DNA from: Marine Group II euryarchaeote MED-G37
GTDB taxonomy: Archaea > Thermoplasmatota > Poseidoniia > Poseidoniales > Thalassarchaeaceae
Length of the DNA stretch: 64,000 nucleotides
Reading direction: 5' to 3'
Assembly (NCBI GenBank): GCA_002457555.1
Contig: NTJQ01000006.1
Coordinates: forward strand, 4,468 to 68,467
In this document: one piece after another, positions 1-64,000 of the stretch
Numbering within the stretch: position 1 is the stretch's first letter
Layout of the letters: every line of letters starts with the position of its first letter
The notes under the pieces: model-generated
Told to the model about the DNA's origin: nothing
The model's input: the letters and a program-made list of their open reading frames with translations, nothing else
The model's database searches: none
Translations under genes and position numbers: made by a program

Positions 1-165
1 AATATCCTTGTACGATTGCCCAAAATGGCCCTTTACACAAATTGCCACATGAGCGTAGGGGTTTCTGCCCTTCGGATGCTGCCAAGATGGAGGTAGTTTA
101 CCCACGAGTTTGTCTCCTGCCTCTTGCATATAGGTCCAAATCCGCTTGGAGTTCTCTTCATTCAT
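1..165 (-). CDS. Small conserved hypothetical protein, partial (runs off the window start; not in the ORF track)
   Basis: ATG at 165, then 55 open codons: MNEENSKRIWTYMQEAGDKLVGKLPPSWQHPKGRNPYAHVAICVKGHFGQSYKDI. The HPKGRNPYAH motif resembles small proteins I recall from marine bacteria. Confidence 0.7.
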   Translation of the reverse strand, partial: MNEENSKRIWTYMQEAGDKLVGKLPPSWQHPKGRNPYAHVAICVKGHFGQSYKDI

Positions 166-254
166 ACAATTCCTCAATTCGCTGATTTGCTAACAGGACT
201 TGATTTATCCTCTCGCAAACATCCTCACGAACCGATTAAGGAGGGAGGTGTTAG

Positions 255-731
255 TTGGACAATGTGACTCAGGTCAAGGTCGGCAGGGTTGGCGTATTCA
301 AAGGGGCGGTTAGCCTTGCTTTGCAAGATGGTTTACTGACTAATGGAGAGAAGCGCATGTTGGTCAAGTTGTCACATACTCTCCGACTCGATGAGAATGA
401 GCCAAAAACCGTCTATGACGCGGTTATTTCGGGTAAGGAGATTGGTCAGGGCGAAGAATTAGCTCTAGAGGAAACTCGTCGAATTTACGAACAGATGTTG
501 GAAGCTTTCCTACTGCACACCGATCGCTCCGAAGGGGAGGTAATTCTCGTCGCTTACCTGCGACATGCATTCAGTATTGATGATGCAGAGCACCGGGCGA
601 TTGCGAGAAGTTTGGATAGAAATCTTGAGCAAGTGGTGCATCGCACGGTTACAGAAGATATCAGAATGAGATTAGATGATTCAATGGGAAAAATTAGCTC
701 CATCTTCGACGAGTTTAGAGTCAAGAATTGA
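255..731 (+). CDS. Hypothetical protein, possibly TerB-like helical fold
   Basis: 158-aa ORF preceded by GGAGGTG; DGxLTxxE-like helical motif. Fold call is weak. Confidence 0.55.
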   Translation: MDNVTQVKVGRVGVFKGAVSLALQDGLLTNGEKRMLVKLSHTLRLDENEPKTVYDAVISGKEIGQGEELALEETRRIYEQMLEAFLLHTDRSEGEVILVAYLRHAFSIDDAEHRAIARSLDRNLEQVVHRTVTEDIRMRLDDSMGKISSIFDEFRVKN

Positions 732-740
732 GGTCGCGGT

Positions 741-1382
741 ATGGCCAATGACCCTCTAGACGAATACTTTGATTCAACCTCTCGTCGAGTTCATTCTTCG
801 CCGCGGAAGTTGGCTAATGTTGTACGTGCGGCGTATCCAATCGGCGTTCCTGCCCTTATCATGAAATCTAGTACAGATCGTTTTGGCGAAGCGGCGGGTT
901 ACTCATTCCATCTCGGAACTCCTGATGAGAATCTCAGAAGGATTACCTCTTGGTTGCTTACCAATGCAGGGAGTGATCAGAAGACTCTGGTCAAGTTTAT
1001 TCGTCGTCTGTGGAAGAGACATGGGAGAGAAGATGTCGCACTTGCAGCACTACTTTTGGCAAATCTTGACCACAAAAGCCTGGGAACTGATCCATGGACT
1101 ATATTGGCGTCCAATATTTCTCGGAAAGAGCCTGCTGAGGCTCTGTTGTTAACTATTGAAGAGGTTCTCAGAGCAGGAAAATCAATACCTTCTGATGCAC
1201 AATTACTGACTTGGTGCAAGGGCCGAGCGATCGATGGTCACCTAGCAGTATTGGTTATTCATGCTGGTACTATGAGGGGTGAACGAGTAAGTTCAGAAGT
1301 TGCAGAGGCCATTCAATTGGTACCAGTCCCTCCGGGTGACTCGTTACTAGGTCGAATCAAGGCCCGTATCGTAGCGGGTTGA
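741..1382 (+). CDS. Hypothetical helical protein, possibly AlkD-like/HEAT
   Basis: 213-aa ORF in an operon; LWKRHGRED segment resembles AlkD-family helical repeats. Function uncertain. Confidence 0.45.
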   Translation: MANDPLDEYFDSTSRRVHSSPRKLANVVRAAYPIGVPALIMKSSTDRFGEAAGYSFHLGTPDENLRRITSWLLTNAGSDQKTLVKFIRRLWKRHGREDVALAALLLANLDHKSLGTDPWTILASNISRKEPAEALLLTIEEVLRAGKSIPSDAQLLTWCKGRAIDGHLAVLVIHAGTMRGERVSSEVAEAIQLVPVPPGDSLLGRIKARIVAG

Positions 1383-1627
1383 GCCAAGTTCAAGCGCTTC
1401 TGGGTCACCCGCTGTCTATGAGCGAGAGATTGCTGCCATCTGATGACCCTGTTGCTGAACAGGTTCTGGAATGGACAATCCAACGCGACTCGGCCGATAT
1501 TCGACAATTGATGAATTGGGTCGAGAGAAGCGATGGAAGAAAGGAAAGATTGACTCTACTGGCTCGTGCTGCTGAGCTGATGGAAGAGATTCGCTACGCT
1601 ATGCAGAGACTTGACGATTTGCGGTGA
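1379..1627 (+). CDS. Small hypothetical protein
   Basis: 82-aa ORF; 4-nt overlap with the upstream stop, and ends just before mobA. Confidence 0.6.
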   Translation: MSQVQALLGHPLSMSERLLPSDDPVAEQVLEWTIQRDSADIRQLMNWVERSDGRKERLTLLARAAELMEEIRYAMQRLDDLR

Positions 1628-1631
1628 AGGT

Positions 1632-2192
1632 ATGAGATCTCTACTACTCGCCGGTGGTCGAAGCAGCCGAATGGGGCGAGATAAGGCTCTGATTGAGGTC
1701 GGTGGAGTCGCCTGTATTGCAAGGGCTGCTTCGGCTTTAGCGGCGGCGGGTTGTGAGCCTATTCGAATAGCCGTTGCTCAGCCTGAAGATGTAGAGAGGT
1801 ATGGTGCGGTTATGCCAGACGGACTAGATGTTGAATGGGTGTTAGATGCATTAACCCATGCTGGGCCAATTGAGGCGCTTATCGAGGCCTTGACCGATCC
1901 ATTAGTTGCTGATGCTGATTCAATTCAACTCTGTCCGGTGGATGTTCCATGGGTAACTGCTGATTTATTCTCCGAATTAGAGAAAACTCTCGGCCCTGGC
2001 GATTTACTAGCGATACCCGCTGACCCTCAAAGAACTCATCCATTACTTTCGAGAGTTCGCCCTTCTATTGCATCAAAAATTGCTGACGATAGGCGGCCAT
2101 TACATGTTCAATTTACAGAGATGGAACATTCGACTTTATTGACGGATTCTGCTATTCTAAGAAATGTCAATACACCCGGTGACCTAAACTGA
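1632..2192 (+). CDS. mobA: Molybdenum cofactor guanylyltransferase-like NTP transferase
   Basis: LLLAGGRSSRMGRDKAL at the N-terminus, CPVDVP, and NVNTPGDL at the C-terminus. Start taken at ATG 1632. Confidence 0.85.
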   Translation: MRSLLLAGGRSSRMGRDKALIEVGGVACIARAASALAAAGCEPIRIAVAQPEDVERYGAVMPDGLDVEWVLDALTHAGPIEALIEALTDPLVADADSIQLCPVDVPWVTADLFSELEKTLGPGDLLAIPADPQRTHPLLSRVRPSIASKIADDRRPLHVQFTEMEHSTLLTDSAILRNVNTPGDLN

Positions 2193-2819
2193 ATATCCGC
2201 CTACTGAGAGCCTATCAAGGGCTTCTGGATAGAGAGAATGTTCTACTTTTTTGATTCGTTCTTGTAGGTCTGATTCTGTATCATCAGGGCGAACTGGGAC
2301 TTCACTTTGAGCTAGAATCATTCCGCTATCTACGCCTTCGTCCACCAAATGAACTGTGCAACCTGAAACCGTTGCTCCATCGGCCAATGCATCCCTATGT
2401 GCATGGGCCCCTGGATACTTCGGAAGTAGAGAAGGATGGATGTTGACCAAGCGACCTTTCCATTGCTTGACAAAACTCGGTGTGAGGATTCTCATGTACC
2501 CTGATAGAACTATCAATTCCACTTCTGCATTGACTAGGGCCGTGTGAACTAACTCCTCGTGAGCTAGTCGTCTTTGCACCTTGTCTTCGAGAGCTGGTAA
2601 TGAGATTCCGTGGGTTTCGATTCCAAGTGAGCGCCCATGCTCCAAGCCAGCTGCATCTTCTGAATCTGCTAGGACCAAAACCGTCCGATGTGTTCTGACT
2701 TCTGACTCCTGATATCTTAGCAAGGCGGCAAGCCCTGAGCCGCCTCCAGAAATTAGAACGGCTATCCTCAATGGTTCTTCAATCGTGGCTGAACGAGGTA
2801 GCAGGTATGCCTCATCCAT
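2184..2819 (-). CDS. purN: Phosphoribosylglycinamide formyltransferase
   Basis: AVLISGGGSGL, LSGYMRIL, NIHPSLLP, GCTVHLVDEGVDSG motifs. Confidence 0.95.
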   Translation of the reverse strand: MDEAYLLPRSATIEEPLRIAVLISGGGSGLAALLRYQESEVRTHRTVLVLADSEDAAGLEHGRSLGIETHGISLPALEDKVQRRLAHEELVHTALVNAEVELIVLSGYMRILTPSFVKQWKGRLVNIHPSLLPKYPGAHAHRDALADGATVSGCTVHLVDEGVDSGMILAQSEVPVRPDDTESDLQERIKKVEHSLYPEALDRLSVGGYSV

Positions 2820-2928
2820 ATGTGCCCGCTAGCGATATCCTGCTTGAGAATTGGGGAGACTATGCCTGAGTGGTTCTGTATCTTTGATACTAGACTTGTT
2901 TATTTGTGTGAGGCGGCGCGAAAGCATC

Positions 2929-3411
2929 GTGGAACCGCTGGGTAGTGTCGACGAAATCGTCGAGAAATACTACACACAAAAGCCGCTATTTCAGCGTCGT
3001 TTGTACCTTGGATTAGGCTGTCTGTTTGTCGGTTTTGCATTTATTGGAATCTATGTTCCTGGTTGGCCGACCGTGTCCTGGGCGGTGCCCGCAGCATTCT
3101 TGTTTTCCTTGTCGAGTGAGTCTATGTTTAGGTGGTCATTGAGTAACCGATTCTTTGGTTCGGCTATGTTTGATTACTATGCAAATGGCAAGACTATTCC
3201 AAGGCACGCCAAGGCGGGCGTTATTGGATTGATTTCTTTCATGACTATTTCATCTGCAACCTTTGTTTGGTACGTCTCAACATTGGGTGAAGGCGATTAC
3301 TTCGATCCCAGTAGTTGGGACGGTGCAGATCCTGGATTTGGCTCAGTGACCATTATTCTGGTTGGTCTGATCGGTGTTTGGTGGCTTTGGAAGAAAGTCC
3401 CGGCACGGTAA
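2929..3411 (+). CDS. YbaN/DUF454-family inner membrane protein
   Basis: GIYVPGWPTV..F motif plus TM helices; probable GTG start at 2929. Confidence 0.75.
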   Translation: MEPLGSVDEIVEKYYTQKPLFQRRLYLGLGCLFVGFAFIGIYVPGWPTVSWAVPAAFLFSLSSESMFRWSLSNRFFGSAMFDYYANGKTIPRHAKAGVIGLISFMTISSATFVWYVSTLGEGDYFDPSSWDGADPGFGSVTIILVGLIGVWWLWKKVPAR

Positions 3412-3415
3412 TGAT

Positions 3416-5026
3416 TCAGTGAAGGAATAGTCTCTGGCCTGTGAATATCATCGCCATCCCATGCTCATCTGCCGCATCAATTGATTCCTGATCGCGCATT
3501 GAGCCTCCCGGTTGAACGACTGTGGTTACACCAATTTCGTGCGCCGTGTCAATTCCATCTCGGAATGGGAAGAACGCATCTGATACCATCATCGAACCCT
3601 TTGCCCTCTCGCCTGCTCTTCGGGCAGCAATTCTAACTGCCTCGACCCTGCTAGTTTGGCCTGGTCCTACACCGACTGTGGCGAATCCTGTTTCAGTCTG
3701 TGCTACCAATACAATCGAGTTGGATTTGACCTCTGAAAGAACAGTTGAACCGAACCGTGCCAGTGCCACTAAATCGTCGTCTGCTGGCGCTTTTGTAACG
3801 CACTTAACAGCCGACCAATCTACCGACGGTGGTCCTTGAACTTGAGCTACCCAGCCGCCATCGAGTTGCCTAATTCTGACCTCATCTTCACGTGGTGTGA
3901 AAACGTCCAAAGTTAGCATTCTTCGATTCTGTTTTTCGCTCAAAATATCTAACGCATCGTTATCATATCCGGGTGCAATAATGCACTCTAAGAAATGTCC
4001 GCCGATGGCTTCTGCTGTTGCTTTCTCAACAGTGTGAGTGAATGCGATTACACATCCGAATGCAGACTCTGGATCGCTTGCTAGAGCGTTCTCCCAAGCG
4101 CCTACTTGTGTTGCATCGATTGCCGCTCCACAGGGATTTGTGTGCTTGATTACAACACAGCCATGTGATCGCTTCTCATCCGTATCGATTAGGAATCCTC
4201 GAGCGATTCTTAGAGCTCCATCGAGGTCGAGATAATTGTTGAACGAGAGTTCCTTTCCACCGTGCTGGACTGCGGCTGCCAGTCCCTTCGGGCCGGTTGC
4301 ACTCGCTGCTGGATAGAATGCTGCGGGCTGATGTGGATTCTCTCCGTACCTTAGCGAAGTTCCGGTCTCGCTAGAAACGTGAATTCGGCTTGGAACATCT
4401 GGTGAATTGAATCTATCATCCAACTCATTGCTAACCGCTGCATCGTAAGCTGCAGTTGTTTGGAAAGCATCCAATGCCAATTGTTTGCGCGCCTCTAAGC
4501 TAACTCCTGAAGGATCTCCGTTTGCTGATTTCAATGCAGACAAAACCGACTCATATTGTTCGGGTGAAGTTAGTACCAAGCAGTCCTTGTGGTTCTTTGC
4601 CGCTGACCTAATCATGGTAGGCCCGCCAATATCGATCATCTCAATCAATTCTGCATTGGGCGCTGGTGGGTCTTTGGCTGCTACAGATTCGAAAGGATAC
4701 AGATTGACGCAGACTAGGTCGACCGTTCGATAGCCCAATTCATCTAGCGTTTCCATGTCATCTTCACGGTCGCGACGTACGAGAATTCCACCATGTACCG
4801 CAGGATGGAGAGTCTTCACTCGCCCGTCGAAACATTCCGGGTGGCCGGTCGCATCGCTGACATCGATTACCGGCAAGCCTGCTTCACGTAATGCACGCGA
4901 TGTTCCTCCGGTGGAGAGTAGTTCCCAACCAAGGTTGTGTAGTGCCTGTCCTAACTCGACAATGCCGTCTTTGTGGAAGACGCTCAGAAGGGCGCGAGGT
5001 GCTACCATAACTCTGCGTGGTAGCAT
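3416..5026 (-). CDS. purH: Bifunctional AICAR transformylase/IMP cyclohydrolase (bacterial type)
   Basis: STGGT, GRVKTLHP, IDIGGP, RYGENPHQ, KHTNPCG, SDAFFPFRD, QPGGS motifs. Confidence 0.97.
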   Translation of the reverse strand: MLPRRVMVAPRALLSVFHKDGIVELGQALHNLGWELLSTGGTSRALREAGLPVIDVSDATGHPECFDGRVKTLHPAVHGGILVRRDREDDMETLDELGYRTVDLVCVNLYPFESVAAKDPPAPNAELIEMIDIGGPTMIRSAAKNHKDCLVLTSPEQYESVLSALKSANGDPSGVSLEARKQLALDAFQTTAAYDAAVSNELDDRFNSPDVPSRIHVSSETGTSLRYGENPHQPAAFYPAASATGPKGLAAAVQHGGKELSFNNYLDLDGALRIARGFLIDTDEKRSHGCVVIKHTNPCGAAIDATQVGAWENALASDPESAFGCVIAFTHTVEKATAEAIGGHFLECIIAPGYDNDALDILSEKQNRRMLTLDVFTPREDEVRIRQLDGGWVAQVQGPPSVDWSAVKCVTKAPADDDLVALARFGSTVLSEVKSNSIVLVAQTETGFATVGVGPGQTSRVEAVRIAARRAGERAKGSMMVSDAFFPFRDGIDTAHEIGVTTVVQPGGSMRDQESIDAADEHGMAMIFTGQRLFLH

Positions 5027-5051
5027 CGGGTTTGAAGTGTTCGCGGAAGCG

Positions 5052-6383
5052 CTATTCAGACTCCGAGTGGGAAGTCTCTGTACGCTTGATACCCCACTGA
5101 ATTAACAAACCAAGAATTGCAATTAATCCCGCAACACGGAATACTGTGTGGTATGTCCAAATTCCTGTACCTTCAACCGTGGCAGACCAGATGAAAGCGG
5201 CCAGTACTGGACCAATGATTCTCGAAAGTGCTCCAAATCCCTCTTGGGCTCCCATTACCCTTCCGAGATCAAGTCCCATTGCCCTAGCCTCGGTGGTAAT
5301 CATTGTTGATTGAGAAGGTTGGAATAACCCGTTACCAGCTGCAATGAAGGTCATAGCGAGTAGTCCAATTGCGAGTGGGGTTGGTTCTAGATACGGTATC
5401 CAACCAAGCCCGATTGAAGTCAGAATGATTCCGACTATCATCAGTTGCCGCACATCGAACCTTTTGCTAAGGGGACGAATTAAGCCGCCTTGGACAATCA
5501 CTCCCATCAGTCCAACATAGGCGAATATGTATCCATTCATTCTCTCATCATACCCTAGTCCGCCATCCTCAATCGGCATGGCGGTGAATAGAATGAATGT
5601 AGCATGCATCATGGTGAAAGCGAGTAGGAAGGTGGCATTGACTAAAACGAGCCTTTTCACATTTGGAGAGAGGTCGCGAACGCTGACTAAATTTCGAATT
5701 ACTACTTTCAGTCCCTTTTCTTCATCGGATGTTTTTCCTCTCTTTCCTGGTGGAAGGCTTTCAGGAAGCATTCGAATTGCCAATATGAACGAGATTGCGG
5801 AGAGCAATCCTGCCGTTAAACATGGCAGAAAGTAAGGGTGTGCGGCCCACCATTCTGTGTCAAACGGGCCCCCAAATGCGTTTGCAGGATCCGTTAGAAC
5901 GCCGCCTACAAATGGCCCTATCATGAATCCTAAACCAAATGAGGCCCCAATCATCCCCATCCTACCAGGCAACTGTTCTCTGGTACTGATATCACCAATG
6001 TAGGCCCGAGTTACTGCGATATTTCCATTTCCGGCACCAGCCAAGAAGCGTACTACAATGGCCATCCAAAGGGCTGATGCTAGTCCAAATGCAATTAGGA
6101 AAATGGTATTGCAGACTAATCCGAACATGAGAATTGGCCTCCGGCCAACTCGGTCTGAAAGAGCTCCTAGTAAGGGTGTGAAGAGAAATTGTCCAAGTGT
6201 GTAAGATGCTAGAACGATTCCAACCCACCAGTCTCTTGTTGCCATATCGATGAAGCCATCTGCCTCGGCTAAGTCCTGTACAAAATAAGTCAGAAAGGGG
6301 ATTACAAGAGTGAATCCAATCATGTCGATTAAAACGACAAGAAAAAGGATTAGCAACGGAGACCGTTGTCCCTCATCAGACAT
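5052..6383 (-). CDS. MFS transporter, TetA/DHA1-like
   Basis: GALSDRVGRRP motif A and about 12 TM helices; probable start ATG 6383. Confidence 0.9.
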   Translation of the reverse strand: MSDEGQRSPLLILFLVVLIDMIGFTLVIPFLTYFVQDLAEADGFIDMATRDWWVGIVLASYTLGQFLFTPLLGALSDRVGRRPILMFGLVCNTIFLIAFGLASALWMAIVVRFLAGAGNGNIAVTRAYIGDISTREQLPGRMGMIGASFGLGFMIGPFVGGVLTDPANAFGGPFDTEWWAAHPYFLPCLTAGLLSAISFILAIRMLPESLPPGKRGKTSDEEKGLKVVIRNLVSVRDLSPNVKRLVLVNATFLLAFTMMHATFILFTAMPIEDGGLGYDERMNGYIFAYVGLMGVIVQGGLIRPLSKRFDVRQLMIVGIILTSIGLGWIPYLEPTPLAIGLLAMTFIAAGNGLFQPSQSTMITTEARAMGLDLGRVMGAQEGFGALSRIIGPVLAAFIWSATVEGTGIWTYHTVFRVAGLIAILGLLIQWGIKRTETSHSESE

Positions 6384-6432
6384 AACTTGGCCCAGGGCAA
6401 GTTGCGTTTGAATGGTCCGTATTGGATTGAGT

Positions 6433-8007
6433 TTAATCGCCTCTTGCCGAGATGACTTGGTCAATCCTTAGCATACTCATGGCCGTCTCAACTGAAGATT
6501 CCAAACCTTCCTCGATAATTGCCCTTGGATGCCAAACTCCCGAAAGTTCTCCTACTTCTCCGTCGACCCTGACTCCCTGTGGTGTAGGTGACTCTTCACG
6601 CGCTACCGCGCGCATCTCTAGAACAGCATCGAGAGGGTCCTTTCCTGAATTGTCGGCTAGCGTTGCAGGTACAGTTTCCATAGCGCGTGCGAAGGCTTCC
6701 ATAGCTAATCTAGCACGTCCAGGTTCGGATTCACTGGCCTTTCTTACTGCGTTTGCGATTCTTGCGTGGGTCGCTCCGCCTCCAGCTAGTAGTTGGCCTT
6801 CTTCGAGTGCTATACTGGTGGCTCTCAAGGCATCATGCAGTCCTCGAATTACCTCCTCTGTTGCGGCTTCTCCAGCGCCGCCAATTGCAAGGGTGACTGT
6901 AGCAGGCGTTTTGCAATCGTCAATGGTGATTACGTCCTCTACTTGATCTGTCGATTGTCGACGCTCCCAGTGAACATTTCCGGCTACTCCGAGGTCGCTT
7001 GCTTCGATATCGATAATTGAGTCGATGACTGTGGCACCGGTTGCAGCAGCCGCGTTATCTAGTTCTGATTCGTCAAGGTCTGATACAGTTAGTATTCCAG
7101 CGTCTGCTAGGTCGTGCAGGATATCTCTGTCGATTTCTCCGCCCGCAAGAATCAGCTTGGCTCCACTATCAATAAGTGATTGTGCTAATTCTTGTTTGCG
7201 GGCTGACTCCGCTTCGACAAACCCATCCAATTGTTCCGCTGATGTAATTTGAATCTCGGCGTCACGAGTCATTTTTCGAATCTTGATATCGCCGCCGAGT
7301 ACCGCGGTTTTTGCATTTTTGAGATTGTTTGGGAAGTTGTCCATTTGGACTCGGCGACGGATTGCTATCCCGCGGATTAGATGGCTATCTCTCAAGCCGC
7401 CTCGACCGATTTTGTACATTGCAATATGTTCCGCTCCTGCTTGCTCGACGTTTGCTTCAACGGCGGTAAGTGCGTCTCGCACCATGGGCGCGAAGACATC
7501 GATTGCTGCTTCTGCGCCCTTGCCGGTGAGAGCAGTTTCCGCTACTCCGATTAGTCTAACATCGTCTACATCGACTGCGTCAGCATCCATTAGTTGAGAT
7601 GCTATTTCCATCGATGTTCTGTATCCGTCAACTAGGGTAAGTGGATGTAGTCCCTTGGAGAGTAGGTTGTTTGCCTCTTCCAATAGTGCTCCACAAAGCA
7701 TCATTGCGGTTGTTACTCCGTCGCCACAGGCTTCCTCCTGTGTATTACCCATGGCGACCATCATTTTTGCAGCGGGATGCTTGACCATCAATTCGGCTAC
7801 TATCTTTGCACCATCGTTTGTAACTGCAGTTGACCCGTCTGTTTTGTAGAGCATTTTGTCTAGCCCTCGAGGCCCATAAGTCGGCTTCAGTAAGTCGGAA
7901 AATACGCGAGATGCAGAGATTAACTTCTCCTGTACCTCAGTTCCACTGGTGATGTTGGTCGAGTCACTAACAACAACCACAGGAGGCTTGCCTTCACCCT
8001 CACTCAT
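6433..8007 (-). CDS. Thermosome (group II chaperonin) subunit, divergent paralog
   Basis: PTYGPRGLDKML, TNDGA, GDGVTT, GGGA motifs; no GGM tail. Probable start ATG 8007. Confidence 0.92.
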   Translation of the reverse strand: MSEGEGKPPVVVVSDSTNITSGTEVQEKLISASRVFSDLLKPTYGPRGLDKMLYKTDGSTAVTNDGAKIVAELMVKHPAAKMMVAMGNTQEEACGDGVTTAMMLCGALLEEANNLLSKGLHPLTLVDGYRTSMEIASQLMDADAVDVDDVRLIGVAETALTGKGAEAAIDVFAPMVRDALTAVEANVEQAGAEHIAMYKIGRGGLRDSHLIRGIAIRRRVQMDNFPNNLKNAKTAVLGGDIKIRKMTRDAEIQITSAEQLDGFVEAESARKQELAQSLIDSGAKLILAGGEIDRDILHDLADAGILTVSDLDESELDNAAAATGATVIDSIIDIEASDLGVAGNVHWERRQSTDQVEDVITIDDCKTPATVTLAIGGAGEAATEEVIRGLHDALRATSIALEEGQLLAGGGATHARIANAVRKASESEPGRARLAMEAFARAMETVPATLADNSGKDPLDAVLEMRAVAREESPTPQGVRVDGEVGELSGVWHPRAIIEEGLESSVETAMSMLRIDQVISARGD

Positions 8008-8084
8008 CGGCTCGCCGACCAATGAGGGCGTCATGAACCCTTGCGAGCCCTCCGAGAGGGCTCAAATATGGGGGTTCAGGGATT

Positions 8085-8438
8085 CTATGCCCACGCTAGG
8101 TTAGAGTCGACCCAGCGGGCTGTGTTCTTTTTGCCAACGAAAATCCAATACAATCCAAGGGTGATTAAAGAAAGAAATAATGTTTTCATCCAGACCATGA
8201 AAAATGAGCCCGCGTTTCCTGTAAATTTGATTCTTTTACCATCAATAAGAGCATTATTTGCCCACGCGTTGTAATACATTACAGTAGTCCATGGGACTGC
8301 AAGGAATAATGTGATTAAATTGATGAGAAAAAGGCCAACTCTAAGCAAAAACATACCTATTCCTGATTCTGCCATCATAATCTTCCAGCTTCCTGGAGTT
8401 GGTGAGGCCGGCTGCATTGCTTGTGGAGTTGTTTCCAT
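8085..8438 (-). CDS. DUF898/YjgN-like small membrane protein
   Basis: IDGKRIKFTG and LITLGLY motifs with TM helices. Confidence 0.7.
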   Translation of the reverse strand: METTPQAMQPASPTPGSWKIMMAESGIGMFLLRVGLFLINLITLFLAVPWTTVMYYNAWANNALIDGKRIKFTGNAGSFFMVWMKTLFLSLITLGLYWIFVGKKNTARWVDSNLAWA

Positions 8439-8525
8439 AATATTGTACTAGTATATCCACGAATAAGATATTCGTAGTGAGTCTTGTGAATTTCAGCGGC
8501 GTCCGTACTTGCCCTTTCGAATGAA

Positions 8526-9677
8526 CTAATCCCACCACTCTTGATCGCTCAACAGCGAAGGGTGGTTTGCTGGGAGGTCTGATTTCCAGTCGTTTGTTTC
8601 AACCACATATGCTGTGTTCCGAGTCTCCACTATGCATGTCCCCTCTTCGTCATACGTCATTCCAACTATGTTCGATGAGTAAACACTCTGAGTCCCTAAT
8701 TCTGGATGGTCGAATGCCTTTCCCACCAAGCCACCATCAATTACGGTGGCTCCAGTCATTTTGATTACTGATTTATCTTTAAGATTCTTCACGGAACCCG
8801 TGCTCTTGATTTTGATTAATTTCTCCGCCTTGTGCATTACACCTAAAGCATCATTTTTGGAATCAAATTCTGATATACCGCACATAGCCATAAAATCCTC
8901 TAAAGTTTTGTCATCATCAATTTCTTGATTATACCAATCGACAATCTGTTGGCCGTCACTCTTGCTGTCCCAGTGTTGAACATCAAAAATATCCAATGGA
9001 GTGGCTTCTGCCTTTTTTCGGTTTGAAGAAGGTTGGATATGGAAGAGAGCTTTCCAAATTACAAGGAATGCTGTAACTGCAATATAGACTCCGATGATTA
9101 TTTGGCTAATCATAATAATTGGGGGTATTACTCCGGAAAAACCCTTCATCAATACTGCTTCATCTGGATTTTTTGGATTATAATACGCACTGGTTTCTGA
9201 ACCTACTGGATAGTCGACGATCATGTCCGGTGAGAATCCGTAGTTACCTTCATCCAAATCAAGGAGAACAATATCGTCATTTGAATATGATTCCCCATCT
9301 ACAAAATAAGAATATTTGATGTATGGGTAATCGTTTCTACTGCATCCGTCTTCACCACATATTTCGTATTCTCTAATCTCTGAAATACTGACTGTTGCCG
9401 GGATTTCTTCCCAATCAGAAGTATTTACTTGATCGTAGAATGTTATTGCATCTGTGCCGACAATAAGCAAACCGACGAAGAAAATTAAGCCGGTTGTACC
9501 GAAATATGTTGATTTAACCTTGGATTTTTCTATTAATGGGATCACTGGAAGCTTCTCTGCTGGTGCTTCAATAAATTGCTTAATGTGACGTGGGCGAATT
9601 TCGAAAAAGAATACTGCGATAAATCCGAAAAATCCCAATGGGATACAAATTTCGAGGATATCTACGATTATGTCCAT
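8526..9677 (-). CDS. DUF3592-like membrane protein with an extra C-terminal domain
   Basis: TM - W..V.ATV..S..Y.Y.VDG..Y..YYNP.NP.EAVL - TM pattern, followed by a soluble tail of about 170 aa. Confidence 0.65.
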   Translation of the reverse strand: MDIIVDILEICIPLGFFGFIAVFFFEIRPRHIKQFIEAPAEKLPVIPLIEKSKVKSTYFGTTGLIFFVGLLIVGTDAITFYDQVNTSDWEEIPATVSISEIREYEICGEDGCSRNDYPYIKYSYFVDGESYSNDDIVLLDLDEGNYGFSPDMIVDYPVGSETSAYYNPKNPDEAVLMKGFSGVIPPIIMISQIIIGVYIAVTAFLVIWKALFHIQPSSNRKKAEATPLDIFDVQHWDSKSDGQQIVDWYNQEIDDDKTLEDFMAMCGISEFDSKNDALGVMHKAEKLIKIKSTGSVKNLKDKSVIKMTGATVIDGGLVGKAFDHPELGTQSVYSSNIVGMTYDEEGTCIVETRNTAYVVETNDWKSDLPANHPSLLSDQEWWD

Positions 9678-9713
9678 CTCAAGCCACCAATCTCATCGAG
9701 CACTAGCGTGTGA

Positions 9714-11111
9714 TTATCTACGGCCGCCTTTACCCTTTCTCCGGCCTTTTCGTTTTTTCCCTGTTTGTTCCCATTGGCGGCCCGAACGACTGCCCCAATC
9801 TTCCATATCTCCAGCGCCCCACGAGGATTTTTCCACCTTCTTTCGAAGAGATCTGGGTAACTCGGTTACCGACTTTACATTGAGTTTTATTCGCCCCATG
9901 TCTTTCTCTAATTGGCGTATCGCGTCCCCTCCGGGGCCCACCATAGATCCGACTGCTGAATCATCGACATAGATGTCTGCTGACGAGTCGGTTAGGAACT
10001 TGGCATGCATGACTGAAATACCGGTGAGTCGGGATGCTTCCCGCTTCAACTCCTCTGCAGCGAGTCTCCAAGCTGGACTGCCGCCTTCTCCGCTTCCACC
10101 ACTAACTGGAACGACTGCAATCTCAGAACCGAAGGCGAACATTTCATGAGTTAACTCGCCGCTTGGAAAACGCTTGATTTCGATTACTGGGCGACTGAGA
10201 TCTGATTCCATTCCAGTTGGTGCACGAACCACCATCTTTAGTTCAAGGACTTCGTTTACCTTGCCCTTCTCAATGTTGATAACAGTATCCAGAACCTGTG
10301 AAATAAGTCCCAATTCTACCTTACCCACAAGCCGTTGGATGGCTTCCAATGCACTGTTTGCATGTGTTACGCCGAGTAATCCCACCCCTGCGAGGCGCAC
10401 GTCACCGAATATCTCGAAATCTCTTGCTCGACGAACCTCGTCAAAAATTACGAAGTCTGGTCGGACGAGGAAAATCACCTCGGCTGTTTTCTCCAAATCT
10501 CCTTCCAACGGAGCGTATTGGGTCACTCTTTGAGGGACTTGCAAATCCCTAGGTGCTTCCATGGTCTTGACCATAGCCCCCACCGTTTCATCTAGATGGG
10601 CTGCTATCGCTTGAGCGAAGGTGGTCTTTCCACTTCCTGGCTTACCTACGACGAATACTCCACGATGGTGGTCAGAAAGCCGTCCAATCAATTCGTCATT
10701 CAATTCATAATCACTCAGTTTGAGATGAGCCACGGGTCTAACCACTGTGATCTCCCATGCTTCTGAGAATGGTGGCCAAGCACATGTTACCCTCAAATCA
10801 CCGATTTGCATTATTCTACAGCCTTCGCGCTCTATTTCGATAAAACAGTCCGAGCGAGCATCGTTCTGCTCAACAACCGATGCCAAATCCTCTGCAAGTG
10901 ACTCTAACATTGGCTTGTCCCATATTTCTCCCGCCACCTCTTCCAATCTCAATTGACTGATGTGGCCAGCCTTGACTCGAGGAGGACATTCTGCTTTGAG
11001 GAATATTGTTGAAGCCGTCTCATCCGACAGCAACGCCTCAAGAGATTCTGGGAGTGAAGGGTGGTCGCCGAAGGCTGCCATGGATGGGACTGTGAGCCAG
11101 CGGCCTTTCAC
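9714..11111 (-). CDS. PINA-like ATPase with KH domain, lacking the N-terminal PIN domain
   Basis: Walker A GKPGSGKTT, Walker B FDEVR, THAN motif, C-terminal KH (VGPGGDAIRQLE) and a basic tail. Confidence 0.85.
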   Translation of the reverse strand: MKGRWLTVPSMAAFGDHPSLPESLEALLSDETASTIFLKAECPPRVKAGHISQLRLEEVAGEIWDKPMLESLAEDLASVVEQNDARSDCFIEIEREGCRIMQIGDLRVTCAWPPFSEAWEITVVRPVAHLKLSDYELNDELIGRLSDHHRGVFVVGKPGSGKTTFAQAIAAHLDETVGAMVKTMEAPRDLQVPQRVTQYAPLEGDLEKTAEVIFLVRPDFVIFDEVRRARDFEIFGDVRLAGVGLLGVTHANSALEAIQRLVGKVELGLISQVLDTVINIEKGKVNEVLELKMVVRAPTGMESDLSRPVIEIKRFPSGELTHEMFAFGSEIAVVPVSGGSGEGGSPAWRLAAEELKREASRLTGISVMHAKFLTDSSADIYVDDSAVGSMVGPGGDAIRQLEKDMGRIKLNVKSVTELPRSLRKKVEKSSWGAGDMEDWGSRSGRQWEQTGKKRKGRRKGKGGRR

Positions 11112-11132
11112 CGTTGGGGGTTAGATTCCCAC

Positions 11133-11489
11133 TTAGTTGAGGACGTTTATACACCAGCGCGCGAACATGGTGGCAGAAAATGCGACCGCAAGAGCAGGCC
11201 CTTCTGGATAATCCAAATTGCTTGTATAAACGATGTACTGAGCCATTGTAACGGTGAGTATTGTGGCAACGTCTCGGATTTCTGGCACCCCCCAGCCTGA
11301 CTGTGTACGAATGTGATTACGGCCTATCCAAGTGTACCAAACCAATGCGACTAGTCCGACTATCAAGGCATGCCCAACTACCCAACCGATAGTGTCTCCA
11401 AAAGTTGCAACTATGCTATCTTGGAAGTCTCCGAAAAGCATCGAGGCGAAGTCGACCATGTTAGACGCGAGTCGCCTTATGTTCTTCAA
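11133..11489 (-). CDS. Hypothetical membrane protein
   Basis: 118-aa ORF with about 3 hydrophobic helices, between thrC and the ATPase on the same strand. Confidence 0.6.
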   Translation of the reverse strand: MKNIRRLASNMVDFASMLFGDFQDSIVATFGDTIGWVVGHALIVGLVALVWYTWIGRNHIRTQSGWGVPEIRDVATILTVTMAQYIVYTSNLDYPEGPALAVAFSATMFARWCINVLN

Positions 11490-11501
11490 TCAACGGTATG
11501 T

Positions 11502-12788
11502 TCACTGACGGATTATTCGTGTAATCTCATCTATATCTGCTGGCGCAGAGATTGGAGGGTTAGCTTGCCGGGATTCGATTTCGTCTAACTCGCCCATGTG
11601 ATAATTGACCACTATATCTGGGTCCTTCAGTAGGTTACCGGTGAGCATTCCCACAACACGCTGTTGAGGCCCGATTACCCCCTCTTCTACGAGTCTTCTA
11701 ATTCCCGCTACAGTGGCGCAGCTGGCTGGTTCTGCACCAATGCCTGCTGCGTCGACCAAGGCCTTTGCATCCATGATTTGGTCGTCGGTTACTTCTGTAA
11801 CTATTCCATCCAATGCAGTAATTCCACGCATTGATTTGCGCCAGGAAACAGGATTGCCAATTTTGATTGCGGTTGCTATTGTATCAGCCTTGACTGGTTG
11901 AATATCGGTTCCTTCTAACCAAGCGGTATAGAGAGGATTTGCTCCCGCCGCCTGAACTACTGCAATACGTGGCAATTGATCTATGATTCCTACCTCGTGA
12001 AGTTCCAACAACCCCTTGGCAATCGCTGTGTTGTTTCCGAGGTTACCGCCCGGTAGAACTATCCAATCTGGAGCCTGCCAATCAAGGTCTTGCATAATTT
12101 CCATTCCGATTGCTTTTTGCCCTTCGATCCTGAATGGATTTATTGAATTCAGGAGATATATTCCTTCGCTGTCGCATACCTCCTGAACTAAGGCCATCGC
12201 ATCGTCGAAATCGCCTTCGATTTGGATGGTCTTCGCCCCATATGCGAGGGCCTGACTTAACTTACCGAAAGCAATCTTGCCTTCGGGGATAAAAATTAAC
12301 CCGTCCATGCCTGAAATCGCTGCATAGGAAGCCATTGAAGCAGATGTATTTCCAGTTGATGCGCAAGCAACCGCGTTCATTCCGAGTAGTTTAGCAACAG
12401 TGATTCCGACCGTCATTCCTCTATCCTTGAATGAGCCGGTTGGGTTTTCTCCTTCATGCTTCAACCAGAGGTTTTCGACGCCTACTTTCCTACCCAGTAC
12501 ACTGGCATTGTAGAGGTTTGTCGAGCCTTCGCCTCGGGCCGCCGCAATCTCTTGCAATTTCTCCTCGCCCAGAGGTAGGATTAGTTCTCGGAATCGCCAA
12601 ACCCCTGAGCGGTTAAGCGGGTCTTTGGATGACAATCTCGCATCGAGAATTTCGCGGGTTAATCGACAATCAGACAAATCATGGATTACGTCTAGCGTGC
12701 CCGAACAATCGCAGCGATATCGTAACTCTAGACCTGCGTAATTCTCTCCGCAACGAACGCAAGAAAGGTGCCATGGGACCTCACCCAT
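11502..12788 (-). CDS. thrC: Threonine synthase
   Basis: PLP motif NPTGSFKDRG, ASTGNTSAS, PGGNLGN, EPAS; N-terminal CxxC...CxC. Probable start ATG 12788. Confidence 0.93.
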   Translation of the reverse strand: MGEVPWHLSCVRCGENYAGLELRYRCDCSGTLDVIHDLSDCRLTREILDARLSSKDPLNRSGVWRFRELILPLGEEKLQEIAAARGEGSTNLYNASVLGRKVGVENLWLKHEGENPTGSFKDRGMTVGITVAKLLGMNAVACASTGNTSASMASYAAISGMDGLIFIPEGKIAFGKLSQALAYGAKTIQIEGDFDDAMALVQEVCDSEGIYLLNSINPFRIEGQKAIGMEIMQDLDWQAPDWIVLPGGNLGNNTAIAKGLLELHEVGIIDQLPRIAVVQAAGANPLYTAWLEGTDIQPVKADTIATAIKIGNPVSWRKSMRGITALDGIVTEVTDDQIMDAKALVDAAGIGAEPASCATVAGIRRLVEEGVIGPQQRVVGMLTGNLLKDPDIVVNYHMGELDEIESRQANPPISAPADIDEITRIIRQ

Positions 12789-12875
12789 CGCTCCTTCGAG
12801 TCTGCCGCATTGATTTGAAACCCATCGGGACCTTATCACCGATGCAGACATAGCGAGTCAGTTCGACGCGATAAC

Positions 12876-14102
12876 GTGGGCGGAGACAAGACGAGGTTGC
12901 TTGTTGTCAAGGCAGCAATGACTGTCTATGGAGGGGCGGCCCGCGATTTACTTCGAAATTTACCCGCTATTTCAGGGCATTTTGAGGTGAAATTTCTCTG
13001 CCTTAATTTGCGTGATTCACAAAGAATTCTGATTGAATCAATGGGGATTGAAGTCCTCTGTCCTGAGGAGCAATGGGGAGCAGAAGGAGGTCTTTGGAAT
13101 GAGATTACGGCCGGTCAAGAACGCAGTGCTGCAACCGCGTGGCATAGATTCAAAGAAGCCCGAGAAGCAATCGAATGGGCTGATGCTATTCACCTAACTG
13201 GCGGTAATGGTTCGATGGAATTTCCTGCCTTAGTCCCATCAGACAAGCCGATGCATTTGCACTTTCTTGAATCAAAGCCGGGTATCCACGATGATGTCAG
13301 TCACCTGAAACCAGATGGTAGTGGTAGCTGGAGGCCTAAACTACTGCATATGCTACAAACTCGTCAACGTGCGAGAATTGAGAAGTCGTTTCGTAACTTC
13401 GAAAAAAATGACAAATGGGTTGTCAGTGCAAACTCGGCCTTTTCTGCATCCAATTTCAAGAGGATTTACGGCATTGAGGGAGGGATTTTACATCCTTCCG
13501 TTGATCTATCGGAATTCCCACGACAGCCAAGCTCTAGAGAGACTTCCAGTTTCGAAGCCTCAGGAGTGGGAGTGTTAGGCTCATACGCTGTAACCATTGG
13601 TAGAATTTCTCGATTCAAAGGATCCTATGAGGCGGTTCGGCATATTGTTGGAAGTGAGCTGAATCTAGTTGTTATTGGTGGCGGTTCTGTAGATGAAATC
13701 GAGGACTTACGAGCCTATGGGCAGAAAAATGGAGTTGCTGTTATGGTTCTTTCAGGACTATCCTCAGAAGCCATGCGCGCGATAATGCGAAACTCTGTCG
13801 CAGTCGTTGGTTTGGCTCATGGTGAGGCTTTCGGCCTGACGCCAATCGAAGCGATGGCGTTGGGAACTCCTCCTATCTTCGTTAACGAAGGAGGCTACTG
13901 TGAAACGGTTGTTGATGGCGTCAATGGGCGATTGATTGAGCGTGGTGATTACGACGCGTGGAAGATTGCGCTTGAGCAAGCCAAAGAGCAAGCCACTCGC
14001 GCTATATGGGCTGAGGCTGGCCTTGAAAGAATTGAGGAATTGGGGCTGACACCGGAACGTCATGCCCTGAGGTTAGCCGACAGACTTAGGCCTTTGATGT
14101 GA
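12876..14102 (+). CDS. GT4-family glycosyltransferase
   Basis: GRISRFKG and EAFGLTPIEAMALG (EX7E) motifs. Confidence 0.85.
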   Translation: MGGDKTRLLVVKAAMTVYGGAARDLLRNLPAISGHFEVKFLCLNLRDSQRILIESMGIEVLCPEEQWGAEGGLWNEITAGQERSAATAWHRFKEAREAIEWADAIHLTGGNGSMEFPALVPSDKPMHLHFLESKPGIHDDVSHLKPDGSGSWRPKLLHMLQTRQRARIEKSFRNFEKNDKWVVSANSAFSASNFKRIYGIEGGILHPSVDLSEFPRQPSSRETSSFEASGVGVLGSYAVTIGRISRFKGSYEAVRHIVGSELNLVVIGGGSVDEIEDLRAYGQKNGVAVMVLSGLSSEAMRAIMRNSVAVVGLAHGEAFGLTPIEAMALGTPPIFVNEGGYCETVVDGVNGRLIERGDYDAWKIALEQAKEQATRAIWAEAGLERIEELGLTPERHALRLADRLRPLM

Positions 14103-14131
14103 AATGAAATTAGATTGACGAGACTGAAAAC

Positions 14132-15394
14132 ATGACTGATTTAGGCAATTTGCTTGAGGCCCGAAATCGCCATATCAGCAAATCGTTGTCTATTGGTCAT
14201 GGCAAACCACTTCACATCGTCAAAGGAGAAATGCAGTATCTCTATTCCAGTGATGGGACTAGGTATCTTGATCTTGTAAACAATGTCTGCCATGTCGGTC
14301 ATTGTCATCCAAAAGTGGTCTCTGCTGGCCAACAACAGATGTCTGTTCTAAGCACAAATACACGCTATGTCTACGATGGCTTGACGGACTATATTTCCAG
14401 ATTATCCAACACTCTACCGGATGGACTTGATGTTGGATTCATGGTCAATTCTGGAAGTGAGGCAAACGAGCTGGCTATCCGCTTGGCTAGAGCCCATACA
14501 GGAAACCACGACATGTTGGTAGCCGATGGAGGATATCACGGCAACACCAGTATGCTCGTTCAATTAAGCCCGTACAAATTTCTCGGGCCCGGAGGTAAAG
14601 GGGTAGCAGAGCCCTGGGTGCACGTTGTCCCGGTTCCAGACGAATATCGAAGGGCGGGTGTTGATTACAATCAAGAGATGAAGGATGTAATCTCTAATGC
14701 GAGAAATGTAGCGGGATTTCTGATTGAACCAATGCTCTCATGCGCAGGTCAAATACCGCTGCCTGATGATTATCTGAAACTTGCTCAAACATACACAAAG
14801 GAGGCAGGTGGTCTGCTGATTGTAGACGAGGTGCAAGTTGGCTTTGGCAGGTTTGGAACTCATATGTGGGCCTTCGAAACTCAAGATGTTGTTCCAGATA
14901 TTGTTGTTCTTGGAAAATCGATAGGAAATGGTCACCCTATGGCGGCAGTATTTACAACATCGGAAATTGCTTCCTCTCTCGGAGAAATGGAATGGTTCAG
15001 TTCTACAGGAGGTAATCCTGTATCTTGTGCAATTGGTAATGCAGTACTAGATGTGATTGAAGATGAAGAGTTGCAAGAACAGGCAAGAGAGTATGGTGAA
15101 TATTTCTTAAATGGTCTAAGAAAACTGAAAGATACGTATCCCGTGATTGGAGATGTCAGAGGAAGGGGTTTGTTCATTGGAATCGAGTTTGTTTGCGACC
15201 GGGATACATTGGAACCGAATGCTGAGGAGGCAGGTAGAGTGGTTCGTGGGATGAGAGACCAGGGAGTATTATTGAGCACGGATGGACCGCATCATAATGT
15301 AATCAAAATCAAACCTCCAATGGTGCTGACAAGGCAAGATATCGATATGACTCTAGACCTTCTAAACGATGTATTGAGCGCAAATGGTGATTGA
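14132..15394 (+). CDS. Class III PLP enzyme, ETNPPL/PHYKPL (AGXT2L)-like phospho-lyase
   Basis: NNVCHVGHCHP, NSGSEANELA, DEVQVGFGR, GKSIGNG (PLP Lys), STDGPHHNVIKIKPPM. Confidence 0.8.
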   Translation: MTDLGNLLEARNRHISKSLSIGHGKPLHIVKGEMQYLYSSDGTRYLDLVNNVCHVGHCHPKVVSAGQQQMSVLSTNTRYVYDGLTDYISRLSNTLPDGLDVGFMVNSGSEANELAIRLARAHTGNHDMLVADGGYHGNTSMLVQLSPYKFLGPGGKGVAEPWVHVVPVPDEYRRAGVDYNQEMKDVISNARNVAGFLIEPMLSCAGQIPLPDDYLKLAQTYTKEAGGLLIVDEVQVGFGRFGTHMWAFETQDVVPDIVVLGKSIGNGHPMAAVFTTSEIASSLGEMEWFSSTGGNPVSCAIGNAVLDVIEDEELQEQAREYGEYFLNGLRKLKDTYPVIGDVRGRGLFIGIEFVCDRDTLEPNAEEAGRVVRGMRDQGVLLSTDGPHHNVIKIKPPMVLTRQDIDMTLDLLNDVLSANGD

Positions 15395-16310
15395 AGTGCG
15401 ACGTACAGAAGTGGGAGTTGATGAGGCAAATGAATTGCTCAATCAGGCAGGGCTTCCAAATCTTAACTCAATGGAAATATTACAAGGAGGGTGGGATAAT
15501 ACCAACATTCTCCTGACTTTGATCGACGCTTCCAAAGTCGTTCTAAAAGTATGGAATGCAAATACGATTGAGGAGGTAGGGCGAGTTGTTGCTAGACATT
15601 GTCACCTCGATGAACATGGCATACCTACCGCCGTACCAATCCAATTGGCGAATGGAAGCCTCATTGCTGAGAAGGATGGAATGGCCTGGACTTTACTTCC
15701 ATTCATTGAAGGTGGAATGTTGGGCACTGATGAAAATTCGCTAAAGAGCCTCGGAGAAACCATGGCGCGCCTCCACCAAATTCCTGCCGCAGATTTTTTT
15801 CCAGATGATTACAGAATGGGGTGGTCTCTATTCGAAGAAATGTTCGTTATTGCAGATGAGACAAACACTTGGTCTGATTTTCTCATCACTTTGAAGAAAG
15901 AATCCAAGAGTTTGCGGAATCAAATCCCTGAGGGTTTACCACAAGGTATCTTGCATGGAGATGTGTTTCCGGATAATGTCATTGGAGATGGTTCGGTCAC
16001 TGCTATTCTTGACTTGGAAGAGGCATTCATCGGTCCTTGCGCATTTGATCTTATGATGGCTTTCGTTGGATTTGGTTGGAACGAAGACGAGGCTCTTACC
16101 GATAGATGGAATACATTACTGGAAGGCTATGAGTCAATTCGCCCATTAACTCAAGATGAGAGGTCCGCTCTACCAGCACTGCACAGATACGCCACACTTT
16201 CGATTGCGGCTTGGAGATACTGGAAGCATGTTATGACTCAACCAGATGAGGCACTCAAGAAGCGATATTTGGAAATGGTTCATAGATTGGAGCAACAGAT
16301 TGATTTCTAG
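15384..16310 (+). CDS. APH-fold kinase (type II homoserine kinase or hydroxylysine kinase-like)
   Basis: HGDVFPDNV catalytic loop and LDLEE metal-binding motif; overlaps the upstream gene by 11 nt. Confidence 0.8.
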   Translation: MVIEVRRTEVGVDEANELLNQAGLPNLNSMEILQGGWDNTNILLTLIDASKVVLKVWNANTIEEVGRVVARHCHLDEHGIPTAVPIQLANGSLIAEKDGMAWTLLPFIEGGMLGTDENSLKSLGETMARLHQIPAADFFPDDYRMGWSLFEEMFVIADETNTWSDFLITLKKESKSLRNQIPEGLPQGILHGDVFPDNVIGDGSVTAILDLEEAFIGPCAFDLMMAFVGFGWNEDEALTDRWNTLLEGYESIRPLTQDERSALPALHRYATLSIAAWRYWKHVMTQPDEALKKRYLEMVHRLEQQIDF

Positions 16311-16330
16311 AGGTATTTTCCGTGAGATAC

Positions 16331-16447
16331 ATGACTGAGGGTGGAGGCATCAATGTTAACGGACTTGGAAGATGGGCGCTGAGAATTGCCCTATTGGGTG
16401 GTTTGGTTTTCATTTATGCCGATGACCCGTCAAGACTACTACGTTGA
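16331..16447 (+). CDS. Putative 38-aa single-TM small protein (not in the ORF track)
   Basis: MTEGGGINVNGLGRWALRIALLGGLVFIYADDPSRLLR; fills the gap between the kinase and MOSC genes. Confidence 0.4.
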   Translation: MTEGGGINVNGLGRWALRIALLGGLVFIYADDPSRLLR

Positions 16448-16461
16448 TTGGAGGGGTATGG

Positions 16462-16929
16462 ATGAGTGCTGTTGTACATTCAATCAACATCAGTACAGAG
16501 GGCGGAGTCCCAAAGTTACCCATTAACAAGGGAGAAATTCTTTTTGCTGGCGTGAAGGGGGATTTCAACCGATTCAGAACGGAGAAGAAAAATGGTATTG
16601 GCACCCGAGCCGTCACCCTGTTTTCATTAGAGCAAATTAAGAAATTAAAGAGTGAAGGGCACGCCATTGATGTTGGGACCACAGGGGAAAACATCACTAT
16701 TGAAGGCATAGATTGGCCGGTCCTAGAAGTAGGAACTCGGATGATGATTGGTGGGGCTATGATTGAGCTTAGTGAGCCTACTGCCCCCTGCAGTAAAATT
16801 GGTAAATCATTCATCGGTGGTGCATTCTATCGAATCGATCACGAGTTAGAAGTGGGTTGGTCGCGATGGTCTGCTTCGGTTATCGAAGAAGGAGAAGTAG
16901 AAGTTGGAAGTCAAGTTATACTACTCTAA
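16462..16929 (+). CDS. MOSC domain protein
   Basis: GENIT, IGGAMIE, PCSKI motifs; GGAGG SD-like sequence before ATG 16462. Confidence 0.85.
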   Translation: MSAVVHSINISTEGGVPKLPINKGEILFAGVKGDFNRFRTEKKNGIGTRAVTLFSLEQIKKLKSEGHAIDVGTTGENITIEGIDWPVLEVGTRMMIGGAMIELSEPTAPCSKIGKSFIGGAFYRIDHELEVGWSRWSASVIEEGEVEVGSQVILL

Positions 16930-16946
16930 CCATTGAGTGGTTATAG

Positions 16947-17031
16947 TGGTGCAGAGGACAGGATTTGAACCTGCGAAGCACTACGCACTGGGACCTCATC
17001 CCAGCCCCTTTGACCACTCGGGTACCTCTGC
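16947..17031 (-). tRNA. tRNA-Leu(GAG), CCA encoded
   Basis: Reverse complement folds as a cloverleaf: GCAGAGG/CCTCTGC acceptor stem, CTGGG-ATGAGGT-CCCAG anticodon arm, long variable arm, GGTTCAAATCC T-loop, ACCA end. Confidence 0.95.
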
Positions 17032-17168
17032 TTGGGGTTTGACGACCTGTCTAGCCTATTTCAGAATGACGAAGGAGAATTAATCAACTCAAATTTGGGT
17101 TTTTACGCTGGGTTAGAGTATGTATTCTGAAACATCACTTGATATTGGGAAAGGTGAAGCAGAATGAT

Positions 17169-18413
17169 ATGCGCGTCTGGACGTTCGCTAGATTCATGCG
17201 ACAGATTCTGAAGTCTGGGCCCGCTGACTTAGATTGGATTCAGTCTCAAGGATTACTCGCAGTTAAGTTGGCTCAAATATTTGCACTGCGAAGTGATTTG
17301 ATTCCTGTTGAAAAGTGTCGGCAGTTACAGCAATTGTACCAGCACGCGTCGAGCATTCCTTCCGAAGCCGTATTTCAAAATCTCGAAAAGAGAGCCCCAG
17401 AAGGTTTCTTCGATGCTTTTGACGAAATTGACGGTATTCCAATCGCAGCGGCTTCAGTGGGGCAAGTTCACCGAGCACGCCTGAAGACTGGTGAAGATGT
17501 TGTAATCAAAGTCATTAAGGCTCAGAACGAGAAATCCTTTCGCCGAGATGTAAAGCGCATGCGAAGATGGTTGCGCATATTCCTCATTTTTATGCCAAAG
17601 TTGCGAAGGGTGGGGAATCCTGTGGCGCTTCTGAATCACGTTGCAGATTACACCACCCGGGAGTTAGACCTGCGCAACGAAATCGCTGGGGCGGATGAAT
17701 TGAAGGAAATTCAGATGGATATAGACGATACTTTTCAAATGCACAGACTCCGATTCCCGAAATATTACCAAGAATTATCCAATGAGCACGTACTGGTTTC
17801 AGAATTCATCAGAGGCAATTCCTTGGAAGATGAAATAGACGCAGGGACTCTTTCTTGGTCCACTTTGTTAGATCTGTTTCGAGTTCATGGCGCCTATCTA
17901 TTCGGCATAGGCACTTTCCATGGAGACTTACATCCAGGTAACTGTATCATTGACGATGATGGAATGTTTGTGTTTATCGATAATGGGGCAATTTGTCATG
18001 CCCCGCCCCTTGTGAGCAGTTCTTTATTTCGATTCTTTGAACACCTATCGAACAGCAACTTAAACGGTGCATTCGAGGCATTGCTTGGACTATCCGAAGA
18101 TCCTCTAGATGAAAAGAAAAAAGAGGAATACATGGCGAAAATGTATGACATATATCACGACTTTGAGATGCGTTCTGTTGGAGAGCAAAGCCTTACTCAA
18201 ATCATGATGAAGACTGTTCGTTGTGCGGTTGAGGATGCGGGGGCTGTATTCGGTGAGGAGGCGTTTCCAATTATCCGAGCACTGATGTATCTGGACGGTT
18301 TAGTTATCCGAACACATCCCGATGTGAAACTCATCAGTTCGATGAGCCCCTATCTGGAAGAATTTCGCGCCTGTTTACCAATTCCAGAGCCGGCCCCGCA
18401 ATACACCAATTGA
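17169..18413 (+). CDS. ABC1/AarF/UbiB-family atypical kinase
   Basis: VKLAQ, AAASVGQVHRA, VVIKV, FHGDLHPGN, FIDNG motifs; start 17169 or 17139. Confidence 0.9.
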   Translation: MRVWTFARFMRQILKSGPADLDWIQSQGLLAVKLAQIFALRSDLIPVEKCRQLQQLYQHASSIPSEAVFQNLEKRAPEGFFDAFDEIDGIPIAAASVGQVHRARLKTGEDVVIKVIKAQNEKSFRRDVKRMRRWLRIFLIFMPKLRRVGNPVALLNHVADYTTRELDLRNEIAGADELKEIQMDIDDTFQMHRLRFPKYYQELSNEHVLVSEFIRGNSLEDEIDAGTLSWSTLLDLFRVHGAYLFGIGTFHGDLHPGNCIIDDDGMFVFIDNGAICHAPPLVSSSLFRFFEHLSNSNLNGAFEALLGLSEDPLDEKKKEEYMAKMYDIYHDFEMRSVGEQSLTQIMMKTVRCAVEDAGAVFGEEAFPIIRALMYLDGLVIRTHPDVKLISSMSPYLEEFRACLPIPEPAPQYTN

Positions 18414-18414
18414 A

Positions 18415-18428
18415 TAATTCTAGAATTA
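18415..18428. promoter_or_regulatory. 14-bp perfect palindrome upstream of crtB (possible operator)
   Basis: TAATTCTAGAATTA is its own reverse complement; AT-rich, so it could be chance. Confidence 0.25.
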
Positions 18429-18483
18429 AGGGGACAATTAAGAAAACACTTCATTAAATAAGAATCATGGAGGATGAGAATAT

Positions 18484-19500
18484 ATGATGGGAGACGTCGT
18501 GAGTAATGATACTGCTACCTTAGGGCAGTCTTACCTCGAATGCGAAAGAATCGCAAAGGAGTCTTCGTCCTCATTTTTGAGAGCATTCAAAACACTCCCC
18601 AAAGCCAAAAGAGACGGTATCAAAGCCCTCTATGCTTTTTGTAGAAGAGCCGATGATGTAGCTGACGGAGACTGGTTACCAGATTTTTCTTCGTTCACTC
18701 CTCAACAGATGGGCTCACTTCGATTGAGAGCTTTGCGGAGGTCGAAATACCTAGACGAAAAACATCGCTCCCGTGGGACTTTAGATCACGAAGGTCACAT
18801 CACTAAGCTCTGCGCTCTAATTTACTTACGAGATAACATCCAACAAGGAGTAAATGATAACTTTCCGAAAGAAAGGTTCTTCCAAGCATTTTGGGATACG
18901 ATTGAGAAGTTCAATATTCCATCTCAGCACCTACATTCCTTGCTAGACGGGATGGAAGATGATCTCTATCCTACAAACTACCAGACCTACGAAGATCTGC
19001 GAGGTTATTGCTACAACGTTGCATCCTCAGTGGGCCTTTGTTTGCTCCACCTGTATGGTTACGATGGGCAAGAGGCTGAGCACTACGCCGATGAGATGGG
19101 GATTTTTCTACAGAAGGTCAACATATTGAGAGATATTCAGTCAGATCTCGCATCGGGTAGAGTTTACTTGCCTACCGCCGAGTTACAATCCTTCGGAATA
19201 TGTACCTCTGACTTGTCCTCTCCAAGTCTTGCTTCAAACCCAAACTGGCAGGAATTCATGAAAGATTACATCCAGAGGTGCAATGCTCACAAAGAAGAAG
19301 CGGTCAAATTACTTCCAATGATTCATCCAGAATCGAGAAAAAGTCCAGCAATTATGGTCTCAGTATATTCACAACTGATCAAGCAGGCAGAGAAATTGTG
19401 TGGAAACGTTGTGTCCCAGCGCCTCAGCCTAACCGTCATGCAGAAGGCAAACGTGCTGATGTCGACTCTCGGTGTGATTACCGTCGTGCAAGAGGACTGA
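18484..19500 (+). CDS. crtB: Phytoene/squalene synthase family protein (phytoene synthase)
   Basis: YAFCRRADDVAD, GMEDD, YCYNVASSVG, NILRDIQSD, GRVYLP motifs; adjacent to crtI. Confidence 0.88.
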   Translation: MMGDVVSNDTATLGQSYLECERIAKESSSSFLRAFKTLPKAKRDGIKALYAFCRRADDVADGDWLPDFSSFTPQQMGSLRLRALRRSKYLDEKHRSRGTLDHEGHITKLCALIYLRDNIQQGVNDNFPKERFFQAFWDTIEKFNIPSQHLHSLLDGMEDDLYPTNYQTYEDLRGYCYNVASSVGLCLLHLYGYDGQEAEHYADEMGIFLQKVNILRDIQSDLASGRVYLPTAELQSFGICTSDLSSPSLASNPNWQEFMKDYIQRCNAHKEEAVKLLPMIHPESRKSPAIMVSVYSQLIKQAEKLCGNVVSQRLSLTVMQKANVLMSTLGVITVVQED

Positions 19501-19502
19501 AT

Positions 19503-21089
19503 ATGCAACTCGCAACACATTCCATCGAGCCTGAGGCATCGATAAATTCAGACCAGGATGTTCTGATTGTAGGAGCAGGGCCTGGTGGCCTTGCATGTTC
19601 ATTGTTGCTTGCGAAAGCAGGTTTAAAGGTAAAAATAATCGAAAAATCAGATTGTGTTGGAGGGAGGACCAAAGTAATAGAAAAAGATGGTTATCGATAC
19701 GATAACGGCCCTACATTTTTCCATTACACCGAAATAATTGAAGAGATTTTTCAAGCGATTGGTAAAGATGCACATGAAGAATTGAATCTCATAAAAATTG
19801 ATCCTAATTACAGATTGGTGTTCGGCGAAGGAGGTGCTCTAAATGCTAGTACCGACATGGATTATATGACGAAACAAATTGAGCAATTGTGTGGGAAGAA
19901 AGATGCTGAAGGGTTCAAAAAATATGTTTTGGATAATAGGAAAAAATTGAAATTATCAAAAAATTGTTTAAATTCACCATGGACAAGTTGGACTAATCTA
20001 GCAAACAAAAGAGCTCTGCGGGTGGCTCAAGTTCTAAGACCCTGGAGAAGTGTTGCATCTGATTTATCAAAGTTTTTTGATGACGATAGAATGCAATTGG
20101 CGATGAGTTTTCAAACTAAATACCTAGGAATGTCACCGTTTCAAGCACCTAGTCTTTTCACAATATTGTCTTTCCTAGAATTAGAATACGGTATTTATCA
20201 CGCTAAAGGAGGATTAGGTACAGTAACTGAAAGAATGGGGGCATTAGCAGAAGAATTAGGTGTGGAAATATGCCTCAATGAGCCTGTAGAAGAGTGTCTT
20301 TTTGATGGTAAAAAAATAGTAGGGCTCAAGACAGGAAAGAATACCTATACCGCCAAGAAATATGTAATGAATGTGGATTTTGCTACTGGTATGAAGGGGC
20401 TTATTCCTGATAAATTAAGGAAAAGATGGTCTAACAAGAAATTAGACGAGAAATCTTATTCTTGTTCTACCTTCATGCTCTATCTTGGAGTAGATAAGAA
20501 ATATGATTTAGATCATCATCAAATATATGCATCAAAAGATTATCACACGAACCTAAAAGATGTGACAGAGAATAAAATAACCTGGGATGACCCTTCATTG
20601 TATGTTCAAAATGCATGCTTAACAGACCCATCAATGGCTCCAGAGGGGCATTCGACTATCTATGTCTTAGTTCCCGTTTCTAATGTTCATAAGTCAATAA
20701 ATTGGGATGAAATAAAGCATGATTACAGAGATGTAGTGCTTGAAACCATGAAGAAATTGGGGTATGATGATTTGAAAGAACACATAGTTTCAGAAAACAT
20801 AGTTACCCCAGATGATTGGGGTGAAAGAGATATTTACAAAGGTGCAGTTTTCAATCTAGCACACGGATTAGACCAAATGCTCTGGAGAAGGCCACAGAAT
20901 AGATTTGAAGAATTGGATGATCTATTCCTAGTCGGCGGAGGAACCCATCCCGGAAGCGGATTACCCACCATATTCGAAAGTGGGAGAATTGGTGCCAAAT
21001 TGATTTGTTCTGATTTAGGAATAGAACCGGATTGGAATGGTGTAGATACTTGGTTTCCGGACCTGAAGAGGCCCAAGGCAAACAGATAG
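19503..21089 (+). CDS. crtI: CrtI-family phytoene desaturase
   Basis: GAGPGG FAD motif, DNGPT, GIYHAKGG, GGGTHPGSGLP; start at ATG 19503, 2 nt after the crtB stop. Confidence 0.88.
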   Translation: MQLATHSIEPEASINSDQDVLIVGAGPGGLACSLLLAKAGLKVKIIEKSDCVGGRTKVIEKDGYRYDNGPTFFHYTEIIEEIFQAIGKDAHEELNLIKIDPNYRLVFGEGGALNASTDMDYMTKQIEQLCGKKDAEGFKKYVLDNRKKLKLSKNCLNSPWTSWTNLANKRALRVAQVLRPWRSVASDLSKFFDDDRMQLAMSFQTKYLGMSPFQAPSLFTILSFLELEYGIYHAKGGLGTVTERMGALAEELGVEICLNEPVEECLFDGKKIVGLKTGKNTYTAKKYVMNVDFATGMKGLIPDKLRKRWSNKKLDEKSYSCSTFMLYLGVDKKYDLDHHQIYASKDYHTNLKDVTENKITWDDPSLYVQNACLTDPSMAPEGHSTIYVLVPVSNVHKSINWDEIKHDYRDVVLETMKKLGYDDLKEHIVSENIVTPDDWGERDIYKGAVFNLAHGLDQMLWRRPQNRFEELDDLFLVGGGTHPGSGLPTIFESGRIGAKLICSDLGIEPDWNGVDTWFPDLKRPKANR

Positions 21090-21108
21090 AAACTATGGAA
21101 GTGGAAAA

Positions 21109-21858
21109 TTGTCGGTTGTATGGGTATTAGGAGCCGCGGGAGGAGTTGGTAGTGTTGTTTGTCAGAATCTTTCCAAGCAAGGCTGGAAAGTTGTAGGCAG
21201 TGGAAGAACTGAGGAGAGTCTCCAGGCTCTTACTTCCCAGATAGACAACCTCGATATCTTACCCGTCGACGCAAGAGATGATGATGCAATGAAGCAGGCT
21301 GTGGCGGATATCATACAAACACATGGTCGTCTTGATGCAGTAGTTGTCGCTGTAGGGTCAATCCTACTCAGACCATTGCACGCTACCTCCGCTGAACAAG
21401 TCCGGGATACCATTGAGCAAAACCTCACTACTGCATTCAATGCAGTTAGATCGGCGGCGGTTCCAATGATGCGTGGTGACGGAGGAAGAATTGTTCTGTT
21501 TTCTTCCGTTGCGGCCACACATGGTATGACTAATCATGCCGCTATTGCCGCAGCAAAAGGAGCTGTTGAAGGGTTGACTCGGGCCTCGGCTGCAGACTAT
21601 GCAAAACGAGGGATTCGAGTAAACGCGATTGCGCCTGCAATGACTGATACGCCAATGTCTGAAAATCTACTGAAAAGTGAGGCTAGTCGAAAAATCAGTG
21701 ACTCGATGCATCCGGTAGGAAGGATTGGAGAAGCAAAGGAGATCGCAGATGTCGCATCTTGGCTTGTTGATGGTGCACCTGAATGGATGACGGGTCAAAT
21801 CATCGGGGTCAATGGTGGGTTGGGCACAATAAAACCTCAGGAGTCTATCAAGGCTTAA
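21109..21858 (+). CDS. Short-chain dehydrogenase/reductase
   Basis: GAAGGVG, SS, and IAAAK at the YxxxK position (Tyr not conserved), RVNAIAP. Confidence 0.85.
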   Translation: MSVVWVLGAAGGVGSVVCQNLSKQGWKVVGSGRTEESLQALTSQIDNLDILPVDARDDDAMKQAVADIIQTHGRLDAVVVAVGSILLRPLHATSAEQVRDTIEQNLTTAFNAVRSAAVPMMRGDGGRIVLFSSVAATHGMTNHAAIAAAKGAVEGLTRASAADYAKRGIRVNAIAPAMTDTPMSENLLKSEASRKISDSMHPVGRIGEAKEIADVASWLVDGAPEWMTGQIIGVNGGLGTIKPQESIKA

Positions 21859-21872
21859 TTTGGAGGACTGGT

Positions 21873-22472
21873 ATGAATAAAGTAGCTGGATTATTACTAA
21901 CGTTAATTCTACTATCTTCTTCAGCAGGATGTTTGGCTGATGAAATACAAGAAGAATTGGAAGTGGAGGAGGCTGAAGATAACAGATTCACCTTCGCACT
22001 CCCTACTTTAGGAAGAGATGTAGATGGCGTATCTATGCTAGATCTGACTACTGAATTAGAGCAACAACCGGTTCTGTTATTTTGGGTAAGTTCACAATGT
22101 CAAGGTTGTCATGAATGGACGGAAGGTATCAGAGATAACAATCTCAACTACAGCGTGATGCAACCAATCACAATTCATAGATATGGTAACTTCGAATCGG
22201 AAGACAAGATTATGCAAGTCTACGGGAATAATTCAAGCGACCATTATTCACCATGGCCAGTGGTTACTGGCGCCCATTCACGCCTAGCACTAGATTTCGA
22301 CACAAGAGAACCTTCGGAACTTTCTGTTGTCGAAGCTTTTGGCAATCTTCCGACTCCCTCTGTGATTCTACTAGACAAGAATGGTAATATCGTTTGGGAA
22401 GCGACCTCATATTGGTATTCTGCAGACCAATTGGAAGAGGCAGGAGAAATCGCAGCTGAATTAGGAGACTGA
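21873..22472 (+). CDS. Redoxin/TlpA-like lipoprotein
   Basis: Signal with SAGC lipobox, FWVSSQCQGC, PTPSVILLDKNGNIVW; GGAGG SD before ATG 21873. Confidence 0.7.
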   Translation: MNKVAGLLLTLILLSSSAGCLADEIQEELEVEEAEDNRFTFALPTLGRDVDGVSMLDLTTELEQQPVLLFWVSSQCQGCHEWTEGIRDNNLNYSVMQPITIHRYGNFESEDKIMQVYGNNSSDHYSPWPVVTGAHSRLALDFDTREPSELSVVEAFGNLPTPSVILLDKNGNIVWEATSYWYSADQLEEAGEIAAELGD

Positions 22473-22477
22473 ATATA

Positions 22478-22903
22478 ATGGAACCACTGAATATAGCACT
22501 GTTTATGTTTTCAACAATATGGGTAGGCCCATTTTGGATGTTAATGCTGATCGAACCGTTTTCTGAAAGAACTGAAACTTGGGTAAAGGGAAATTTGCTA
22601 TTCGTTGGACCGTTGGGGGTTTGGTTGCTTGCAACTGTATTGAACCCGAATGGGCTGCTAGATTTGTTCACCGGAAATCCTACAGAATTTTTCGATACGA
22701 TGGTCTCTCTCCTTGGGACTGAGACAGGCACTGTGCTCGCATGGGCTCACTTCGTAGCAGGCGATATCATGGCCACAAGGTGGATGTGGAGACAGGGGAT
22801 AAAAAATCAAATTGGAATCAACAAAATTCGTTTAATAGTCTTCTTTGGTGTTATGTTGATGCCAGTAGGACTTCTTCTTCATGTCATCCTAAACAGAGAA
22901 TAA
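22478..22903 (+). CDS. ABA4-like (DUF4281) membrane protein
   Basis: PFWMLM..P near the N-terminus and WAHFVAGDIMATRWM, matching the W-H---D--GRW family pattern; about 4 TM helices. Confidence 0.75.
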   Translation: MEPLNIALFMFSTIWVGPFWMLMLIEPFSERTETWVKGNLLFVGPLGVWLLATVLNPNGLLDLFTGNPTEFFDTMVSLLGTETGTVLAWAHFVAGDIMATRWMWRQGIKNQIGINKIRLIVFFGVMLMPVGLLLHVILNRE

Positions 22904-22953
22904 TCTCTCACGTTACAGAATTTAGGCAGTTTCTTACCTATCCGCGCCCCGCT

Positions 22954-25104
22954 ATGGGTGTGAATCGGATTGTTGCAGTCGCTTTCTTAGTGAGTTTTCT
23001 GCTACTAGCAATGCTTCCTGTTGGCAACAGCGGGGATCTCAGGGATAATCCAATAATACCCTACAGAACAAACTCCAACGACGGTTACAGTGCGATCGAA
23101 TATACCGATCAACACACTACTGTAAGCATCGGACCGTCGGATCGGCAGACAACGCTTAGAATGCCAGGAAATCACGATTATAGCAGGCCATTGCCGTTGG
23201 TAATTTCGTTGCATGGCTACAGTAACAATGGAGCATTCAATGCTGCCTATATGCACCATATTGATAGTATCCATGAGAATGAGCATTTGTTGGTTTACCC
23301 TGATGGAACAATGAATTGGTTGGGAATGAGATATTGGAATGCTACCGATGCTTGTTGCAATCTTTTCGATTACGATGTTGATGATGTTGACTACCTCCTC
23401 AGTTTGATTGATGAAGCGGTACAAAACTACGGGGCTGACCCAGATGGTGTGATTGTAACAGGGCTTTCCAATGGCGGATTCATGAGTCATCGAATGGCTT
23501 GTGATGCGGGTAGCTCTATACGTTCAATTGTTGCCTTAAACGGAGTTACATGGAACGATTTTTCCGATTGTAGAGATACTGGAAGGCCGGATATATTGCA
23601 TGTGCATTCAACCGACGATGGAGTAATTCAATACGATGGAGGAACGGTGGCGTTTGGAGGAGAACACCCCTCTGCTACTGAGACTGTTGGCTATTGGTCC
23701 AATAGATCTGGGTGCGATTCAACTTGGACTTATCTAGGAAGCAGAGACCTTTCGGGAGACGACGCAATTGATGAAACGGATGAATTTGAATTTCTCAATT
23801 GTAATTCTGGAAATCGTGTTGCTCATTGGAGAATAAATGGGGGGGGCCATGTTCCTCCACTAAATGATCCGGGCTGGGCGGATCAGACGATTGATTGGGC
23901 GCTTTCTGGGTTTGTCCGAGACTCTGATGGTGATGGATATAGAGACGATGTTGATGGTTTCATTTACAATCCAAATGAATGGTCGGATGCTGATGGCGAC
24001 TTGGTAGGAGATAACACTGACCAATGTGATCAAGACTCGAACGGATGGGATGATTCTGATGGAGATGGGGTCTGCTTACCTACCGATTTGTTTCCGGACG
24101 ACCCTGACGAATGGTCGGATGCTGACGGTGATGGAATAGGAGATAGAGGCGACCCTGATGATGATAACGATGGGGTCGATGATGAGAAAGATGCTTTCCC
24201 CAACGATTCGAGTGAATGGCACGATACCGACAAAGACGGTATTGGAAATAACGCCGACGTGGACGATGATGGAGATGGTTGGCAGGATTCAGAAGATGCA
24301 TTTCCTTTGGATACAAATGAATGGGCCGACTTTGATGGTGATGGAGTCGGCGATAACGAGGATCAAGATGATGACGATGATGGATGGGCTGACGATGATG
24401 AGATGGCTTGTCAGACCGACTCTTACGACTCTTCTCAGACTCCACTTGACTCGGACTCCGACGGAATTTGCGACCTAGTCGACTCTGACGATGATGAAGA
24501 TGGAGTTGAGGATTTTCAGGATATATTTCCTCTAAATCCAGAAGAATGGTCCGATGCTGATGAAGACGGAGTGGGTGACAACTCAGATGAGTTCCCTACT
24601 GACGATTCGGAGTGGGTCGACTCGGACGAGGATGGATATGGAGACAATTCTGATGCGTTTCCTAGCGACCCAACAGAATGGAATGATAGTGATGGAGATG
24701 GGGTGGGCGACAATACTGACGAATTCCCAGAAGATGGTAGTGAATGGACAGATTTTGATTCCGACGGTGTGGGAGATAATTCGGATGACTTGCCCTACGA
24801 TGCAAACGAAACAAAAGATACTGATCGTGATGGTATTGGAGATAATACCGACATGTTTCCTACCGACCCCAGTGAATGGATAGATTCCGATGGAGATAGT
24901 GTTGGAGATAATTTCGATACTTTTCCAGAAGATTTCACTGAATGGATAGATTCTGATGGGGACGGCTATGGTGATAATCGGGATTGGGCTCCATTCGATG
25001 CAGAAGTTTGGGATAAACCTACAGATTACAAATTCGTTATTCTCGGAGCGGTTGCAGTGATTTTGATTGTGGTTCTATCCAATACAACTAGGCGACAAAC
25101 TTGA
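22954..25104 (+). CDS. Secreted PHB-depolymerase/LpqC-family esterase with TSP3 repeat stalk and C-terminal TM anchor
   Basis: Signal peptide, LHGY, GLSNGG nucleophile motif, HSTDD, GGGH; many DxDGDGxGD repeats; terminal TM helix. Confidence 0.85.
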   Translation: MGVNRIVAVAFLVSFLLLAMLPVGNSGDLRDNPIIPYRTNSNDGYSAIEYTDQHTTVSIGPSDRQTTLRMPGNHDYSRPLPLVISLHGYSNNGAFNAAYMHHIDSIHENEHLLVYPDGTMNWLGMRYWNATDACCNLFDYDVDDVDYLLSLIDEAVQNYGADPDGVIVTGLSNGGFMSHRMACDAGSSIRSIVALNGVTWNDFSDCRDTGRPDILHVHSTDDGVIQYDGGTVAFGGEHPSATETVGYWSNRSGCDSTWTYLGSRDLSGDDAIDETDEFEFLNCNSGNRVAHWRINGGGHVPPLNDPGWADQTIDWALSGFVRDSDGDGYRDDVDGFIYNPNEWSDADGDLVGDNTDQCDQDSNGWDDSDGDGVCLPTDLFPDDPDEWSDADGDGIGDRGDPDDDNDGVDDEKDAFPNDSSEWHDTDKDGIGNNADVDDDGDGWQDSEDAFPLDTNEWADFDGDGVGDNEDQDDDDDGWADDDEMACQTDSYDSSQTPLDSDSDGICDLVDSDDDEDGVEDFQDIFPLNPEEWSDADEDGVGDNSDEFPTDDSEWVDSDEDGYGDNSDAFPSDPTEWNDSDGDGVGDNTDEFPEDGSEWTDFDSDGVGDNSDDLPYDANETKDTDRDGIGDNTDMFPTDPSEWIDSDGDSVGDNFDTFPEDFTEWIDSDGDGYGDNRDWAPFDAEVWDKPTDYKFVILGAVAVILIVVLSNTTRRQT
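23920..25000 (+). repeat. Thrombospondin type-3-like Ca-binding repeat array (within the esterase CDS)
   Basis: More than 15 degenerate units of the form D(S/A)DGDGxGDNxDxFPxDxxEW. Confidence 0.9.
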
Positions 25105-25173
25105 GTGCGTCTATAAGCGGAATTCCGCATCCGGATTCCGAACTATTATGAAGAAAAGGTAGGACCGCGGGTC

Positions 25174-25971
25174 ATGCCTGGGGCGTATGACCGAAGTAGA
25201 AATGCTGCAGTCGTTCGCCAGATTTCCACTAATTTTGAGGCTGCTGTGTCTAGCTTCTTTGGAACTAGAACGCCTAACCGAGAAGTGGCGCAGGGTGCAC
25301 ACGACGCATATGTTGCGGCTCTTCGTGCTCATGGCACTGATGTGACTGTTCTACCAGGATTGGATGAACATCCAGATTGCTGCTTTGTCGAAGATACTGC
25401 TGTGATGGTAGATGGAAAAGCGATTATTCCGAACATGGGACATCACTCTAGAGAAGGGGAGCAAGTTGCTGTCGCTGAACATCTTTCTTCTAGTGCTGAA
25501 ATTATCAACATGCCAGAGGGTGCTAAACTCGATGGTGGCGATGTTGTATTCTTCGATGATCGCTACTTGATAGGGGTTTCAACTAGAACAAATCAGGAGG
25601 GCGCAGACTTTCTTGCGAGTCATGTTCGAGAAGACGGTTTTGATTGTGAATTCATCGATATTCCAAGTTCAACTCTGCACCTTACAACCGTATGCTCATC
25701 GCCTCGTCCTGATCTGATTATTGCCGCTGAAGGGCATCTTACTGCTTCTCAATTGGAGCCACTAGCAGAGAGCGTGATTTGGGTGCCGAATAGAGAGAGT
25801 TACGCCGCGAACACAATCGGTTACAAAGGCGATAGGGCCATCATTGCTGATGGTTTTCCTGTAGTTCGACAAACCATGCTCGATGAGGGTTTCAAGATTA
25901 CAAGCGTGGATATGAAGGAAATCATGCAGGCTGACGGTTCGTTGACTTGTCTCTCGATTTTCAACGCCTGA
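25174..25971 (+). CDS. Dimethylarginine dimethylaminohydrolase/amidinotransferase family
   Basis: FVEDTAV, LDGGDV, LHL and GSLTCLS (Asp/Glu-His-Cys triad). Confidence 0.85.
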   Translation: MPGAYDRSRNAAVVRQISTNFEAAVSSFFGTRTPNREVAQGAHDAYVAALRAHGTDVTVLPGLDEHPDCCFVEDTAVMVDGKAIIPNMGHHSREGEQVAVAEHLSSSAEIINMPEGAKLDGGDVVFFDDRYLIGVSTRTNQEGADFLASHVREDGFDCEFIDIPSSTLHLTTVCSSPRPDLIIAAEGHLTASQLEPLAESVIWVPNRESYAANTIGYKGDRAIIADGFPVVRQTMLDEGFKITSVDMKEIMQADGSLTCLSIFNA

Positions 25972-26026
25972 ATTGGCCTAAACCAAAAGGCGGCGAGTTC
26001 AACAACGGACCTATGGTCCGTTGGGT

Positions 26027-27748
26027 ATGCGCTCACGCGAGTTAGCGGCATTCTCGATGGTGCTAATCTTGTTGCTAACTCCAATTAGCGGCTGCTTTGG
26101 GAGCGAGGATTCGAGTGTCGATGCAGGCGACTTGCAAATCAGTTCAGATTCAATGTCTGCGGGTTTTTTCCAAACCCTAGAGTTGACCACATCTAACAAG
26201 ATGTCAGTGTTTGTTCCATTTTTGATTAAGGATCCGGTATCTGGGTTTGTCCAGAACTCTACAGTTATCGATATAGATAATGGCGATACTGTTTCTCTAG
26301 AGGTATTGTTTCCTCCCCGTTCTGAAGGAATCTATCTTCTGCTGGGCGAATATGGTCGAGGGCATTGGCCGGTTAGAGAAGAAGTTGAATCATGGACTTC
26401 TTGGTATGCAAGAGGAGGGCATCTGGGAGAAGATAATCTTGGTGCCATTAGGGTGCCGGCAAATAATACGACTTACGATACTCTAGAAGTGTATCCTGCC
26501 GTAATGCCGGGTTCTGTTGAGGTTAAATTCGTCCCATCGATTAGGGAATCTACTGTGTCATGGGATGAAGGAGGCGGTCATTCAAGCGGAATGCTCCATG
26601 GTAGAATAGTATACGAACGGCTATACGAGTTATCCGACCCTACTGATACCTTGGATCCGGTGGACGGAAAAGCGGGCTACTACGATAGGTGGGCAGGGCA
26701 AGGGAACCCTGCGTACGAAGATGCTGCCCTGTATATCATCGGAGAATTGGAAAGCTTTGGCCTAGAAGTCATAGCCCACAGATACGAGTATACAGACATA
26801 ATGAATGTACAGAATCCTGAAGCATACAATATCTGTGCATACAAATGGGGGTCTGTTGTTCAAGATGAGTGGATGGTGTTCGGCGCTCACTTTGATGTCG
26901 CCCCTCCAGCTAATGCTGTGCTTCTCGATCCTCACCTTGTAGGATTCAGAACGTACGGTACTAGAGCTGGTGCATACGACAATTCCGCGGGGACTGCTAT
27001 GGTTATGGAAACCGCTAGAGCTCTTGCAGATTTTGAAACTAGGAGAACCATGGTGTTCTGCCTATGGTCTGGTGAAGAAGGTGGGAAGAGGGGGTCGGAT
27101 TACTGGACGGAGTACCACGTAAAGGAAGACAACCCCGAAGTGACTGTGATGAATTACATCAATCTCGACATGGCTGGAGTTAATTGGCCTGGTGGAGGTG
27201 GTGCACCTCATGGCGACCCAGATCCTCAAATCGACGAAGATGGATATCCAAAAGACAGTGAAGTTTGGCCTTTGAGAGTATACATTGGCCCGGGTCCAAA
27301 TCATGATCAGCTCGATCAGCCAGAGATGGTTGGTCTCTCAAATTGGATAGGTTCTGACGCACTGGGTTTGGAAGAACAAATGGGGACGTTAGTTGGTACA
27401 AACTATAGTGCAGACACTTGGAAAACTTCTGTTTGGCTAGATATGGACCGGCCGGAAGTAATCGTCTATGAAGACACTACAGCTAGGAGCGATCATGCCA
27501 GTTTCCAAGACAATTTAGGTACAGTGACCATTGGTTTTGGAGGATTAGTAGATGGTTATTGGTGCTATCATCAGGTCTGTGATACGCTAGAAGAAATGGA
27601 AGATTGGATGGATACAACAGGCAAGGATTACGGAGAAGAAAATACCGGTCTTGCCAATGTTGTAAACAGCCTGGATATGATTACTTGGTGGGCAATGTTG
27701 ACATTTTTCCATTGTGATGAACAGCCTATTTTCAACGCCCTTCTCTGA
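26027..27748 (+). CDS. M28-family metallopeptidase lipoprotein
   Basis: ISGC lipobox, AHFD, GAYDNSAG, GEEGG, NLDM, RSDHASF, YH motifs. Confidence 0.88.
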   Translation: MRSRELAAFSMVLILLLTPISGCFGSEDSSVDAGDLQISSDSMSAGFFQTLELTTSNKMSVFVPFLIKDPVSGFVQNSTVIDIDNGDTVSLEVLFPPRSEGIYLLLGEYGRGHWPVREEVESWTSWYARGGHLGEDNLGAIRVPANNTTYDTLEVYPAVMPGSVEVKFVPSIRESTVSWDEGGGHSSGMLHGRIVYERLYELSDPTDTLDPVDGKAGYYDRWAGQGNPAYEDAALYIIGELESFGLEVIAHRYEYTDIMNVQNPEAYNICAYKWGSVVQDEWMVFGAHFDVAPPANAVLLDPHLVGFRTYGTRAGAYDNSAGTAMVMETARALADFETRRTMVFCLWSGEEGGKRGSDYWTEYHVKEDNPEVTVMNYINLDMAGVNWPGGGGAPHGDPDPQIDEDGYPKDSEVWPLRVYIGPGPNHDQLDQPEMVGLSNWIGSDALGLEEQMGTLVGTNYSADTWKTSVWLDMDRPEVIVYEDTTARSDHASFQDNLGTVTIGFGGLVDGYWCYHQVCDTLEEMEDWMDTTGKDYGEENTGLANVVNSLDMITWWAMLTFFHCDEQPIFNALL

Positions 27749-27797
27749 GATATATATCCGGGAAAAGGTATATTTTCCAACGCGGATATGGACTCTC

Positions 27798-28526
27798 ATG
27801 AAGCCAGACCCTGTTCCGGGCTATAGCATTCATGAGTCAAATACTGGAGATTACTATTACGTAAACAAGCGAACAGGTGAGAGCCAATGGGAGCGCCCGC
27901 CTCCGGATCACACTCAATCCCCTCACCCTCCTATGCCAACACCTGTTGGTCAAACGCTGCCTTCTATTTCCGGTAGTATGCCAACATTGTTCAATAATCA
28001 AATAGAAGAAGAACGTGTTCCCAATCTTATGGTTGCTAAGGGTGCAATTGCACTGATCATAGTTAGCATATTTCTGCCATATGTTTCTCTTGGAGGATTA
28101 GTTGAGGTTACCGGGCTGGATATTATTGTTGATACGATTGAATTCTTAGATGCAATTTCAGAAGTTGATGCAGAGGAATTTGAAGATAGCGGCAGTGGTA
28201 GCGCAGATTCGGGTGAGGGTGTTGATGTGCCATTCCGTTACTTTATGCTTGTAATTGGCGGAATTATGATTTTGTTTTCACCTTGGTTCTTCGTATTGTC
28301 TGCCATAATTAGTTCCGTAGTCGTTTTCTCGGGTCAAAAGACTCCTAAAATAATGGGTTGGATACATCTAGGATTTTTCATTACCATGTTTCTGATGTTA
28401 GCCATAGGTGAAACTGTGTTGGATGAATGGGCCGGTGATCTAGGATTTTCTATAATCGATTTACTGGGAATAGGGATTTGGCTTGGAGGGCTTTCCAGCA
28501 TTGGATTGATTTACGAAAATTCTTGA
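27798..28526 (+). CDS. WW-domain-containing membrane protein
   Basis: N-terminal PGYSIHESNTGDYYYVNKRTGESQWERP, Pro-rich linker, then about 4 TM helices; start ATG 27798. Confidence 0.75.
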   Translation: MKPDPVPGYSIHESNTGDYYYVNKRTGESQWERPPPDHTQSPHPPMPTPVGQTLPSISGSMPTLFNNQIEEERVPNLMVAKGAIALIIVSIFLPYVSLGGLVEVTGLDIIVDTIEFLDAISEVDAEEFEDSGSGSADSGEGVDVPFRYFMLVIGGIMILFSPWFFVLSAIISSVVVFSGQKTPKIMGWIHLGFFITMFLMLAIGETVLDEWAGDLGFSIIDLLGIGIWLGGLSSIGLIYENS

Positions 28527-29044
28527 TTATTGATTGGAATGTGGATCTCATTCCTGCGAAGGAATGGCAGAGTAGACATCGGATTGTCATATACTGCTAG
28601 TTTAGCATTACCAGAAGTTGTAAGTCCCTCCGCTTCGATAAGTTTGCGTAGCTTCTTCTGTAGCCTCAGTGACTTGCTTGGGCGAGAGAGTCCTGAGAAT
28701 TTCAGAACTGCAACCACCTCTCCTTCCACATGGAGCAATTCAACCCCTGAGTCGGTTGGCTTGGGGAGATCTTTCATCTTGTGTTCTGACGGCATTGTGA
28801 AGGCCATGAGAGATTCTTCACCAGATTCCCACATGTGAACAGGGGCAGTCATTGCGATGCTTTGTTGACGTTCGTTTCCTCCAAAGATATAGCTCGCAAT
28901 TCTTCTGAAAGGCCGGGACGATTCTCCATAGTTCATCCCACCGGTAGATACTCTGGCCTGAATAGTATCGACATATTTTCTGACTTCAAAACCGCGACAC
29001 TTCTGCAGTAATTCGTAGGCGGGCTCCTCATAATTCTCCGCCAT
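28511..29044 (-). CDS. SOUL heme-binding protein
   Basis: EPAYE, FEVRKY, FRRIASYIFGGN, IAMTAPV, RRNEI motifs. Confidence 0.9.
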   Translation of the reverse strand: MAENYEEPAYELLQKCRGFEVRKYVDTIQARVSTGGMNYGESSRPFRRIASYIFGGNERQQSIAMTAPVHMWESGEESLMAFTMPSEHKMKDLPKPTDSGVELLHVEGEVVAVLKFSGLSRPSKSLRLQKKLRKLIEAEGLTTSGNAKLAVYDNPMSTLPFLRRNEIHIPINNQEFS

Positions 29045-29052
29045 CTTTACAC

Positions 29053-29904
29053 CTACCCTAACATACTAGGCAAGAGGTTCATGTTGAACCAAACTAGGCC
29101 TGCAAAAACCGAAACCCATATCCAATAAACGGTATTGGACCAAGTTTTGACCTTTCTTCCATCAAGTGGCCCGAAGGGTATCATATTGAAAGCACCAAGG
29201 CCAACATTGACCCAACACCAATAGTAGAGTAGGCCGTTGTCTCCATAGGTGAATTCTGTCGATTCGAGACCGAGGGATATCAGTCCAAGTCCTACTGCCC
29301 AGAGCATAATGTTGCTGAGTGGTCCTGCTAGTGCTATCTTGCCGAATTGATTCTTTGTTGTGTTACCCATTACCATTACTGCACCGGGGGCCATGAAAAC
29401 TATCCCAAGTAAGGCGGCCAAAATTACGCCAAACCGAAGGCCGCCGGGTGATGCTCTAAATTCGGCCCAGCAACCATAGTGGCGGGCAGATACTTTGTGG
29501 GCTAATTCGTGAACTATGAAAGCGGGAGCGGCGGGGATCATCCAAAATAGACCGCCCATCAAAAATGCGCTAGGAGAATTCAGTGCTCCGAATATACCAC
29601 CTACAGACATGAAGGCCAGAGCTACTGAAAAAGCCAGTGTGGCTTGAAAGAGATGTTCGATTTCGATTTTTGAAAAGTGCCAAATTGACCCTTTGTGGAT
29701 GTATACTCTACGTGGCTGTGGCTCCTCTCCAAAAAATCGGAAGAATGGTTGGCCACCTTGACCATTGCTGGCGAATACGACTCTGACGTGTGGCTGTCTC
29801 CAGTTGCCGTCATCCCTTGCCCGAGTATGGCTTCCCGGTGAGCTTGCGCGCTCGAATGGGTCGTCTTCCAAGCGCGATGCGCGAGGGTCTCTTTCCGCTG
29901 CCAT
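29053..29904 (-). CDS. Site-2 protease (M50) family
   Basis: HELAH, AGP, FNMIPFGPLDG motifs with TM helices. Confidence 0.9.
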   Translation of the reverse strand: MAAERDPRASRLEDDPFERASSPGSHTRARDDGNWRQPHVRVVFASNGQGGQPFFRFFGEEPQPRRVYIHKGSIWHFSKIEIEHLFQATLAFSVALAFMSVGGIFGALNSPSAFLMGGLFWMIPAAPAFIVHELAHKVSARHYGCWAEFRASPGGLRFGVILAALLGIVFMAPGAVMVMGNTTKNQFGKIALAGPLSNIMLWAVGLGLISLGLESTEFTYGDNGLLYYWCWVNVGLGAFNMIPFGPLDGRKVKTWSNTVYWIWVSVFAGLVWFNMNLLPSMLG

Positions 29905-29947
29905 TGCCTATCTCACTCTACTCGTCTCGTTTGAAGGCTCGTTATTC

Positions 29948-30517
29948 TCAATCCTCATCGAGTAATTCGCCGACCTCATCTAACAAATCTTCCCAGGTTG
30001 GAGCTTCTGGCCTTTTTGCGGTCCCGAACATTTCCAACATTTCCTCTCTTTCCTCGGCGTCCGGGGCGCGTTCTGCCCAAGGATTCTGATTAGCGACTTG
30101 TCGGATCAATGATTTGTCCTTCTTGGCTCTCTGTGCGGCGAATCTTGCCTCTACTTGCTCCATTGTTATGACTTCCTCCACCCCTTGGTGAGCGTCGATA
30201 AGTCGAACATAATTGAGCATGAAATTACCATGTTCACTATCGTCGATATATTTGCTAGGGTCTGCTAACATGGTTACTTGCTCACGCGCTAAGCGTTCCG
30301 CCTTAGTTGTCGCAGGACCCGAGGTCAACTTGTCTCGCGCCTTTGCGTGCGACTCGATGCATCCCCTACATCGCTCGGTCCCAGCGATATCTGGAGCATC
30401 GCAACTAAGGCAGCAAACAGCGAATCCCATCTGTTCCATAGCTCGTCGGGGTAATGACATGGACATGGGGTGCTCTAGGCTCTGAAAGATGAATGCTCCC
30501 GCTCTCTGATATCTCAC
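29948..30517 (-). CDS. Hypothetical protein with Cys motifs (CLSC...CRGC)
   Basis: 189-aa ORF; its GTG start overlaps the upstream TGA. Confidence 0.6.
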   Translation of the reverse strand: MRYQRAGAFIFQSLEHPMSMSLPRRAMEQMGFAVCCLSCDAPDIAGTERCRGCIESHAKARDKLTSGPATTKAERLAREQVTMLADPSKYIDDSEHGNFMLNYVRLIDAHQGVEEVITMEQVEARFAAQRAKKDKSLIRQVANQNPWAERAPDAEEREEMLEMFGTAKRPEAPTWEDLLDEVGELLDED

Positions 30518-32313
30518 GACTCTCTCTGAGGTGTAATTAGGACATTTGAGGCGTCTCTGTCAATCAGGGGGAGAGAAAGTATGCTATCTTCAATGATGTG
30601 CACATGAACTGGGCAAGCGGCACCGCAAGCTGGAGCGAGGTAGTCCTTGCCCGAAGTTGTCATCACTAGTTTGATTCCATTACCGGCTGGAAGTAGGTGA
30701 TCTATGCCTTGGAACTCCATCATCATAGTGACAGTCTGGCCTGGAATAACTCCTGTTGGTTCATTGCCACCGGAATGGTAGCGAATGTCCATTGTAGCAT
30801 GACCGATTCTTACGCCTGTTACTGAATCTTGCATCTCGACGAATACTTGGCCGCCATCGTATACAGCACTGGCTAGCATGTGTAATCTAACTAGGCCGGC
30901 AATATGTACATCCTGATCGAATGCTGGACACTCTACGATGACCTCACTAACCCCTCCAACTACAGGAGCACCTCCTACCCATGAGTTTCCTTGGTTGGTG
31001 CAATTACCTAGAGAAATATCGTTCCAAACAACATCTCTTGGTGGCCATGTTTCCTCAATACGCCACTCCCCATCCGAGCGCTGTATCTGGGCGGTGAGGT
31101 CGGGTTTGGGCCCTATTCCCTTGAGATAGTACTCGAACCATTCAAACAAATCTTGAGCCCAATCCCATCTGGTCATATTGTGTCTCGCCTCTAGGCCATT
31201 ACCACTACCGATTCCATCGTGACTGCTGACTTGATCGGGATAATGGTGGCCCCATTGGCCTAGAATTCCTCTAACATCGTAGCCGGCATCGATGTATTCC
31301 TGATACCAATTAACTCCTACTGGACCTCCAAACACTTGGTGTGGATCGACATTCCAATCCTGCATCCCCTGGACCCAGTAAATGCTGCCATTCCATTTTC
31401 CAAATGCCTTGTCGATGTGGCTTCTTTCATCGTAATAATTCTGCATGTATGGATCCATTTCTCCACCAATGTAGGTTACGGGTCCAGCAAATAGTCCTTC
31501 AGCGATATCCGGACATACATTGTCTAAATCATCCTCATTGTAATCTACCGTGCTTGAGAAATAATTCATGTGCATGACTTGGCTTCTAGCCTCTGCGCTT
31601 CCATTCTTGTACAAAAGAGGATGAAGGGCTGTAGTTCCAGAAATTGGCACAATAGTCTTCAGGTATTCACTTGCTTGTGCCGCTGCTTCCCATTGTGTGG
31701 CTCCCTCGTATGACTTGCCGTAGAGGCCGACGTGGCCATTGCTCCATTCTTGTGAGCCGAGCCATTCCACTGCGTGATGAATGCCCCAGCCTTCTCCTGC
31801 TCCGCGGTAATCGAAGCAGCCGCTGGACAATTCTGTTCCAAAGACTGCAACTTGGGCTAAGGCATATCCATGTGGAACAAAATTACGGAAGATGAATTCA
31901 CCGCGTCCGGCACTTACCACGTTTGTTGGGGATGACTCGCTTCCCTGTGGTCCGTAGTCATAGTATGGGCTTATGATTGCAATAACAGGCACCTGTTCTC
32001 CATCTAGAGTATTGTTTGGAAGCCAATAGGAAAGATGGACTGTTGACTGCGAAGGTCCAGTTTCCCAAACATCACTGGTATCTACCTCGATGAAGGCCTC
32101 CTCAACGTCAAGGGCGTGGTATGGGCCAGCTTCTAGAAGGTAGGACATTGTATCATTGGTTTGCCATTCTAAGGTATGTCTTTCCCAAATTGAGGGATAG
32201 GGAGAATTTTCAATTGGTGTTGATGGTTCTTCATCGGACCAGAATACGCAGCCAGAGAGACTCATGGTCAACAGCAGCAAAACTGCCGCCCCCGCGTACA
32301 TACGCCGCCTCAT
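30514..32313 (-). CDS. CocE/NonD (S15, X-Pro dipeptidyl-peptidase-like) hydrolase lipoprotein
   Basis: MRRR...LSGC signal, GKSYEG nucleophile, QGMQDWNV, GQWGH; start ATG 32313. Confidence 0.88.
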   Translation of the reverse strand: MRRRMYAGAAVLLLLTMSLSGCVFWSDEEPSTPIENSPYPSIWERHTLEWQTNDTMSYLLEAGPYHALDVEEAFIEVDTSDVWETGPSQSTVHLSYWLPNNTLDGEQVPVIAIISPYYDYGPQGSESSPTNVVSAGRGEFIFRNFVPHGYALAQVAVFGTELSSGCFDYRGAGEGWGIHHAVEWLGSQEWSNGHVGLYGKSYEGATQWEAAAQASEYLKTIVPISGTTALHPLLYKNGSAEARSQVMHMNYFSSTVDYNEDDLDNVCPDIAEGLFAGPVTYIGGEMDPYMQNYYDERSHIDKAFGKWNGSIYWVQGMQDWNVDPHQVFGGPVGVNWYQEYIDAGYDVRGILGQWGHHYPDQVSSHDGIGSGNGLEARHNMTRWDWAQDLFEWFEYYLKGIGPKPDLTAQIQRSDGEWRIEETWPPRDVVWNDISLGNCTNQGNSWVGGAPVVGGVSEVIVECPAFDQDVHIAGLVRLHMLASAVYDGGQVFVEMQDSVTGVRIGHATMDIRYHSGGNEPTGVIPGQTVTMMMEFQGIDHLLPAGNGIKLVMTTSGKDYLAPACGAACPVHVHIIEDSILSLPLIDRDASNVLITPQRES

Positions 32314-32381
32314 AGAGGCGGCCTGAAGGGGGTGATATCTCAAACCTGCGTATTCAAAGGCCCAGTGCAACCGGTTAAACT

Positions 32382-33902
32382 GTGGATGATGAAACGGTTC
32401 ACCGACGCCGCTGGGCAATTCTCGGCGTAATGAGCATGAGTCTTGTTATTGTAATGCTGAATAACGTGACATTGAATGTCGCACTTCCTGAACTCTCAAA
32501 GGATCTGAAAGCAGATAATACAGAACTTCAGTGGATTCTAGATGCTTACGCTTTGGTGTTTGGTGGACTACTCCTTGTGATGGGTGCCTTAGGAGATAGA
32601 TTTGGGCGGAAAGCAGCCTTACAAATTGGACTTTTGTTGGTTGCAACCGCCTCGGCACTTACCGCAACTTATGCAACTACTTCTGGAGAGGTGATTGTGG
32701 CTCGGGCAGTGATGGGGATTGGTGCTGCTCTTGTAATGCCGGCCACCCTCTCTGTGGTAGTGGTTGTATTTCCTCCGGAAGAAAGGGGGAAGGCAGTAGG
32801 GATATGGGCGGCGATGGCCGGAATTGGCGCTCCGATTGGATTACTTGTTGGTGGATGGGCTGTTGAGAATTATGACTGGCAAATGGTCTTCTGGATTAAT
32901 GTGCCAATTATTGCTCTGGCACTACTTCTTGGTCTATTTCTGGTTCCTAAATCCAAGGATAATCAAGAGCGCCCTCTAGACCCTATAGGGGCGTTTCTAT
33001 CCATAGGCGCCTTGGGTTCTATTCTCTACTCAATAATCGAGGCACCTAGCCACGGTTGGACATCTGTAGAAACTCTCGGAGTTGCAACACTCGGGTTGCT
33101 TTTCACGCTGGCATTCATTCGATGGGAGAAGCGTGTTGAACATCCAATGCTGCCTGTAGAGTTCTTCTCATCGCCTGGATTTTCGATGGGTTTGGTTGCG
33201 ATAATGCTGGCATTTTTCGTTATGTTTTCATTCATGTTCACACAAATGCTGCACTTCCAACTAGTAAGAGGGCATGGTGCATTAGATGCAGCGCTCAGAT
33301 TTCTGCCTCTACCGTTGGGATTAATGCCTGCGGCAGCTAATTCGGACCGTCTGGTTGCTAAATTTGGAAGTTCTCGAATAGTAAGTACGGGACTAACTCT
33401 TGTCGCTCTTGGCATGATTCTTTTCACGACCGTTACGATTGAAACAGAATATATTCAGATCGCTGTGACTTTCTTCCTTCTTGGGTTTGGTATGGGGCTA
33501 ACTATGGCTCCATCGACTACACTAGTAATGGATTCAATACCCTCAGACAAGGCCGGTGTAGGTAGTGCTACAAACGATGCTAGTCGAGAAATCGGGGGGG
33601 CGCTTGGAATCGCAATTGGTGGCTCTGTTCTAAACGAATATTATCAACGTAGTCTACAGGTACCAGAGGGTCTAGAAAATCTCGATTCCGTCCTCAGAGG
33701 CTCCTTCCCTGCTGCTATGAGGATTGGAGGCGATATGGTGGCAGAAGGCAACATGTTAGGGGTTGAATTAATCCAATCGGCGCAACTTGCATTCGTAGAC
33801 GGTATGATTGCTTCCGCTTGGGTTGGAGCAATTATTGCTTTGACAAATGCAATTCTGGTTTGGAGATATATGCCCTCAAGAGTAATCTATGAAAGCGACT
33901 GA
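32382..33902 (+). CDS. MFS transporter, DHA2 (EmrB/QacA) family
   Basis: GALGDRFGRK, WQMVFWINVP motifs and about 14 TM helices. Confidence 0.92.
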   Translation: MDDETVHRRRWAILGVMSMSLVIVMLNNVTLNVALPELSKDLKADNTELQWILDAYALVFGGLLLVMGALGDRFGRKAALQIGLLLVATASALTATYATTSGEVIVARAVMGIGAALVMPATLSVVVVVFPPEERGKAVGIWAAMAGIGAPIGLLVGGWAVENYDWQMVFWINVPIIALALLLGLFLVPKSKDNQERPLDPIGAFLSIGALGSILYSIIEAPSHGWTSVETLGVATLGLLFTLAFIRWEKRVEHPMLPVEFFSSPGFSMGLVAIMLAFFVMFSFMFTQMLHFQLVRGHGALDAALRFLPLPLGLMPAAANSDRLVAKFGSSRIVSTGLTLVALGMILFTTVTIETEYIQIAVTFFLLGFGMGLTMAPSTTLVMDSIPSDKAGVGSATNDASREIGGALGIAIGGSVLNEYYQRSLQVPEGLENLDSVLRGSFPAAMRIGGDMVAEGNMLGVELIQSAQLAFVDGMIASAWVGAIIALTNAILVWRYMPSRVIYESD

Positions 33903-33936
33903 CGCTTGAACAATTGACTGAAAAATCATTTCTGAT

Positions 33937-34344
33937 TTATTCGTCCTCGAGGTGCAGATATCCTGACACTAGAAGGCCTGCCGCCATTACCATAGGTGGC
34001 GCCCAATTAACGGGATCCTCTGTGAAGCCATAATCCAAATCACCGGCTGCAAGGAACACTAGTATGAAATTGAGGATATTGCCTCCTCCAATAGTCATTG
34101 CAAGAATTGCCTGAGACCGCCCTTCAACAAATTGCCCAGAGACAATTGAAATGATTGCGACGATAAGGTAGGTCGCAGCCCACGCTTTCTCGTAGAAGGC
34201 GTCATTCTCAGTGTAATCAGCGCCCCATCCTGTTTCCGCAGCGTTCATGATTTCAGCGTAAGTTAACAACATAAACAGTGTGAATAAGGCGCCCACGCCT
34301 GTAAGCCAATGTTTAGGTTGCATGAATCGTTTTATTCCGTCCAT
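33937..34344 (-). CDS. Hypothetical 4-TM membrane protein
   Basis: Hydrophobic ORF directly downstream of the MMPL gene; start ATG 34344 or 34323. Confidence 0.6.
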   Translation of the reverse strand: MDGIKRFMQPKHWLTGVGALFTLFMLLTYAEIMNAAETGWGADYTENDAFYEKAWAATYLIVAIISIVSGQFVEGRSQAILAMTIGGGNILNFILVFLAAGDLDYGFTEDPVNWAPPMVMAAGLLVSGYLHLEDE

Positions 34345-34408
34345 AATGTGATTTATCTTCAACGGTCTATTGTTGTTATGAAAGCCGAAAATAGCCAATA
34401 TTAGCGGT

Positions 34409-36598
34409 TTAACGCATCCAACTCGGTGCCCACCAATTCGCCTTACCTAGCAATCTCATGGTCGAAGGTACGACAATTGCTCTGACGATTGTCGCATCGA
34501 CTATTACTGCAACCATCAATGCTAAACCAATTGATTTGATGATTAATACATCAGCGAGGACGAATCCAAAGAATACTGCAACCATGATTGCGGCGGCTCC
34601 TGTAATCAGACTACCTGAGGCTTGTAGTCCCTCTGCAACAGCCTGTGTATTATCGCCTGTCTTTTCCCATGCCTCATGAATTCTAGAAAGCATTAGTACC
34701 TCGTAATCCATCGATAATCCAAAGGCTATTCCGAATACTAGAGGGGGTACTGTTAGGTCAATTGGTTGGGCCGAATAATTTAGCAATCCGGTTAACAAAC
34801 CGTCTTGGAATACTAGGACGATTATTCCGAAGGATGCAGATACTGAGAGAATGTTCATCATGATTGCTTTAACTGGTACTAGGATTGATCTGACTTGAAA
34901 GAAGACGAGGATTATTGTTAGACCTAGGACGAATGCAAGAACGGCCGGGATCCGCTCTACAAGATGGTCTTTGAGTTCGACCTCGAATGCGCTCCATCCT
35001 CCGATTAGTGCTTCGAAGTCTTCCTCGTCTGAGATTTCAATCATATCACGGACGACCCTCTCTGATTCGTCCGAACCACTTCGGTATTGTACAGGTACTG
35101 ACATCCGTAGAATGTTTTCTGATACTGAAGCGAGCCATTCATCTTGGGCTTCGATTGGCCATTGTGAAAATTCTTGTTCGAATAATTCTGTATTGCAGAT
35201 TGGATGATTTACTCCGATAACGCCTTCTATTTCTGCAATGTTTTGGCAATATGGAGAAATGCGCTCAGAATATTCAACACTCATTGGAACGTCGTCGTCA
35301 GCGAATACAATAACGATGGGGATGCTGGATGCTGTATAGGCTGGAAATTCTTCTTCTAGTATTTCGAAACCGATTCTAGATTCCATATCTGGAGGTAGTG
35401 CTTCTATTCCACCAGCACTCATTTCCACTCTTAGGAAAGGTGAGGCGGCTAGTAGTAGAACAACGAGGGCTGGAATTAACCACCTGAGTGGTTTGTCCAT
35501 GACCTTAATTGAGAGTTTTTTCCAAAATTCAGTCTTACGATTGGCTCCGGGAATAGGGACAGGTAATGAATTGATTCTTGGGCCTAAGTATGACAACAGC
35601 GCGGGTAGCACAGTAAACGAATAGAGCATTGCAGCTGCGACCGCAAGGAATGCACCCAGCCCCATGGAAGGCATGTGTGTCGCATCGAAGTAGAATAGGC
35701 TACAGAGGCCGACGGCAACTGTTGCGCCGGAATACATCACTGCTCTTCCTGCAGTATCCATCATAGTTGCAATTGCACTTTCTGTTGATTCTCCTTTTGC
35801 GATTTCTTCGCGGAATCGGCTAATCATGAATAGGCTGTAATCGATTGAAACTGCTATGCCGATTAGTGAAATCATACTGACTGAGTATTCCGTTAGACCG
35901 AAGAACCACCAGTCTGACATCCAGTAACTTATCCCTGTTGCTAGTGCAATCATCAATAGTGCAATGAGAAGTGGTAAAACCGCTGCAGTAAATGTCCCGA
36001 AGACGAATAGAAGGATAATGAGAGAAAGTGGTAAACCTACTACTTCGGCTCTAATTGTGTCATTTTTCATTGCGTTATCAAAGTCATTTCCTATGATTAG
36101 GCTGCCTGTTACGGTTACCTCAAGTGTTTCGCTATCTAGTTTCTTGAGAGATGGAATTTCCTCTGAGAGATCAGCCTCGCTTCCCGCGAGAGAGACGTAA
36201 ACTGCCGTCTTCTTACCGTCCAATGAACTGTGTGTGGCTATTACTTGTTGATTTGTCGGATCGTCATAAATAGTCGATATACTGACTATTTCGAGATTCA
36301 TTTCTCTGATACCCGAGACAAATGACTCTACTGCAATTTGGAATTCTTCTTCTTGCCAAGTCATTTCTTGGTGAGATAGGATATATGTTACGGAGTTTGA
36401 GGCTGAGACTGTAAGTTGTCCGTCGATTAGGTCCAGAGCTCTTCCCGAATCTGTTGTAGGCGGAGGCGCATTTCCATCTATGAAATCCTCGCCCTGACTG
36501 AGAAGGCCAACAGAAAATAGTAGCGATGCTACTGCAAAAACTACTACTGCCTTACGGTTATCGTGGACGTAGAGGCCAAAATTGTAGAGGCGTGACAT
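34409..36598 (-). CDS. MMPL/RND-family transporter
   Basis: IDYSLFMISRFREE, TAGRAVMYSG, GLSMDYEVLMLSRIHE, GKANWWAP motifs; start ATG 36598. Confidence 0.92.
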   Translation of the reverse strand: MSRLYNFGLYVHDNRKAVVVFAVASLLFSVGLLSQGEDFIDGNAPPPTTDSGRALDLIDGQLTVSASNSVTYILSHQEMTWQEEEFQIAVESFVSGIREMNLEIVSISTIYDDPTNQQVIATHSSLDGKKTAVYVSLAGSEADLSEEIPSLKKLDSETLEVTVTGSLIIGNDFDNAMKNDTIRAEVVGLPLSLIILLFVFGTFTAAVLPLLIALLMIALATGISYWMSDWWFFGLTEYSVSMISLIGIAVSIDYSLFMISRFREEIAKGESTESAIATMMDTAGRAVMYSGATVAVGLCSLFYFDATHMPSMGLGAFLAVAAAMLYSFTVLPALLSYLGPRINSLPVPIPGANRKTEFWKKLSIKVMDKPLRWLIPALVVLLLAASPFLRVEMSAGGIEALPPDMESRIGFEILEEEFPAYTASSIPIVIVFADDDVPMSVEYSERISPYCQNIAEIEGVIGVNHPICNTELFEQEFSQWPIEAQDEWLASVSENILRMSVPVQYRSGSDESERVVRDMIEISDEEDFEALIGGWSAFEVELKDHLVERIPAVLAFVLGLTIILVFFQVRSILVPVKAIMMNILSVSASFGIIVLVFQDGLLTGLLNYSAQPIDLTVPPLVFGIAFGLSMDYEVLMLSRIHEAWEKTGDNTQAVAEGLQASGSLITGAAAIMVAVFFGFVLADVLIIKSIGLALMVAVIVDATIVRAIVVPSTMRLLGKANWWAPSWMR

Positions 36599-36657
36599 AT
36601 TACATTTATTTCGCGAACAAATTGTAGTTATAAGCGAATGTTTTTCGGTTTCAAAAT

Positions 36658-37554
36658 TCAGTTGTAGCGTCTGTTCAATTCTGAGAATAATTGACTTGGT
36701 ATTTCCGAACCAATTGACATGCGTTCGCCGTCTGGATGATTGAATGAAAGAGAGGTTGCATGGAGGCATAATCTGTTTACGCTCGCCTTTCCAAACCCAT
36801 GTCTAGTATCTCCTGCAACTGGATAGCCTAGATGTTGCATGTGGAGTCGGATTTGAGCCCTCCTTCCGGTGTCTATTTTGATTTGGATTAGACTATGTTC
36901 GGGGCCCACTTTTTCCTTCTGCCAATGTGTTATGGCCTCTCTACCTCCTCGTCTACCTTTCTCCACCAGTCTGACTCTTTTATCCTTAGTTTCAAGGATG
37001 CGGAGATTTATTGTTCCGCTTTCCTGTGAGGGTTCTCGGTGAACCACTGCGTGATAGATTCGCTCTACTGAGCGGTCTTTGAATTGTTTTTGGAGCATGT
37101 CTTTGGTTTCTGCAGAACGCGCGAATATCATACATCCTGAAGTCTCTCTATCGAGTCTGTGAACTAAATATGTTCGGGTTTTTCCAGTTTCCCATGCCCA
37201 TTTTGCCACTCTGTCGAACATCGTATCTAGTTCCCCTCTGTCGGTAGCAACGGCTAGAAGTCCCGCTGGTTTGTTGGCCAGAATTACTTCTGTATCGTAA
37301 TACAATACCTCGGGCTCGGGAATCGTTTCTTTTGGTTGAGTCAGTGGTTTGTCGCCATCTGCTCTTGAAAGTACTTCTACCAACGAGCCTTTTGGCACTT
37401 TCATATTTGCACGAGTTGCCTTATTTCCATCAACTCGAACTCGACCGTGATCTACCATTCTACGAAGGGAGTTTCGTTTGGCTGTGGGATGAAGCGATGC
37501 CAGAACCTCAAGGAGGATTGTTTCCTCTGTGGTTTCGACACTGGGGTCGGGCAT
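36658..37554 (-). CDS. RluA/RluD-family RNA pseudouridine synthase with S4 domain
   Basis: NKPAGL, HRLDRETSG, TGRRAQIRLH, LCLHA motifs. Confidence 0.92.
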   Translation of the reverse strand: MPDPSVETTEETILLEVLASLHPTAKRNSLRRMVDHGRVRVDGNKATRANMKVPKGSLVEVLSRADGDKPLTQPKETIPEPEVLYYDTEVILANKPAGLLAVATDRGELDTMFDRVAKWAWETGKTRTYLVHRLDRETSGCMIFARSAETKDMLQKQFKDRSVERIYHAVVHREPSQESGTINLRILETKDKRVRLVEKGRRGGREAITHWQKEKVGPEHSLIQIKIDTGRRAQIRLHMQHLGYPVAGDTRHGFGKASVNRLCLHATSLSFNHPDGERMSIGSEIPSQLFSELNRRYN

Positions 37555-37608
37555 ATGCTCCGCAGGGGCGAAATCAATTCAAACTGACTGTTTAGTCAGA
37601 TATTCACG

Positions 37609-37767
37609 CTACTCGGTCATTTGTGCCATACGGTCGCTTAATAGTAGAAGCGCCGAAGCCCAAAGGCCGACAAATATCCCTAAGTTCTCGTCGCCGTTGA
37701 AATATATGCCAATGCTTCCGAATATAGACGCTAGGCTAGCAAAAAGTCCTAATTTTTTCCAATCCAT
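37609..37767 (-). CDS. 52-aa two-TM small protein (not in the ORF track)
   Basis: GGAGGTG SD, then MDWKKLGLFASLASIFGSIGIYFNGDENLGIFVGLWASALLLLSDRMAQMTE. Confidence 0.7.
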   Translation of the reverse strand: MDWKKLGLFASLASIFGSIGIYFNGDENLGIFVGLWASALLLLSDRMAQMTE

Positions 37768-37867
37768 TCTGTATTTTCACCTCCTAAATCGGGCGTTGGG
37801 TTTGTCTCATCCCCTATAGAAGTGTGTCTTGGGAAAATTGTTCCGAGTTGGGGAGGTCAAGGTGGAA

Positions 37868-40225
37868 TTAGTCCTTCCACCATTGGTCATTTTTGGGAAG
37901 GATCTCAAAGTCATCTTGGCTATCCAAAGTGAATCGATTATCTGAGAAAACACGTATGCTCCAGCGGCCCTCGGATTTTTCATAGAATCTTGCTTTGTTC
38001 ACATCTATGTCCCTCAGCCAGTGCCAACGAACACTCTCCTCTCCATAATCGGAGTCTTCGCCGCCACGAGGATAGATACCTACCCAAGCATCGTTGCTAG
38101 TGGGAGGATTGTTGATTCTGAAATACACGCCCTTGTTGGTGGTCGCCTCTAAAATATCGATACTCGATTTTTGACTGCCCTCTTTTTTCCTGTGTCTACT
38201 GCCCCCCCAGATCATTAACAGGCTGATTAACGCGATGGAGCTAAGGCCCGTCATGATTGAGCCGCCAATTATCATACCGATGGCTCCAATGACTTCTTCT
38301 CCATCTTGGATCCACATGACGGCGGCTTTTGAGCCATCAGAATATTCTGCACTAATCGTTGTGGTGCCTTTCATACAACCGTGGCATGCTTGTCCCATTT
38401 TGATGAGGTTTCTTCCTTCGGGATGTTTGTGTTCGACGGGATTGCTGGATTCGCATTCGCCAAGTTCGAACACTTGTCGACTTTCATCTGAAGGGTTGGC
38501 TTTCTGATACCCCGTCCATGGGTCAGACATCCAGCTTCCTGAGTGGGTGGCGTTAACGATGATGTTCTCACAGTGGTCATAGATGCCGTTATTATCGGAG
38601 TCTTCCAGTACAGCCTCGATGAAAATGATGAATCCCTGATCGCCCATGTCATCTACATCTAAAATTTCCAGAGTGGCATTGTTTTCAGATTGGACTACGA
38701 ATGAGTTGACTGAAATAGACCCGATGACAAGCAGGGTTACGCCGGGAATCAAGAGTAATACGGCGAACACGGCCGCGAATTTTATCCACCGAGGAGCGGG
38801 CTTGCCGGATTCAGCATTAGATCTGGTCCGCGAAGATATGAAGACAAACCAAGAGCCCACTGCCAAGAATGCGCCAACGCCAGTTAGAATCGCGCCCGGA
38901 ATTATCATTCCAAGATTATCCTCGCCTGTTGAGCCGGTTCCGATGATAAGAAGCGGTAAACCGGGAAGCATCAAGAATATACCGAATAAAGCCGCGAATC
39001 CTATTCTTCCGCGCCCTGGCTTTTCAGCCGTCTCATCAAGCGGTTGAGACGCAACAGTCTGAGTTGTATGGTGACTAGTCGAAGCTGCCGCAGGGAAGGG
39101 GGACTCGCCGTGTGGCTTGTTGTGCGCCGAGTGGATGGTGAAATCTTTTCTTTCGACCAGTGTGAATCCGCCGTCCGAGAAGACACGAATGTTCCAATCG
39201 CCTTCAGCCCGCCCCCCGTTTGATAACGATACGTTGTTCGCGTCGATGTCCCTGATGTATTTCCACCGTTGATTATGCGCCCCATGATCCTGATCGGGTG
39301 CGCCCGTTGGATAGATGCCGACCCAAGCATCGTTGTGGTTTGGGGGATTGTTGATTTTGAAACGCACAGGTTTGTCGGGTACTGCTTCTAAAATTTCAAT
39401 GGATTCTTGCCACCTGGCGGGAGCACGCTCTTGAATTTTAGTCGTAGCTTCGGCCGGGTGATAGAGTGTTGGTGCCGGATGTTTACCGCCAGGTGCGCCC
39501 GGATTTCCCCATGAGTCGACAGTTTCCCACCCGCCTTCACGCGGTGGAACCCCGATCTTTCCACCGGTATGCGCAGCATAGAGGACCCCAATTTTTGAGA
39601 TGATCATCCACTTGTTCCACTCCGGGCGTTGATGGGCCGATCCGCAGTCTTGGAAGGCGATGAAAATCTCAGGGTTCTGAGTATGCTGGTAATGGCCAGC
39701 GATAGTGCCCCAGTGTCTATTCTCATGTTTGCCCGGCACGAACTCGTAGTTCCCGTTCACTTCCGAGCTTCCGGCTTGAGCGACGATTACATACGAGGGC
39801 ATCGATGCTGTAGTTGTTGCAGGTTGTTGTTGACCTGTACCGCCCTGATTTACGATCTGAATATCTTCCCAACCTCCTCTTGGCGCATGATCCCGGTTCC
39901 ATTGTGCTGTGCCATTTTGCTGGGCACTCAGGTACTTCCCGTGACACGATTTCAAACAGACGACACCGTTGTCACGGAGTTCGGCCGTGAACTCTTCCCA
40001 GCCCCCCGGTGGTGCCGCATCGCGATTGATTTGCACACTACCGTCGTGCTGTGCTGAAACGTACTTGCCGTGCGCACCCCTGAGCGTGATTTTGCCGCCC
40101 GGCCGCTCCTCGATATGGAAATACTCCCACGCATTTGCCACATCACGGTTCCATTCCGCACGCCCGTCGGGCTGAGCGCTCAGGTACTTCCCGTGGACGC
40201 TTCGGAGCGACACGGTTCCTTGCAT
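37868..40225 (-). CDS. Multidomain membrane protein with an N-terminal fascin-like beta-trefoil and duplicated Ig/SKICH-like domains
   Basis: Three L(R/K)xxHGKY(L/V)SAQxxG...NRD...WE repeats, two INNPPxxNDAWVGIYP domains, 4 TM helices. Confidence 0.8.
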   Translation of the reverse strand: MQGTVSLRSVHGKYLSAQPDGRAEWNRDVANAWEYFHIEERPGGKITLRGAHGKYVSAQHDGSVQINRDAAPPGGWEEFTAELRDNGVVCLKSCHGKYLSAQQNGTAQWNRDHAPRGGWEDIQIVNQGGTGQQQPATTTASMPSYVIVAQAGSSEVNGNYEFVPGKHENRHWGTIAGHYQHTQNPEIFIAFQDCGSAHQRPEWNKWMIISKIGVLYAAHTGGKIGVPPREGGWETVDSWGNPGAPGGKHPAPTLYHPAEATTKIQERAPARWQESIEILEAVPDKPVRFKINNPPNHNDAWVGIYPTGAPDQDHGAHNQRWKYIRDIDANNVSLSNGGRAEGDWNIRVFSDGGFTLVERKDFTIHSAHNKPHGESPFPAAASTSHHTTQTVASQPLDETAEKPGRGRIGFAALFGIFLMLPGLPLLIIGTGSTGEDNLGMIIPGAILTGVGAFLAVGSWFVFISSRTRSNAESGKPAPRWIKFAAVFAVLLLIPGVTLLVIGSISVNSFVVQSENNATLEILDVDDMGDQGFIIFIEAVLEDSDNNGIYDHCENIIVNATHSGSWMSDPWTGYQKANPSDESRQVFELGECESSNPVEHKHPEGRNLIKMGQACHGCMKGTTTISAEYSDGSKAAVMWIQDGEEVIGAIGMIIGGSIMTGLSSIALISLLMIWGGSRHRKKEGSQKSSIDILEATTNKGVYFRINNPPTSNDAWVGIYPRGGEDSDYGEESVRWHWLRDIDVNKARFYEKSEGRWSIRVFSDNRFTLDSQDDFEILPKNDQWWKD

Positions 40226-40322
40226 GATTTGTCGTAAATAGAAGAGAATAAGGATGTTGTTGAGGGGCTTTCAATACAAACAACTTCAATTGAATCGGGC
40301 AATACAACATGCTGTGGGAGGT

Positions 40323-41843
40323 ATGTCCTTGGACTCATTGGACTGGCGGGAGCGCTTCGTCGAGGAAACGCCTGGAGACAGTGTCTCGGGGGGTGGGCCT
40401 AGGCAAGTCCCCGGTGCTTGTTGGTCGAAAGTCGAACCTTCTCCTGTTCCGAATCCGACTCTCAGACTATGGTCGGATGAACTGGCTGAGATCTTAGGAA
40501 TAGAAAGGGGAGGGGAGGTGTTTCTTGGAGGTAACAGAATAGCCGATGGAATGTCCCCCTATGCGCAACGATACGGGGGTCATCAATTCGGAAATTGGGC
40601 CGGACAACTAGGTGATGGGCGAGCGATTACATTAGGAGAAGTTGATACTGGTGAGCAGATTCTAGAATTACAGCTCAAAGGTTCTGGCGTCACTCCTTAT
40701 TCTCGCTTTGCTGATGGGAAGGCGGTACTCCGTTCCTCGATACGAGAGTTTCTCTGTAGCGAAGCGATGCATCATCTTGGAGTCCCTACCACCCGCGCAT
40801 TGTCACTGGTCACAACGGGTGAAGATGTAGTGCGAGATATTCTCTACAACGGGAATCCTGCTCCTGAAGACGGAGCGATTGTTTGTAGGGTTGCTCCGAG
40901 TTTCATTCGATTTGGGAGCTTTCAGATTCATGCAATGGATGGAAATAGAAGTGCGCTGCAGGCTCTTGTTAAACACACTGTGAAACATCATTTTAACGGA
41001 CATTCGATGGAGGATGATGATGGCATACTCAAGTGGACAAAACACATCGCAAGAGTGACTGCTTTGATGATTGCACATTGGATGAGAGTCGGTTTTGTTC
41101 ATGGAGTAATGAATACTGACAATATGTCTATTCATGGCTTAACCATCGATTATGGCCCCTACGGATGGATTGAGGACTTCGACCTCGGATGGACCCCCAA
41201 TACGACCGACGCTGGGAGAAAAAGATACAGATTTGGAAATCAGGCCGACATTGGAGGCTGGAATATTGCTCGTTTTTTGGAGGCGGTTTCTCCTTTGATG
41301 GAAAGGCCTGAGAAACTTAACGATGTAATGGATGTTTACTATCAGGAATACCAAGAGGTTCACACAAGAATGTGGATGGATAAGATAGGGGTCGATGATT
41401 ACAAACAAAATGAAATCGATTTGGTTGCAGACCTGATTCCGCTACTGGAGTCTTCTAATATCGACATGACTATTTTTTTCCGATTGTTGTCGAATCTAGA
41501 AGCCCCGGATGTGGGGCTGCTAAATTTCGCATTCTACTCTCCTGAGAAAATCCCTGTGAAGAAATGGAATGAATGGGTGAATAGATGGTGGGAGTGTACG
41601 AAGGGCGCACCAAATAGAGGAAAAATGAGGAGTGTTAATCCTAAATTTGTCCTAAGAAATTGGATGGCTCAATTGGCCATAGATGCCGCAGAAAAGGGCG
41701 ATTATACTGTTGCGGAAGAACTCCATCATTTACTAAAATCACCATATGCAGAGCAGTCGGAATACGAATCGAAGTGGTTCCATAAGAGACCAGAGTGGGC
41801 TGATCATAGGGTTGGTTGTTCGATGCTTTCCTGCTCAAGCTGA
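40323..41843 (+). CDS. selO: SelO/YdiU protein adenylyltransferase
   Basis: YGGHQFGNWAGQLGDGR, QLKGSG.TPYSR, HGVMNTDN, DYGPY motifs; ends in CSMLSCSS. Confidence 0.93.
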   Translation: MSLDSLDWRERFVEETPGDSVSGGGPRQVPGACWSKVEPSPVPNPTLRLWSDELAEILGIERGGEVFLGGNRIADGMSPYAQRYGGHQFGNWAGQLGDGRAITLGEVDTGEQILELQLKGSGVTPYSRFADGKAVLRSSIREFLCSEAMHHLGVPTTRALSLVTTGEDVVRDILYNGNPAPEDGAIVCRVAPSFIRFGSFQIHAMDGNRSALQALVKHTVKHHFNGHSMEDDDGILKWTKHIARVTALMIAHWMRVGFVHGVMNTDNMSIHGLTIDYGPYGWIEDFDLGWTPNTTDAGRKRYRFGNQADIGGWNIARFLEAVSPLMERPEKLNDVMDVYYQEYQEVHTRMWMDKIGVDDYKQNEIDLVADLIPLLESSNIDMTIFFRLLSNLEAPDVGLLNFAFYSPEKIPVKKWNEWVNRWWECTKGAPNRGKMRSVNPKFVLRNWMAQLAIDAAEKGDYTVAEELHHLLKSPYAEQSEYESKWFHKRPEWADHRVGCSMLSCSS

Positions 41844-41850
41844 TTGGTCA

Positions 41851-42672
41851 TCAGAGAAGGTTTTCTTCTGCATAATTTACAGCGTTTCTGAAGATTGCCA
41901 TGCCCTCTCCCTCACCGTGTTCGCCTTGATCTACATCTCTTGTCCAAGTGGCACCCAACCACGTGGAGTGGTTGGCTTCTGGGTGCGGCATCAGCCCAAA
42001 GACTAGTCCAGTTGGGTCACATACTCCTGCGATATTCCGCCAACTCTGATTGGGCGATATAGGGTATGGAAGCACCTCATCGCTCGAACTAGGGTATTCC
42101 GTGGTAGGGTCGACGTAGCGAACTGCTAGTTGTCCTGATTCGGACCAACGATCGAGAAGTTCCCTGTCGTTGGTAACGAACTTGCCCTCACCATGACGAA
42201 CAGGGACTCTCATTCTCGTGATTCCCTTGGTCCAGATGCAGGGGCTGTTAGGGTCAAACTCTAGAGTCGCCCAGCGATTTTCATAATGGCCACTATCGTT
42301 CAATGCAAGTGATGCTGTTTGGGTCAAACTGACTTCTTCGTCGCCTGGAAGTAGCCCCATCTTGACAAGTACTTGGAATCCGTTGCAAATTCCGATTACC
42401 AGTTTTCCCGATTGAACAAAACGCCTTACTTGATCTCTTAGGCCGAATCTCAGTCTGTTACCCATAAGCCTGCCACTACCTAGGTGATCTCCGAAAGAGA
42501 ACCCCCCCGGAACCGCCATGATGTGATAGTCATCTAGACTCATTTCTCCGTTTACAAGTCGATTGATATGGACTCGGACAGCGGTGGCTCCGGCCATTTC
42601 GAAAACCGCCATAGTCTCGGTTTCACAATTAATTCCGAAGCCCGAGAGCACCGCTACACGAACCTCGCTCAT
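41851..42672 (-). CDS. purQ: FGAM synthase glutaminase subunit
   Basis: PGGFSFGD, GICNGFQ, HGEG, MPHPE motifs. Confidence 0.95.
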   Translation of the reverse strand: MSEVRVAVLSGFGINCETETMAVFEMAGATAVRVHINRLVNGEMSLDDYHIMAVPGGFSFGDHLGSGRLMGNRLRFGLRDQVRRFVQSGKLVIGICNGFQVLVKMGLLPGDEEVSLTQTASLALNDSGHYENRWATLEFDPNSPCIWTKGITRMRVPVRHGEGKFVTNDRELLDRWSESGQLAVRYVDPTTEYPSSSDEVLPYPISPNQSWRNIAGVCDPTGLVFGLMPHPEANHSTWLGATWTRDVDQGEHGEGEGMAIFRNAVNYAEENLL

Positions 42673-45600
42673 TGTGGACCACCCCCCTCGAGGGCGCCTT
42701 TCCAGGCAGCCCGTAGTGAAGACATTGAAGCGATCAGAATCGCTTCGTCGCCATTTGAGATTGAAATTTGGTCGCCGACTTCAACGTCCCCTAGAGAATA
42801 GCAGGCATGACCGTTCATAGCGGCCTCGAATGCCGCGCAGTGCTGTGGTTCAACACTCACTATGATGCGGCCAAGAGATTCTCCAAAGAGTGCTCCCCAT
42901 GAGTTGATTTCTGTACAGTCGCCCATTATTTTCGATACGTCGATGTTTGCCCCGGCATCTGCTCCGAAGCAGCATTCTGCGACCGCTGCAGCCAAGCCAC
43001 CATCGGAACAATCGTGGGCACTCGCAATGAGTCCTTCTCCCATCGCAGCGGTTAGCGCTCGATACATTGCGAGGTTGCGCTCGGCGTCGATCTCCGGTAC
43101 GCGGCCGCCTATGCCGCTTACGCCATCTATTTGCTCGCGCAACATGTAGGAGAGTTCGCTCGCACCCAATTCTTGATGTGATTCGCCGCAAAGATATACT
43201 CGGTCTCCAACCGATTTGAAATCACTCGATACTGCCTTACGGACATCTGAGTGATTACCTATCAAACTGAATAGAATTGTTGGTGGAATACTAATCTTCT
43301 CTCCGTGGAGAGTCGCGTCGTTCTTCATCGAATCCTTTCCACTGATACAAGGAAGGTTGTAAGCCCTGCATACATCGTCCAGCGCGCGATTCGCGCGAAC
43401 AAGCTGGGCTAATTTATAGCGTCCATCTGGGGTTTTTGCTGACTCGACTGGGTCGGGCCAACAAAAGTTGTCGAGGCCTGCGATTAGGTCCAAATCTACT
43501 CCGACGCAGACTGCATTTCGCAAGGCCTCGTCGATGCTCGCAGCGGCCATCGCGTAAGCATCGATATCAGAATAACGAGGGACTATTCCATTCGAAATCA
43601 CTGCACCTTGAGTCTGGCCTTGAATCGGTGCGATTACAGCGGCATCACCAGGGGCGTCGTGATTTACTCCACAAAACGGCTTGATGACCGACTGAGCGAT
43701 GACTTCGTGGTCATACGAGCGAACCCACCATTCCTTACTCGCGACATTCGGTCGGGCCATCATCATAGTCAGTAATTCGCCCATGCCCAAGGCATCGGTA
43801 TTCGGAAAGGATATCGGTTCGTGTTCTGGAGGGGTCCATTCGGATTCCAAATCTAGTTGAGGGCATCCCTCGTGCAAGAATTCGATAGGTAAGTGGGCCA
43901 CAACATTCTCCCCCATTCGAACAACAAAGGCTCCTGAATCTGTGAATGTTCCAACTACCGTAGCCTCTACCTCATGCAGTGCTGCCAGCGCCTCAAATGC
44001 GGCGCAGTCATCCGGTCTCACTCCAACGGTCATCCTTTCCTGAGACTCTGAAACTAGTATCTCCCATGGGCTTAGACCTGCTTGTTTAAGGGGGACAACG
44101 GCGAGATCAAGGTCTGCACCTCCGGTCAATTCAGCCATCTCCCCAACAGAACTTGATAGCCCGCCAGCTCCATTGTCGGTGATTACTTGGATTAGTCCCT
44201 CGTCGCGGGCTTCGAGAATCATATCTATCATCTTCTTCTGAGTGATAGGGTCGCCGATTTGGACTGCGGAACTAGGGCTCTCTTCAGTAAGCTCTAGGCT
44301 AGAGAATGTCGCCCCGTGAATTCCGTCCGAGCCGACACGTCCCCCGACCATGTATACAACATCACCAGGGGTGGGCGTTTTGTCGTGCGATTCGCGTCCG
44401 TCTGGCAAGCGACGAGGCATGATGCCCACGGTGCCACAATAGACTAGGGGCTTGCCCAGATATCTATCATCGAAGATAATTGCTCCATTCACAGTAGGTA
44501 TTCCAGATTCATTGCCACCCGCGCGCACACCAGCATGTACCCCTCGCATTACGCGAGAGGGGTGGAACAATCCTTCTGGGATTTTTTCAGAGTAGTTGGG
44601 CGGGCCGAAGCAGAATACGTCGGTATTCGCAATCGGTCGCGCCCCCAGACCCGTTCCGAGGATATCGCGATTAACACCAACGATTCCTGTCATTGCCCCG
44701 CCGAAGGGATCGAGTGCGCTCGGAGAATTGTGAGTTTCTGCTTTCATGCAGAGGCTCCAATCCTTATTCCAAGCGATGACTCCAGAGTTGTCGTGGAAGA
44801 TAGAAAGCAGCCAATCAACTTCGTTTTGGATATCCAAAGTCGGCTTCATGATGTGTGTTTTGAATAGCGAATCTATTGTTGAGGCTTCTCCGGTCTCTGT
44901 GTCTTTGTGGTGGATTTTTGCTGCAAATATCTTGTGAGAACAGTGCTCTGACCAAGTCTGTGCTAAACACTCCAATTCCGCATCAGTAGGAGCATTTGGT
45001 GGTAGCCCCAATTGCTCTCTTGCTTTCCTTACCAAAGGGTCTCGATAATGTGATTGTATAGCCTTCATCTCATTCAAATTTAGAGCTAGTAAACCGGTCT
45101 CTGATATCTCGATTAGTTCATTGTCGGAGATCTCTAAATCTACAATCGCCGGTGCTGTTTGATCGAGTGCGGGTTGATGGGGGAAATCTAGAGACGGCCA
45201 TACTGATTTTTCACAATCCACTTGATCTGAAATCGAGGCTCGCTCAATCATTGGGTTGTGTAATTTACCCGCTAACCAGTCAGCAGAAGTATTGTCCGGA
45301 AGCCCCCAGAATGCATAGGTTCGCGTGGTGGCAACTGCCGAATCAGGGGTCAGATGAGGGAATAGTGTCAGTAATCCGTCCAATCCGGCTTGACCCGCGT
45401 TATCAGTGACTCCTGGCTTAAATCCTGCTTGAATGACAATTTGCGGAGGTACGGGGAATATTGTTGAGTCGTCTAGTAAACGGGTGTTGACACTTCCTTG
45501 TTCCATTACAGGGTCCGCAAATAGATCGTAAACCGTTCTTTCTGATTCTTCCGTTGATAGTTTAGCCCGGACTTGATAGCCTAGAATAACTCGCACTGAT

Positions 45601-45722
45601 TGTACATTTAGATTGTAATTTGAGGCTAGCATACTCTTGACTGAATCTCCTCTAGCATCGGGAAGGCCGGCGAGATCTCGGGTTGTGACCTCGAATGAAA
45701 AGACCGGGGTATCTGTGCCCAT
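42669..45722 (-). CDS. purL: FGAM synthase synthetase subunit with a probable N-terminal PurS-like region
   Basis: WSEHCSHK, ETHNSPS, DNGAGGLSS, SESQERM, SGKDS, HDCSDGG motifs; 1017 aa. Confidence 0.95.
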   Translation of the reverse strand: MGTDTPVFSFEVTTRDLAGLPDARGDSVKSMLASNYNLNVQSVRVILGYQVRAKLSTEESERTVYDLFADPVMEQGSVNTRLLDDSTIFPVPPQIVIQAGFKPGVTDNAGQAGLDGLLTLFPHLTPDSAVATTRTYAFWGLPDNTSADWLAGKLHNPMIERASISDQVDCEKSVWPSLDFPHQPALDQTAPAIVDLEISDNELIEISETGLLALNLNEMKAIQSHYRDPLVRKAREQLGLPPNAPTDAELECLAQTWSEHCSHKIFAAKIHHKDTETGEASTIDSLFKTHIMKPTLDIQNEVDWLLSIFHDNSGVIAWNKDWSLCMKAETHNSPSALDPFGGAMTGIVGVNRDILGTGLGARPIANTDVFCFGPPNYSEKIPEGLFHPSRVMRGVHAGVRAGGNESGIPTVNGAIIFDDRYLGKPLVYCGTVGIMPRRLPDGRESHDKTPTPGDVVYMVGGRVGSDGIHGATFSSLELTEESPSSAVQIGDPITQKKMIDMILEARDEGLIQVITDNGAGGLSSSVGEMAELTGGADLDLAVVPLKQAGLSPWEILVSESQERMTVGVRPDDCAAFEALAALHEVEATVVGTFTDSGAFVVRMGENVVAHLPIEFLHEGCPQLDLESEWTPPEHEPISFPNTDALGMGELLTMMMARPNVASKEWWVRSYDHEVIAQSVIKPFCGVNHDAPGDAAVIAPIQGQTQGAVISNGIVPRYSDIDAYAMAAASIDEALRNAVCVGVDLDLIAGLDNFCWPDPVESAKTPDGRYKLAQLVRANRALDDVCRAYNLPCISGKDSMKNDATLHGEKISIPPTILFSLIGNHSDVRKAVSSDFKSVGDRVYLCGESHQELGASELSYMLREQIDGVSGIGGRVPEIDAERNLAMYRALTAAMGEGLIASAHDCSDGGLAAAVAECCFGADAGANIDVSKIMGDCTEINSWGALFGESLGRIIVSVEPQHCAAFEAAMNGHACYSLGDVEVGDQISISNGDEAILIASMSSLRAAWKGALEGGGPQ

Positions 45723-45805
45723 GAGTTAACCTCGGTGAATCGCTCCTGTGTCATTACGTCAATGAATAAACCGGTCACAGGATTAGAATTTGAATGACAG
45801 ATATG

Positions 45806-47509
45806 TTATACTATATTATTCAAACATTGGATTATTGTTTCATTTTCTTCTTCAGAACGGACTGCGAATCGAATAAATCTAGAATTCAAAGTTATTCCCA
45901 TATTCTCTGCATCCCTAACGAAAACACCTTTTTCTCGGCATTTAGAAACAAAAGAAGATGAATTCTTCGGGTATTCTTCAGGTAATTCCGTCAAAATGTA
46001 ATTTGCCACCCCAGGATATACTCTGAAACCTAAATTAGAGAGTTGCTCTGAAAATAGTTCACGGTTTTTGTGTATTTTTTCGTATTGCTCTTTGAAATAT
46101 TCTGGGTGATTTAGAGATTCTATTGCAGCGATCTGAGCAGGTAGACTAACTGCCCAGGGGGGTATAAATTTCCGTAAATAATTAGCATTAGATGTTACTG
46201 CATATGCAGCTCTCAATCCAGATAGTGCGTAGCATTTACTCATGCTCTTACATACGATCAATTCTTGAAATTCTTCAGTTAAATTCTCTAATGATTGGTA
46301 TCCTTTTACGTACTCGATATATGTCTCATCTACCCATATGGTTTTGCAATTAGTTTGGCCGTTTTTATTGGATAATATGTCTCTAATGATGTCCTCCATA
46401 TCCCCACAATACACTCCGGTTGGACTGTTTGGGTTGACTAAAATCACTGCGTCGTGTTCTCTAGATATCGAAATCAGTCCTTCTTTATCTATCTCGAATC
46501 CTTCATCTGGATAAAGAGGGAAATGAGTGACATTGCAACCGATTAGGTGTGTTAAAATATGCAGATATTCTCCATACATTGGAGACAGAATCAATACCTT
46601 TGATTCTTCGTTAATTAATTGAGGGAATAAAGAAAACATCAGAGATGAGGAGCCGGACGATACCAGAACGTTCTCCTCTTTCACGGACCTTGTTTGTGCG
46701 ATTTTTTGAATCAATGGTTCGCATTGAGTAGGAGGGGATTCTTTGAAACATCTTTCGATATTTTTTGTGACCGCATTTGAGGCTTGGGGGCACGGTGGAA
46801 ACGGGCTATCGAGGACATCAGCTACAATGAGTTGGTCCCTCAAATCGAAGTCCATACCTGATGCGGCCCAAGAGGCTCCTCCGTGATAGCACGCATCTTC
46901 TTTGATTTCTGGAGTATCGATAACTATCTGGTCAAGTAAATTGGATGCTCGTCTCATTGCTTCATCTATTGAGAGATGCATAGGATAAAATTTCACTTCG
47001 CCTGCTTCTGAACTATGTTCCATTAGGATATTCATCCCTATGCTGTTATACAATGGAAGAGCTTCCGTATGCCCCATTGCAATAAGGTCTGTAGCGCCGT
47101 TCTGTTCGGAGAATTTCAGAGACGCTAACATCAGCTTCAAGCCTAGGCCTTTACCGCGAAATTGCTTGGCAAGAGTAAGGCCTCTGATCTCATGTACTGT
47201 GCCGTCGGGATAGAAGTTTGTTGCGAGTGTGTCCATCGCATCTTTTGTGAAATATTTCTTCATTCTAAAGCCCGTTTCTGTCTGAAAATTAAGACTAACA
47301 TATCCAATAAATTTCTCTTTGAGAATAAGGCATATGAAATGCTGTCCTGGGTCCTCCAATCGCTTCGATTCCTGTGTTTCATATTGGCTTAGTTCGTCTG
47401 AAAAAACTGTATGTCGAAGATGTGAAATTTCATCCCACAAATTTCTGATACTTTCTGATTCCGCCAACATGGCGGCGTTGGGGCGTTGGAAATATACTAG
47501 GCGCTCCAT
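45806..47509 (-). CDS. GNAT (FeeM/LuxI-like) acyltransferase fused to a HisC/CobD-type PLP enzyme
   Basis: N-terminal RHTVFSDEL and FRGKGLG; C-terminal HGG, NPNSPTG, VDETY, SMSK.Y...GLR. Confidence 0.8.
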   Translation of the reverse strand: MERLVYFQRPNAAMLAESESIRNLWDEISHLRHTVFSDELSQYETQESKRLEDPGQHFICLILKEKFIGYVSLNFQTETGFRMKKYFTKDAMDTLATNFYPDGTVHEIRGLTLAKQFRGKGLGLKLMLASLKFSEQNGATDLIAMGHTEALPLYNSIGMNILMEHSSEAGEVKFYPMHLSIDEAMRRASNLLDQIVIDTPEIKEDACYHGGASWAASGMDFDLRDQLIVADVLDSPFPPCPQASNAVTKNIERCFKESPPTQCEPLIQKIAQTRSVKEENVLVSSGSSSLMFSLFPQLINEESKVLILSPMYGEYLHILTHLIGCNVTHFPLYPDEGFEIDKEGLISISREHDAVILVNPNSPTGVYCGDMEDIIRDILSNKNGQTNCKTIWVDETYIEYVKGYQSLENLTEEFQELIVCKSMSKCYALSGLRAAYAVTSNANYLRKFIPPWAVSLPAQIAAIESLNHPEYFKEQYEKIHKNRELFSEQLSNLGFRVYPGVANYILTELPEEYPKNSSSFVSKCREKGVFVRDAENMGITLNSRFIRFAVRSEEENETIIQCLNNIV

Positions 47510-47619
47510 AGTTGCAGGGTTTCATTCGACTTCTTGAATGATGTCCCGGCATAATGCGAGTCAAAAATACAGTAAATCTAGGGAAAGACTTGAGACGGAC
47601 GTGTAGGAGGAATGACCTG

Positions 47620-48423
47620 ATGGAAGCCGAAGACCTCTGGGGCGCACGCTGGACTTCGTCCGCAAATCCGTTGGCCCATCGCTACATGGAAACCGCCGCT
47701 AGAAAGCAGACTTTGGTATGTTTAGCGGCCGATATGCGGAGTGTAGGTGAACTGATTGATTTGGTCGAAGAAGTAGGGCCATATATCGCCGCGCTAAAGA
47801 CTCACGTCGACATGGTAGATGATTTTTCAAGCGAATCTTGGCAGGGCCTTGTCGACTCTGCAAAGAAGCACGATTTGTTACTGTTTGAAGATAGGAAGTT
47901 TGCAGATATCGGAAAGGTCTCGCAAAATCAGATGGCTGGTATACACGATATTCGTTCATGGGCCGACATCGTCACCGCTCACCGAATATCTGGCCCTGAT
48001 ATTGTAGAAGGCATAGCGGCAGGTTGGGCGGACGTCGCGAGGATAGGAGGCGTTCTACTTCTTGCTCAAATGTCTAGTAGTGGTAATCTACTGAATGCAG
48101 ATTACACTGATGAAGTGATTGCCACAGGAAGAGGTTCTCCGAACGTAATTGGATTCATTGGCAACGGTAGTTCCGCTGAAGAAGTCGCCGCATTGCGAGT
48201 AAAGGTAGGTGATTCGCAGATGATTTGGACACCCGGGGTGAATCTTGCAGTAGGTGATGGCGAGATGGGTCAAAGGTATGGGCATCCGAAAGGGGCAGTT
48301 CTCGCTGGCTCTGATGCGATTATTGTCGGTTCAGGAATCCATGGTGCAGATTCTAGGCAAGAGGCGGCAGCGGAGTACGCACGCGAGTCGTTCGAAGCAC
48401 TTTGTGAGCGCGAGGGGCAATAA
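47620..48423 (+). CDS. pyrF: Orotidine-5'-phosphate decarboxylase (UMPS-like type)
   Basis: CLAAD, LKTHVD, FEDRKFADIG, TPGV, GQRY, IIVG motifs. Confidence 0.93.
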   Translation: MEAEDLWGARWTSSANPLAHRYMETAARKQTLVCLAADMRSVGELIDLVEEVGPYIAALKTHVDMVDDFSSESWQGLVDSAKKHDLLLFEDRKFADIGKVSQNQMAGIHDIRSWADIVTAHRISGPDIVEGIAAGWADVARIGGVLLLAQMSSSGNLLNADYTDEVIATGRGSPNVIGFIGNGSSAEEVAALRVKVGDSQMIWTPGVNLAVGDGEMGQRYGHPKGAVLAGSDAIIVGSGIHGADSRQEAAAEYARESFEALCEREGQ

Positions 48424-48653
48424 TGCTCGAGGCGATTTTGAATTTGTTGATTGTTATCGTCACTCTCTTATTTGTAGGGTTCTTTTTTCTTCGTGAAATC
48501 ATTAAGCGATGGAGAATAGGCTTGAGGATGGCAGCTGGTGATGAGAGTTTACTCACAGACAGTTCCGTGTCTGTGAAAACGATTACCGATGCACCACAAG
48601 GAAGTGTGATTGTATCACATGTTCCTGCAAAAATAATTGATGACGGCCAATAA
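48423..48653 (+). CDS. Small single-TM hypothetical protein
   Basis: 76-aa ORF whose start overlaps the pyrF stop (TAATG). Confidence 0.65.
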   Translation: MLEAILNLLIVIVTLLFVGFFFLREIIKRWRIGLRMAAGDESLLTDSSVSVKTITDAPQGSVIVSHVPAKIIDDGQ

Positions 48654-48658
48654 TTAGG

Positions 48659-49357
48659 TCAAACCAATCCCATGACTTGGTCGATGAGTGAGTTTAGGTC
48701 GAGAATACCGGCGTAGTGAGCACCGCCGACAGCTCCGCCTGAGATAATCAGTAGGATAAATAATCGAATTATCCAACGCCCTTTTCGCTTGTTTTTTGTT
48801 GTTACAAGAGTGGGTGCGGGTTCGTTCGGCTGGGGAGGAGGTAATTCGATGCCTTCCATGGTTGGAATTGGTGCCCCAGGAAGTGGCGGCATTCCAGGCA
48901 AAGGAGGTAGTTCAGGAGGTTCGGGTTCTTCCAGAGTTGGGTATAATGCGTCCAAATCGGTTAGCCCTGGTGCTTCCGGTATTTTCCCCATCCATTGACT
49001 CCATGCTTCTTCGATAGAAGAGTCTGTGAATGGTGTCATCAAGACGCCGACGGCGCCAGCTGAATATGCTGCATCTTCGGCTAAGTCTATTCGGCCACGG
49101 CTGGATACGAATACTACGCGGGCCTTTGGATCGGATTCTCTCATCTCCAAAGCCGCTACATGGCCGTCGAGGGTCGGAATATCTACTGCTATGAAAACTA
49201 AATCGGGCCTCAGTGCTACGAATTCGTCGACTGCCTTATCTCCATCTTTGACAACTTCGGCGTTCCAATCTCTCTTGCGGAGGACCATCTGCAAGCGGCC
49301 TTCTGTGATTGAGTTACCAATCACGATGAGGGCCGTATTGGATTCATCCGCTGACAT
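48659..49357 (-). CDS. Pseudo-receiver (CheY-like) domain protein with Pro-rich linker and C-terminal TM
   Basis: PDLVFIAVDIPTLDG, GAVGVLMTPFT receiver pattern with the key residues substituted. Confidence 0.75.
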   Translation of the reverse strand: MSADESNTALIVIGNSITEGRLQMVLRKRDWNAEVVKDGDKAVDEFVALRPDLVFIAVDIPTLDGHVAALEMRESDPKARVVFVSSRGRIDLAEDAAYSAGAVGVLMTPFTDSSIEEAWSQWMGKIPEAPGLTDLDALYPTLEEPEPPELPPLPGMPPLPGAPIPTMEGIELPPPQPNEPAPTLVTTKNKRKGRWIIRLFILLIISGGAVGGAHYAGILDLNSLIDQVMGLV

Positions 49358-49398
49358 CTTCATAGTTACACAAGAGGTGTTGTTGAAGAAAGACGCGG

Positions 49399-50697
49399 TC
49401 AGCCTTCTTGTGAAAGAATCGAATCGATAAGCCAATCCGGCTCGAAATCTTGTAAGTCGTCGTAACCTTGTCCGACCCCGGCCAATACGATCGGGCGGCC
49501 AGTTGTATGGGCTATCGAAAGCGCTGCTCCTCCTTTGGCGTCTGTATCTAACTTACAAAGAACTGCACCATCGAAGCTCAGTATTCTCTGGAATTCTTTT
49601 GCCTGTATTACTGCGTCGTTACCAGCTAGGGCGTCTGCAACGAATAATACTAGATGGGGGCGTGTGACTCTGTGCACCTTTCGAAGTTCTTCCATCAAGT
49701 TGGTTTTGTTCTGCATCCTTCCTGCTGTATCGATGATAACGACGTCTTCTCCTCGAGCTTTTGCGCTCTCTAATGCATCTCTAGCAACAGCCGCTGCATC
49801 TCCTCCTCTTTGGCTGCGGATGCACCGTACTCCGAGCCTGTCTGCATGATTTGTTAGTTGGTCTATTGCGCCGGCTCGGAAGGTGTCTGCGGCCGCTAAA
49901 ACAACTGAGTATCCTTGGTTGGTCAATCGATTCGTGATTTTTGCGGTGGTGGTGGTTTTCCCGGTCCCGTTTACTCCAACCATCATTATCGAAACAGGAG
50001 TTCCTTGGTCTGCAAAGGATTTCACTGTTTTATCGAAATCCCAGTAGCCCGCCTCTAGCAAAGAAAGGAGTGCGTTTCGTAGAGCGTTTTCTATTACTTC
50101 GGACAAATCCGCCTTGCGCGCTATTCGGGCGCCGATTATTGAGCCGCGAAGTGTGGTCATTACATCGGTAACCGCATCATGGCCCATGTCGGCCATCAAT
50201 AGATCCGTTTCCAATTCTTCAAGGATTTCTTCTAGAGCATTGCTAGCCGCAATCACCTTGCCCCCGCGTGATAATTCTGCTTCGCCCAAATCTATCTTGA
50301 ATTCTGCAGTTTCATTCGCCACTAATTCTCTTCCAGTGGTACTTATCATTGGGTTGTGGAGTGCTTGATCTGGTTGTTTTTCGTCCGCCTTTGCTTGCGC
50401 GACTGCGGATTCTCTTTCCGCCTTTTTGCGAGATTTTTTATCGGTTGGGGTGGCGAATGGATCTTCTGGGAGTTCTTCTACAAAATCGTCCCACTGGTCT
50501 TCTACTTCTTCCTTGAATTGTTCGAACCCAGGCGGTGGTGGAGGGGGTTGGGTCTTCTTGGCTCTCTCGATTGCCTCCATCAGTTGGCGGCGTTGAAGAA
50601 GCGCTTCTTCCGCCTCAATCGAATCTTCTTCGACTGTGAAATCTGCCTCTTCTGCGGCTTCTTCAGCCTTCTTTTTGAAGCGGTCGAATAAACCCAT
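49399..50697 (-). CDS. ftsY: SRP receptor FtsY
   Basis: GVNGTGKTTT, DTFRAGA, DTAGR, KLDTDAKGG; acidic N-terminal region. Confidence 0.97.
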   Translation of the reverse strand: MGLFDRFKKKAEEAAEEADFTVEEDSIEAEEALLQRRQLMEAIERAKKTQPPPPPPGFEQFKEEVEDQWDDFVEELPEDPFATPTDKKSRKKAERESAVAQAKADEKQPDQALHNPMISTTGRELVANETAEFKIDLGEAELSRGGKVIAASNALEEILEELETDLLMADMGHDAVTDVMTTLRGSIIGARIARKADLSEVIENALRNALLSLLEAGYWDFDKTVKSFADQGTPVSIMMVGVNGTGKTTTTAKITNRLTNQGYSVVLAAADTFRAGAIDQLTNHADRLGVRCIRSQRGGDAAAVARDALESAKARGEDVVIIDTAGRMQNKTNLMEELRKVHRVTRPHLVLFVADALAGNDAVIQAKEFQRILSFDGAVLCKLDTDAKGGAALSIAHTTGRPIVLAGVGQGYDDLQDFEPDWLIDSILSQEG

Positions 50698-50714
50698 TTC
50701 TTCACCTCAGAATT

Positions 50715-51236
50715 TCAATCATCAAGTGTGAATTCTGTTCCTCTCTTACGTCGTCGGCGCTTTGGCCTTGTTTCTGTTACTTCGGAGTCTGTGCCTTCTG
50801 TAGATTCCTGGGCTTCGTCTTGTAAATCGGCCACGCCTTCATTGAATTGTGTTGCGAGTTTAATGACCAGTTCCTCGGTCTCGTCGAATTCCGATTTTAG
50901 GCTATCCATAAGACTCAGTAATTCTTGGTTTCTTGCAGATAATATCTCCAGTGCTTCTTCCCGTGTCTTCTCTGCTTGGATTCCACTACCTATGTCGATC
51001 ACGGCTCCGGCTTCTGAGGGTATGTCAGCAATGATTTGTACCCCTCCTCCGAGTGGAATCATTGCATCACTCGCTCCTGATTCAGGAATGGCTTCCAGTG
51101 CCATGATTGCGCGGGCTTGTTCTTGTCTGACTTCTTCCAAACGAGCCACTTGAGATTCAAGATTCTGAAGACGTTCGCGATTCGCCTCAACCTGTTGCGC
51201 GATGCGTTGCAATTCTGCCCTGTCGGGGTTGCTCAT
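50715..51236 (-). CDS. pfdA: Prefoldin alpha subunit
   Basis: Coiled coil - IPLGGG...VIDIGSG hairpins - coiled coil; adjacent to ftsY. Confidence 0.92.
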   Translation of the reverse strand: MSNPDRAELQRIAQQVEANRERLQNLESQVARLEEVRQEQARAIMALEAIPESGASDAMIPLGGGVQIIADIPSEAGAVIDIGSGIQAEKTREEALEILSARNQELLSLMDSLKSEFDETEELVIKLATQFNEGVADLQDEAQESTEGTDSEVTETRPKRRRRKRGTEFTLDD

Positions 51237-51321
51237 CGGTTCGTCGAGAAGTCAGGGTGCAATGAAGCCGTCGATGAATCATCGTCGTGATTTGTTTATC
51301 TAAGATAACTCAAAGCGTTGG

Positions 51322-52236
51322 ATGATGAGATTTGTAGCCCATTGCATGATTTGTTTGATGTTTGTGTCGTCGTTTTCTGGTTGCTTGGCAAGTGAGGATG
51401 ATGTCGATGATGGGCAATATATCGATGATGAAGAGGATTTGATCGATTACATCGAAGAGGGGATCTGTGGAGATATTGATGGGGATGGGGTTCCGGATTG
51501 TCCATTAAGTGGATATATCGAAGGCACTGAGCCCTGGTGGTGTACTTCAAGTGGAATTGGTGGCCATCACGTAGACCCTGTTTATGAGAATGCAGAGAAG
51601 GGGGGTCTTAGTGACGAAATATGTGAGTCCCTGACCTATGAGCTGAAGGCTGCGATTGAGTGGTCTCAGGAGTGGCCCACGCTGGGAGATGCTGAAGCTG
51701 CCGGATACAGCATGTCTGTTGAATATGTAGAAGGGATGGGGACTCACCATGTTATGCTCAATGATTTCTCAATGGAGGACTCTTCTTTCGATGCAGAAAA
51801 TCCTGTTTTCCCCGGTACAAGAATAGATTCTGTGTTTGAATTTGAAAGGCCTGAATTCCTAATGTATGGGGGTGAAGAAGAAGATTCTGAACTGGTCGGT
51901 TTCGCTTGGTTCGTACATTCTCCTGTGGATAACCCTCCTGAGGGCTTCTCGGGCGAAAACGATTGGTGGCACCGCCACGAAATAATGTGTTTCAGGCCCA
52001 ATGATTTTGTTTTCAGGGGAGAAGGTTTGAGTGACGATGTATGTGAAGAAAGAGGTGGTGAAAATATCAATCTAGAGGAGTACTGGATGGTGCACGCTTG
52101 GATTGTTAGGCCTTGGTTGACTTTTGATGATGTATTCACCAATCATCACCCGTGCTTGTATGAAGAGGGGCCAGAGACTGACCCAGAAGCAGAATGTTGG
52201 TCTGAGAGCACTGAACATGTTGGCCATGAAATCTAA
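51322..52236 (+). CDS. Acidic His-rich lipoprotein of unknown function
   Basis: FSGC lipobox; GMGTHH, PEFLMY, WHRH, WMVHAW motifs. Confidence 0.65.
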   Translation: MMRFVAHCMICLMFVSSFSGCLASEDDVDDGQYIDDEEDLIDYIEEGICGDIDGDGVPDCPLSGYIEGTEPWWCTSSGIGGHHVDPVYENAEKGGLSDEICESLTYELKAAIEWSQEWPTLGDAEAAGYSMSVEYVEGMGTHHVMLNDFSMEDSSFDAENPVFPGTRIDSVFEFERPEFLMYGGEEEDSELVGFAWFVHSPVDNPPEGFSGENDWWHRHEIMCFRPNDFVFRGEGLSDDVCEERGGENINLEEYWMVHAWIVRPWLTFDDVFTNHHPCLYEEGPETDPEAECWSESTEHVGHEI

Positions 52237-52310
52237 TTTCAGCATTGAGCGATTGTCCCGTTGTAGTCAAATAGGGCCCGTCTGTCGCCCGACTGCTGGA
52301 AGGATATCCG

Positions 52311-53192
52311 ATGGGTAGAGTTGTTTGGTTCACTGGCCTCTCCGGGGCGGGAAAAACCACCATTGCAATGGCTGCTGCAGAGCGGTTTGGTTGTGAGGTT
52401 CTTGACGGTGATACAATTCGGGATTTCTTTGCTAACCACGACTTCAGTAGAGAAGGTAGAGAAAGGCACCTACTAGGTATTGCCAAGATGGCAAAGATGA
52501 TTTCTAAGCACACTGATGTCCTATGTTCTTTCATCACCCCTTACGAGGATGTAAGAGAGAAGATTCTTGAGATTCTTCCAGATGATGCATTAATGGTGCA
52601 CATCTCTACGTCACTCGAGGTTTGTGAAGAACGTGATGTAAAGGGTCTGTATGCAAAGGCAAGAAGTGGAGAGATTTCCAACTTTACTGGGATTTCGGAC
52701 CCTTTCGATGAACCAAAATGTGCCCATATTACACTAAATTCAACTGGTGAAGAAGGCGGTTCGGTCGACGATATGGTCGAGCAGTTAGCTCACCTATTTG
52801 AGAAGAATAAGGCGGTTCTACTTCCTGGGCGTTGGCAGCCTCTCCACGTTGGTCATGAATGGTTAATCCAAAGAGAGTTGGACCAAGGAAAAAGAGTCGT
52901 TGTTGGAATTCGTGATACGCCCGTATCCGAGTCCGACCCTTACTCTGCTGATATGCGGAAGAGAATGATCGAGCACCGCTACGAAGGAGAAGAGGTTGAG
53001 GCTTGGATTATGCCAGATATTGAGGCCATATCCTATGGTCGAAAGGTCGGTTACGACCTACGTGAAGCAGATGATATTCCCCCGGAAGTATTCGCTGTCT
53101 CCGCCACAGGTGTTAGAGGTGGGGACAGAGCGAATGTATCTCAGAAAGTTATGGAATTCATGATTGCTGAGAGTATTTGGGACGGCGAGTGA
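52311..53192 (+). CDS. cysC: Adenylyl-sulfate kinase fused to a C-terminal HxGH nucleotidyltransferase domain
   Basis: GLSGAGKTT, LDGD, ITPY, RDVKGLY, NFTGISDP; then GRWQPLHVGH...YGRKVG...SATGVR. Confidence 0.9.
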   Translation: MGRVVWFTGLSGAGKTTIAMAAAERFGCEVLDGDTIRDFFANHDFSREGRERHLLGIAKMAKMISKHTDVLCSFITPYEDVREKILEILPDDALMVHISTSLEVCEERDVKGLYAKARSGEISNFTGISDPFDEPKCAHITLNSTGEEGGSVDDMVEQLAHLFEKNKAVLLPGRWQPLHVGHEWLIQRELDQGKRVVVGIRDTPVSESDPYSADMRKRMIEHRYEGEEVEAWIMPDIEAISYGRKVGYDLREADDIPPEVFAVSATGVRGGDRANVSQKVMEFMIAESIWDGE

Positions 53193-53230
53193 TTACAACA
53201 TTTGAATAGCAATGCTGGCTATTTCATATT

Positions 53231-53977
53231 GTGACCGAGTCCTTCGCCGTTCCCTTGTTTGTATTGCCGATGGGTATTTTTCCAATGTGCCAAGAGCCAT
53301 TGAGAGTATTTGAGCCAAGATACAAACAAATGTTGGACGACTGTGTTCTGAATAATTCTGAGTTCGGATACATAGCCGCAGACGAAGACGGCGAAGAGGT
53401 AAATGGGTGGACGCTTTCGTCCGAATATGGGGTTCTAACTTCTGCAGAGAATTTGCAGGAACAGGGCGCGAATTTGATGTTCACAGCGTATGGAGAAAAA
53501 AGATTCAGAGTAAAGAAAATCGTACCTGCAGCCCTTCCCGCTGAAGATTTTGGAGATGTATTTCCGTCTGTTGACGAACTTGTAGAACAATACATTGAGG
53601 AAGATGCGGAAGGGAAATTGTACATCAGAGCCGAAGTAGAGATTTTGGAACCTATAGATGGCGTTATTGATGACGATGATTGGATGAATATTTTGGAGAT
53701 GTGGGCATTGCAGATTGTCGAGATGTCTGGTATGTTTCGAAATGAAGATTTGTCGCTACCTGAAGTATTCTCGGTTCTGAAATCTGAGTTTTCGCCTTAT
53801 TCAGAGTATTCTTTATGGTTTGCTTGCCATTCATTATTAGATTCGAACGATGATCGCCAATCTGCCCTCGCTTCGGCCTCAGTGAGCGAAGTTCAGCAAT
53901 TGCTGGAGAGGACCGTTTCAGAAAAAAACGAACAGTTGAAAGCTATTCGTTTGGTTATGGAAAACGACTCGGAGTAA
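53231..53977 (+). CDS. LON peptidase substrate-binding (N-terminal/PUA-like) domain protein
   Basis: VPLFVL, LRVFEPRYKQML motif; no protease domain. Confidence 0.8.
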   Translation: MTESFAVPLFVLPMGIFPMCQEPLRVFEPRYKQMLDDCVLNNSEFGYIAADEDGEEVNGWTLSSEYGVLTSAENLQEQGANLMFTAYGEKRFRVKKIVPAALPAEDFGDVFPSVDELVEQYIEEDAEGKLYIRAEVEILEPIDGVIDDDDWMNILEMWALQIVEMSGMFRNEDLSLPEVFSVLKSEFSPYSEYSLWFACHSLLDSNDDRQSALASASVSEVQQLLERTVSEKNEQLKAIRLVMENDSE

Positions 53978-54025
53978 GTGTCTCGGAGTCTGTATGCTCA
54001 TAACTACGTAGTTTGGGGGGGTTGT

Positions 54026-54904
54026 ATGGCTGAAGTGCCTGAAGTAGGGGCTTTCTTGCTCGGTGCGCCCAAGTGTGGCACTACTTGGTTGGCAGAAGCA
54101 TTGACGCAGCACCCCGAAATTTGTGTCTCGGACCCAAAGGAGCCGAATATTGTCGCTAGCCATAAGGGGACCTTTGGACGAGATGTTTCTGAGCCCAATT
54201 GGGCGGCTTATGCAGATTGCTTCAATGGAGAAGGTTTGCGAATTGATTGCTCGGTTCATGCTATGGCTTGTCCTGTTGCTCCTTCACGTGTAGCAAATAA
54301 TTGGCCGGATGCGCGTCTTATCATTTGTCTCCGAGAGCCTGTTAGTCGAACGGTTTCTCATTGGAATATGGTTCTAGATACCAAAGAAGATGCAGAAAAT
54401 GGCACTGATTGGAGTGATTTTGGTGAGGCTTGGGCTGACTCGCGGCTTTCGGCTGATACTTTGTATGGTGCTGCGGTTGCAAGATGGTTACACCATTTTG
54501 ACCGCGAGTCGATTTTTTTGATTGAAGCAAATCGTATGCGCCATGATCCTTCGAAGGTTCTTGAGGACGTTTGTGATCATCTGTCCTTATCTTCACATTT
54601 GTTTGATTTAGAGTCGGTACACAATGCAAATACTGCCGCAGACCGACGGCCGATGACTGTTTTTGGCCGTCTTTTACGATTCACTTCGAGTCTGCTACCT
54701 GGTTTCATCAAAGGGCCCATCGTCAGAAGATTACAGACTAGGGGTGTGAATGTGTACAAGATGCCTGTTCTGTCAAACAAGGCCCCTGCAAAGAGAGAGA
54801 TCACTGAGTCGCAAAGGAATTTGTTAGCTAAAGAGGTGAATGCTGATTTGGCATTGCTGGAAGAGTCTATGGGTTTTGATTGCTCGAAGTGGTACATTCA
54901 ATGA
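54026..54904 (+). CDS. PAPS-dependent sulfotransferase
   Basis: 5'-PSB loop GAPKCGTTWL, KEP, and 3'-PB motif LREPVSRTVS; start ATG 54026. Confidence 0.88.
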   Translation: MAEVPEVGAFLLGAPKCGTTWLAEALTQHPEICVSDPKEPNIVASHKGTFGRDVSEPNWAAYADCFNGEGLRIDCSVHAMACPVAPSRVANNWPDARLIICLREPVSRTVSHWNMVLDTKEDAENGTDWSDFGEAWADSRLSADTLYGAAVARWLHHFDRESIFLIEANRMRHDPSKVLEDVCDHLSLSSHLFDLESVHNANTAADRRPMTVFGRLLRFTSSLLPGFIKGPIVRRLQTRGVNVYKMPVLSNKAPAKREITESQRNLLAKEVNADLALLEESMGFDCSKWYIQ

Positions 54905-54908
54905 CAAA

Positions 54909-56078
54909 TCATTGATGTTGAATCCATATCTCTGTCCATCGATTATCTGCGGCAACTAGGAAGTACGGATTGAGTACTTCTTCAACCAAGTCGTAGTCTA
55001 GTGTTTTTCCGTCTGGTCCGACTACTATGCCTCCGGCGCCTGAGACTACAGCATGTGCGGCGGCAATATCCCAACAGGAAGTCGGACCGAATCTTGGATA
55101 GATATCTGCGCCGCCTTCAGCAACAATGCAGGCCTTGAGTGAGGACCCCATTCGGACTAATTCGTGTTCTCCGACGGCTTCAGCGAACGATTCGTCCTTT
55201 TCTCCTCGATGAGAACCGCTGGCAACTAATTTCACCTTACCTTCAGTTGGCCGTACCATCATTGGGCCCGATCCTTCTGGACCGTCCCGCTGGGATGCTG
55301 CCAAGGCGCCCCCAAACCAAGTTGTATCAGATGCGGGGGCGTGAACTACTCCAAACAGTGGTTTCCATCTAGATTCGTTACGCTGCATCAAAGCAATATT
55401 GACTGTAAACATTCCATTTCTTTTGATGAATTCCTTTGTTCCGTCCAATGGATCAACCAACCAACATGTGTTACTCGACATAGGGTCGCCAACCCTTCCT
55501 TCTTCAGACACGATAGGGGTGGAGTCGATTGATTGTAATCCTGCTACAATTACGTCGTGGGCTGCGATATCTGCTTTTGTTAGTGGAGACTCATCTCCCT
55601 TCTGAGTGATTTCGAAATCTTCCGCGTTCTCGTAGACATCCATGATCGCTTCACCGGCTTGAGTTGCTATCTCAACAATTTTTTCGGGGGTAAATGATAT
55701 GGATGGCTTGGGAGGATTTTTGGTTAATTGGTTCTCTATGTGGTCCTTCAAAAGTTCAACAGAACCATCAAATGAAGTGAGTTCTTCGTCTGTTGCAAGC
55801 ATTACAAAACCGGAGTTGGTTTTGGCCACGATGCAGGGTGTCTTTCCTTCCGTGGCCTGCTTGACTTCTTCGGGCCTCTCGTTCAAATGAACTAGGTGAA
55901 ATGGTATTTCTGAGGTTTTTCTCCATTCCTTCATCTCTCCTTTTTCCCAAGCGACACTATGGGTTATGTCGCAGAGTGAGCAATGTTGGCCTCTGAATGC
56001 GACTCCCATCACGTAACGTAATTCCCCAAGTAAGCCGCCATCTGCATGGTACACCCCGTACATCGATTCGATCTTCAT
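54909..56078 (-). CDS. cysQ: CysQ 3'(2'),5'-bisphosphate nucleotidase with an N-terminal CxxC domain
   Basis: K.DESPLT.AD, SEEG, WLVDPLDGTKEF, SGSH, MGSSLK, WDIAAAH; N-terminal ~120 aa contain HCSLC. Confidence 0.9.
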   Translation of the reverse strand: MKIESMYGVYHADGGLLGELRYVMGVAFRGQHCSLCDITHSVAWEKGEMKEWRKTSEIPFHLVHLNERPEEVKQATEGKTPCIVAKTNSGFVMLATDEELTSFDGSVELLKDHIENQLTKNPPKPSISFTPEKIVEIATQAGEAIMDVYENAEDFEITQKGDESPLTKADIAAHDVIVAGLQSIDSTPIVSEEGRVGDPMSSNTCWLVDPLDGTKEFIKRNGMFTVNIALMQRNESRWKPLFGVVHAPASDTTWFGGALAASQRDGPEGSGPMMVRPTEGKVKLVASGSHRGEKDESFAEAVGEHELVRMGSSLKACIVAEGGADIYPRFGPTSCWDIAAAHAVVSGAGGIVVGPDGKTLDYDLVEEVLNPYFLVAADNRWTEIWIQHQ

Positions 56079-56092
56079 CTTCAACACCAGAT

Positions 56093-56647
56093 TCAGAATT
56101 CTTGCAGTTCGTCTGATGCTTTTTCCAGACTTTCTCGTGCTGGTTCTGATAGGTGTTGCATGAATGGATCATCATCACCTACGATGGTTTTCCATGAGTT
56201 CATTGTTCGTTGCCAAATTTCCTGTTCGGAATTCCACTCGAGCCACCGGTCGACGAAGTCGCAATGGCGTTGTACTTCTTCATCGTCCTCGGACATCTTG
56301 CGAAGAATTGTGTTAGTCTGAGCGAGAATTATTCCGAATGGGGCATTCAATTTGTATGTTGTAAATGGGTTTCGCTCCTGGACAACAGTTAGGTGTTCAC
56401 GCCATAGACCGAACGTTACGTCATACATCCAACCGATTGAGAGGACTATTACCACCACTCCTCCGAATATCCCTAAGAGGCCTAAGTAGGTAGGTGGTAT
56501 GCCCATTACAGAGTTCATTTCTTCAAATCTCCAACTAACTAAGGGCCAAATTAGGAGAGTTAATGTTGTACACCAAAAACCCATGGAAATGAGTGTTTGG
56601 CTCTGCTGTATTCGCCAGTATTGGCGCATTGCTGTCTTCTTAAGCAC
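56093..56647 (-). CDS. Hypothetical membrane protein
   Basis: 184-aa ORF with 2 TM helices, between the sulfotransferase and cysQ on the same strand. Confidence 0.65.
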   Translation of the reverse strand: MLKKTAMRQYWRIQQSQTLISMGFWCTTLTLLIWPLVSWRFEEMNSVMGIPPTYLGLLGIFGGVVVIVLSIGWMYDVTFGLWREHLTVVQERNPFTTYKLNAPFGIILAQTNTILRKMSEDDEEVQRHCDFVDRWLEWNSEQEIWQRTMNSWKTIVGDDDPFMQHLSEPARESLEKASDELQEF

Positions 56648-56764
56648 GGTTGGGGCTCCTTGCTATCCTCTTTCACAATTGCGTACACGCGTCGTGCGTG
56701 GAAATGGTTAGATCTTGGTTATCGAGACCTTGGCGCTAGGGATTTTTGTTGGCCGGGCTCTGTC

Positions 56765-57703
56765 TCAATGTGAGATTATGAGGCTAGGGTCGATATGCGA
56801 TTCGAGGTTCGCGAGGAACTCTATCTCTTCTGAGAAGGCTGCTTCTAAGTCAGTGCGTTTCTCGATGCTGAGTTCTGGTCTTTGGGTCTTTTTAGCTTTG
56901 TAACCAGGGCGGCGTAGTGGGTCGAAAATTGCCTTGCGAAGTTTGTGAGAAGGAAGGAGGATTTTGGCAAGTTTGACGAGGAACATTGGAGGTTGTCGAA
57001 GGAATCTGGCCCATCCTGCTTTGTTCATATCGCCGCCCTCGTTGTGATGGGGTAATTTTTGGTCAATAGGGAAAGGCGACTCGTCGAGCCATTCAAGGAT
57101 GCTGTTGAGGGTGGCTAAGGAATCGTTTCTAATCGACGAAATAGGGATTATTCGGATTCGGTTGGCTTCCGCTCCTCCTAAGGCTTCGACCCATTGTAAT
57201 GTCGGGTGTTTGAGACGAGGGAAGGAAAGGAAACTCCAGGTTTGTGGGTCCTCTGGATTTGCTTGATAATCACCGGCTGCAGCTGCTGCGAGCATTTCGG
57301 ACTGACTAATGTTGTAGTCGACTAATCGCTTTGAGTGCTCTTGATGCATGCTGAGCATCAATTCGATTGGGTCCCGGAGTGTGATGATTATTCTCGCATC
57401 CGGCATTTGGTCGCGGGCGGTTGTTAGTGCTCGATCTGAATAGAGGTGAAATACTGACTTATCCATCACCCAGGGTTCGCCACTAAATTTGTGGAAATCC
57501 GGTTCTGGGGTGATGATTGTGTGCCCTTTTGGGTGGATTGGAGCGGTTGGAAATTCCGCCACGCCCGCCATTAGAAAGTGGCTTTCATTTGGCCATGGGT
57601 GAAAAATAGATTCGTGGGTTCGAAGCCAATGCATGAGAGATGTTGTGCCGGTCTTCGGCCCGCCGATGAGTAGGAGGTTTGGGGTCTGATTGTATCTATG
57701 CAG
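56765..57703 (-). CDS. PAPS-dependent sulfotransferase, probable CTG start
   Basis: The frame stays open upstream of the track's ATG (57634) through GGPKTGTTSL (5'-PSB). There is no ATG/GTG/TTG before the in-frame TAA. GGAGG lies 7 nt before CTG 57703. LRDP 3'-PB motif present. Confidence 0.85.
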   Translation of the reverse strand: MHRYNQTPNLLLIGGPKTGTTSLMHWLRTHESIFHPWPNESHFLMAGVAEFPTAPIHPKGHTIITPEPDFHKFSGEPWVMDKSVFHLYSDRALTTARDQMPDARIIITLRDPIELMLSMHQEHSKRLVDYNISQSEMLAAAAAGDYQANPEDPQTWSFLSFPRLKHPTLQWVEALGGAEANRIRIIPISSIRNDSLATLNSILEWLDESPFPIDQKLPHHNEGGDMNKAGWARFLRQPPMFLVKLAKILLPSHKLRKAIFDPLRRPGYKAKKTQRPELSIEKRTDLEAAFSEEIEFLANLESHIDPSLIISH

Positions 57704-57776
57704 CCCGATTCCTCCTACTTATCGCGTGGGGATGCTGGTATTGAACGCCGCGCTAAAGTACGTCCTAATGCGAGAA

Positions 57777-58043
57777 TTATTCTTCTTCATTTCGCGCAGG
57801 GGGTGTTGAGAAATCGTGTGTATCGCGGAAGTGAGCAATAACCCGGGGTTCTGTTGAGTTGGTTGGCTCAATTTCGGATAATGAGTCGATATTGATGAAG
57901 CGCCTCGAGGTTCCATGACGGCTGCCGAAGTTTGAGTAGACTAGGTGTTTTGCATCTTCTTCGTCGGCGGCTACGACGTCAAGAGAGTAGTTTTGATTGG
58001 TCCTTCCATTACGGAATGTGCCAACGGCTCGGTATGCCTTCAT
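57777..58043 (-). CDS. rpl18a: 50S ribosomal protein L18a/LX
   Basis: MKAYRAVGTF...YSNFGSRHG..RR.INI pattern; start ATG 58043. Confidence 0.9.
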   Translation of the reverse strand: MKAYRAVGTFRNGRTNQNYSLDVVAADEEDAKHLVYSNFGSRHGTSRRFINIDSLSEIEPTNSTEPRVIAHFRDTHDFSTPPARNEEE

Positions 58044-58152
58044 GGCCTTCGCGACCCAAGTTTGTGTTTTAACCCAAACGGATAGCATTCGCGAAATGAA
58101 AAGGAGGGGGGAAGTGGTGATGATTTGCTAATTATACCCTCAAAATTGAAGT

Positions 58153-58665
58153 GTGTCGAGGTCTCGATTCTTCTCGATTGTTGTGGCGGTAGAAGAAGTC
58201 GGCGTTGATGATGCGTCGGAATCTAGACCGATGAATAAGGACGATTTGTTGGCTCACCTAAACGCATTTCCAAAGAGTCGTTTAGTGGAAGAAGTTGTTT
58301 CGATGTGGGAAGAATTGGGTGAATTGGAACGTGAGCTCGCCATGGCTAGACAGCGCGCTCGTGCTCTTGATGGTGAATTGGTCAATATCCGCTCAAAGTC
58401 TGGCGGGCGTGCAGATTTGGCTGAATTAGAAGAGCGATTTAGGGTTGCTGAATCTCGAAGAGGGCAGTTGGAAACTATGTTGGCCAATGAGCAAGGTCGG
58501 CGTAAGGACTTGGAAGAAGTAGTCGGAGAAGGCCGAGTTGACGAGTTACGAAGAGAAAACTCCAGCCTTATTCGTCGCGAAGAAGAACATATGTTGCTGA
58601 TATTAGATATGGAATCTAAAATTGACCAACTGATGGAGATCATTTCTAATCTCCAGGGAAATTGA
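58153..58665 (+). CDS. Coiled-coil hypothetical protein
   Basis: Heptad-rich E/R/L sequence; alternative start ATG 58231. Confidence 0.65.
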   Translation: MSRSRFFSIVVAVEEVGVDDASESRPMNKDDLLAHLNAFPKSRLVEEVVSMWEELGELERELAMARQRARALDGELVNIRSKSGGRADLAELEERFRVAESRRGQLETMLANEQGRRKDLEEVVGEGRVDELRRENSSLIRREEEHMLLILDMESKIDQLMEIISNLQGN

Positions 58666-58704
58666 TGGTGCTGGGATAAATTCGATAATGTATATAGAAG
58701 ATGG

Positions 58705-59268
58705 GTGTGTATAATGGTGGGTGTTGGTTGTCCGAAAGGATGTGGTGATTTAGAATACAAAGATGAGCGCCCCGGATCTTCTTTTGCTTTGATTTTCTTG
58801 GGGGCTATATGTTTGATTGTTGTTGTTCATGAATTGGTGTTTTCTGTTGATTTGTTTTTGCCTGTCATGCTGAGTATCGCTGGTTTATGGATGATCTATT
58901 ATGGGTTTTCAATGGATAAATTATCGCGTTTGAAGTGTGGTGTTTGCAAAGGTGTATTGATCGAAACTAAACAGATTGATGATTTGTTGAAAGATGATGC
59001 ATATTATTTCCGAAAAAGATTAGAAGTTTCTAAAAATGTCAGTTCATATGATTGTCCTGATTGTAATGAAAAAATGCGGAGGTTCACTATAACGGCCAGA
59101 CAAAAAACCGACTATACTAGTGTTGGGGGATTTGTTGTTTCTGCTCTATCTATGGATAAAATAAAGCAAATTGATGGTTGTTCAATGTGTGATTTACTTT
59201 GGCTTGATGTTGATGAAGAGAATTTGCTTTCTGGTAAAGGCCACAATATCATACGGAATAGTCAGTGA
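58705..59268 (+). CDS. Membrane protein with zf-TFIIB-like zinc ribbon(s)
   Basis: CPKGC, 2 TM helices, CGVC, then CPDCNEKM...IDGCSMCDLLWLD. Confidence 0.65.
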   Translation: MCIMVGVGCPKGCGDLEYKDERPGSSFALIFLGAICLIVVVHELVFSVDLFLPVMLSIAGLWMIYYGFSMDKLSRLKCGVCKGVLIETKQIDDLLKDDAYYFRKRLEVSKNVSSYDCPDCNEKMRRFTITARQKTDYTSVGGFVVSALSMDKIKQIDGCSMCDLLWLDVDEENLLSGKGHNIIRNSQ

Positions 59269-59272
59269 TTTC

Positions 59273-60085
59273 TTAGGAATTCATTGTTGATATAAATTCT
59301 TTCAAGACTCTTTGTAGTTCGTCTGCATCATCAAAGGATTCTGTTAGATTTCCAGTAATTATCCAATCTGCACCGGCTTCGACCGCGCGCCTTGCTGTTG
59401 CGCCATCACGAATTCCTCCGCCAACAATCAATGTCAGATTGCATGACTCGCGCGCGGTGCGAATTAATTCAGGGTCAACTGGAGTGTGAGCTCCGCTTCC
59501 AGCCTCGAGGTAGAGGAGTTTGAATCCGTAGGATTGAGCTGTCATAGCGTATGCTGCCGCCCTGTCGTTTTGGCCGGACTCTAGTAAGTTCGCTTCCCCG
59601 ACTTCTCCAACTCTACCACCTGGTGCACAAACAACGTACCCCATTGGCAAGGTTTCAACGCCGGCCTGTCGAATGAATGGGGCGCCGGCTAGTTGTTCTT
59701 CGATGAGGAATTTTGGAGTTGTACTATTCATCAGCATCATGAATGTGATGCCGTCTGCTGAAGGAGATAATGCAGCGGCGCCTGCAGGGAATAATACGAT
59801 CGGTACAATCCAAGATTCTTCATCAAGATCAGAATCTTGGCTAGATGCCCATGTAACTAGTTCGAGAGCTTCTTTGATGGCTATGACTGTATTGTGGACA
59901 TTTCCCATATCAGTACCTGTCGAGCCACCGACTAATACCATACTAGAGCCGGCTGATACCGCCGCCATGCATCGTTTTGCAGCCATCTCTGGTGTTTGAT
60001 CGGCTGGATCTATGAGTATGGCATGCCTAGCCACACCAGTGGTGTTGCTGACATAGCGGAGGGTCGGGCCTGGCTCTCCCACCAT
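59273..60085 (-). CDS. Geranylgeranylglyceryl phosphate (GGGP) synthase
   Basis: LIDPAD, LVGGST, YLEAGSGA, IVGGGIR, GAD motifs. Confidence 0.93.
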   Translation of the reverse strand: MVGEPGPTLRYVSNTTGVARHAILIDPADQTPEMAAKRCMAAVSAGSSMVLVGGSTGTDMGNVHNTVIAIKEALELVTWASSQDSDLDEESWIVPIVLFPAGAAALSPSADGITFMMLMNSTTPKFLIEEQLAGAPFIRQAGVETLPMGYVVCAPGGRVGEVGEANLLESGQNDRAAAYAMTAQSYGFKLLYLEAGSGAHTPVDPELIRTARESCNLTLIVGGGIRDGATARRAVEAGADWIITGNLTESFDDADELQRVLKEFISTMNS

Positions 60086-60117
60086 GACCTTGCGTAGCGA
60101 TTTACTGTCTAAGTGTT

Positions 60118-60756
60118 TCAGGCGGTTGATGCAAGTGAACGCCCAAGTTCTACTTCTTGCTCCAAAGATAGTAATGGATCTTCACCACTCCAATCCATCA
60201 ATTGTAACCACTTTCCATCGCTTCGTGGTGGTTCTTGCTCAGCCGGCCACCAAATTTCAACAAGACCATCTGGTCTATGGCCCTCATAATTTGAGCCCGC
60301 CAATTCCTCATTATGTACACCACCACGCCAGTGAATTGAGGATGTGGTTTCTGGTTTTGTTATTACTTTCTCGACCGATAATGTAGAACCTGATGAATAC
60401 CCAGCGCCCTCAAAGGAGATGGTGGTTTCACCTAATTTTGATTTGTTTTGATTGATTGAAGTTCTCAGATGGAGGTTTGCGCCCCTTTCAACTAACTTTG
60501 TTGCCAGTGCTTTTTCGAGCCAGGAACGGCGTACCGCCGTGTCGGGTGTTGTTGGTATTTGAGAACCCAAATTCCCCAGCCATTCATTTGAGATGGTATT
60601 CGAAAGTGGTTGGGAAATTAATCCGGGTAATTCCCCTATCAAGCCCGCCTCTGCACGCTCAGAGATTAGGTGTAGTTCCGCATTTGGGTGTAAATCAAAG
60701 ATAGTATGAGCGCAAACCAATTGTGATAGTTCGATTCCGACAATAGCTATTTTCAA
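60118..60756 (-). CDS. Degenerate NAD/FAD-binding-fold protein, geranylgeranyl reductase-like
   Basis: MKIAIVG beta-strand with no intact GxGxxG; RRSWLEKALA...RGA segment resembles GGR. Only 212 aa. Confidence 0.5.
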   Translation of the reverse strand: MKIAIVGIELSQLVCAHTIFDLHPNAELHLISERAEAGLIGELPGLISQPLSNTISNEWLGNLGSQIPTTPDTAVRRSWLEKALATKLVERGANLHLRTSINQNKSKLGETTISFEGAGYSSGSTLSVEKVITKPETTSSIHWRGGVHNEELAGSNYEGHRPDGLVEIWWPAEQEPPRSDGKWLQLMDWSGEDPLLSLEQEVELGRSLASTA

Positions 60757-60986
60757 CTTCCCACAGCTCCAAATTTAACCACTTTGTGTTTGATCTTCTC
60801 AAAGAAAAGAGCGTGTACGGGGCATGTAGGAATACAAAGATCGCAATGTGTGCATTTTGGTTCGTCTATAATTACCAATAGATTCGAGAGATCTAGTGCG
60901 TCGACGGGGCAAACGGCAACGCATGCCGCACAACCAAAGCAGCGCCCCTCGTCTAGTGAGAGGAGTTCTCCTATACGCCTCGGCAT
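60753..60986 (-). CDS. 2x[4Fe-4S] ferredoxin
   Basis: CFGCAACVAVCP and CTHCDLCIPTCP motifs. Confidence 0.92.
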   Translation of the reverse strand: MPRRIGELLSLDEGRCFGCAACVAVCPVDALDLSNLLVIIDEPKCTHCDLCIPTCPVHALFFEKIKHKVVKFGAVGS

Positions 60987-61254
60987 TGGTTGGTGGGAAT
61001 GGTTTTCCTACTCAAACCCACCCCGACCCCTTGGTTTCCTGTGGAATGTTTTTTCTAAGCCAAAGAAGCGATAGAAAGTACGTTTCCTTCTCAATTAGCG
61101 ATATTCATTGAGCCTATACCACTACCAGTCCATAGCCATTGGGTGGCTTCTTCTCGAACCAATTTGATATCCTACCAATTCCAATGGAAATGTAGGGGTT
61201 CCTCATCACAACCCCCGGCATAGTTTGATTTGGAAAGAAAAACCCGACACCACC

Positions 61255-62562
61255 ATGGTCCTCTACTCGCCCGGGCGGACCACATCATATCCGACTGACC
61301 CAGTCGAGAAAGGAATCCGTCTGCATTTTTTGGGAGGCGGGGACGAAGTGGGCAACGTTGGTTGTGTACTCGAAGACAAAACAGGAACAAGAATCCTGAT
61401 AGATTACGGACTAGCACCTACAAGACCACCAAAGTATCCTTCAGAATGCCCCCCGGTGGACCACGCAATAATCACACATTCACATATCGATCACATAGGA
61501 ATGGCTCCTTGGTTGGTGGGCCACCACAATACTACTCTTCATGGAACAGAACTAACAGCAGCGGTTTCTGAAATGATGTGGCGAGACACATACAAAGTAT
61601 CCAGTATAGAGGGGTATCCGCTTCCATGGGATATGAGGGATCTCGATGTTGCACTGGGTGCTTGGCAAACCCACAACTTTGGAGAATGGTTCAATGTTGG
61701 AGAATGGCGGTTAAGATTCCACCGCGCTGGCCATATTCCTGGAGCTGCCATGATAGAAATCGAGACCCCAGAACTTCGTTTACTGTGGGGTGGAGATATG
61801 GATACTAGAATTGGTCCGAATGTCGGTGGCGCAAAACCGTTAGATTGCGACATCCTTTGTATTGAATCCACATATGGCGGCCGAGAACATCCTAATCGTC
61901 AGGAAGAGGAAGCACGACTAGTTACTAGAGTCAAAGAAGTTGTTGGTAGAGGCGGCGTGGCATTAATCCCCGCATTCGCATCTGGTAGGTGCCAGGACAT
62001 ACTTCGAATATTATACGAAGCCGCACCACATCTCAAAGTCCACTTCGATGGTATGGGGACCCGAGTCACTCAACATTGGATGAACAATCAACAATACATC
62101 CGAGATCCTACTGGTTTGGAAAAAATGTGGCGCTGGGCAAGAAAAGTACGTAGCAAATCCGATCGTAAGAAAGCCCTCGAAGCCGACGTTATTGTGACGA
62201 CTAGCGGTATGTTGGATGGCGGGCCAGCGATTTGGTACCTCAATCGTCTAAGGCACGATTTAGCAAATGCCATACTTCTCACAGGGTATCAAGCAGAAGG
62301 ATCAGGAGGTAGGAGCCTTCTAGACAGCCACAAACTACCAATTTATGGAAATATAACACAAATCGATTTAGATGTAGATCAATTCCAACTTTCAAATCAT
62401 GCAGGACATTCAGAATTAGAGACATTTGTGCGTTCATGCAAACCAAAACATGTTGTGTTCTTTCACGGTGATACGGAAGCAAGAATTGCTATTGGCGCCG
62501 AATTCAAACAAACCCCCACCCCCCACTTTCCAGTGAACGGAACCGCTTTAATTCTGAAATAA
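61255..62562 (+). CDS. MBL-fold beta-CASP ribonuclease (aCPSF-like)
   Basis: FLGGGDEVG, THSHIDHIG, AGHIPG, IESTYG, FASGR, GYQAEGSGGR, SNHAG motifs. Confidence 0.92.
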   Translation: MVLYSPGRTTSYPTDPVEKGIRLHFLGGGDEVGNVGCVLEDKTGTRILIDYGLAPTRPPKYPSECPPVDHAIITHSHIDHIGMAPWLVGHHNTTLHGTELTAAVSEMMWRDTYKVSSIEGYPLPWDMRDLDVALGAWQTHNFGEWFNVGEWRLRFHRAGHIPGAAMIEIETPELRLLWGGDMDTRIGPNVGGAKPLDCDILCIESTYGGREHPNRQEEEARLVTRVKEVVGRGGVALIPAFASGRCQDILRILYEAAPHLKVHFDGMGTRVTQHWMNNQQYIRDPTGLEKMWRWARKVRSKSDRKKALEADVIVTTSGMLDGGPAIWYLNRLRHDLANAILLTGYQAEGSGGRSLLDSHKLPIYGNITQIDLDVDQFQLSNHAGHSELETFVRSCKPKHVVFFHGDTEARIAIGAEFKQTPTPHFPVNGTALILK

Positions 62563-62652
62563 GTGAGTTTTCGACGGTATTTATCATAAGCCGACCGTAT
62601 TCTTCATGTTCCACGTAGCCTATGCGCTATAGTAAGAAAGACAGGTGAAAAA

Positions 62653-64000
62653 ATGGAAGTAAAACAATTAGATGACTACTTTGGATATACTGCGAAAGGC
62701 AGTTCCCTAGAGGGCGAAATTAGAGCTGGAATGACAACATTCCTGACGATGGCGTATATTTTATTCGTCAACCCAGATATGTTGAATCTCGGCTTTACGG
62801 CAACAGATACCACTGCCTCAATAGGGATTCCTTTCGATGATGCACTTTTCGCGACCGCAGTTGCTGCGTTCGTGGGCTGTGTTATCATGGGATTGTGGGC
62901 GAACTTACCCTTCGCCTTGGCTCCTGGAATGGGGCTGAACGCGTACTTCGCGTTTACCGTAGTACTCGGGGACAATGGAATTGGATGGGAGATGGCTCTA
63001 TTCGCCGTTTTCCTTGAAGGTATTCTATTCCTGATATTATCTCTACCTCAAGTGGGTGCGAGAACCGCTATGATAAATGCAATACCAACCGATCTTAAGA
63101 TCGCTACTGGAGCAGGTATTGGTATGTTTTTGGCAATTATTGGGCTAAGAGAAATGGGCTGGATCGTTAATGACAACGCCACCCTAGTACAACTAACTCC
63201 TGAGTTAGAAGGAATCGGCTTAGCCAATGGCGAACTATGGGGCATGCTATGCCTAGTAGGTATGGCAGCAATGATGGCGAGAGGCGTAAAGGGAGCAATT
63301 GCGTATGGTATTCTTGGAACGAGCATCATCGCTTGGCTTCTGGGCGAATTCCACAACCCGGTTGTAGATACATACAATGTAACCGACTTCAACGCAGCAG
63401 AGGTAACATTCTCTGCATCAGCACTCGTTGATGTAGCCAACTGGCCTGGCGACTCATTCATGGCCGCCTTCGGCGACAACGGAATGGGTAATTTGGGAGA
63501 CGGCGTAAGTTACGGCGACTTCTTTATGATAATGGTAGCATTCCTCTTTGTAGATATTTTTGACACAGCAGGAACTCTATACTCTGTCGGCCGTCAAGCC
63601 GGATATGTCGACGACGACGATCAACTACACAACTCCGACGAAGCCTTCATGGCAGACGCTGGAGCAACAGTTGTTGGTGCTGTATTTGGTACAAGCACCA
63701 CAACGACATACATCGAGTCCGCAGCAGGTGTTGAAGAAGGTGGAAAGACCGGTCTAACCGCTGTAACAGTCGGTGTAATGATGCTATCTGGTCTATTATT
63801 AGCTGGATTATTCAAGCAAATCCCAACATTCGCAGCTGCACCCGCTCTGGTAATTGTTGGAGCAATGATGATGAGGCAAGCAGCAGATATTGACTGGTCT
63901 AACACAGGCAACTCAATTCCTGCATTCATTACAATGGTCATGATGCCTTTCACATACTCTATTGCAGCAGGTATTGCATGGGGTATCATCAGCTACGTAG
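62653..64000 (+). CDS. NCS2/AzgA-type purine permease, partial (runs off the window end)
   Basis: Read from the sequence: MEVKQLDDYF...EIRAGMTTFLTMAYILFVNP, LAPGMGLNAYF, DIFDTAGT, TTTYIESAAG...GG.TGL, MPFTYSIA. Confidence 0.92.
   Translation, partial: MEVKQLDDYFGYTAKGSSLEGEIRAGMTTFLTMAYILFVNPDMLNLGFTATDTTASIGIPFDDALFATAVAAFVGCVIMGLWANLPFALAPGMGLNAYFAFTVVLGDNGIGWEMALFAVFLEGILFLILSLPQVGARTAMINAIPTDLKIATGAGIGMFLAIIGLREMGWIVNDNATLVQLTPELEGIGLANGELWGMLCLVGMAAMMARGVKGAIAYGILGTSIIAWLLGEFHNPVVDTYNVTDFNAAEVTFSASALVDVANWPGDSFMAAFGDNGMGNLGDGVSYGDFFMIMVAFLFVDIFDTAGTLYSVGRQAGYVDDDDQLHNSDEAFMADAGATVVGAVFGTSTTTTYIESAAGVEEGGKTGLTAVTVGVMMLSGLLLAGLFKQIPTFAAAPALVIVGAMMMRQAADIDWSNTGNSIPAFITMVMMPFTYSIAAGIAWGIISYV

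Follow-up and report, generated by a model that had tools for sequence, protein, structure and literature searches.

Two overlapping genes of an archaeon of marine group IIb (MGIIb, part of marine group II, MGII) raise the question of whether a PLP-dependent phospho-lyase and a small-molecule kinase act in succession on an amino alcohol, as had been proposed from their likeness to hydroxylysine/ethanolamine catabolism. MGII archaea rank with the most abundant heterotrophs in surface seawater; to our knowledge none has been cultured, so that their range of substrates has to be read from genes. Provided that the pair works as proposed here, it would offer a compact, cobalamin-free release of ammonium and phosphate from amino-alcohol head groups. 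The window, that is, the whole stretch of 64,000 nucleotides that was analysed, holds these genes in the following order.

11502-12851, minus strand: threonine synthase thrC, long form (TIGR00260, 276 bits against a cut-off of 167); divergent neighbour, ascribed to a separate ThrH-ThrC homoserine salvage
12876-14102, plus strand: GT4-family glycosyltransferase (Glycos_transf_1, 79.8 bits); first gene of a co-directional GT4-lyase-kinase-MOSC run
14132-15394, plus strand: P0001, predicted stand-alone PLP phospho-lyase of AGXT2L/ETNPPL type, 420 aa, PLP lysine K262 (Pfam Aminotran_3, PF00202, 269.5 bits in a profile search)
15384-16310, plus strand: P0002, predicted APH-fold small-molecule kinase of a ThrB-II-like group, 308 aa, HGDVFPDN at 191-198 and D210 (Pfam APH, 102.5 bits)
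16444-16929, plus strand: small MOSC-domain protein (Pfam MOSC, 55.5 bits); conserved downstream partner of the kinase

The overlapping reading frames of an AGXT2L-type PLP enzyme and an APH-fold kinase, described in the original prediction, were both found; they share 11 nt and match the expected Pfam families. Their distribution was followed in 167 Poseidoniales genomes with a completeness of 85% or more, plus G000.

The lyase and its bacterial relatives

P0001 carries the AGXT2L signature quoted earlier (STDGPHHNVIKIKPPM, residues 382-397). Its PLP lysine, K262, lies within LGKSIGNGHP, and this lysine in its GKxxGNGxP motif is kept in 115 of 115 MGII homologues, across which the family motifs are also kept. 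In a PDB sequence search, the top solved relative is human ethanolamine-phosphate phospho-lyase (ETNPPL, 6TOR; 411 bits, E 5e-122), with 47% identity and long family motifs in common, followed at 283 bits by 5G4I, a bacterial phospholyase. The first solved relative that is not a lyase, dialkylglycine decarboxylase, reaches 204 bits. Among NCBIfam models the top match is the lyase half of PRK06148 (568 bits), while transaminase models reach at most 272 bits. Judged by sequence, P0001 belongs to the class-III PLP enzymes and, among these, to the phospho-lyases of AGXT2L/ETNPPL type, in the same PLP subfamily as vertebrate ETNPPL and PHYKPL. The reaction of this family is a 1,2-elimination in which an O-phosphorylated vicinal amino alcohol yields an aldehyde, ammonium and phosphate.

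P0001 has the class-III aminotransferase fold, most members of which are transaminases (PMC8154272), and it could on this ground be taken for an ordinary omega-transaminase instead of a lyase. We regard this as highly improbable. No transaminase, decarboxylase or racemase exceeds 204 bits, against the scores of both solved phospho-lyases, and the long motifs common to P0001 and ETNPPL point the same way. Moreover, the closest non-archaeal relatives of P0001 are fused to a kinase, a fusion that makes sense only for a phosphorylated substrate.

These relatives confirm that bacteria carry fused versions of the two enzymes. They are APH/AT-III proteins of about 770 aa, with an N-terminal kinase and a C-terminal lyase, and P0001 is about 60% identical to their lyase half; the NCBIfam families PRK06148 and PRK06149, to which such fusions belong, span about 770 to 1015 aa and include, for example, a protein of Sinorhizobium meliloti pSymB. 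In the tree, MGII lyases form a single clade (support 99) nested inside the bacterial fusions and sister to two of them (support 96). The best 120 matches of a near-length search contained no stand-alone bacterial lyase homologue, all being MGII proteins. The MGIIb lyase appears, from these comparisons, to have been acquired once, from bacteria whose own kinase was fused to the lyase. In the sample used, its ancestry lies among the fusions, a stand-alone bacterial donor being still possible.

The kinase and the threonine route

The archaeal unit differs from the bacterial fusions in being split, in having the reverse order (lyase, then kinase) and in its kinase. In NCBIfam, P0002 matches the N-terminal part of neither PRK06148 nor PRK06149, and it scores 47-61 bits against the fusion kinase domains, with 25-30% identity. 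In a kinase tree that took in fusion kinases and ThrB-II, and left out the named vertebrate HYKK, the fused kinases form a clade of their own (support 100), with long branches to the clade that holds P0002 and ThrB-II. P0002 is, by these sequence criteria, not orthologous to the fusion-type kinase. The phylogenetic check put forward in the original prediction gave a divided answer: the lyase is nested in the fusions, and the kinase falls on the ThrB-II side, apart from the fusion kinases.

The sole significant PDB match of P0002 in a sequence search with E up to 10 is 2PPQ, a representative of the Pseudomonas-type ThrB-II (TIGR00938, PRK05231), and the same search recovered no solved amino-alcohol kinase. 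Foldseek also places 2PPQ first for the AlphaFold model of P0002 (pLDDT 95), with a TM score of 0.83 and an rmsd of 2.8 Å over 305 columns. The catalytic loop of HGDLFxDN type is present, residues H191, D193, N198 and D210 are invariant, and of 50 columns that do not vary among four canonical ThrB-II, P0002 keeps 26. Sequence, tree and predicted fold thus agree in that P0002 is on the side of ThrB-II, the Pseudomonas-type homoserine kinase. Nevertheless, it stays under both curated ThrB-II cut-offs (120.5 against 271 and 103.2 against 255.9 bits for the TIGR00938/PRK05231 models), and its group is an archaeal clade apart, with uncharacterised proteins as the closest relatives. The gene contexts of the nearest non-MGII relatives were uninformative.

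The automatic annotation of the kinase is at present homoserine kinase type II, and the original prediction had named as its alternative a type II ThrB serving thrC. The kinase would then feed the neighbouring thrC, and the lyase would be functionally unrelated to it. Besides being the closest characterised family, ThrB-II would suit the position of thrC, which lies 2.5 kb from the kinase start (about 2.6 kb in the earlier estimate) and 2.5-5 kb from the kinase within genus g1; in g18 a thrC of a different type lies no more than about 4 kb away. Of the 31 thrC-positive genomes, 28 have the kinase. A search for another thrB gave no match over the cut-off for a GHMP-type ThrB in 41 genomes and no HomK (TIGR02535) in the six genomes checked. 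What these genomes do carry is a ThrH-type homoserine phosphotransferase that passes its curated cut-offs; its gene lies beyond the window, at G000:C2:651-1268. ThrB-II and ThrH are both present in Pseudomonas, as cited in the GapMind preprint.

Distribution speaks against this assignment. ThrH and thrC are distributed near-identically over the 167 genomes, genus by genus, including the single thrC-positive genome of g12, whereas the kinase does not follow thrC: it occurs in at least 16 good-quality genomes without thrC, and the two genes are unlinked in g17 and G140. Together with the scores far under the ThrB-II equivalog cut-offs, this makes a homoserine kinase feeding thrC unlikely, and on present sequence data the role of feeding ThrC is better filled by ThrH than by P0002. 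Since ThrH fits the role better, the kinase annotation is no basis for inferring threonine biosynthesis in these genomes.

The genes asd and hom and an aspartokinase-sized kinase were looked for and not found, and the neighbouring thrC appears to work in a ThrH-ThrC route of the last two steps only, separate from the kinase. Such a homoserine salvage has counterparts in Pseudomonas ThrH and in Trypanosoma brucei, which has HSK and ThrC without the upstream pathway (PMC4460637). It needs no P0002 and is a separate feature of the genome. A Cys/Met-metabolism PLP enzyme that lies near the kinase in some lineages was considered as a sign of O-phosphohomoserine use; since 164 of 167 genomes have it, kinase or no kinase, this was rejected.

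Linkage and genomic context of the pair

The kinase is present in every lyase-positive genome (23/23). P0002 is the only strong APH-family gene of its genome; five genomes, of which four exceed 90% completeness, yielded no other strong APH gene, and there was no choline/ethanolamine kinase in the genomes checked for an alternative kinase. In 13 of the 23 lyase-positive genomes the two genes stand side by side, arranged in one of two architectures. Those of genus g1 run in the same direction and overlap, and the kinases involved belong to three subclades. Those of G143 and G145 diverge from each other across about 130 bp, at an unrelated place in the chromosome, and in G141 a MAPEG gene stands between them. 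The linkage is more frequent than chance would give.

In the other 10 lyase genomes, the lyase lies 3 to 53 kb from the kinase (36-53 kb in genus g18) or on another contig, beside a DDAH-like gene, and no kinase was found beside it at these sites. The DDAH-like gene was rejected as its functional partner because it belongs to the backbone and is also present in genera without the lyase. The neighbours of the pair in g12 and g13 (photolyase, MAPEG, CNNM, cupredoxin) are all unrelated and gave no clue to the substrate. A dedicated lyase-type kinase clade was likewise rejected: the lyase-adjacent kinases are spread over four subclades, and they show no parallel residue changes relative to sister kinases.

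The most constant neighbours of the kinase are the GT4 glycosyltransferase and the MOSC gene. In seven MGIIb genera the gene immediately upstream of the kinase is of GT4 type, and this lineage alone has the lyase inserted between the two. The MOSC gene follows the kinase directly in four genera, and in G023, G020, G174 and G140 the two overlap by 4 nt. As a variable island, the locus has received insertions of thrC, the lyase and a carotenoid cluster, which makes adjacency there weaker evidence than usual. Moreover, the kinase is found in 51 of the 167 genomes, against 23 for the lyase; at least 16 of the 51 lack both lyase and thrC, and so the kinase has a function of its own. In g7, g9, g15 and g16, which lack both lyase and thrC, it lies among GFO/IDH/MocA and DegT sugar-modification genes.

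From this context, the kinase could be tied in function to the older GT4-kinase-MOSC operon and phosphorylate, for example, a sugar or another small molecule in a surface-glycan or other pathway. The lyase would then be adjacent by chance and act alone on an already phosphorylated substrate, such as phosphoethanolamine of lipid head groups or dissolved organic phosphorus. The distance between the genes in g18 and the lack of specificity-like changes in lyase-adjacent kinases agree with this, and we know of no dedicated neighbouring kinase that human ETNPPL requires. However, two independent arrangements bring lyase and kinase together, one of which lies away from the GT4 island, the kinase is in every lyase-bearing genome, and the closest non-archaeal lyase relatives are coupled to a kinase obligatorily, by fusion. 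P0002 is also closer to ThrB-II than to the sugar kinase NahK, whose sequence match is not significant (E 0.6) and whose structural TM score is 0.72. An anomeric sugar kinase of the NahK/AmgK type stays conceivable in view of the GT4 gene immediately upstream in seven genera. We consider a lyase acting alone rather unlikely.

A proposed split two-step route

The reading that we prefer, to which we give a probability of about one half, is a split kinase and phospho-lyase route with a non-orthologous kinase, re-assembled from a known two-step breakdown. A lyase half without its kinase domain would have reached MGIIb archaea from a bacterial fusion and been inserted, in this genome, into the older GT4-kinase-MOSC operon, directly upstream of P0002 and overlapping it. 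The resident kinase would phosphorylate ethanolamine, 1-aminopropan-2-ol or a hydroxy-amino acid with a vicinal amine, and the lyase would cleave the product. The outcome would be a B12-independent route of phosphorylation followed by elimination. The data show the family assignments, the fusion ancestry in the sample used, the linkage and the match of ThrH with ThrC; we infer the passing of the kinase product to the lyase and the nature of the compound. Several findings count against a dedicated pair, among them the non-cognate type of the kinase, its being twice as widespread as the lyase, and its most constant neighbours, GT4 and MOSC. Should the kinase be homoserine-specific, amine and phosphate would stand in a 1,3 arrangement and its product would be unfit for 1,2-elimination.

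The resemblance to hydroxylysine/ethanolamine catabolism from which we started holds for the lyase type and for the linkage, and fails for the kinase, which is not of the fusion type, itself presumed to be HYKK-like. The source proposed for the substrate, amino alcohols from animal or algal protein, found no backing either: nothing found points to hydroxylysine, collagen or algal protein. It is tempting to go further and suppose that these abundant MGIIb archaea took only the lyase half of the fusion and coupled it, repeatedly, to a kinase already resident, ThrB-II-like and non-orthologous, with general amino-alcohol/hydroxy-amino-acid specificity, thereby recovering C, N and P, independently of B12, from ethanolamine-type head groups of algal lipids. 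We put this forward tentatively, as a possible but rather speculative extension. The preferred reading, if the pair works in that way, would already be a clear case in which one half of a fused two-enzyme module was replaced non-orthologously following inter-domain transfer.

The proposed logic, to phosphorylate a vicinal amino alcohol and then eliminate phosphate and ammonia, is that of vertebrate HYKK and PHYKPL. The vertebrate enzymes ETNPPL (AGXT2L1) and PHYKPL (AGXT2L2), with the hydroxylysine kinase HYKK, are attributed to Veiga-da-Cunha et al. 2012, as listed in PMC8154272 (ref. 31). Compared with the vertebrate pair, the archaeal genes are adjacent and overlapping, with a kinase unlike the type fused to such lyases in bacteria. 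Stand-alone lyases are found in bacteria as well. The Arthrobacter phospholyase A1RDF1, the 5G4I structure to which P0001 is moderately similar, belongs to a route of the same two-step chemistry, and the 1-amino-2-propanol kinase and phospho-lyase of the Mycobacterium aminoacetone microcompartment are a further case, again with a stand-alone lyase.

The overlapping gene pair and its probable lyase

The overlapping pair of genes in the original prediction was borne out: the reading frames of P0001, an AGXT2L/ETNPPL-type PLP enzyme (hereafter the lyase), and P0002, an APH-fold kinase, lie in the same direction and share 11 nt. They belong to a co-directional run of four genes, from which thrC diverges.

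11502-12851, minus strand: thrC (threonine synthase)
12876-14102, plus strand: GT4 glycosyltransferase, first gene of the run
14132-15394, plus strand: P0001, lyase, 420 aa (Pfam Aminotran_3, 269.5 bits)
15384-16310, plus strand: P0002, kinase, 308 aa (Pfam APH, 102.5 bits)
16444-16929, plus strand: small MOSC-domain gene, last of the run
17139-22472: ABC1-crtB-crtI carotenoid cluster, between MOSC and a TSP3-repeat surface protein gene
25174-25971: DDAH/dimethylargininase-like gene (best NCBIfam match 127 bits, below cut-off)

The called starts of thrC and GT4 (the latter GTG) are just 24 nt apart (12851-12876), which leaves scarcely any space for two archaeal promoters. Probably one of these starts is mis-called, or else promoters lie within coding sequence.

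P0001 is very probably a phospho-lyase, judging by homology. Its two nearest solved structures are characterised phospho-lyases, human ETNPPL (6TOR, 411 bits) and an Arthrobacter phospholyase (5G4I, 283 bits), in agreement with the predicted AGXT2L-type identity. Dialkylglycine decarboxylase comes third with 204 bits and transaminases score below that; that P0001 is an ordinary transaminase seems to us very improbable. The signature quoted for the enzyme (STDGP..NVIKIKPPM) is present at residues 382-397, an alignment of P0001 with ETNPPL shows that both keep the family's long motifs as well as the PLP lysine, K262, and the motifs are kept in 115 MGII (marine group II) homologues. A tblastn search of the source genome assembly (1.28 Mb, 79% complete) with P0001 returned no second class-III aminotransferase at E below 1e-3; the lyase is thus apparently the sole protein of that fold class there. 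Going by the source names of close homologues, this genome belongs to Candidatus Thalassarchaeaceae / Poseidoniales, in marine group IIb.

Ancestry of the lyase and of the kinase

Bacteria do carry fused kinase-lyase versions, as had been stated. A search among longer proteins gave thousands of bacterial proteins of ~770 aa with an APH domain at the N-terminus and, at the C-terminus, a class-III domain ~60% identical to P0001. The top NCBIfam match of P0001 is the C-terminal half of the fusion model PRK06148 (1015 positions; 568 bits). We rooted a tree of MGII lyases and bacterial fusions on a rotifer protein with two AGXT2L domains; in this sample the MGII lyases make up one clade (support 99) that is nested within the fusions and has two of these as its sisters (96). 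The bacterial lyases of the sample came from fusions, because the top 120 matches of the near-length search were MGII proteins only. The rotifer protein (P0273, Didymodactylos carnosus, 911 aa) carries its two domains in tandem, each ~44% identical to P0001.

The APH fold predicted for P0002 stands, but P0002 is not a fusion-type kinase. It is 25-30% identical to the fusion kinase domains (47-61 bits), and in an NCBIfam search it matched the N-terminal part of neither PRK06148 nor PRK06149. In a tree of 73 rows, the fused kinases fall into a clade of their own (100). Long branches lie between it and a second clade, in which a monophyletic MGII group (100) stands with canonical ThrB-II (Pseudomonas-type homoserine kinase) and with uncharacterised ThrB-II-like proteins. 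We took as canonical the proteins that PGAP annotates as homoserine kinase in Sinorhizobium, Burkholderia and Acinetobacter, and a Neisseria ORF that carries no annotation. Four canonical ThrB-II share 50 invariant columns, of which MGII kinases keep 26 and fused kinases 18, with 14 common to both. The sole significant PDB sequence match of P0002 is the Agrobacterium ThrB-II structure 2PPQ, which is also the best match of its predicted structure (pLDDT 95.3; TM 0.83, versus 0.72 for NahK and 0.71 for YihE). On curated ThrB-II models, however, P0002 scores 120 bits against a cut-off of 271 and 103 against 256, and its nearest non-MGII relatives likewise fall well below the cut-offs. P0002 is thus ThrB-II-like, but no demonstrable ThrB-II.

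The likeliest reading, to which we give a probability of about 0.5, is that a known kinase and phospho-lyase module has here been split and re-ordered. The fusion's own kinase would have been lost and a resident ThrB-II-like kinase would have taken its place, in an order reversed with respect to the bacterial fusion, lyase first and kinase second. From the proposed hydroxylysine/ethanolamine-type catabolism, a phospho-lyase-type enzyme beside a kinase is confirmed, while hydroxylysine is favoured by no finding.

Threonine synthase and ThrH

The original prediction offered as its alternative that P0002 is a ThrB-II feeding thrC, and proposed a search for another thrB. No GHMP ThrB over cut-off was found in 41 genomes and no HomK in six, yet the source genome encodes, outside the window (G000:C2:651-1268), a ThrH-type phosphoserine:homoserine phosphotransferase (NF010109, 292.7 bits, cut-off 133; TIGR02137, 260.5, cut-off 223.4; SerB just 50.7).

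Distribution of the four genes in 167 Poseidoniales genomes of 85% completeness or more (g, genera; f3, a family)
Gene; g1; g12; g13; g17; g18; g7, g9, g15; g16; g8, g10, g11, g14; f3
ThrH; 12/12; 1/4; 0/4; 4/6; 9/10; none; 0/5; none; 1/102
thrC; 12/12; 1/4 (the ThrH-positive genome); 0/4; 6/6; 10/10; none; 0/5; none; 1/102
Kinase; 12/12; 4/4; 4/4; 5/6; 9/10; all; 4/5; none; 4/102
Lyase; 11/12; 2/4; 1/4; 1/6; 7/10; none; 0/5; none; 0/102

ThrH and thrC match genus by genus, down to the lone positive g12 genome. Within the family, 46 of 63 genomes have the kinase, as do four genomes of family f3, and at least 16 kinase-positive genomes lack both thrC and lyase. ThrH is therefore a better candidate than P0002 to supply ThrC with O-phosphohomoserine. 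According to the GapMind preprint, Pseudomonas possesses both ThrB-II and ThrH, so the two could coexist here too; with ThrH present, a ThrB-II role for P0002 is no longer needed, and we consider it unlikely.

Homoserine dehydrogenase was looked for in 41 genomes and aspartate-semialdehyde dehydrogenase in six, in both cases with no match, and neither MetX nor an aspartokinase-sized amino-acid kinase was found in the genomes searched. The threonine route looks like the last two steps only, dependent on imported homoserine; ThrH and ThrC without the upstream pathway resemble the homoserine salvage described for Trypanosoma brucei (PMC4460637).

Possible linkage of kinase and lyase in a variable island

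Several observations argue for a link between lyase and kinase. All 23 lyase-positive genomes are kinase-positive, and in 13 the genes adjoin: co-directional and overlapping in g1, divergent with ~130 bp between them in G143 and G145. In G141 they are separated by a MAPEG gene. The setting differs in g12 and g13, with photolyase, MAPEG, CNNM and cupredoxin genes around the pair. Neither a second strong APH-family gene nor a choline/ethanolamine kinase was found in the genomes searched, no kinase lies alongside the lyase at sites away from the P0002-type kinase, and in the sampled tree the lyase descends from proteins that joined it physically to a kinase.

Against linkage, genomes with the kinase are about twice as many as those with the lyase, and in 10 of the 23 genomes the two are separated by 3 to 53 kb or sit on different contigs, the lyase then adjoining the DDAH-like gene, a conserved MGIIb (marine group IIb) backbone gene; in part of g1 and in g18 it is divergent from that gene. 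Lyase-adjacent kinases are spread over four subclades of a kinase tree that disagrees with the genera, and comparison with their sister kinases reveals no substitutions acquired in parallel. The kinase's most constant neighbours are a GT4-type gene on its upstream side, in seven genera, and MOSC on its downstream side, in four; overlaps of 4 nt are frequent. The main rival to a split module is that the kinase goes with these two neighbours, the lyase working alone on a pre-phosphorylated substrate; we regard it as possible, though doubtful.

A further point against linkage is that the locus acts like a variable island: thrC (of two types), lyase and carotenoid cluster occur at differing points of the conserved backbone. 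The carotenoid cluster is missing from the corresponding position in five genomes (G023, G017, G140, G165 and G169) and was thus apparently inserted into this island.

GT4, kinase and MOSC (or a 200-aa protein of no known kind), in that order, is the commonest layout around this kinase family in MGIIb, as in the window, where the lyase stands between GT4 and kinase, and at loci L019, L036-L039, L045 and L049. In g1 genomes, kinases from four subclades occupy one chromosomal position, where flanking genes are 80-90% identical and kinases ~45%. Together with the incongruence between kinase tree and genera, this suggests that the kinase gene was repeatedly replaced in place between lineages.

MGIIb has two kinds of threonine synthase. 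The long one, as in the window, has a ~100-aa N-terminal extension and is found in g1, adjoining the kinase island; the short one (L045:11403-12518), which occurs in g17, g18 and G140, has a ubiquitous Cys/Met-metabolism PLP enzyme immediately downstream in every case, and in g18 a LysE/RhtB-like exporter follows these two genes.

What the first reader, a model, noticed from the sequence alone, without database searches (positions are those of the whole stretch)
37868..40225. Membrane protein with a predicted cytoplasmic fascin-like beta-trefoil
Seen: three clear fascin/hisactophilin-type repeats (aa ~1-125) with no signal peptide, then a GAG..VNGxY...PP..GW...PAP-type domain, an Ig-like domain and four TM helices. 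Basic residues before TM1, between TM2 and TM3, and after TM4 predict N-in/C-in topology, with one external domain carrying NAT sequons. Known: eukaryotic fascins bundle actin, while prokaryotic fascin-like trefoils are usually extracellular glycan-binding modules. Inference: an inward-facing trefoil on a membrane scaffold is unexpected and may organise a cytoskeletal or signalling complex.
Basis: partly seen in the sequence, partly recalled or inferred. Interest (0 to 1): 0.65.

Follow-up and report, generated by a model that had tools for sequence, protein, structure and literature searches.

The report
Inward-facing sugar-binding trefoil membrane protein
An uncultured marine archaeon (Marine Group II) makes a four-helix membrane protein whose sugar-binding (not actin-binding) trefoil and other binding modules are predicted to face the cell interior, which is an unusual place for such lectin modules; what they bind there is unknown.

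Summary
The ORF (37868-40225, minus strand, 785 aa) is real, conserved and under purifying selection.

N-in/C-in topology holds up. No homologue has a signal peptide. K+R counts across 117 homologues follow the positive-inside rule. In 666 module occurrences with permuted TM orders, the binding modules always lie on the side opposite the external domain. That domain also occurs alone behind an N-terminal signal anchor.

The cytoskeleton reading does not hold up. The trefoil belongs to CBM92, the bacterial fascin-like sugar-binding family. It superposes on CBM92 at 1.5 A, and the glucose-binding Trp/Glu/Arg of all three lobes are invariant in 108 family trefoils. Hao et al. 2024 place proteins of this archaeal family in CBM92 and report beta-1,6-glucan binding for every domain assayed, one of them archaeal. 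The 79%-complete genome has no actin or MreB gene.

Paralogues swap in a Cys-free C-type lectin, a beta-tripod and PG_binding_1 on the same side.

Best reading: a non-enzymatic membrane adaptor carrying cytoplasmic lectin modules; ligand unknown.

The parts
37868..40225 (-). Whole gene, 785 aa, probably monocistronic. It lies between an RluA-type pseudouridine synthase and a divergent SelO gene.
   Evidence: The same locus in related genomes holds other architectures of the family.
39851..40225 (-). aa 1-125: CBM92-type (fascin-superfamily) beta-trefoil. Sugar-site motifs: WEYF 33-36, WEEF 76-79, WEDI 119-122, with Arg 27, 68 and 111. Predicted cytoplasmic.
   Evidence: PMC11039641
39461..39799 (-). 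aa 143-255: 'GNY' domain (AGSSEVNGNYEF...VPPREGGWE...HPAP). It is the most conserved part of the protein (90% mean pairwise identity). No known relative, and AF2 did not model it.
39131..39403 (-). aa 275-365: Ig-like beta-sandwich, copy 1 (NNPPxxNDAWVGIYP...W.Y.RDID.N..S...G.W.IRVFSDGG). This domain family was found only in Poseidoniales.
38822..39013 (-). aa 405-468: TM1-TM2 hairpin joined by a short acidic external loop (STGEDNLG).
38708..38788 (-). aa 480-506: TM3, preceded by a basic cytoplasmic loop (SSRTRSNAESGKPAPRWIK).
38297..38707 (-). aa 507-643: the only external domain ('EXT'). A beta-sandwich with four invariant Cys (552, 591, 614, 617) and two acidic DxDxxGD / DSDNNGIYD loops. 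No known relative.
38198..38296 (-). aa 644-676: TM4, followed by SRHRKKEGSQK.
37898..38164 (-). aa 688-776: Ig-like beta-sandwich, copy 2. Cytoplasmic, pLDDT 81-92.
37871..37897 (-). aa 777-785: C-terminal tail PKNDQWWKD. An [FW]W motif within the last 8 residues occurs in 145 of 196 family proteins longer than 500 aa, and in some stand-alone EXT proteins.

Best explanation
The gene encodes a non-enzymatic, polytopic membrane adaptor of a Marine Group IIb (Thalassarchaeaceae) archaeon.

Shown or strongly predicted:
- The N-terminal ~400 residues (trefoil, GNY, Ig) and the C-terminal ~100 residues (Ig, WW tail) lie on one side of the membrane, and that side is the cytoplasm.
- Only a 137-residue Cys4 beta-sandwich between TM3 and TM4 is outside.
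- The trefoil is a CBM92-family trivalent lectin. Each lobe has a Trp platform, a Glu that would hydrogen-bond O3/O4 of a terminal glucose, and a flanking Arg.

Inferred:
- The protein tethers a multivalent glucoside-binding head, on flexible Q/T/P-rich linkers, to the inner face of the membrane and couples it physically to an exposed ectodomain.
- Inside the cell it binds a glucose-terminated ligand. Candidates are glycolipid head groups or lipid-linked oligosaccharides on the inner leaflet, or a soluble beta-glucoside or glucan.
- The conserved C-terminal WW tail recruits a partner protein.
- Alleles and paralogues exchange the cytoplasmic modules (Cys-free EPN C-type lectin, beta-tripod, PG_binding_1, extra Ig copies), which changes the ligand set.

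It does not bundle or anchor actin-like filaments.
For: Topology:
- No signal peptide or hydrophobic N-terminus in any homologue.
- Mean K+R in 117 four-TM homologues: 3.5, 3.7 and 2.4 in the three predicted inside flanks against 0.35 and 1.05 in the two outside loops.
- Parity test over 315 family proteins, including permuted (TM-EXT-TM-TM-TM), 6-TM and 2-TM forms: 666 module occurrences lie opposite EXT. The 5 exceptions are artefacts of TM4 being split in two.
- Stand-alone EXT proteins begin MHI(A/V)GK followed by a TM signal anchor, so EXT is the exported part.
- EXT has 4 invariant Cys. The C-type lectin on the other side has lost all four canonical Cys in 23 of 28 copies while keeping EPN..EN..WND in 27 of 28.
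- Proteins with the same modules exist with no TM and no signal peptide, for example G000 C19:31675-33489 and P0172.

Sugar binding:
- Best PDB matches by sequence are CBM92 7zoi/7zoh, E 1e-11.
- Foldseek gives TM 0.86-0.89, rmsd 1.5-1.7 A, 30-32% identity to the CBM92 entries.
- W, E and R of all three sites are invariant in 108 unique family trefoils, with one W-to-G exception in the gamma lobe.
- PMC11039641 defines these residues as the binding site.
- The paper lists Poseidoniales and 'Euryarchaeota archaeon' proteins of this family in CBM92. Its Ear1058, MBV23397.1, is P0320 in the P0076 cluster.
- It assayed EaCBM92A (MBS73237.1, aa 119-254) and reports that the domains tested bind beta-1,6-linked glucans.

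Real, constrained gene:
- dN/dS is 0.13 for the trefoil and about 0.3 overall.
- No enzymatic or known effector domain was found.
Against: - No dedicated topology predictor could be run. Orientation rests on the positive-inside rule, the lack of a signal peptide, Cys patterns and architecture logic.
- Every recognisable module on the 'inside' (CBM92, Ca-dependent EPN C-type lectin, PG_binding_1, beta-tripod) is typically extracellular, and an EPN lectin needs Ca2+, which is normally scarce in cytoplasm.
- An N-x-S/T triplet in Ig copy 1 is kept in 64 of 65 sequences. This could be a glycosylation sequon and so argue for an outside location, or it could be structural.
- No cytoplasmic ligand is identified.
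- I could not read the EaCBM92A sequence, so its identity to this trefoil is inferred from domain position (119-254 against 122-254 in P0123) and from the shared family.
- The GNY domain, the most conserved part, is entirely unexplained.
Confidence: 0.55

Rival explanations
1. The lectin modules are really outside. The protein would be a surface glycan catcher, for example for algal laminarin, which CBM92 modules bind, and the Cys4 domain would be the cytoplasmic part.
For: - CBM92, EPN C-type lectin, PG_binding_1 and beta-tripod modules are normally extracellular (PMC11039641; PMC7613979).
- Laminarin is a CBM92 ligand.
- A conserved N-x-S sits in Ig copy 1.
- MGII archaea are heterotrophs associated with phytoplankton-derived matter (general knowledge).
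Against: - It would require export of 400-700 folded N-terminal residues without any signal peptide.
- It would reverse the positive-inside bias at all five flanks.
- It would place a 4-Cys domain with DxDxDG-like loops, one that sits directly behind a signal anchor in the stand-alone forms, in the cytoplasm.
- It would leave the Cys-free C-type lectin unexplained.
- Soluble proteins without a signal peptide carry the same modules.
- The recovered genome has no GH16, GH3 or GH17 to use beta-glucan (the GH17 search had no working control).
Confidence: 0.12
2. A conflict or immune sensor. Variable cytoplasmic binding modules would recognise an invader component, such as a glycosylated viral molecule, and the TM module would act as the effector or signal relay.
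For: - Patchy distribution: 72 of 201 Poseidoniales genomes, and 10 of 16 in the same genus.
- Different architectures at one conserved locus.
- dS is mosaic along the gene, 0.08-0.87 between domains for one pair, which indicates recombination.
- Many family genes sit at contig ends.
Against: - No PADLOC hit.
- No nuclease, protease, NTPase or pore-forming domain. The holin-like hit is far below cut-off.
- Neighbours are housekeeping genes.
- The cytoplasmic 'sensor' modules are the most conserved parts (87-90% identity, dN/dS 0.13-0.2) rather than diversifying.
Confidence: 0.1
3. One reading: an inward-facing fascin- or hisactophilin-like trefoil that binds actin-like filaments and organises a cytoskeletal or signalling complex at the membrane.
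For: - Pfam Fascin and FRG1 hits.
- Foldseek hits to fascin, E 4e-10.
- Cytoplasmic, membrane-tethered position, like myristoylated hisactophilin (established knowledge).
Against: - One trefoil, not four.
- Hisactophilin is only a marginal match (E 4e-3), and the trefoil has 6 His in 125 residues, so it is not His-rich.
- The sugar-binding Trp/Glu/Arg residues are invariant.
- Family members are classified as CBM92, and an archaeal domain was assayed as a CBM92.
- No Actin family hit, and the only MreB_Mbl hit is DnaK, in a genome that is 79% complete.
Confidence: 0.04

Closest known systems
CBM92 carbohydrate-binding modules (bacterial fascin-like domains): CpCBM92A/B of Chitinophaga pinensis (PDB 7zoi, 7zoh) and the archaeal EaCBM92A (Hao et al. 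2024, PMC11039641)
   Same: - Single ~125-aa beta-trefoil.
- 30-32% identity and 1.5 A rmsd to the solved structures.
- WExF Trp/Glu plus Arg in all three lobes.
- Proteins of this same MGII family are in the published CBM92 tree.
   Different: - Characterised CBM92s are appended to secreted glycoside hydrolases.
- This one is the N-terminus of a polytopic membrane protein with no enzyme domain and no signal peptide, and it is predicted to face the cytoplasm.
- The third motif reads WEDI in this protein.
Fascin and hisactophilin (eukaryotic actin-binding beta-trefoils)
   Same: - Same Pfam superfamily and fold.
- Hisactophilin is likewise a single trefoil held at the inner face of a membrane.
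   Different: - Fascin needs four trefoils to form its actin-binding sites.
- Hisactophilin is His-rich and myristoylated.
- This trefoil keeps sugar-binding residues, and the genome has no actin homologue.
Cytoplasmic lectins of eukaryotes: galectins, and fungal fruiting-body beta-trefoil lectins (from general knowledge, not tested here)
   Same: Lectin folds made without a signal peptide and living in a reducing compartment, with disulfides dispensed with.
   Different: - Those lectins are soluble, and they act on glycans exposed by membrane damage or on a predator's glycans after ingestion.
- This protein is integral to the membrane, archaeal, and coupled to an ectodomain.
CDC50 / TM-ectodomain-TM accessory subunits (Foldseek E 2e-3 to 7e-3, rmsd 13-15 A)
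   Same: Two TM helices bracket a disulfide-containing beta-sandwich ectodomain, with both termini cytoplasmic.
   Different: There is no convincing fold or sequence relationship. This is a similarity of layout only.
SKICH / fn3_PAP-type Ig-like domains (DW[IV]G[IV][FY] motif)
   Same: Small beta-sandwich with a DAWVGIYP strand-loop motif. One of 15 members gives Pfam SKICH at E=0.075, and one gives fn3_PAP at E=0.013.
   Different: - The matches are not significant.
- SKICH is absent from the top 50 Foldseek PDB hits.
- The domain family occurs only in Poseidoniales.

Membership tests
CBM92 (carbohydrate-binding module family 92) | Beta-trefoil fold of ~125-150 aa with three subdomains | tested here: met
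   AF2 pLDDT 80-89. Foldseek against 7zoh/7zoi/7zon gives TM 0.86-0.89 and rmsd 1.5-1.7 A.
CBM92 (carbohydrate-binding module family 92) | WExF motif (Trp + Glu) at the end of each subdomain, with a nearby Arg | tested here: met
   WEYF 33-36, WEEF 76-79 and WEDI 119-122, with R27, R68 and R111. W, E and R are invariant in 108 family trefoils apart from one W-to-G exception. The fourth position of lobe 3 is I, L or F.
CBM92 (carbohydrate-binding module family 92) | Significant sequence similarity to founding members; inclusion in the family's phylogeny | tested here: met
   phmmer E 1e-11 to 7zoi_A. MBV23397.1, 'Ear1058' in the paper's table, is P0320, which is in the cluster of P0076, a family member.
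CBM92 (carbohydrate-binding module family 92) | Binding to Glc-beta-1,6-Glc-containing glycans | not testable with these tools
   The paper assayed EaCBM92A (MBS73237.1, aa 119-254) and reports binding for the domains tested. Nothing was assayed for this protein.
CBM92 (carbohydrate-binding module family 92) | Usual context: secreted, appended to a CAZyme (typical, not defining) | tested here: not met
   No signal peptide, no GH domain, predicted cytoplasmic.
Fascin (actin-bundling protein) | Four tandem trefoils forming inter-domain actin-binding sites | tested here: not met
   One trefoil only, and it is the only Fascin-family match in the genome.
Fascin (actin-bundling protein) | An actin-type filament partner in the organism | tested here: not met
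   No PF00022 hit. The single PF06723 hit is DnaK. The genome is 79% complete.
Hisactophilin | His-rich pH-sensing surface; N-myristoylation | tested here: not met
   6 His in 125 residues. Sequence match only E 4e-3. Whether the organism can myristoylate proteins was not tested here.
SKICH domain (for the Ig-like repeats) | Match to Pfam PF17751 or structural match to solved SKICH domains | tested here: inconclusive
   E=0.075 in 1 of 15 members. No PDB profile hit. No SKICH among the top 50 Foldseek hits for the aa 478-785 model.
C-type lectin, Ca-dependent EPN type (paralogues only, not this protein) | EPN...E-N...WND Ca/sugar site; two conserved disulfides | tested here: inconclusive
   Pfam Lectin_C E 2e-15. 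The site motif is kept in 27 of 28 copies, but the canonical Cys are absent in 23 of 28.

The most novel reading that the evidence does not exclude
Marine Group II archaea have a lineage-specific, recombining toolkit of intracellular lectin modules mounted on membrane anchors: CBM92 trefoil, Cys-free Ca-type C-type lectin, beta-tripod and PG_binding_1, together with orphan GNY, Ig and GLYAY domains. These modules would read glucose-terminated molecules at the inner face of the membrane. The targets could be the cell's own gentiobiosyl-type glycolipids or lipid-linked glycans, giving membrane-domain organisation. Alternatively they could be glucosylated invader molecules, giving an immune sensor. 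Either would be a cytoplasmic glycan-recognition system in a prokaryote.
Probability: 0.12. Interest if true: 0.85.

Novelty: new variant of a known kind. Interest (0 to 1): 0.55.

Why it matters
CBM92 and C-type lectin modules are treated as extracellular tools for capturing polysaccharides. Here a whole set of them, with binding residues intact and disulfides removed, appears to be held on the cytoplasmic face of the membrane in one of the ocean's most abundant and still uncultured archaeal groups.

If the topology is right, these cells have an intracellular glycan ligand, or an intracellular glycan-sensing function, that nobody has described. The family would also be a clean natural example of module shuffling at a single locus.

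The finding also corrects the tempting 'archaeal fascin / cytoskeleton' annotation. NCBI already labels some homologues 'fascin domain-containing protein' or 'Vps62-related protein'.

Tried and rejected
- Actin/MreB search of the genome: only DnaK was found.
- NCBIfam and PADLOC scans: nothing significant.
- Rfam scan of the locus on both strands: nothing.
- GNY domain:
  - No Pfam or PDB profile hit.
  - AF2 pLDDT below 50.
  - A region-restricted homologue search returned 188 proteins; the 120 listed are members of the same family and the named ones are MGII.
  - hhalign to the 'GNY2' domain gave probability 2%, so the two are not demonstrably related.
- EXT domain: no Pfam or PDB hit. Foldseek returned only layout-level matches to the Epf adhesin, CD4 and CDC50, with rmsd 13-31 A.
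- Ig domain as SKICH: not confirmed.
- Context of stand-alone EXT genes: neighbours are variable housekeeping genes with no conserved operon.
- Beta-glucan utilisation genes GH16, GH3 and GH17: none found, though the GH17 search had no working control.
- Literature searches for archaeal fascin or MGII lectins found nothing besides the CBM92 paper.
- One call was a mistaken empty request.
Full report
**1. The observation**

The minus-strand ORF 37868-40225 encodes 785 aa. No alternative start codon lies upstream before the stop. Homologues start at the same M(Q/N)GTVSLRS.

Pfam gives Fascin PF06268 at E=1.9e-13, above the gathering score. Weaker trefoil families (DUF7910, DUF569, FRG1) match over aa 5-125, and nothing else is significant. 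NCBIfam gives nothing.

Hydropathy finds four TM segments. Basic residues lie before TM1, between TM2 and TM3, and after TM4, and the two other loops are acidic. AF2 agrees on four long helices.

A second copy of the Ig-like domain follows TM4 (aa 688-776, 53% identical to aa 275-365). The protein ends in a conserved WW tail.

**2. The organism and the family**

- The window lies in a 1.28-Mb MAG that is 79% complete.
- Homologues are labelled Thalassarchaeaceae, Poseidoniales or 'Euryarchaeota archaeon'.
- 621 related proteins were found at 90% clustering.
- 72 of 201 Poseidoniales genomes, from both families of the order, have a match.
- The Ig-like domain was found only in Poseidoniales, in 19 of 301 Thermoplasmatota genomes sampled.
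- Neighbours are housekeeping genes: MMPL, RluA, SelO, PurQ, PurL.

**3. Module grammar and topology**

Family members combine several modules in many orders:
- the trefoil and the GNY domain;
- a different 'GNY2' domain;
- 1-3 Ig copies;
- a C-type lectin and a Vps62-annotated domain. PMC7613979 describes the Pfam 'Vps62' domains of plant VPS13 as beta-tripods;
- a 'GLYAY' domain;
- PG_binding_1.

The membrane part also varies:
- TM-TM-TM-EXT-TM, as here;
- TM-EXT-TM-TM-TM;
- a 6-TM form with the modules at the C-terminus;
- a 4-TM form without EXT;
- a 2-TM hairpin.

I counted TM helices between modules in 315 proteins. All 666 module occurrences lie on the side opposite EXT. The 5 apparent exceptions come from TM4 being split in two by my window method. 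So all the binding modules share one compartment and EXT has the other.

Four lines of evidence say which compartment is which:
- No homologue has a signal peptide.
- K+R averages 3.5, 3.7 and 2.4 in the module-side flanks against 0.35 and 1.05 on the EXT side, in 117 homologues.
- Stand-alone EXT proteins of 226-300 aa, widespread in the order, consist of MHI(A/V)GK, a signal-anchor TM, EXT, a TM and a short tail. EXT is therefore the exported part.
- EXT has four invariant Cys and DxDxxGD / DxDNNGxxD loops. The C-type lectin on the other side has lost all canonical Cys in 23 of 28 copies yet keeps EPN..EN..WND in 27 of 28.

Soluble proteins with no TM and no signal peptide carry the same modules. 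One is in this genome: EF-hands + GNY2 + an Ig variant, at C19:31675-33489.

I put the cytoplasmic orientation at about 85%. The caveats:
- no dedicated topology predictor was available;
- the modules are of types usually found outside cells;
- an N-x-S triplet in Ig copy 1 is conserved in 64 of 65 sequences.

**4. What the trefoil is**

By sequence the best solved relatives are CBM92 modules of a Chitinophaga GH18 (7zoi/7zoh, E about 1e-11). They rank ahead of fascin (2e-7), hisactophilin (4e-3) and FRG1. Structurally the model superposes on CBM92 at TM 0.86-0.89, rmsd 1.5-1.7 A and 30-32% identity. Fascin matches through only one of its four trefoils.

Hao et al. 2024 (PMC11039641) show that each CBM92 lobe binds a terminal glucose. 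The sugar stacks on the Trp of a WExF motif, its O3 and O4 hydrogen-bond to the Glu, and a nearby Arg helps. Trp-to-Ala changes reduce binding.

This protein has WEYF, WEEF and WEDI, and Arg 27, 68 and 111, aligned to those positions. Across 108 unique trefoils of the family, W, E and R are invariant in all three lobes, apart from one W-to-G change in the gamma lobe.

The same paper's phylogeny lists 'Candidatus Poseidoniales archaeon' and 'Euryarchaeota archaeon' proteins of 717-1096 aa. One of them, MBV23397.1, is in the cluster of family member P0076.

The paper also expressed EaCBM92A (MBS73237.1, aa 119-254). This is the position of the trefoil in GLYAY-type members such as P0123. The paper reports that the domains tested bind beta-1,6-linked glucans.

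The trefoil is therefore a member of a known sugar-binding family. It is under strong purifying selection (dN/dS 0.13).

**5. The cytoskeleton idea**

- There is one trefoil, not four.
- It is not His-rich.
- The genome has no Actin-family hit, and its only MreB_Mbl hit is DnaK.
- Nothing supports filament binding.

**6. The other parts**

- GNY (aa 143-255) is the most conserved segment (90% mean identity). In the searches run it appeared only in this family, whose named members are MGII. It has no Pfam or PDB relative and was not modelled.
- A crop of aa 478-785 modelled well (pLDDT 83). Foldseek found no convincing relative for EXT or for the Ig domain. It returned only generic two-sandwich or TM-ectodomain-TM layouts (Epf, CD4, CDC50) and weak Ig hits.
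It is only a marginal Pfam hit.
- No defence-system model matches.

**7. Evolution at the locus**

In related genomes the same RluA | gene | SelO-PurQ-PurL locus holds different architectures:
- 812 aa and 889 aa forms;
- a 717-aa form with a different 4-TM module and PG_binding_1;
- a 1036-1096-aa form with a C-type lectin and a Vps62-annotated domain.

Synonymous divergence is mosaic along the gene. Against G051, dS is 0.72-0.87 in the trefoil and Ig1 but 0.08-0.13 in GNY, EXT and Ig2. This indicates recombination between alleles or paralogues. Many family genes sit at contig ends.

**8. Mechanism**

Shown:
- the architecture;
- same-side placement of all the binding modules;
- intact CBM92 sites;
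- absence of catalytic domains.

Inferred:
- the cytoplasmic orientation;
- binding of a glucose-terminated ligand at the inner membrane face;
- an adaptor role that links this binding to an exposed ectodomain and, through the WW tail, to a partner protein.

The recovered genome has no GH16 or GH3. The GH17 search had no control that worked. A role in beta-glucan scavenging is therefore not supported, and an endogenous ligand such as a glycolipid head group or a lipid-linked glycan is my preferred guess. That guess is untested.

**9. Verdict**

- Observation: confirmed.
- Interpretation: half right. The inward-facing orientation is supported; the cytoskeletal role is not.
- The trefoil is a member of a known family, CBM92, that already includes these archaeal proteins.
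- What is new is the predicted cytoplasmic, membrane-tethered context and the shuffling set of lectin-type modules.
- Function remains unknown.
- Interest: moderate to high.

Noticed in passing
window 37868-40225 compared with loci L008 and L007: Synonymous divergence is strongly mosaic along the gene. Against G051, dS is 0.72-0.87 in the trefoil and Ig1 but 0.08-0.13 in GNY, EXT and Ig2. This indicates recombination or module exchange within the gene.
   Followed up: partly
L010 (G027:C1:160000-178000), ~7300-9516 minus strand: At the same RluA/SelO locus a relative carries trefoil-GNY-Ig fused to a different Trp-rich 4-TM module and a PG_binding_1 domain (Pfam E 3.8e-13). The archaeon is presumed to lack peptidoglycan. 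This protein also ends in QWWK.
   Followed up: partly
own genome G000 C19:31675-33489 (outside the window): A 605-aa protein with no signal peptide and no clear TM. It has two EF-hand loops, a 'GNY2' domain and a divergent Ig-like domain of the same family, so it looks like a soluble member of the same module network.
   Followed up: partly
L015-L021 (e.g. L017 6209-7030 and 7123-8025, minus strand): Stand-alone TM-EXT-TM proteins (226-300 aa, starting MHI(A/V)GK) are widespread in Poseidoniales and sometimes occur in tandem pairs. Some end in NFWDKV or DNFWDQ, like the long proteins. Their neighbours are not conserved.
   Followed up: partly
paralogues P0088, P0112, P0188 and G184/G054 proteins (not in the window): The C-type lectin domains keep the EPN..EN..WND Ca/sugar site but lack all four canonical cysteines (23 of 28 copies have no Cys). 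This is an unusual disulfide-free C-type lectin.
   Followed up: partly
window 40226-40330: Only 28 nt separate this gene's start from the called start of the divergent SelO gene (40254). A later ATG near 40322 (MSLDSLDW...) may be the true SelO start, which would leave about 95 nt for two promoters.
   Followed up: no
window 36658-36769: The MMPL ORF (34409-36769) overlaps the end of the RluA ORF (36658-37554) by 112 nt as called. The MMPL start is probably further downstream.
   Followed up: no
P0123, P0131, P0099, P0172 (family members, not in the window): A further orphan ~100-aa domain (…GLYAYRSGKYxGxAYFGTGG…YRPWNR…) recurs at either end of family proteins, always on the lectin-module side.
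   Followed up: no

Follow-up and report, generated by a model that had tools for sequence, protein, structure and literature searches.

A candidate minimal PAPS synthase in Marine Group IIb archaea: an APS kinase fused to a small, NMNAT-like nucleotidyltransferase domain

In a 64,000-nucleotide stretch of the Marine Group II euryarchaeote MED-G37 genome (here called the window), we found a gene that joins an APS kinase (CysC) to a domain of about 125 aa from the HxGH nucleotidyltransferase superfamily (NT domain). We propose that the encoded protein, cysC-NT, carries out both steps of sulfate activation as a minimal PAPS synthase in which an NMNAT-derived ATP sulfurylase is fused to CysC; on the strength of its sequence and genomic setting we give this reading a probability of roughly 0.6. 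An APS-making role for the NT domain is the best supported because the fusion and the CysDN-CysC system exclude each other and replace each other in the same slot, because housekeeping nucleotidyltransferases are encoded elsewhere in the genome, and because the domain is partnered with APS-kinase-like proteins and sulfotransferases. The gene and its parts are as follows, with the kinase motifs placed by motif position:

52311..53192, + strand: cysC-NT fusion gene, 293 aa plus stop, ATG start (open reading frame and translation, domain matches, AF2 model)
52311..52805, + strand: APS kinase domain, aa 1-165 (PF01583, 137 bits; PDB APS kinases at 1e-29, motifs aligned)
52335-52361, + strand: kinase P-loop GLSGAGKTT
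52401-52412, + strand: kinase LDGD
52443-52469, + strand: kinase FSREGRERH
52527-52544, + strand: kinase SFITPY
52632-52715, + strand: kinase lid RDVKGLYAKARSGEISNFTGISDPFDEP
52806..53189, + strand: mini HxGH nucleotidyltransferase domain, aa 166-293, candidate ATP sulfurylase (PF01467, family alignments, model, Foldseek, profile against PDB)
52827..52856, + strand: GRWQPLHVGH, ATP-binding/catalytic HxGH motif (profile against PDB, family conservation)
52911..52922, + strand: RDTP, family-specific motif in place of the NMNAT GSAQ (profile against PDB, family conservation)
53034..53054, + strand: YGRKVGY, family-specific loop in place of the NMN-binding insert of about 30 aa (alignment, profile against PDB)
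53100..53117, + strand: SATGVR, the ISxTxxR superfamily motif (profile against PDB, family conservation)

A preliminary description of this DNA had reported a CysC domain followed by a domain of about 125 aa in a single open reading frame, and this is confirmed, with the APS kinase at aa 2-165 and the HxGH nucleotidyltransferase at aa 166-293. The motifs it quoted are also in place (GRWQPLHVGH at aa 173-182, YGRKVGY at 242-248 and SATGVR at 264-269). The full-length AF2 model has a pLDDT of 91.9 and a pTM of 0.77. Close homologues bear the name of Candidatus Thalassarchaeum betae, a Marine Group IIb archaeon, and thousands of near-identical ones, nearly all of 293-294 aa, exist in marine metagenomes; the fusion is therefore no accident of assembly and represents a stable, abundant gene. 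Between relatives it is 85-90% identical, against 53-80% for the flanking proteins. Both of its domains evolve under equally strong constraint: at a dS of about 1.1, dN/dS is 0.018 for the NT domain and 0.015 for the kinase, and across genera the dN of the NT domain is equal to or below that of the kinase domain. A dN/dS of about 0.02 rules out that the NT domain is a decaying passenger.

The N-terminal part is, as judged by sequence, a full-length canonical APS kinase, for which conversion of APS to PAPS is predicted by homology. Pfam APS_kinase (PF01583) matches aa 2-142 at 5.9e-40 and 137.2 bits (cut-off 21.1), covering profile positions 2-151 of 152, and NCBIfam apsK TIGR00455 scores 134.1 bits, marginally under its equivalog cut-off of 138.7. 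When aligned to the structures 5cb6 and 2pey, the domain retains GLSGAGKTT, LDGD, R37, F45, R50, SFITPY and a complete lid, including the whole mobile-lid pattern KGLYxKARxGEIxxFTGI of APS kinases. H53 sits at what we take, in PAPSS1 numbering, to be the position of the APS-contacting Asn of canonical APS kinases; this residue and the TIGR00455 score just short of its cut-off weigh against the proposal.

The C-terminal domain is a member of the HxGH nucleotidyltransferase superfamily by Pfam match, fold and motifs: CTP_transf_like (PF01467) covers aa 170-238 at 24.5 bits (cut-off 21), and NCBIfam TIGR00125 scores 28.7 bits (cut-off 27.7). It had been suggested, with reference to the HxxH, GRD-H-G and SGT..R motifs of Sat, that the domain is related to this classical ATP sulfurylase. 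We reject this likeness. PF01747, the catalytic domain of Sat, has no match in the fusion protein at E<=1; the Sat motifs QxRNPxHxxH and GRDHAG are not present in the NT domain, YGRKVG sharing only "GR" with the latter; and GRWQPLHVGH and SATGVR are motifs of archaeal NMNAT and of the superfamily at large. The domain modelled alone by AlphaFold (pLDDT 91.2) has NadM, archaeal NMNAT and PPAT as its best Foldseek matches in the PDB (TMq 0.63-0.72), and no Sat structure is found among the 50 best Foldseek matches or among the matches of the family profile to the PDB. The NT domain, which resembles Sat in sequence or fold no further than any member of the superfamily does, is thus outside the Sat family and the motif argument falls. 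Sat itself is proof that the HxGH superfamily can adenylylate sulfate.

A profile of the NT family matches archaeal NMNAT in the PDB at 5e-14, the aligned parts being the first ~75 residues and the SxTxIR motif. In this alignment R174, H179, H182 and R269 correspond to R11, H16, H19 and R136 of Methanothermobacter thermautotrophicus NMNAT, the residues probed in deposited mutants, and the catalytic HxGH/ISxTxxR residues are near-invariant in more than 140 representatives of the NT family. The NMNAT segment of about 30 residues that follows "DIE" and binds NMN is missing from the family, and YGRxVGY stands there instead. Arginine occupies the R201 position in 137 of 143 family representatives and the R244 position in 147 of 149. 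Sequence and model therefore describe an NMNAT-derived, adenylyltransferase-like domain that appears to have kept the ATP-binding and catalytic residues and lost the NMN-binding insert, and whose acceptor site, as predicted from the alignments, is drastically reduced and more cationic, with R201 and R244 as two new near-invariant arginines.

These features suggest the following course of reaction. In the first step the C-terminal domain would join ATP and sulfate to give APS and PPi, with sulfate as the nucleophile; the machinery for transfer at the ATP alpha-phosphate would be kept through GRxQPxHxGH and SxTxxR, and the candidate sulfurylase site would have arisen by loss of the NMN pocket and gain of R201 and R244. 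In the second step, expected by homology, the N-terminal APS kinase would phosphorylate the 3'-OH of APS to yield PAPS, and the fusion of the two activities would draw the unfavourable first step forward. PAPS would then pass to the neighbouring sulfotransferases, and the by-product PAP would be removed by CysQ.

The genes that would use or recycle the product stand next to the fusion:

53231..53977, + strand: protein with a LON N-terminal (substrate-binding) domain, between the fusion and ST1 (domain search)
53978..54904, + strand: sulfotransferase ST1, a PAPS user (PF00685, PF13469)
54909..56087, - strand: CysQ-type PAP phosphatase (PF00459, C-terminal ~260 aa)
56093..56647, - strand: conserved 184-aa membrane protein TM184, adjoining cysQ (locus comparison)
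56765..57634, - strand: second, weaker sulfotransferase-like gene, ST2 (PF13469, 21.6 bits, below cut-off)

The two sulfotransferases and the cysQ gene noted earlier near the fusion are thus borne out, ST2 with a PF13469 score under the cut-off. ST1 is kept beside the fusion in relatives, and ST2 has orthologues in two further genomes (G030 and G028). The gene with the LON domain is found only in the window species and its closest relative. The N-terminal ~130 aa of the longest cysQ open reading frame have no Pfam match.

We found no other source of APS in this organism. The absence of sat and cysDN that had been reported for the window holds there, and it extends across the whole genome (1.28 Mb, 79% complete) and five congeneric genomes (89-97% complete, one of them a single contig). 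Sat (PF01747) is absent from the window genome and from all 61 scanned genomes of its taxonomic family. The sole PAPS_reduct match in the window genome, a weak one, is GMP synthase and was dismissed, as was the best CysN match, which is EF-1alpha-like and scores 246 bits, under the cut-off of 336. Production of APS by a reverse-running APS reductase was rejected since AprA was not found (best score 33 bits, cut-off 642). The genome and family scans revealed neither a CysH-like protein nor a reductase for PAPS or APS, and PAPS therefore appears to serve sulfation rather than sulfur assimilation.

Further genomic evidence comes from comparison of the 61 family genomes. The fusion is present in about 21 of them, including all six of the window genus, and CysD in nine, which belong to two genera and always carry it beside a 643-aa CysN-CysC protein; the two systems never occur together in one genome. 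The hypergeometric P for this lack of overlap is 0.016 across all genomes and 1e-4 across sulfotransferase-bearing ones, and Fisher's test of module against sulfotransferase gives 2e-10, all of them figures that ignore phylogeny and rest on few independent evolutionary events in genomes that are mostly MAGs. The locus has a common backbone, PurL-PyrF-FtsY-PfdA-X-CysQ-TM184-L18Ae-GGGPS, in which the prefoldin gene and cysQ flank the variable position X. Four genomes (G000, G018, G030 and G028) have cysC-NT there, usually accompanied by ST1, and four others (G039, G007, G054 and G050) have cysNC plus cysD; G028 bears the fusion although its congeners have CysDNC. The fusion and CysDNC thus replace each other in one syntenic slot. 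CysQ is kept beside both module types, and TM184 accompanies both and occurs even in places that have no module. A published reconstruction assigns cysDN plus cysC to MGIIb (PMC6864105), which is true for a minority, cysD being present in 9 of the 61 scanned genomes.

Within this archaeal family, sulfotransferases are confined to genera with one of the two modules, plus one further genus, g11. Genus g11 and two more genomes (G003 and G026) have sulfotransferases without an APS kinase, the fusion or CysD, and a search of g11 for PfdA, with a view to the slot, gave no match. The presence of sulfotransferases is therefore no proof that PAPS is made in the same genome. The demand for PAPS invoked in the preliminary description is accordingly weaker as an argument than it seemed.

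The NT domain is not restricted to these archaea. With aa 163-293 as query, 675 relatives at E<=1e-3, of which 228 at E<=1e-10, were found among 1.8 billion representatives. In alignments they make up a compact family whose members measure about 105-125 aa and share the motifs GRWQPxHxGH, RDTP..E.NP(Y/F), IPDI, YGRxVGY and ISATxIR; the window protein reaches 140 bits with the HMM of this family, has every family motif and is kinase-fused. Among the best 150 of the 675 representatives, about half are fused to an APS-kinase or APS-kinase-like domain, in both domain orders. Carrier genomes, located by a degenerate DNA pattern scan, include among archaea the cultured Halocatena pleomorpha, other Halobacteriales and DPANN lineages, and among bacteria Acidobacteriota, Planctomycetota, Omnitrophota, CPR, Alphaproteobacteria and, massively, Pelagibacteraceae. 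In SAR11 the NT gene (124 aa) and a truncated APS-kinase-like gene (136 aa) overlap. Of 120 viral-contig loci, 108 have a kinase, either as a fusion (5) or within the locus (103); the kinase and NT genes adjoin directly or overlap in 87 loci and are no more than 700 bp apart in 15 more. Literature searches returned no description of the cysC-NT fusion or of the NT family.

Sulfotransferases accompany the family widely. They lie no more than about 3 kb from the NT gene in at least 10 cellular lineages, adjoin both the full-kinase and the short-kinase versions, and occur in at least 15 of 22 diverse carrier genomes as compared with 2 of 14 control genomes. Around the phage loci, 2OG-Fe(II) oxygenases are the commonest neighbour family, as they are in SAR11 loci, and sulfotransferases come second (13/139 ORFs, 31 loci); the 25 families met most often there include neither Sat nor CysD. 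Halocatena pleomorpha and four Pelagibacter genomes lack both Sat and CysD and carry sulfotransferases. Over the 22 carrier genomes, Sat occurs in one and CysD in six. Across archaea, bacteria, SAR11 and phages, the family almost always has an APS-kinase-like gene fused to it or beside it and often a sulfotransferase nearby, and Sat or CysDN is mostly missing. One of the six genomes with CysD is an acidobacterial MAG in which an NT-CysC gene and the genuine cysD and cysN stand side by side in divergent orientation within a sulfotransferase-rich glycan cluster; the other five have CysD elsewhere in the genome. The NT domain is therefore not always a substitute for CysDN. The only R244H variant among the 150 representatives is the acidobacterial copy adjoining the canonical cysDN, a single case that would fit a relaxed need for the NT domain there.

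Three other readings of the NT domain have to be weighed. That chance has joined CysC to a plain housekeeping enzyme, be it NMNAT, PPAT or a cytidylyltransferase, is hardly credible, and we rejected such a role. The NCBIfam NMNAT and PPAT models that would speak for it match the fusion weakly and only within aa 165-233; the archaeal NMNAT models, which cover aa 170-231 alone, reach 22.4 bits for TIGR01527 (cut-off 181.2) and 30.7 for NF002243 (cut-off 127). No more than the N-terminal 60-75 aa align, and the insert that would hold NMN is missing. The window genome has separate genes for an NMNAT-like protein, for a fusion of archaeal PPAT with a GTP-dependent dephospho-CoA kinase (PPAT-DPCK) and for a RibL/cytidylyltransferase-like protein, so that the housekeeping adenylyltransferase roles are already covered, and the conservation of partner and context across domains of life, in both domain orders, does not look like chance. 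It is also improbable that the domain binds nucleotides in a non-catalytic or regulatory capacity, for example as a sensor of ATP, APS or PAPS or as an oligomerisation partner of the kinase. Fungal ATP sulfurylase, with its inactive, regulatory APS-kinase-like domain, is a precedent for degenerate regulatory domains in sulfate-activating enzymes, and a regulatory role would agree with the carrier genomes that also have CysDN. The near-invariance of the catalytic residues throughout the family and the strong purifying constraint on the domain argue against it, and it would leave some 20 MGIIb genomes, Halocatena and SAR11 with a kinase and sulfotransferases and no source of APS.

A more serious rival, which we nevertheless regard as unlikely, is that the NT domain adenylylates a substrate other than sulfate, such as a small anion or a phospho-compound, that the partner kinase handles its product or substrate, and that APS comes from an unrecognised enzyme. 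The nearest homologues of the domain are indeed NMNAT and PPAT and not Sat; many family members are partnered with truncated kinases that have no APS-kinase lid; the prominence of 2OG-Fe(II) oxygenases in the phage and SAR11 loci would suit a different chemistry; and CysDN co-occurs in 6 of 22 genomes, once adjacently. Against this, the MGIIb kinase is full-length and keeps the P-loop, LDGD, SFITPY and the lid, the fusion takes the place of CysNC and CysD in situ with cysQ retained, and sulfotransferases stand beside full-kinase and short-kinase versions alike. The pocket for NMN has been deleted, and the genome scans gave no alternative APS source. Sulfate as the substrate thus remains the reading that we prefer, and at slightly better than even odds we would extend it to the whole NT family, which would then be a third class of ATP sulfurylase, so far overlooked, descended from an NMNAT that lost its NMN pocket.

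The proposed enzyme can be set beside several known systems. Metazoan PAPSS1/2 (APS kinase-Sat) and the fungal and Aquifex-type Sat-APS kinases likewise combine an APS kinase with a nucleotidyltransferase of the HxGH superfamily, exist in both domain orders as the NT family does, and follow the same logic that we propose here, APS being made and then phosphorylated. They differ in the nucleotidyltransferase partner, which in cysC-NT is an NMNAT-like candidate sulfurylase of about 125 aa that has no match to PF01747 and lacks the PUA-like domain and the QxRN and GRDHAG motifs. Archaeal NMNAT (MJ0541 and MTH150; PDB 1F9A and 1EJ2) and NadM give the best match both in sequence (E = 5e-14) and in fold (TMq ~0.7) and share GRxQPxHxGH, NPF..ER, IPxxDI and SxTxIR with the NT family, which differs from them in lacking the ~30-residue NMN-binding segment, in having RDTP for GSAQ, in the loss of R47 and in the new R201 and R244. 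CysD/CysN-CysC occupies the same slot beside cysQ in sister MGIIb genera, in mutual exclusion with the fusion, but is unrelated in sequence and fold (a PP-loop ATP pyrophosphatase plus a GTPase), is driven by GTP and totals about 950 aa as compared with 293 aa. Finally, PPAT-DPCK (CoA synthase) and NadR (NMNAT plus ribosylnicotinamide kinase) also join a small HxGH adenylyltransferase to a P-loop kinase of the same short pathway, and DPCK resembles APS kinase in that its target is the 3'-OH of an adenosine; they differ from cysC-NT in kinase family and in substrates, and the window genome has a PPAT-DPCK of its own.

Textbooks recognise two types of ATP sulfurylase, Sat and CysDN. If our reading is true, a third type of about 125 aa, derived from NMNAT, would clearly exemplify non-orthologous gene displacement and would reveal the small size at which an active site can still adenylylate sulfate. 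Paired with its APS kinase or APS-kinase-like partner it would be smaller than any known PAPS synthase and would work without GTP coupling, and a single-chain PAPS synthase of about 290 aa would be a useful tool for enzymatic sulfation. To our knowledge, SAR11 bacteria are usually held to be unable to activate sulfate; the metabolic reconstructions of both MGIIb and SAR11 would then have to be corrected. The NT family would supply PAPS to the sulfotransferases of MGIIb and SAR11, both abundant in the ocean, and of haloarchaea, CPR/DPANN lineages and many phages without Sat and CysDN, and would thereby explain how sulfotransferases are provided for in phages and in organisms with reduced genomes.

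The slot between the PfdA and CysQ genes, which in the window's genome holds the fusion of APS kinase to the mini-nucleotidyltransferase (mini-NT), is the very one occupied by cysN-cysC (643 aa) and cysD in four genomes of sister MGIIb genera (G039, G007, G054 and G050; loci L146-L149). Neither ST1, the sulfotransferase of the window, nor ST2, the weaker sulfotransferase-like gene, lies within these 16-kb loci, and the sulfotransferases of the four genomes are located elsewhere on the contig. Genes noted near the fusion in the window include:

51322-52236, + strand: very acidic protein, 304 aa, with no family match
53231-53977, + strand: LON-N domain protein
54909-56087, - strand: CysQ, longest open reading frame, with an additional N-terminal ~130 aa bearing a CSLCDITH motif
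56093-56647, - strand: membrane protein, 184 aa, beside cysQ, with no Pfam match

Only the window's species and its nearest relative (G052) have the acidic protein and the LON-N protein on either side of the fusion; other genera carry the fusion in inverted orientation, directly adjoining PfdA and ST1. The extra N-terminal region of CysQ has no match in Pfam and, because alignments to relatives are mostly confined to the C-terminal ~260 aa, it may represent either a start-codon artefact or an added domain. The 184-aa membrane protein is a conserved neighbour of cysQ in both types of module, and is retained even where the PAPS module is absent.

The MGIIb genomes of genus g11 (G011, G024, G035 and G046), G003 and G026 (L157) keep sulfotransferase genes, and in them APS kinase, the fusion and CysD are all absent. 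The slot has undergone rearrangement in G026 and G048, where the order is ST1-184-aa membrane protein-L18Ae-PfdA and cysQ is missing from it.

Two further fusion proteins were noted in the window's genome. A 337-aa protein outside the window (contig C12:89735-90763, + strand) joins an archaeal PPAT to a GTP-dependent dephospho-CoA kinase, and is a further fusion of an adenylyltransferase to a 3'-kinase; in a 567-aa protein (window 45806-47509, - strand) a class I/II aminotransferase is fused with a GNAT acetyltransferase domain.

In an Acidobacteriota MAG, an NT-CysC fusion has the canonical cysD and cysN genes as its divergently oriented neighbours (L154:896-4038), amid a sulfotransferase, glycosyltransferase and ABC-exporter cluster. 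Its nucleotidyltransferase reads YGHDVGY, the sole R-to-H change at the invariant Arg (R244 of YGRKVGY in the window) among 150 representatives.

In SAR11 a standalone 124-aa mini-NT is overlapped by a truncated APS-kinase-like gene (136 aa), as in Pelagibacter sp. HIMB1495 (L076:1523-2304) and in some 90 further loci of Pelagibacteraceae within L026-L145. Genes beside this pair encode a HalD/WelO5-like Fe/2OG oxygenase and proteins that act in methyl and osmolyte metabolism. Sulfotransferases are encoded in four SAR11 genomes, and neither Sat nor CysD was found in these four; SAR11 is generally held to be incapable of sulfate activation.

Pairs of nucleotidyltransferase and APS-kinase-like genes also occur on phage contigs bearing tail sheath and endosialidase-chaperone genes (viral loci L159-L278). 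Their co-location there with sulfotransferases, 2OG-Fe(II) oxygenases and glycosyltransferases suggests that phages encode cassettes for hydroxylation and sulfation.

Follow-up and report, generated by a model that had tools for sequence, protein, structure and literature searches.

Sulfate activation can feed either the assimilation of sulfur or the sulfation of a product. Which of the two do the genes at 52311-57703 of the window (the whole 64,000-nucleotide stretch of archaeal DNA analysed here) serve, and what supplies the APS that their kinase consumes?

A sulfation island in a fixed chromosomal slot

Family profile searches recovered all six genes that a preliminary description had placed here in two convergent groups, namely a cysC fusion, two sulfotransferases, CysQ, a LON-N protein and a two-transmembrane (2-TM) protein (Table 1). 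The stop codons of the two groups lie 4 nt apart. The source lineage is the genus MGIIb-O1 of the Thalassarchaeaceae, marine group IIb archaea. The island occupies a single slot, between prefoldin and ribosomal protein LX, in an MGIIb-wide backbone (pyrF-RR-FtsY-prefoldin on one side, LX-cc170-GGGPS on the other) that is kept whether the slot is filled or empty. The core of PAPS synthase, CysQ and 2-TM protein is syntenic in 15 of the 15 MGIIb loci examined, from five genera; the genes are linked in relatives as well. CysQ taken by itself keeps this position in 14 of 15 filled slots, with no match in G021. This gene arrangement is not chance. The island thus behaves as a cassette that keeps to one chromosomal site, while its sulfotransferases are exchangeable and differ between loci.

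Table 1. Genes and domains of the sulfation island and its borders (window coordinates)
Feature	Position	Strand	Basis or remark
Acidic 304-aa protein, lineage-specific slot insertion	51322..52236	+	source genome and closest relative (G000, G051) only
CysC-NT fusion, 293 aa, candidate bifunctional PAPS synthase	52311..53192	+	PF01583 + PF01467
LON N-terminal (substrate-binding) domain protein, 248 aa, lineage-specific accessory	53231..53977	+	PF02190
Sulfotransferase ST1, heparan-sulfate 3-O-sulfotransferase-like	53978..54904	+	PF00685, PF13469
CysQ domain of the 392-aa protein (3'(2'),5'-bisphosphate nucleotidase, PAP to AMP)	54909..55697	-	TIGR01331, PF00459
130-aa N-terminal domain fused to CysQ	55698..56087	-	uncharacterised family
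Whole CysQ protein with N-terminal extension, 392 aa	54909-56087	-	
Orphan 2-TM membrane protein, 184 aa	56093..56647	-	adjoins CysQ
Sulfotransferase ST2, 312 aa, CTG start	56765..57703	-	PF13469, 3rnl match
Prefoldin-like gene, left slot boundary, backbone not module	50715..51236	-	synteny
Ribosomal protein L18Ae/LX gene, right slot boundary, backbone	57777..58088	-	PF01775 E 6e-10, synteny

The sulfotransferases and their acceptor

PAPS-dependent sulfotransferases were recognized by a PKxGTT 5'-phosphosulfate loop, an RxxxxRxxS 3'-phosphate segment and an HMM score above cut-off, and ST1 and ST2 were both placed in this class, each keeping predicted PAPS-binding motifs. ST1 exceeds the cut-offs of PF00685 (Sulfotransfer_1, 47.2 bits) and PF13469 (43.2 bits), contains PKCGTTW and REPVSRTVS, and among PDB sequences matches 3rnl (4e-15) and the heparan-sulfate enzymes HS 3-OST-1/3A1/5 (7e-8 to 1e-5). 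Its relatives begin MxEVPEVGAF, and its true start is likely Met17 at 54026. ST2 matches 3rnl at 1.4e-11 and scores 35.1 bits with PF13469 across its frame. Its codon 57703-57701 is a CTG at the position of the ATG start of its relatives, which begin MHRYNQTPNLLLIGGPKTGTT, and a GGAGG at 57715-57711 stands ahead of it. The loop GGPKTGTT lies within the stop-to-stop frame upstream of the first ATG and is contained only in the CTG-started frame, so the cluster end originally set at 57703 is correct. With CTG for ATG, ST2 could be inactive in the source genome or be made there at a low level.

The presence of sulfotransferases follows that of PAPS synthesis. Both occur in 42 of 151 Poseidoniales genomes, one without the other in 9 and 9, and neither in 91 (OR 47, p 1e-19, a statistic that ignores phylogenetic kinship among what are mostly incomplete MAGs). 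Six genomes with a sulfotransferase and no PAPS synthase were tested; five also lack the flanking prefoldin gene and the sixth has that gene at a contig edge, which identifies these exceptions as assembly gaps.

We lean slightly toward a saccharide, lipid-linked or bound for a surface glycoprotein or glycolipid, as the candidate acceptor. An archaeol-based lipid (giving a sulfated glycolipid) or a small metabolite (a sulfated osmolyte or natural-product intermediate) is a possible but more tentative choice. It would suit two enzymes that have no predicted transmembrane segment and are soluble and cytoplasmic; in haloarchaea this fusion sits in a sulfotransferase-cysC-YqcI/YcgG trio resembling small-molecule chemistry, and haloarchaea make sulfated glycolipids. 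Against it, although not decisively, ST1 most resembles carbohydrate (heparan-sulfate) sulfotransferases, and the slot of one relative (G081) holds a Ser/Thr/Gly-rich protein of 1244 aa that is anchored at its C-terminus and bears 27 N-glycosylation sequons. Nor does the nearness of GGGPS, first read as a hint of a lipid target, speak for it: GGGPS is part of the conserved backbone, stands also beside empty slots, including those of MGIIa, and so carries no information on the sulfation target.

The CysC-NT fusion: APS kinase plus a small nucleotidyltransferase

The kinase half of CysC-NT (aa 1-160, 52311-52790) is an APS kinase. It matches PF01583 over aa 2-142 (E 6e-40; 137 bits, cut-off 21), while its score with TIGR00455, 134.1 bits, is slightly below the cut-off of 138.7. 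The features that define the family besides the HMM match (P-loop GxxGxGKT, DGDxxR, an (I/V)SP-type loop and the KGLYxKA lid) are present as GLSGAGKTT, LDGDTIR, FITPY and RDVKGLYAKARSGE in alignments to 5cb6 and 2yvu, solved APS kinases with which the half aligns lengthwise. In superpositions of the AF2 model (pLDDT 92.3), it is 33-41% identical to solved APS kinase domains with TMt 0.72-0.85.

The other half, the NT domain (aa ~165-293, 52803-53189), is a small HxGH nucleotidyltransferase that matches PF01467 (CTP_transf_like) at E 3e-5 over aa 170-238. Its motifs are GRWQPLHVGH, IRDTPVSESDPY, PDIE, GRKVGY and SATGVR; the family conserves HxGH and ISxTxxR together with several invariant arginines. 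Sat, whose catalytic domain belongs to the same HxxH nucleotidyltransferase superfamily, is not its closest relative. By sequence the nearest are NMN adenylyltransferase and PPAT, and by fold NadM NMNAT and PPAT (TMq 0.64-0.70, AF2 model). No Sat structure is among the 50 best structural matches of the domain, and Sat structures match CysC-NT solely through their APS-kinase-like domains. A Sat-type ATP sulfurylase was rejected, since PF01747 is missing from the protein, from its genome and from all 151 genomes of the order. A CysDN-type enzyme was likewise rejected for the source genome, where neither CysD (TIGR02039) nor the CysN GTPase was found. A NadM-type NMN adenylyltransferase should match its profile along the full ~170 aa, C-terminal substrate-binding part included, and exceed the curated cut-off; the NT domain falls short in score and length even though HxGH and ISxTxxR are retained. 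NF002243 gives 30.7 bits (cut-off 127) and TIGR01527 22.4 bits (cut-off 181), alignment to PDB NMNATs covers only ~55 N-terminal residues, and the domain stops within ~25 residues past SATGVR.

What, then, makes APS in these archaea? Among the 51 Poseidoniales genomes with an APS kinase, 32 have the NT fusion only, 18 have CysD-CysNC only, one has both and none has neither. CysD occurs in 19 of the 151 genomes and accompanies the fusion solely in G132, where the fusion lies on a small contig. CysD-CysNC fills the exact slot of CysC-NT in G121, of the same genus, and in G103. The single-contig 1.6-Mb genome of another member of the genus (G027) encodes the fusion and has neither Sat nor CysD. 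Outside MGII, the family is paired with CysC, fused or adjacent and in both domain orders, across many phyla (43 of 45 loci). Its 150 best representatives include 46 CysC-NT and 22 NT-CysC proteins and one NT-DHHA1 fusion, DHHA1 being a domain of NrnA-type PAP phosphatases. In 25 of 35 such non-MGII genomes, among them the cultured haloarchaea Haladaptatus pallidirubidus and Haloarcula amylovorans, both Sat and CysD are missing. Sulfotransferases adjoin the fusion in a gammaproteobacterium as well as in haloarchaea and an uncultured archaeon.

This gene context makes it fairly probable that the NT domain is the APS-forming enzyme, a candidate third and minimal type of ATP sulfurylase; it would stand in for the known ATP sulfurylases, and the CysC-NT fusion is the new element of the island. 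It is unlikely, by our estimate, that sulfation is real while the NT domain does something else (acting in regulation or oligomerisation, or adenylylating another small anion or nucleotide in the manner of NMNAT or PPAT) and APS is taken up or made by an unrecognised enzyme. The kinship to NadM NMNAT and PPAT would agree with such a role. So would the co-presence of CysD in 10 of the 35 non-MGII fusion genomes, including an Acidobacteriota locus (L095) with CysD-CysN directly beside NT-CysC, where an additional ATP sulfurylase would be superfluous. In Xylella and Stenotrophomonas phages, distant NT-kinase fusions adjoin a COG3236/NADAR-like gene, a hint that this subfamily may have a function related to nucleotides or NAD. 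However, with a non-sulfurylase NT domain, cultured haloarchaea and 32 MGIIb genomes, including a single-contig one, would have an APS kinase and no APS source. Nor would it explain the exact positional swap with CysD-CysNC, or why pairing with CysC is obligate and occurs in both domain orders. The low NMNAT score and the short domain count against an NMNAT-like activity, and the Poseidoniales also have separate ORFs of ~180-240 aa with a weak match to the NT domain.

Sulfation instead of sulfur assimilation

Orellana et al. (2019; PMC6864105) assigned MGIIb cysD, cysN and cysC a "potential for assimilatory sulfate reduction", and already remarked that PAPS could serve sulfotransferases. That published assignment would make the cluster the first half of a route from PAPS through sulfite to sulfide for cysteine, a reading that is largely refuted and very improbable, as PAPS/APS reductase and sulfite reductase are both found in 0 of 151 genomes and the genes are tied physically and phyletically to sulfotransferases and CysQ. 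In the order, PF01507 matches are the 19 CysD genes only, and every match thus coinciding with CysD, CysH is absent; sulfite reductase (NIR_SIR, PF01077) is missing from all 151 genomes. The source genome (1.28 Mb, 79% complete) has neither reductase, its lone PF01507 match being GuaA. The lack of both, noted at first for the cluster, therefore extends to the genome and the order, and with Sat missing too, PAPS must feed sulfation. We hold with high confidence that the island is a dedicated sulfation module with a make-use-recycle logic for PAPS, in keeping with the original proposal of a sulfated product. The label of assimilatory sulfate reduction for these archaea is corrected to sulfation. 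Compared with the gene list of that study (cysD/cysN + cysC), our results concern the same lineage and the same pathway entry, but among the 41 MGIIb genomes with an APS kinase (family f1) only 9 have CysD, whereas 32 have the NT fusion.

Proposed pathway and known systems

As a whole, a native MGIIb island for PAPS-dependent sulfation that includes APS made by the NT domain is a likely explanation. In the first step, the C-terminal NT domain would adenylylate sulfate with ATP to APS, acting as a minimal NadM/PPAT-like ATP sulfurylase. The fused kinase would then phosphorylate the 3'-OH of APS to give PAPS, a well-supported step, and by consuming APS would pull the unfavourable first step forward, following the two-step logic of PAPS synthases. 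ST1 and ST2, cytoplasmic and of the heparan-sulfate-sulfotransferase type, would on the evidence of their motifs pass the sulfuryl group to the acceptor. CysQ would hydrolyse the inhibitory by-product PAP to AMP, again a well-supported step. As the enzymes of reductive sulfate assimilation are missing in the lineage, the pathway would serve sulfation only. The module had been called self-contained, a description that stands only if the NT domain makes APS, as is strongly suggested; no sulfate importer or transporter was identified.

Bifunctional PAPS synthases (metazoan PAPSS1/2, Aquifex Sat-CysC, bacterial CysN-CysC with CysD) likewise join an APS-forming activity and APS kinase in one polypeptide or operon. 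The MGIIb kinase half is a normal APS kinase, but its partner is neither Sat nor CysDN: it is a ~125-aa NadM/PPAT-like HxGH nucleotidyltransferase of putative function with motifs of its own (RDTPxSxxDPY, GRxVGY). With NadM NMNAT and PPAT (CoaD) it shares the Rossmann-like HIGH nucleotidyltransferase fold, GRxQPxHxGH and ISxTxxR, yet it is ~45 residues shorter, scores far under the family cut-offs and always goes with APS kinase, not with genes for NAD or CoA. The bacterial sulfation loci Rhizobium nodPQ-nodH and mycobacterial cysDNC-stf0/cysQ follow the same make-use-recycle logic, with sulfate activation of their own beside PAPS-dependent sulfotransferases and CysQ clearing PAP. The MGIIb island differs from them in being archaeal, in a lineage without the assimilatory branch, in its fixed slot with exchangeable sulfotransferase cassettes, and in adding the orphan 2-TM protein and a candidate non-canonical activation enzyme.

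CysQ and accessory proteins

CysQ scores 230.1 bits with TIGR01331 (equivalog cut-off 228.8) over model positions 3-248 of 250, and matches PF00459 at E 2e-41. The 2-TM protein has two transmembrane helices followed by a ~100-aa soluble tail. Profile searches gave it no family match, and its 307 homologues carry no Pfam domain, the few named ones being marine Euryarchaeota or Thalassarchaeaceae. Its membership of the module is not fully supported: the gene was recovered at all 15 of the 15 syntenic loci, invariably beside CysQ, but a 37%-identical homologue occurs in G002, a genome without any PAPS genes. The LON-N protein was also counted as a member; among 18 MGIIb loci compared it is confined to the source genome and its closest relative, and so is not core. 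PF02190 (LON_substr_bdg, 39.5 bits, cut-off 28.7) is its sole domain, and a Lon protease was rejected, the AAA+ and protease domains being absent from this stand-alone LON-N. Among the compared loci, the 304-aa acidic protein is found in the same two genomes; it has no family match, a hydrophobic, TM-like N-terminal segment (aa 4-23) and an SGC lipobox-like motif. The fusion of the 130-aa extension to CysQ is again restricted to these two genomes. The extension has no match in Pfam, NCBIfam or PDB; it belongs to a family of 316 homologues, mostly stand-alone proteins of 94-200 aa (most 115-145), with the motif GVYHADG...GEL.Y..G......HCxLCDITH...VHLxE.

Gene content and host of the sulfation island

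The six genes that a preliminary description had reported within 52311-57703 all lie at those positions. Homologues and fetched loci assign the genome to genus MGIIb-O1 (Thalassarchaeaceae, MGIIb), with 87% identity to a Ca. Thalassarchaeum betae protein and 96-97% to an ALOHA MGIIb-O1 metagenome-assembled genome; the assembly comprises 1.28 Mb and is 79% complete. Our analysis supports the island as a PAPS-dependent sulfation locus, a known type of system in variant form. The core of the first interpretation is thereby upheld, with its details corrected. The most interesting element is the fusion of APS kinase (CysC) with a small nucleotidyltransferase (NT) domain, CysC-NT, a probable sulfate-activating enzyme of a new type.

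Features of the sulfation island, with their coordinates in the window
Feature	Coordinates	Strand	Remarks
CysC-NT, 293 aa	52311-53192	+	aa 1-160 APS kinase, PF01583 (E 6e-40)
NT domain of CysC-NT	last ~125 residues	+	cytidylyltransferase-like, PF01467; HVGH and SATGVR motifs
LON-N protein, stand-alone domain	53231-53977	+	
ST1 sulfotransferase	53978-54904	+	PKCGTTW and REPVSRTVS motifs
CysQ	54909-56087	-	exceeds the TIGR01331 equivalog cut-off; additional N-terminal domain
N-terminal domain of CysQ, 130 aa	55698-56087	-	unannotated family
2-TM orphan, 184 aa	56093-56647	-	
ST2 sulfotransferase	56765-57703	-	

The domain fused to CysQ belongs to a family of 316 homologues, mostly stand-alone proteins of ~120-140 aa, some of them high-GC and bacterial-looking. 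Its invariant signature, GVYHADG...HCxLCDITH...VHLxE, possibly indicates metal or redox chemistry. Neither this domain, nor the 2-TM protein, nor the 249-aa protein found in the ST1 position of genome G023 has a match in Pfam, NCBIfam or PDB.

The pathway ends in sulfation

The cysD, cysN and cysC genes of MGIIb have been read as potential assimilatory sulfate reduction, with PAPS use by sulfotransferases also mentioned (Orellana et al. 2019, PMC6864105). Neither Sat nor sulfite reductase was detected in any of the 151 Poseidoniales genomes, and the matches to the PAPS_reduct family in these genomes are 19 CysD genes and nothing else. These results show that the pathway can end only in sulfation, as had been proposed for the island. 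They also correct the published metabolic inference: in these archaea sulfate is transferred to a product and is not assimilated. The single weak PF01507 match in this genome was considered as CysD or CysH and dismissed, as the gene is GuaA.

Sulfotransferases and PAPS synthesis occur together in the 151 genomes: 42 have both, 91 have neither, and nine have each one alone (odds ratio 47, p 1e-19, uncorrected for phylogeny). Genomes with a sulfotransferase and no PAPS synthase could count against this coupling. In the six that were checked, the flanking prefoldin gene is missing (five genomes) or lies at a contig edge (the sixth), so these exceptions are assembly gaps.

A conserved chromosomal slot

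The window's proteins were mapped onto 18 fetched loci of the order. The backbone runs pyrF, response regulator, FtsY, prefoldin, then the slot that the island fills, then ribosomal protein LX, a coiled-coil protein and GGGPS. The PAPS-synthesis gene set and the 2-TM protein fill the slot in all 15 MGIIb loci, which span five genera, and CysQ is present in 14 of them (none was detected in G021). The linkage of the module thus holds in relatives. Ten of these loci have ST1 and seven have ST2; a third enzyme of Sulfotransfer_1 type takes the ST2 position in G065 and G135, and an unrelated protein takes the ST1 position in G023. The slot of genus g8 is devoid of sulfotransferases, yet these genomes encode them elsewhere. 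They include a 668-aa ORF with two tandem sulfotransferase domains (G077:C20:53262-54815 and G115:C2:108771-110324). The idea that the 2-TM protein is a hidden sulfotransferase of g8 was rejected on this account.

Three of the features initially taken as meaningful fare less well. The LON-N protein, which had been counted as part of the module, is not core: together with a 304-aa acidic lipoprotein-like gene, likewise rejected as core, and the N-terminal domain of CysQ, it is limited to this genome and to G051, the closest relative. The nearness of GGGPS was considered as a pointer to a lipid target. The module-less genomes G002, G049 and G014 (the last from MGIIa) keep the same backbone, from pyrF, FtsY and prefoldin to LX, the coiled-coil protein and GGGPS, with the slot empty or otherwise filled; GGGPS adjacency is therefore a feature of the backbone and uninformative on the acceptor. 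As to the 2-TM protein, its place in the slot is constant, but a homologue (37% identical) lies near pyrF in the MGIIb genome G002 (locus L131, 14184-14720), where PAPS synthase, CysQ and sulfotransferases are all lacking. Position alone therefore ties the 2-TM protein to sulfation.

CysC-NT is inverted in this genome and in G051 (window 51322-53192, compared with 9213-10085 of locus L020), and has the usual orientation in G027 and in other genera. The inversion coincides with insertion of the lipoprotein-like and LON-N genes, and the island in these two genomes is therefore a recent local rearrangement.

The source of APS

Neither Sat nor CysDN is found in this genome or in most of its genus, although APS kinase requires APS. 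An APS kinase is encoded in 51 genomes of the order: 32 of them have only the NT fusion, 18 have only CysD with a CysN-CysC of ~644 aa, one has both and none has neither. In the genome with both, the fusion is on a small contig that is probably mis-binned. In G027, a genome of 1.6 Mb on a single contig, the fusion is present and a canonical ATP sulfurylase is absent. Moreover, CysD-CysNC occupies the exact position of CysC-NT, between prefoldin and ST1/CysQ, in G103 and in G121, the latter of the same genus as the window. This exchange in situ argues that the two would do the same job. A divergent CysC-NT (28-30% identical) adjoins a sulfotransferase in the MGIIa genome G102 of genus g21 (locus L030, 6930-7667, minus strand), and hence the fusion is not confined to MGIIb within the order.

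The AlphaFold2 model of CysC-NT (pLDDT 92.3) has a kinase half that matches APS kinases. The NT domain alone (pLDDT 87) is nearest to NadM-type NMN adenylyltransferases and to PPAT (TMq 0.64-0.70, E ~1e-4), and not to Sat. It retains the HxGH and ISxTxxR motifs and has invariant residues of its own: the R of RDT, the P of DPY, and GRxVGY. Compared with NMN adenylyltransferases it is ~45 residues shorter, and it scores far below their cut-offs. The domain belongs to neither known ATP sulfurylase family. Sat is itself a member of the HxxH nucleotidyltransferase superfamily; the NT domain, if it forms APS, would be a new class within that superfamily. There is a parallel in chemistry, in that PPAT with dephospho-CoA kinase, like Sat with APS kinase, performs adenylylation and then 3'-phosphorylation.

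We lean slightly towards the NT domain, of ~125 aa, being a third and minimal class of ATP sulfurylase (sulfate adenylyltransferase), derived from NadM/PPAT-like ancestors and obligately linked with APS kinase. Sulfate activation would depend on it alone in most MGIIb, in many haloarchaea, and in members of Omnitrophota, Planctomycetota, Acidobacteriota, DPANN and CPR. If so, hundreds of genomes, cultured haloarchaea included, contain a third and so far unrecognised class of enzyme for a reaction central to sulfur metabolism. Pipelines that name such genes plain cysC would miss sulfate activation in all these lineages, and reconstructions that use sat and cysDN as its markers would err systematically for them. 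A literature search found no publication that describes a fusion of CysC with a cytidylyltransferase-like domain, or a third type of ATP sulfurylase.

The NT family beyond Marine Group II

Searched against 1.84 billion representatives, the NT domain gave 229 clusters at E <= 1e-10. The best 150 of these comprise 46 with the order CysC-NT, 22 with NT-CysC and 66 with NT only (several of them fragments); the reverse domain order indicates independent fusions. One of these 150 representatives is fused to DHHA1, a domain of NrnA-type PAP phosphatases. The fusion partners in representatives P0200 and P0144 are DHHA1 and DUF6717. More than 546 NT loci were found in a scan of GTDB species genomes, with hosts in Woesearchaeota, Nanoarchaeota, Omnitrophota, Scalindua and other Planctomycetota, Saprospiraceae, Acidobacteriota, CPR and Halobacteria.

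NT is fused to CysC, or immediately beside it, in 43 of 45 loci outside MGII. Sat and CysD are both missing from 25 of 35 such genomes, among them the cultured Haladaptatus pallidirubidus and Haloarcula amylovorans; Sat occurs in one genome and CysD in ten. Only in locus L095, from an Acidobacteriota metagenome-assembled genome (3812-6954), is the NT domain next to a canonical ATP sulfurylase: CysN (412 aa, with no kinase domain) and CysD are divergent beside NT-CysC. This arrangement fits a non-sulfurylase role for NT at that locus.

At least ten cultured haloarchaea have the same fusion, annotated as plain cysC, on megaplasmids. The haloarchaeal loci inspected (Halostagnicola, Haladaptatus) share the trio sulfotransferase, cysC and YqcI/YcgG, which suggests sulfation within a small-molecule pathway. 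This trio, conserved on the megaplasmids inspected, is seen at 5530-8640 of locus L140 (a Halostagnicola larsenii plasmid) and in L105 and L114. In other lineages the fusion adjoins sulfotransferases and glycosyltransferases. A distant kinase-NT fusion, annotated as adenylylsulfate kinase, occurs in Casjensviridae phages of Xylella, Xanthomonas and Stenotrophomonas; in the one locus inspected, from Xylella phage Bacata (L139, 4139-5315), it stands beside a COG3236/NADAR-like gene.

The sulfate acceptor

ST1 resembles heparan-sulfate 3-O-sulfotransferases, and both ST1 and ST2 resemble the uncharacterised bacterial sulfotransferase 3rnl. The two share a (K/N)E(P/S)(N/H) motif, at the place of the catalytic Glu in carbohydrate sulfotransferases. 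Neither has a transmembrane segment or signal peptide, and sulfation is therefore cytoplasmic. The acceptor would most plausibly be a saccharide, lipid-linked or activated in some other way; possible alternatives are a glycolipid and a small metabolite. A hint of a candidate sulfated glycoprotein comes from the slot of G081, where a 1244-aa surface protein is encoded between the 2-TM gene and ST2 (L022 12796-16530, minus strand). This protein is rich in Ser, Thr and Gly, with 27 N-glycosylation sequons and a C-terminal transmembrane anchor.

The still uncultured MGII archaea rank with the most abundant archaea of the plankton. With a dedicated sulfation pathway, they are predicted to bear sulfated surface glycans or lipids, and these would influence grazing, the attachment of viruses and the marine pools of organic sulfur.

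The start codon of ST2

The PAPS-binding loop of ST2, GGPKTGTT, sits upstream of the first in-frame ATG, and a start at that ATG would remove it. The codon at the position of the start (57703-57701) is CTG, where all relatives have ATG (MHRYNQTPNLLLIGGPKTGTT). For these two reasons the end coordinate of 57703 first assigned to the gene is correct. Either ST2 in this genome would use a weak start, or it would be impaired; the CTG may represent a non-canonical start, a variant within the population or the mark of an incipient pseudogene. A GGAGG precedes the CTG codon (57701-57715, minus strand).
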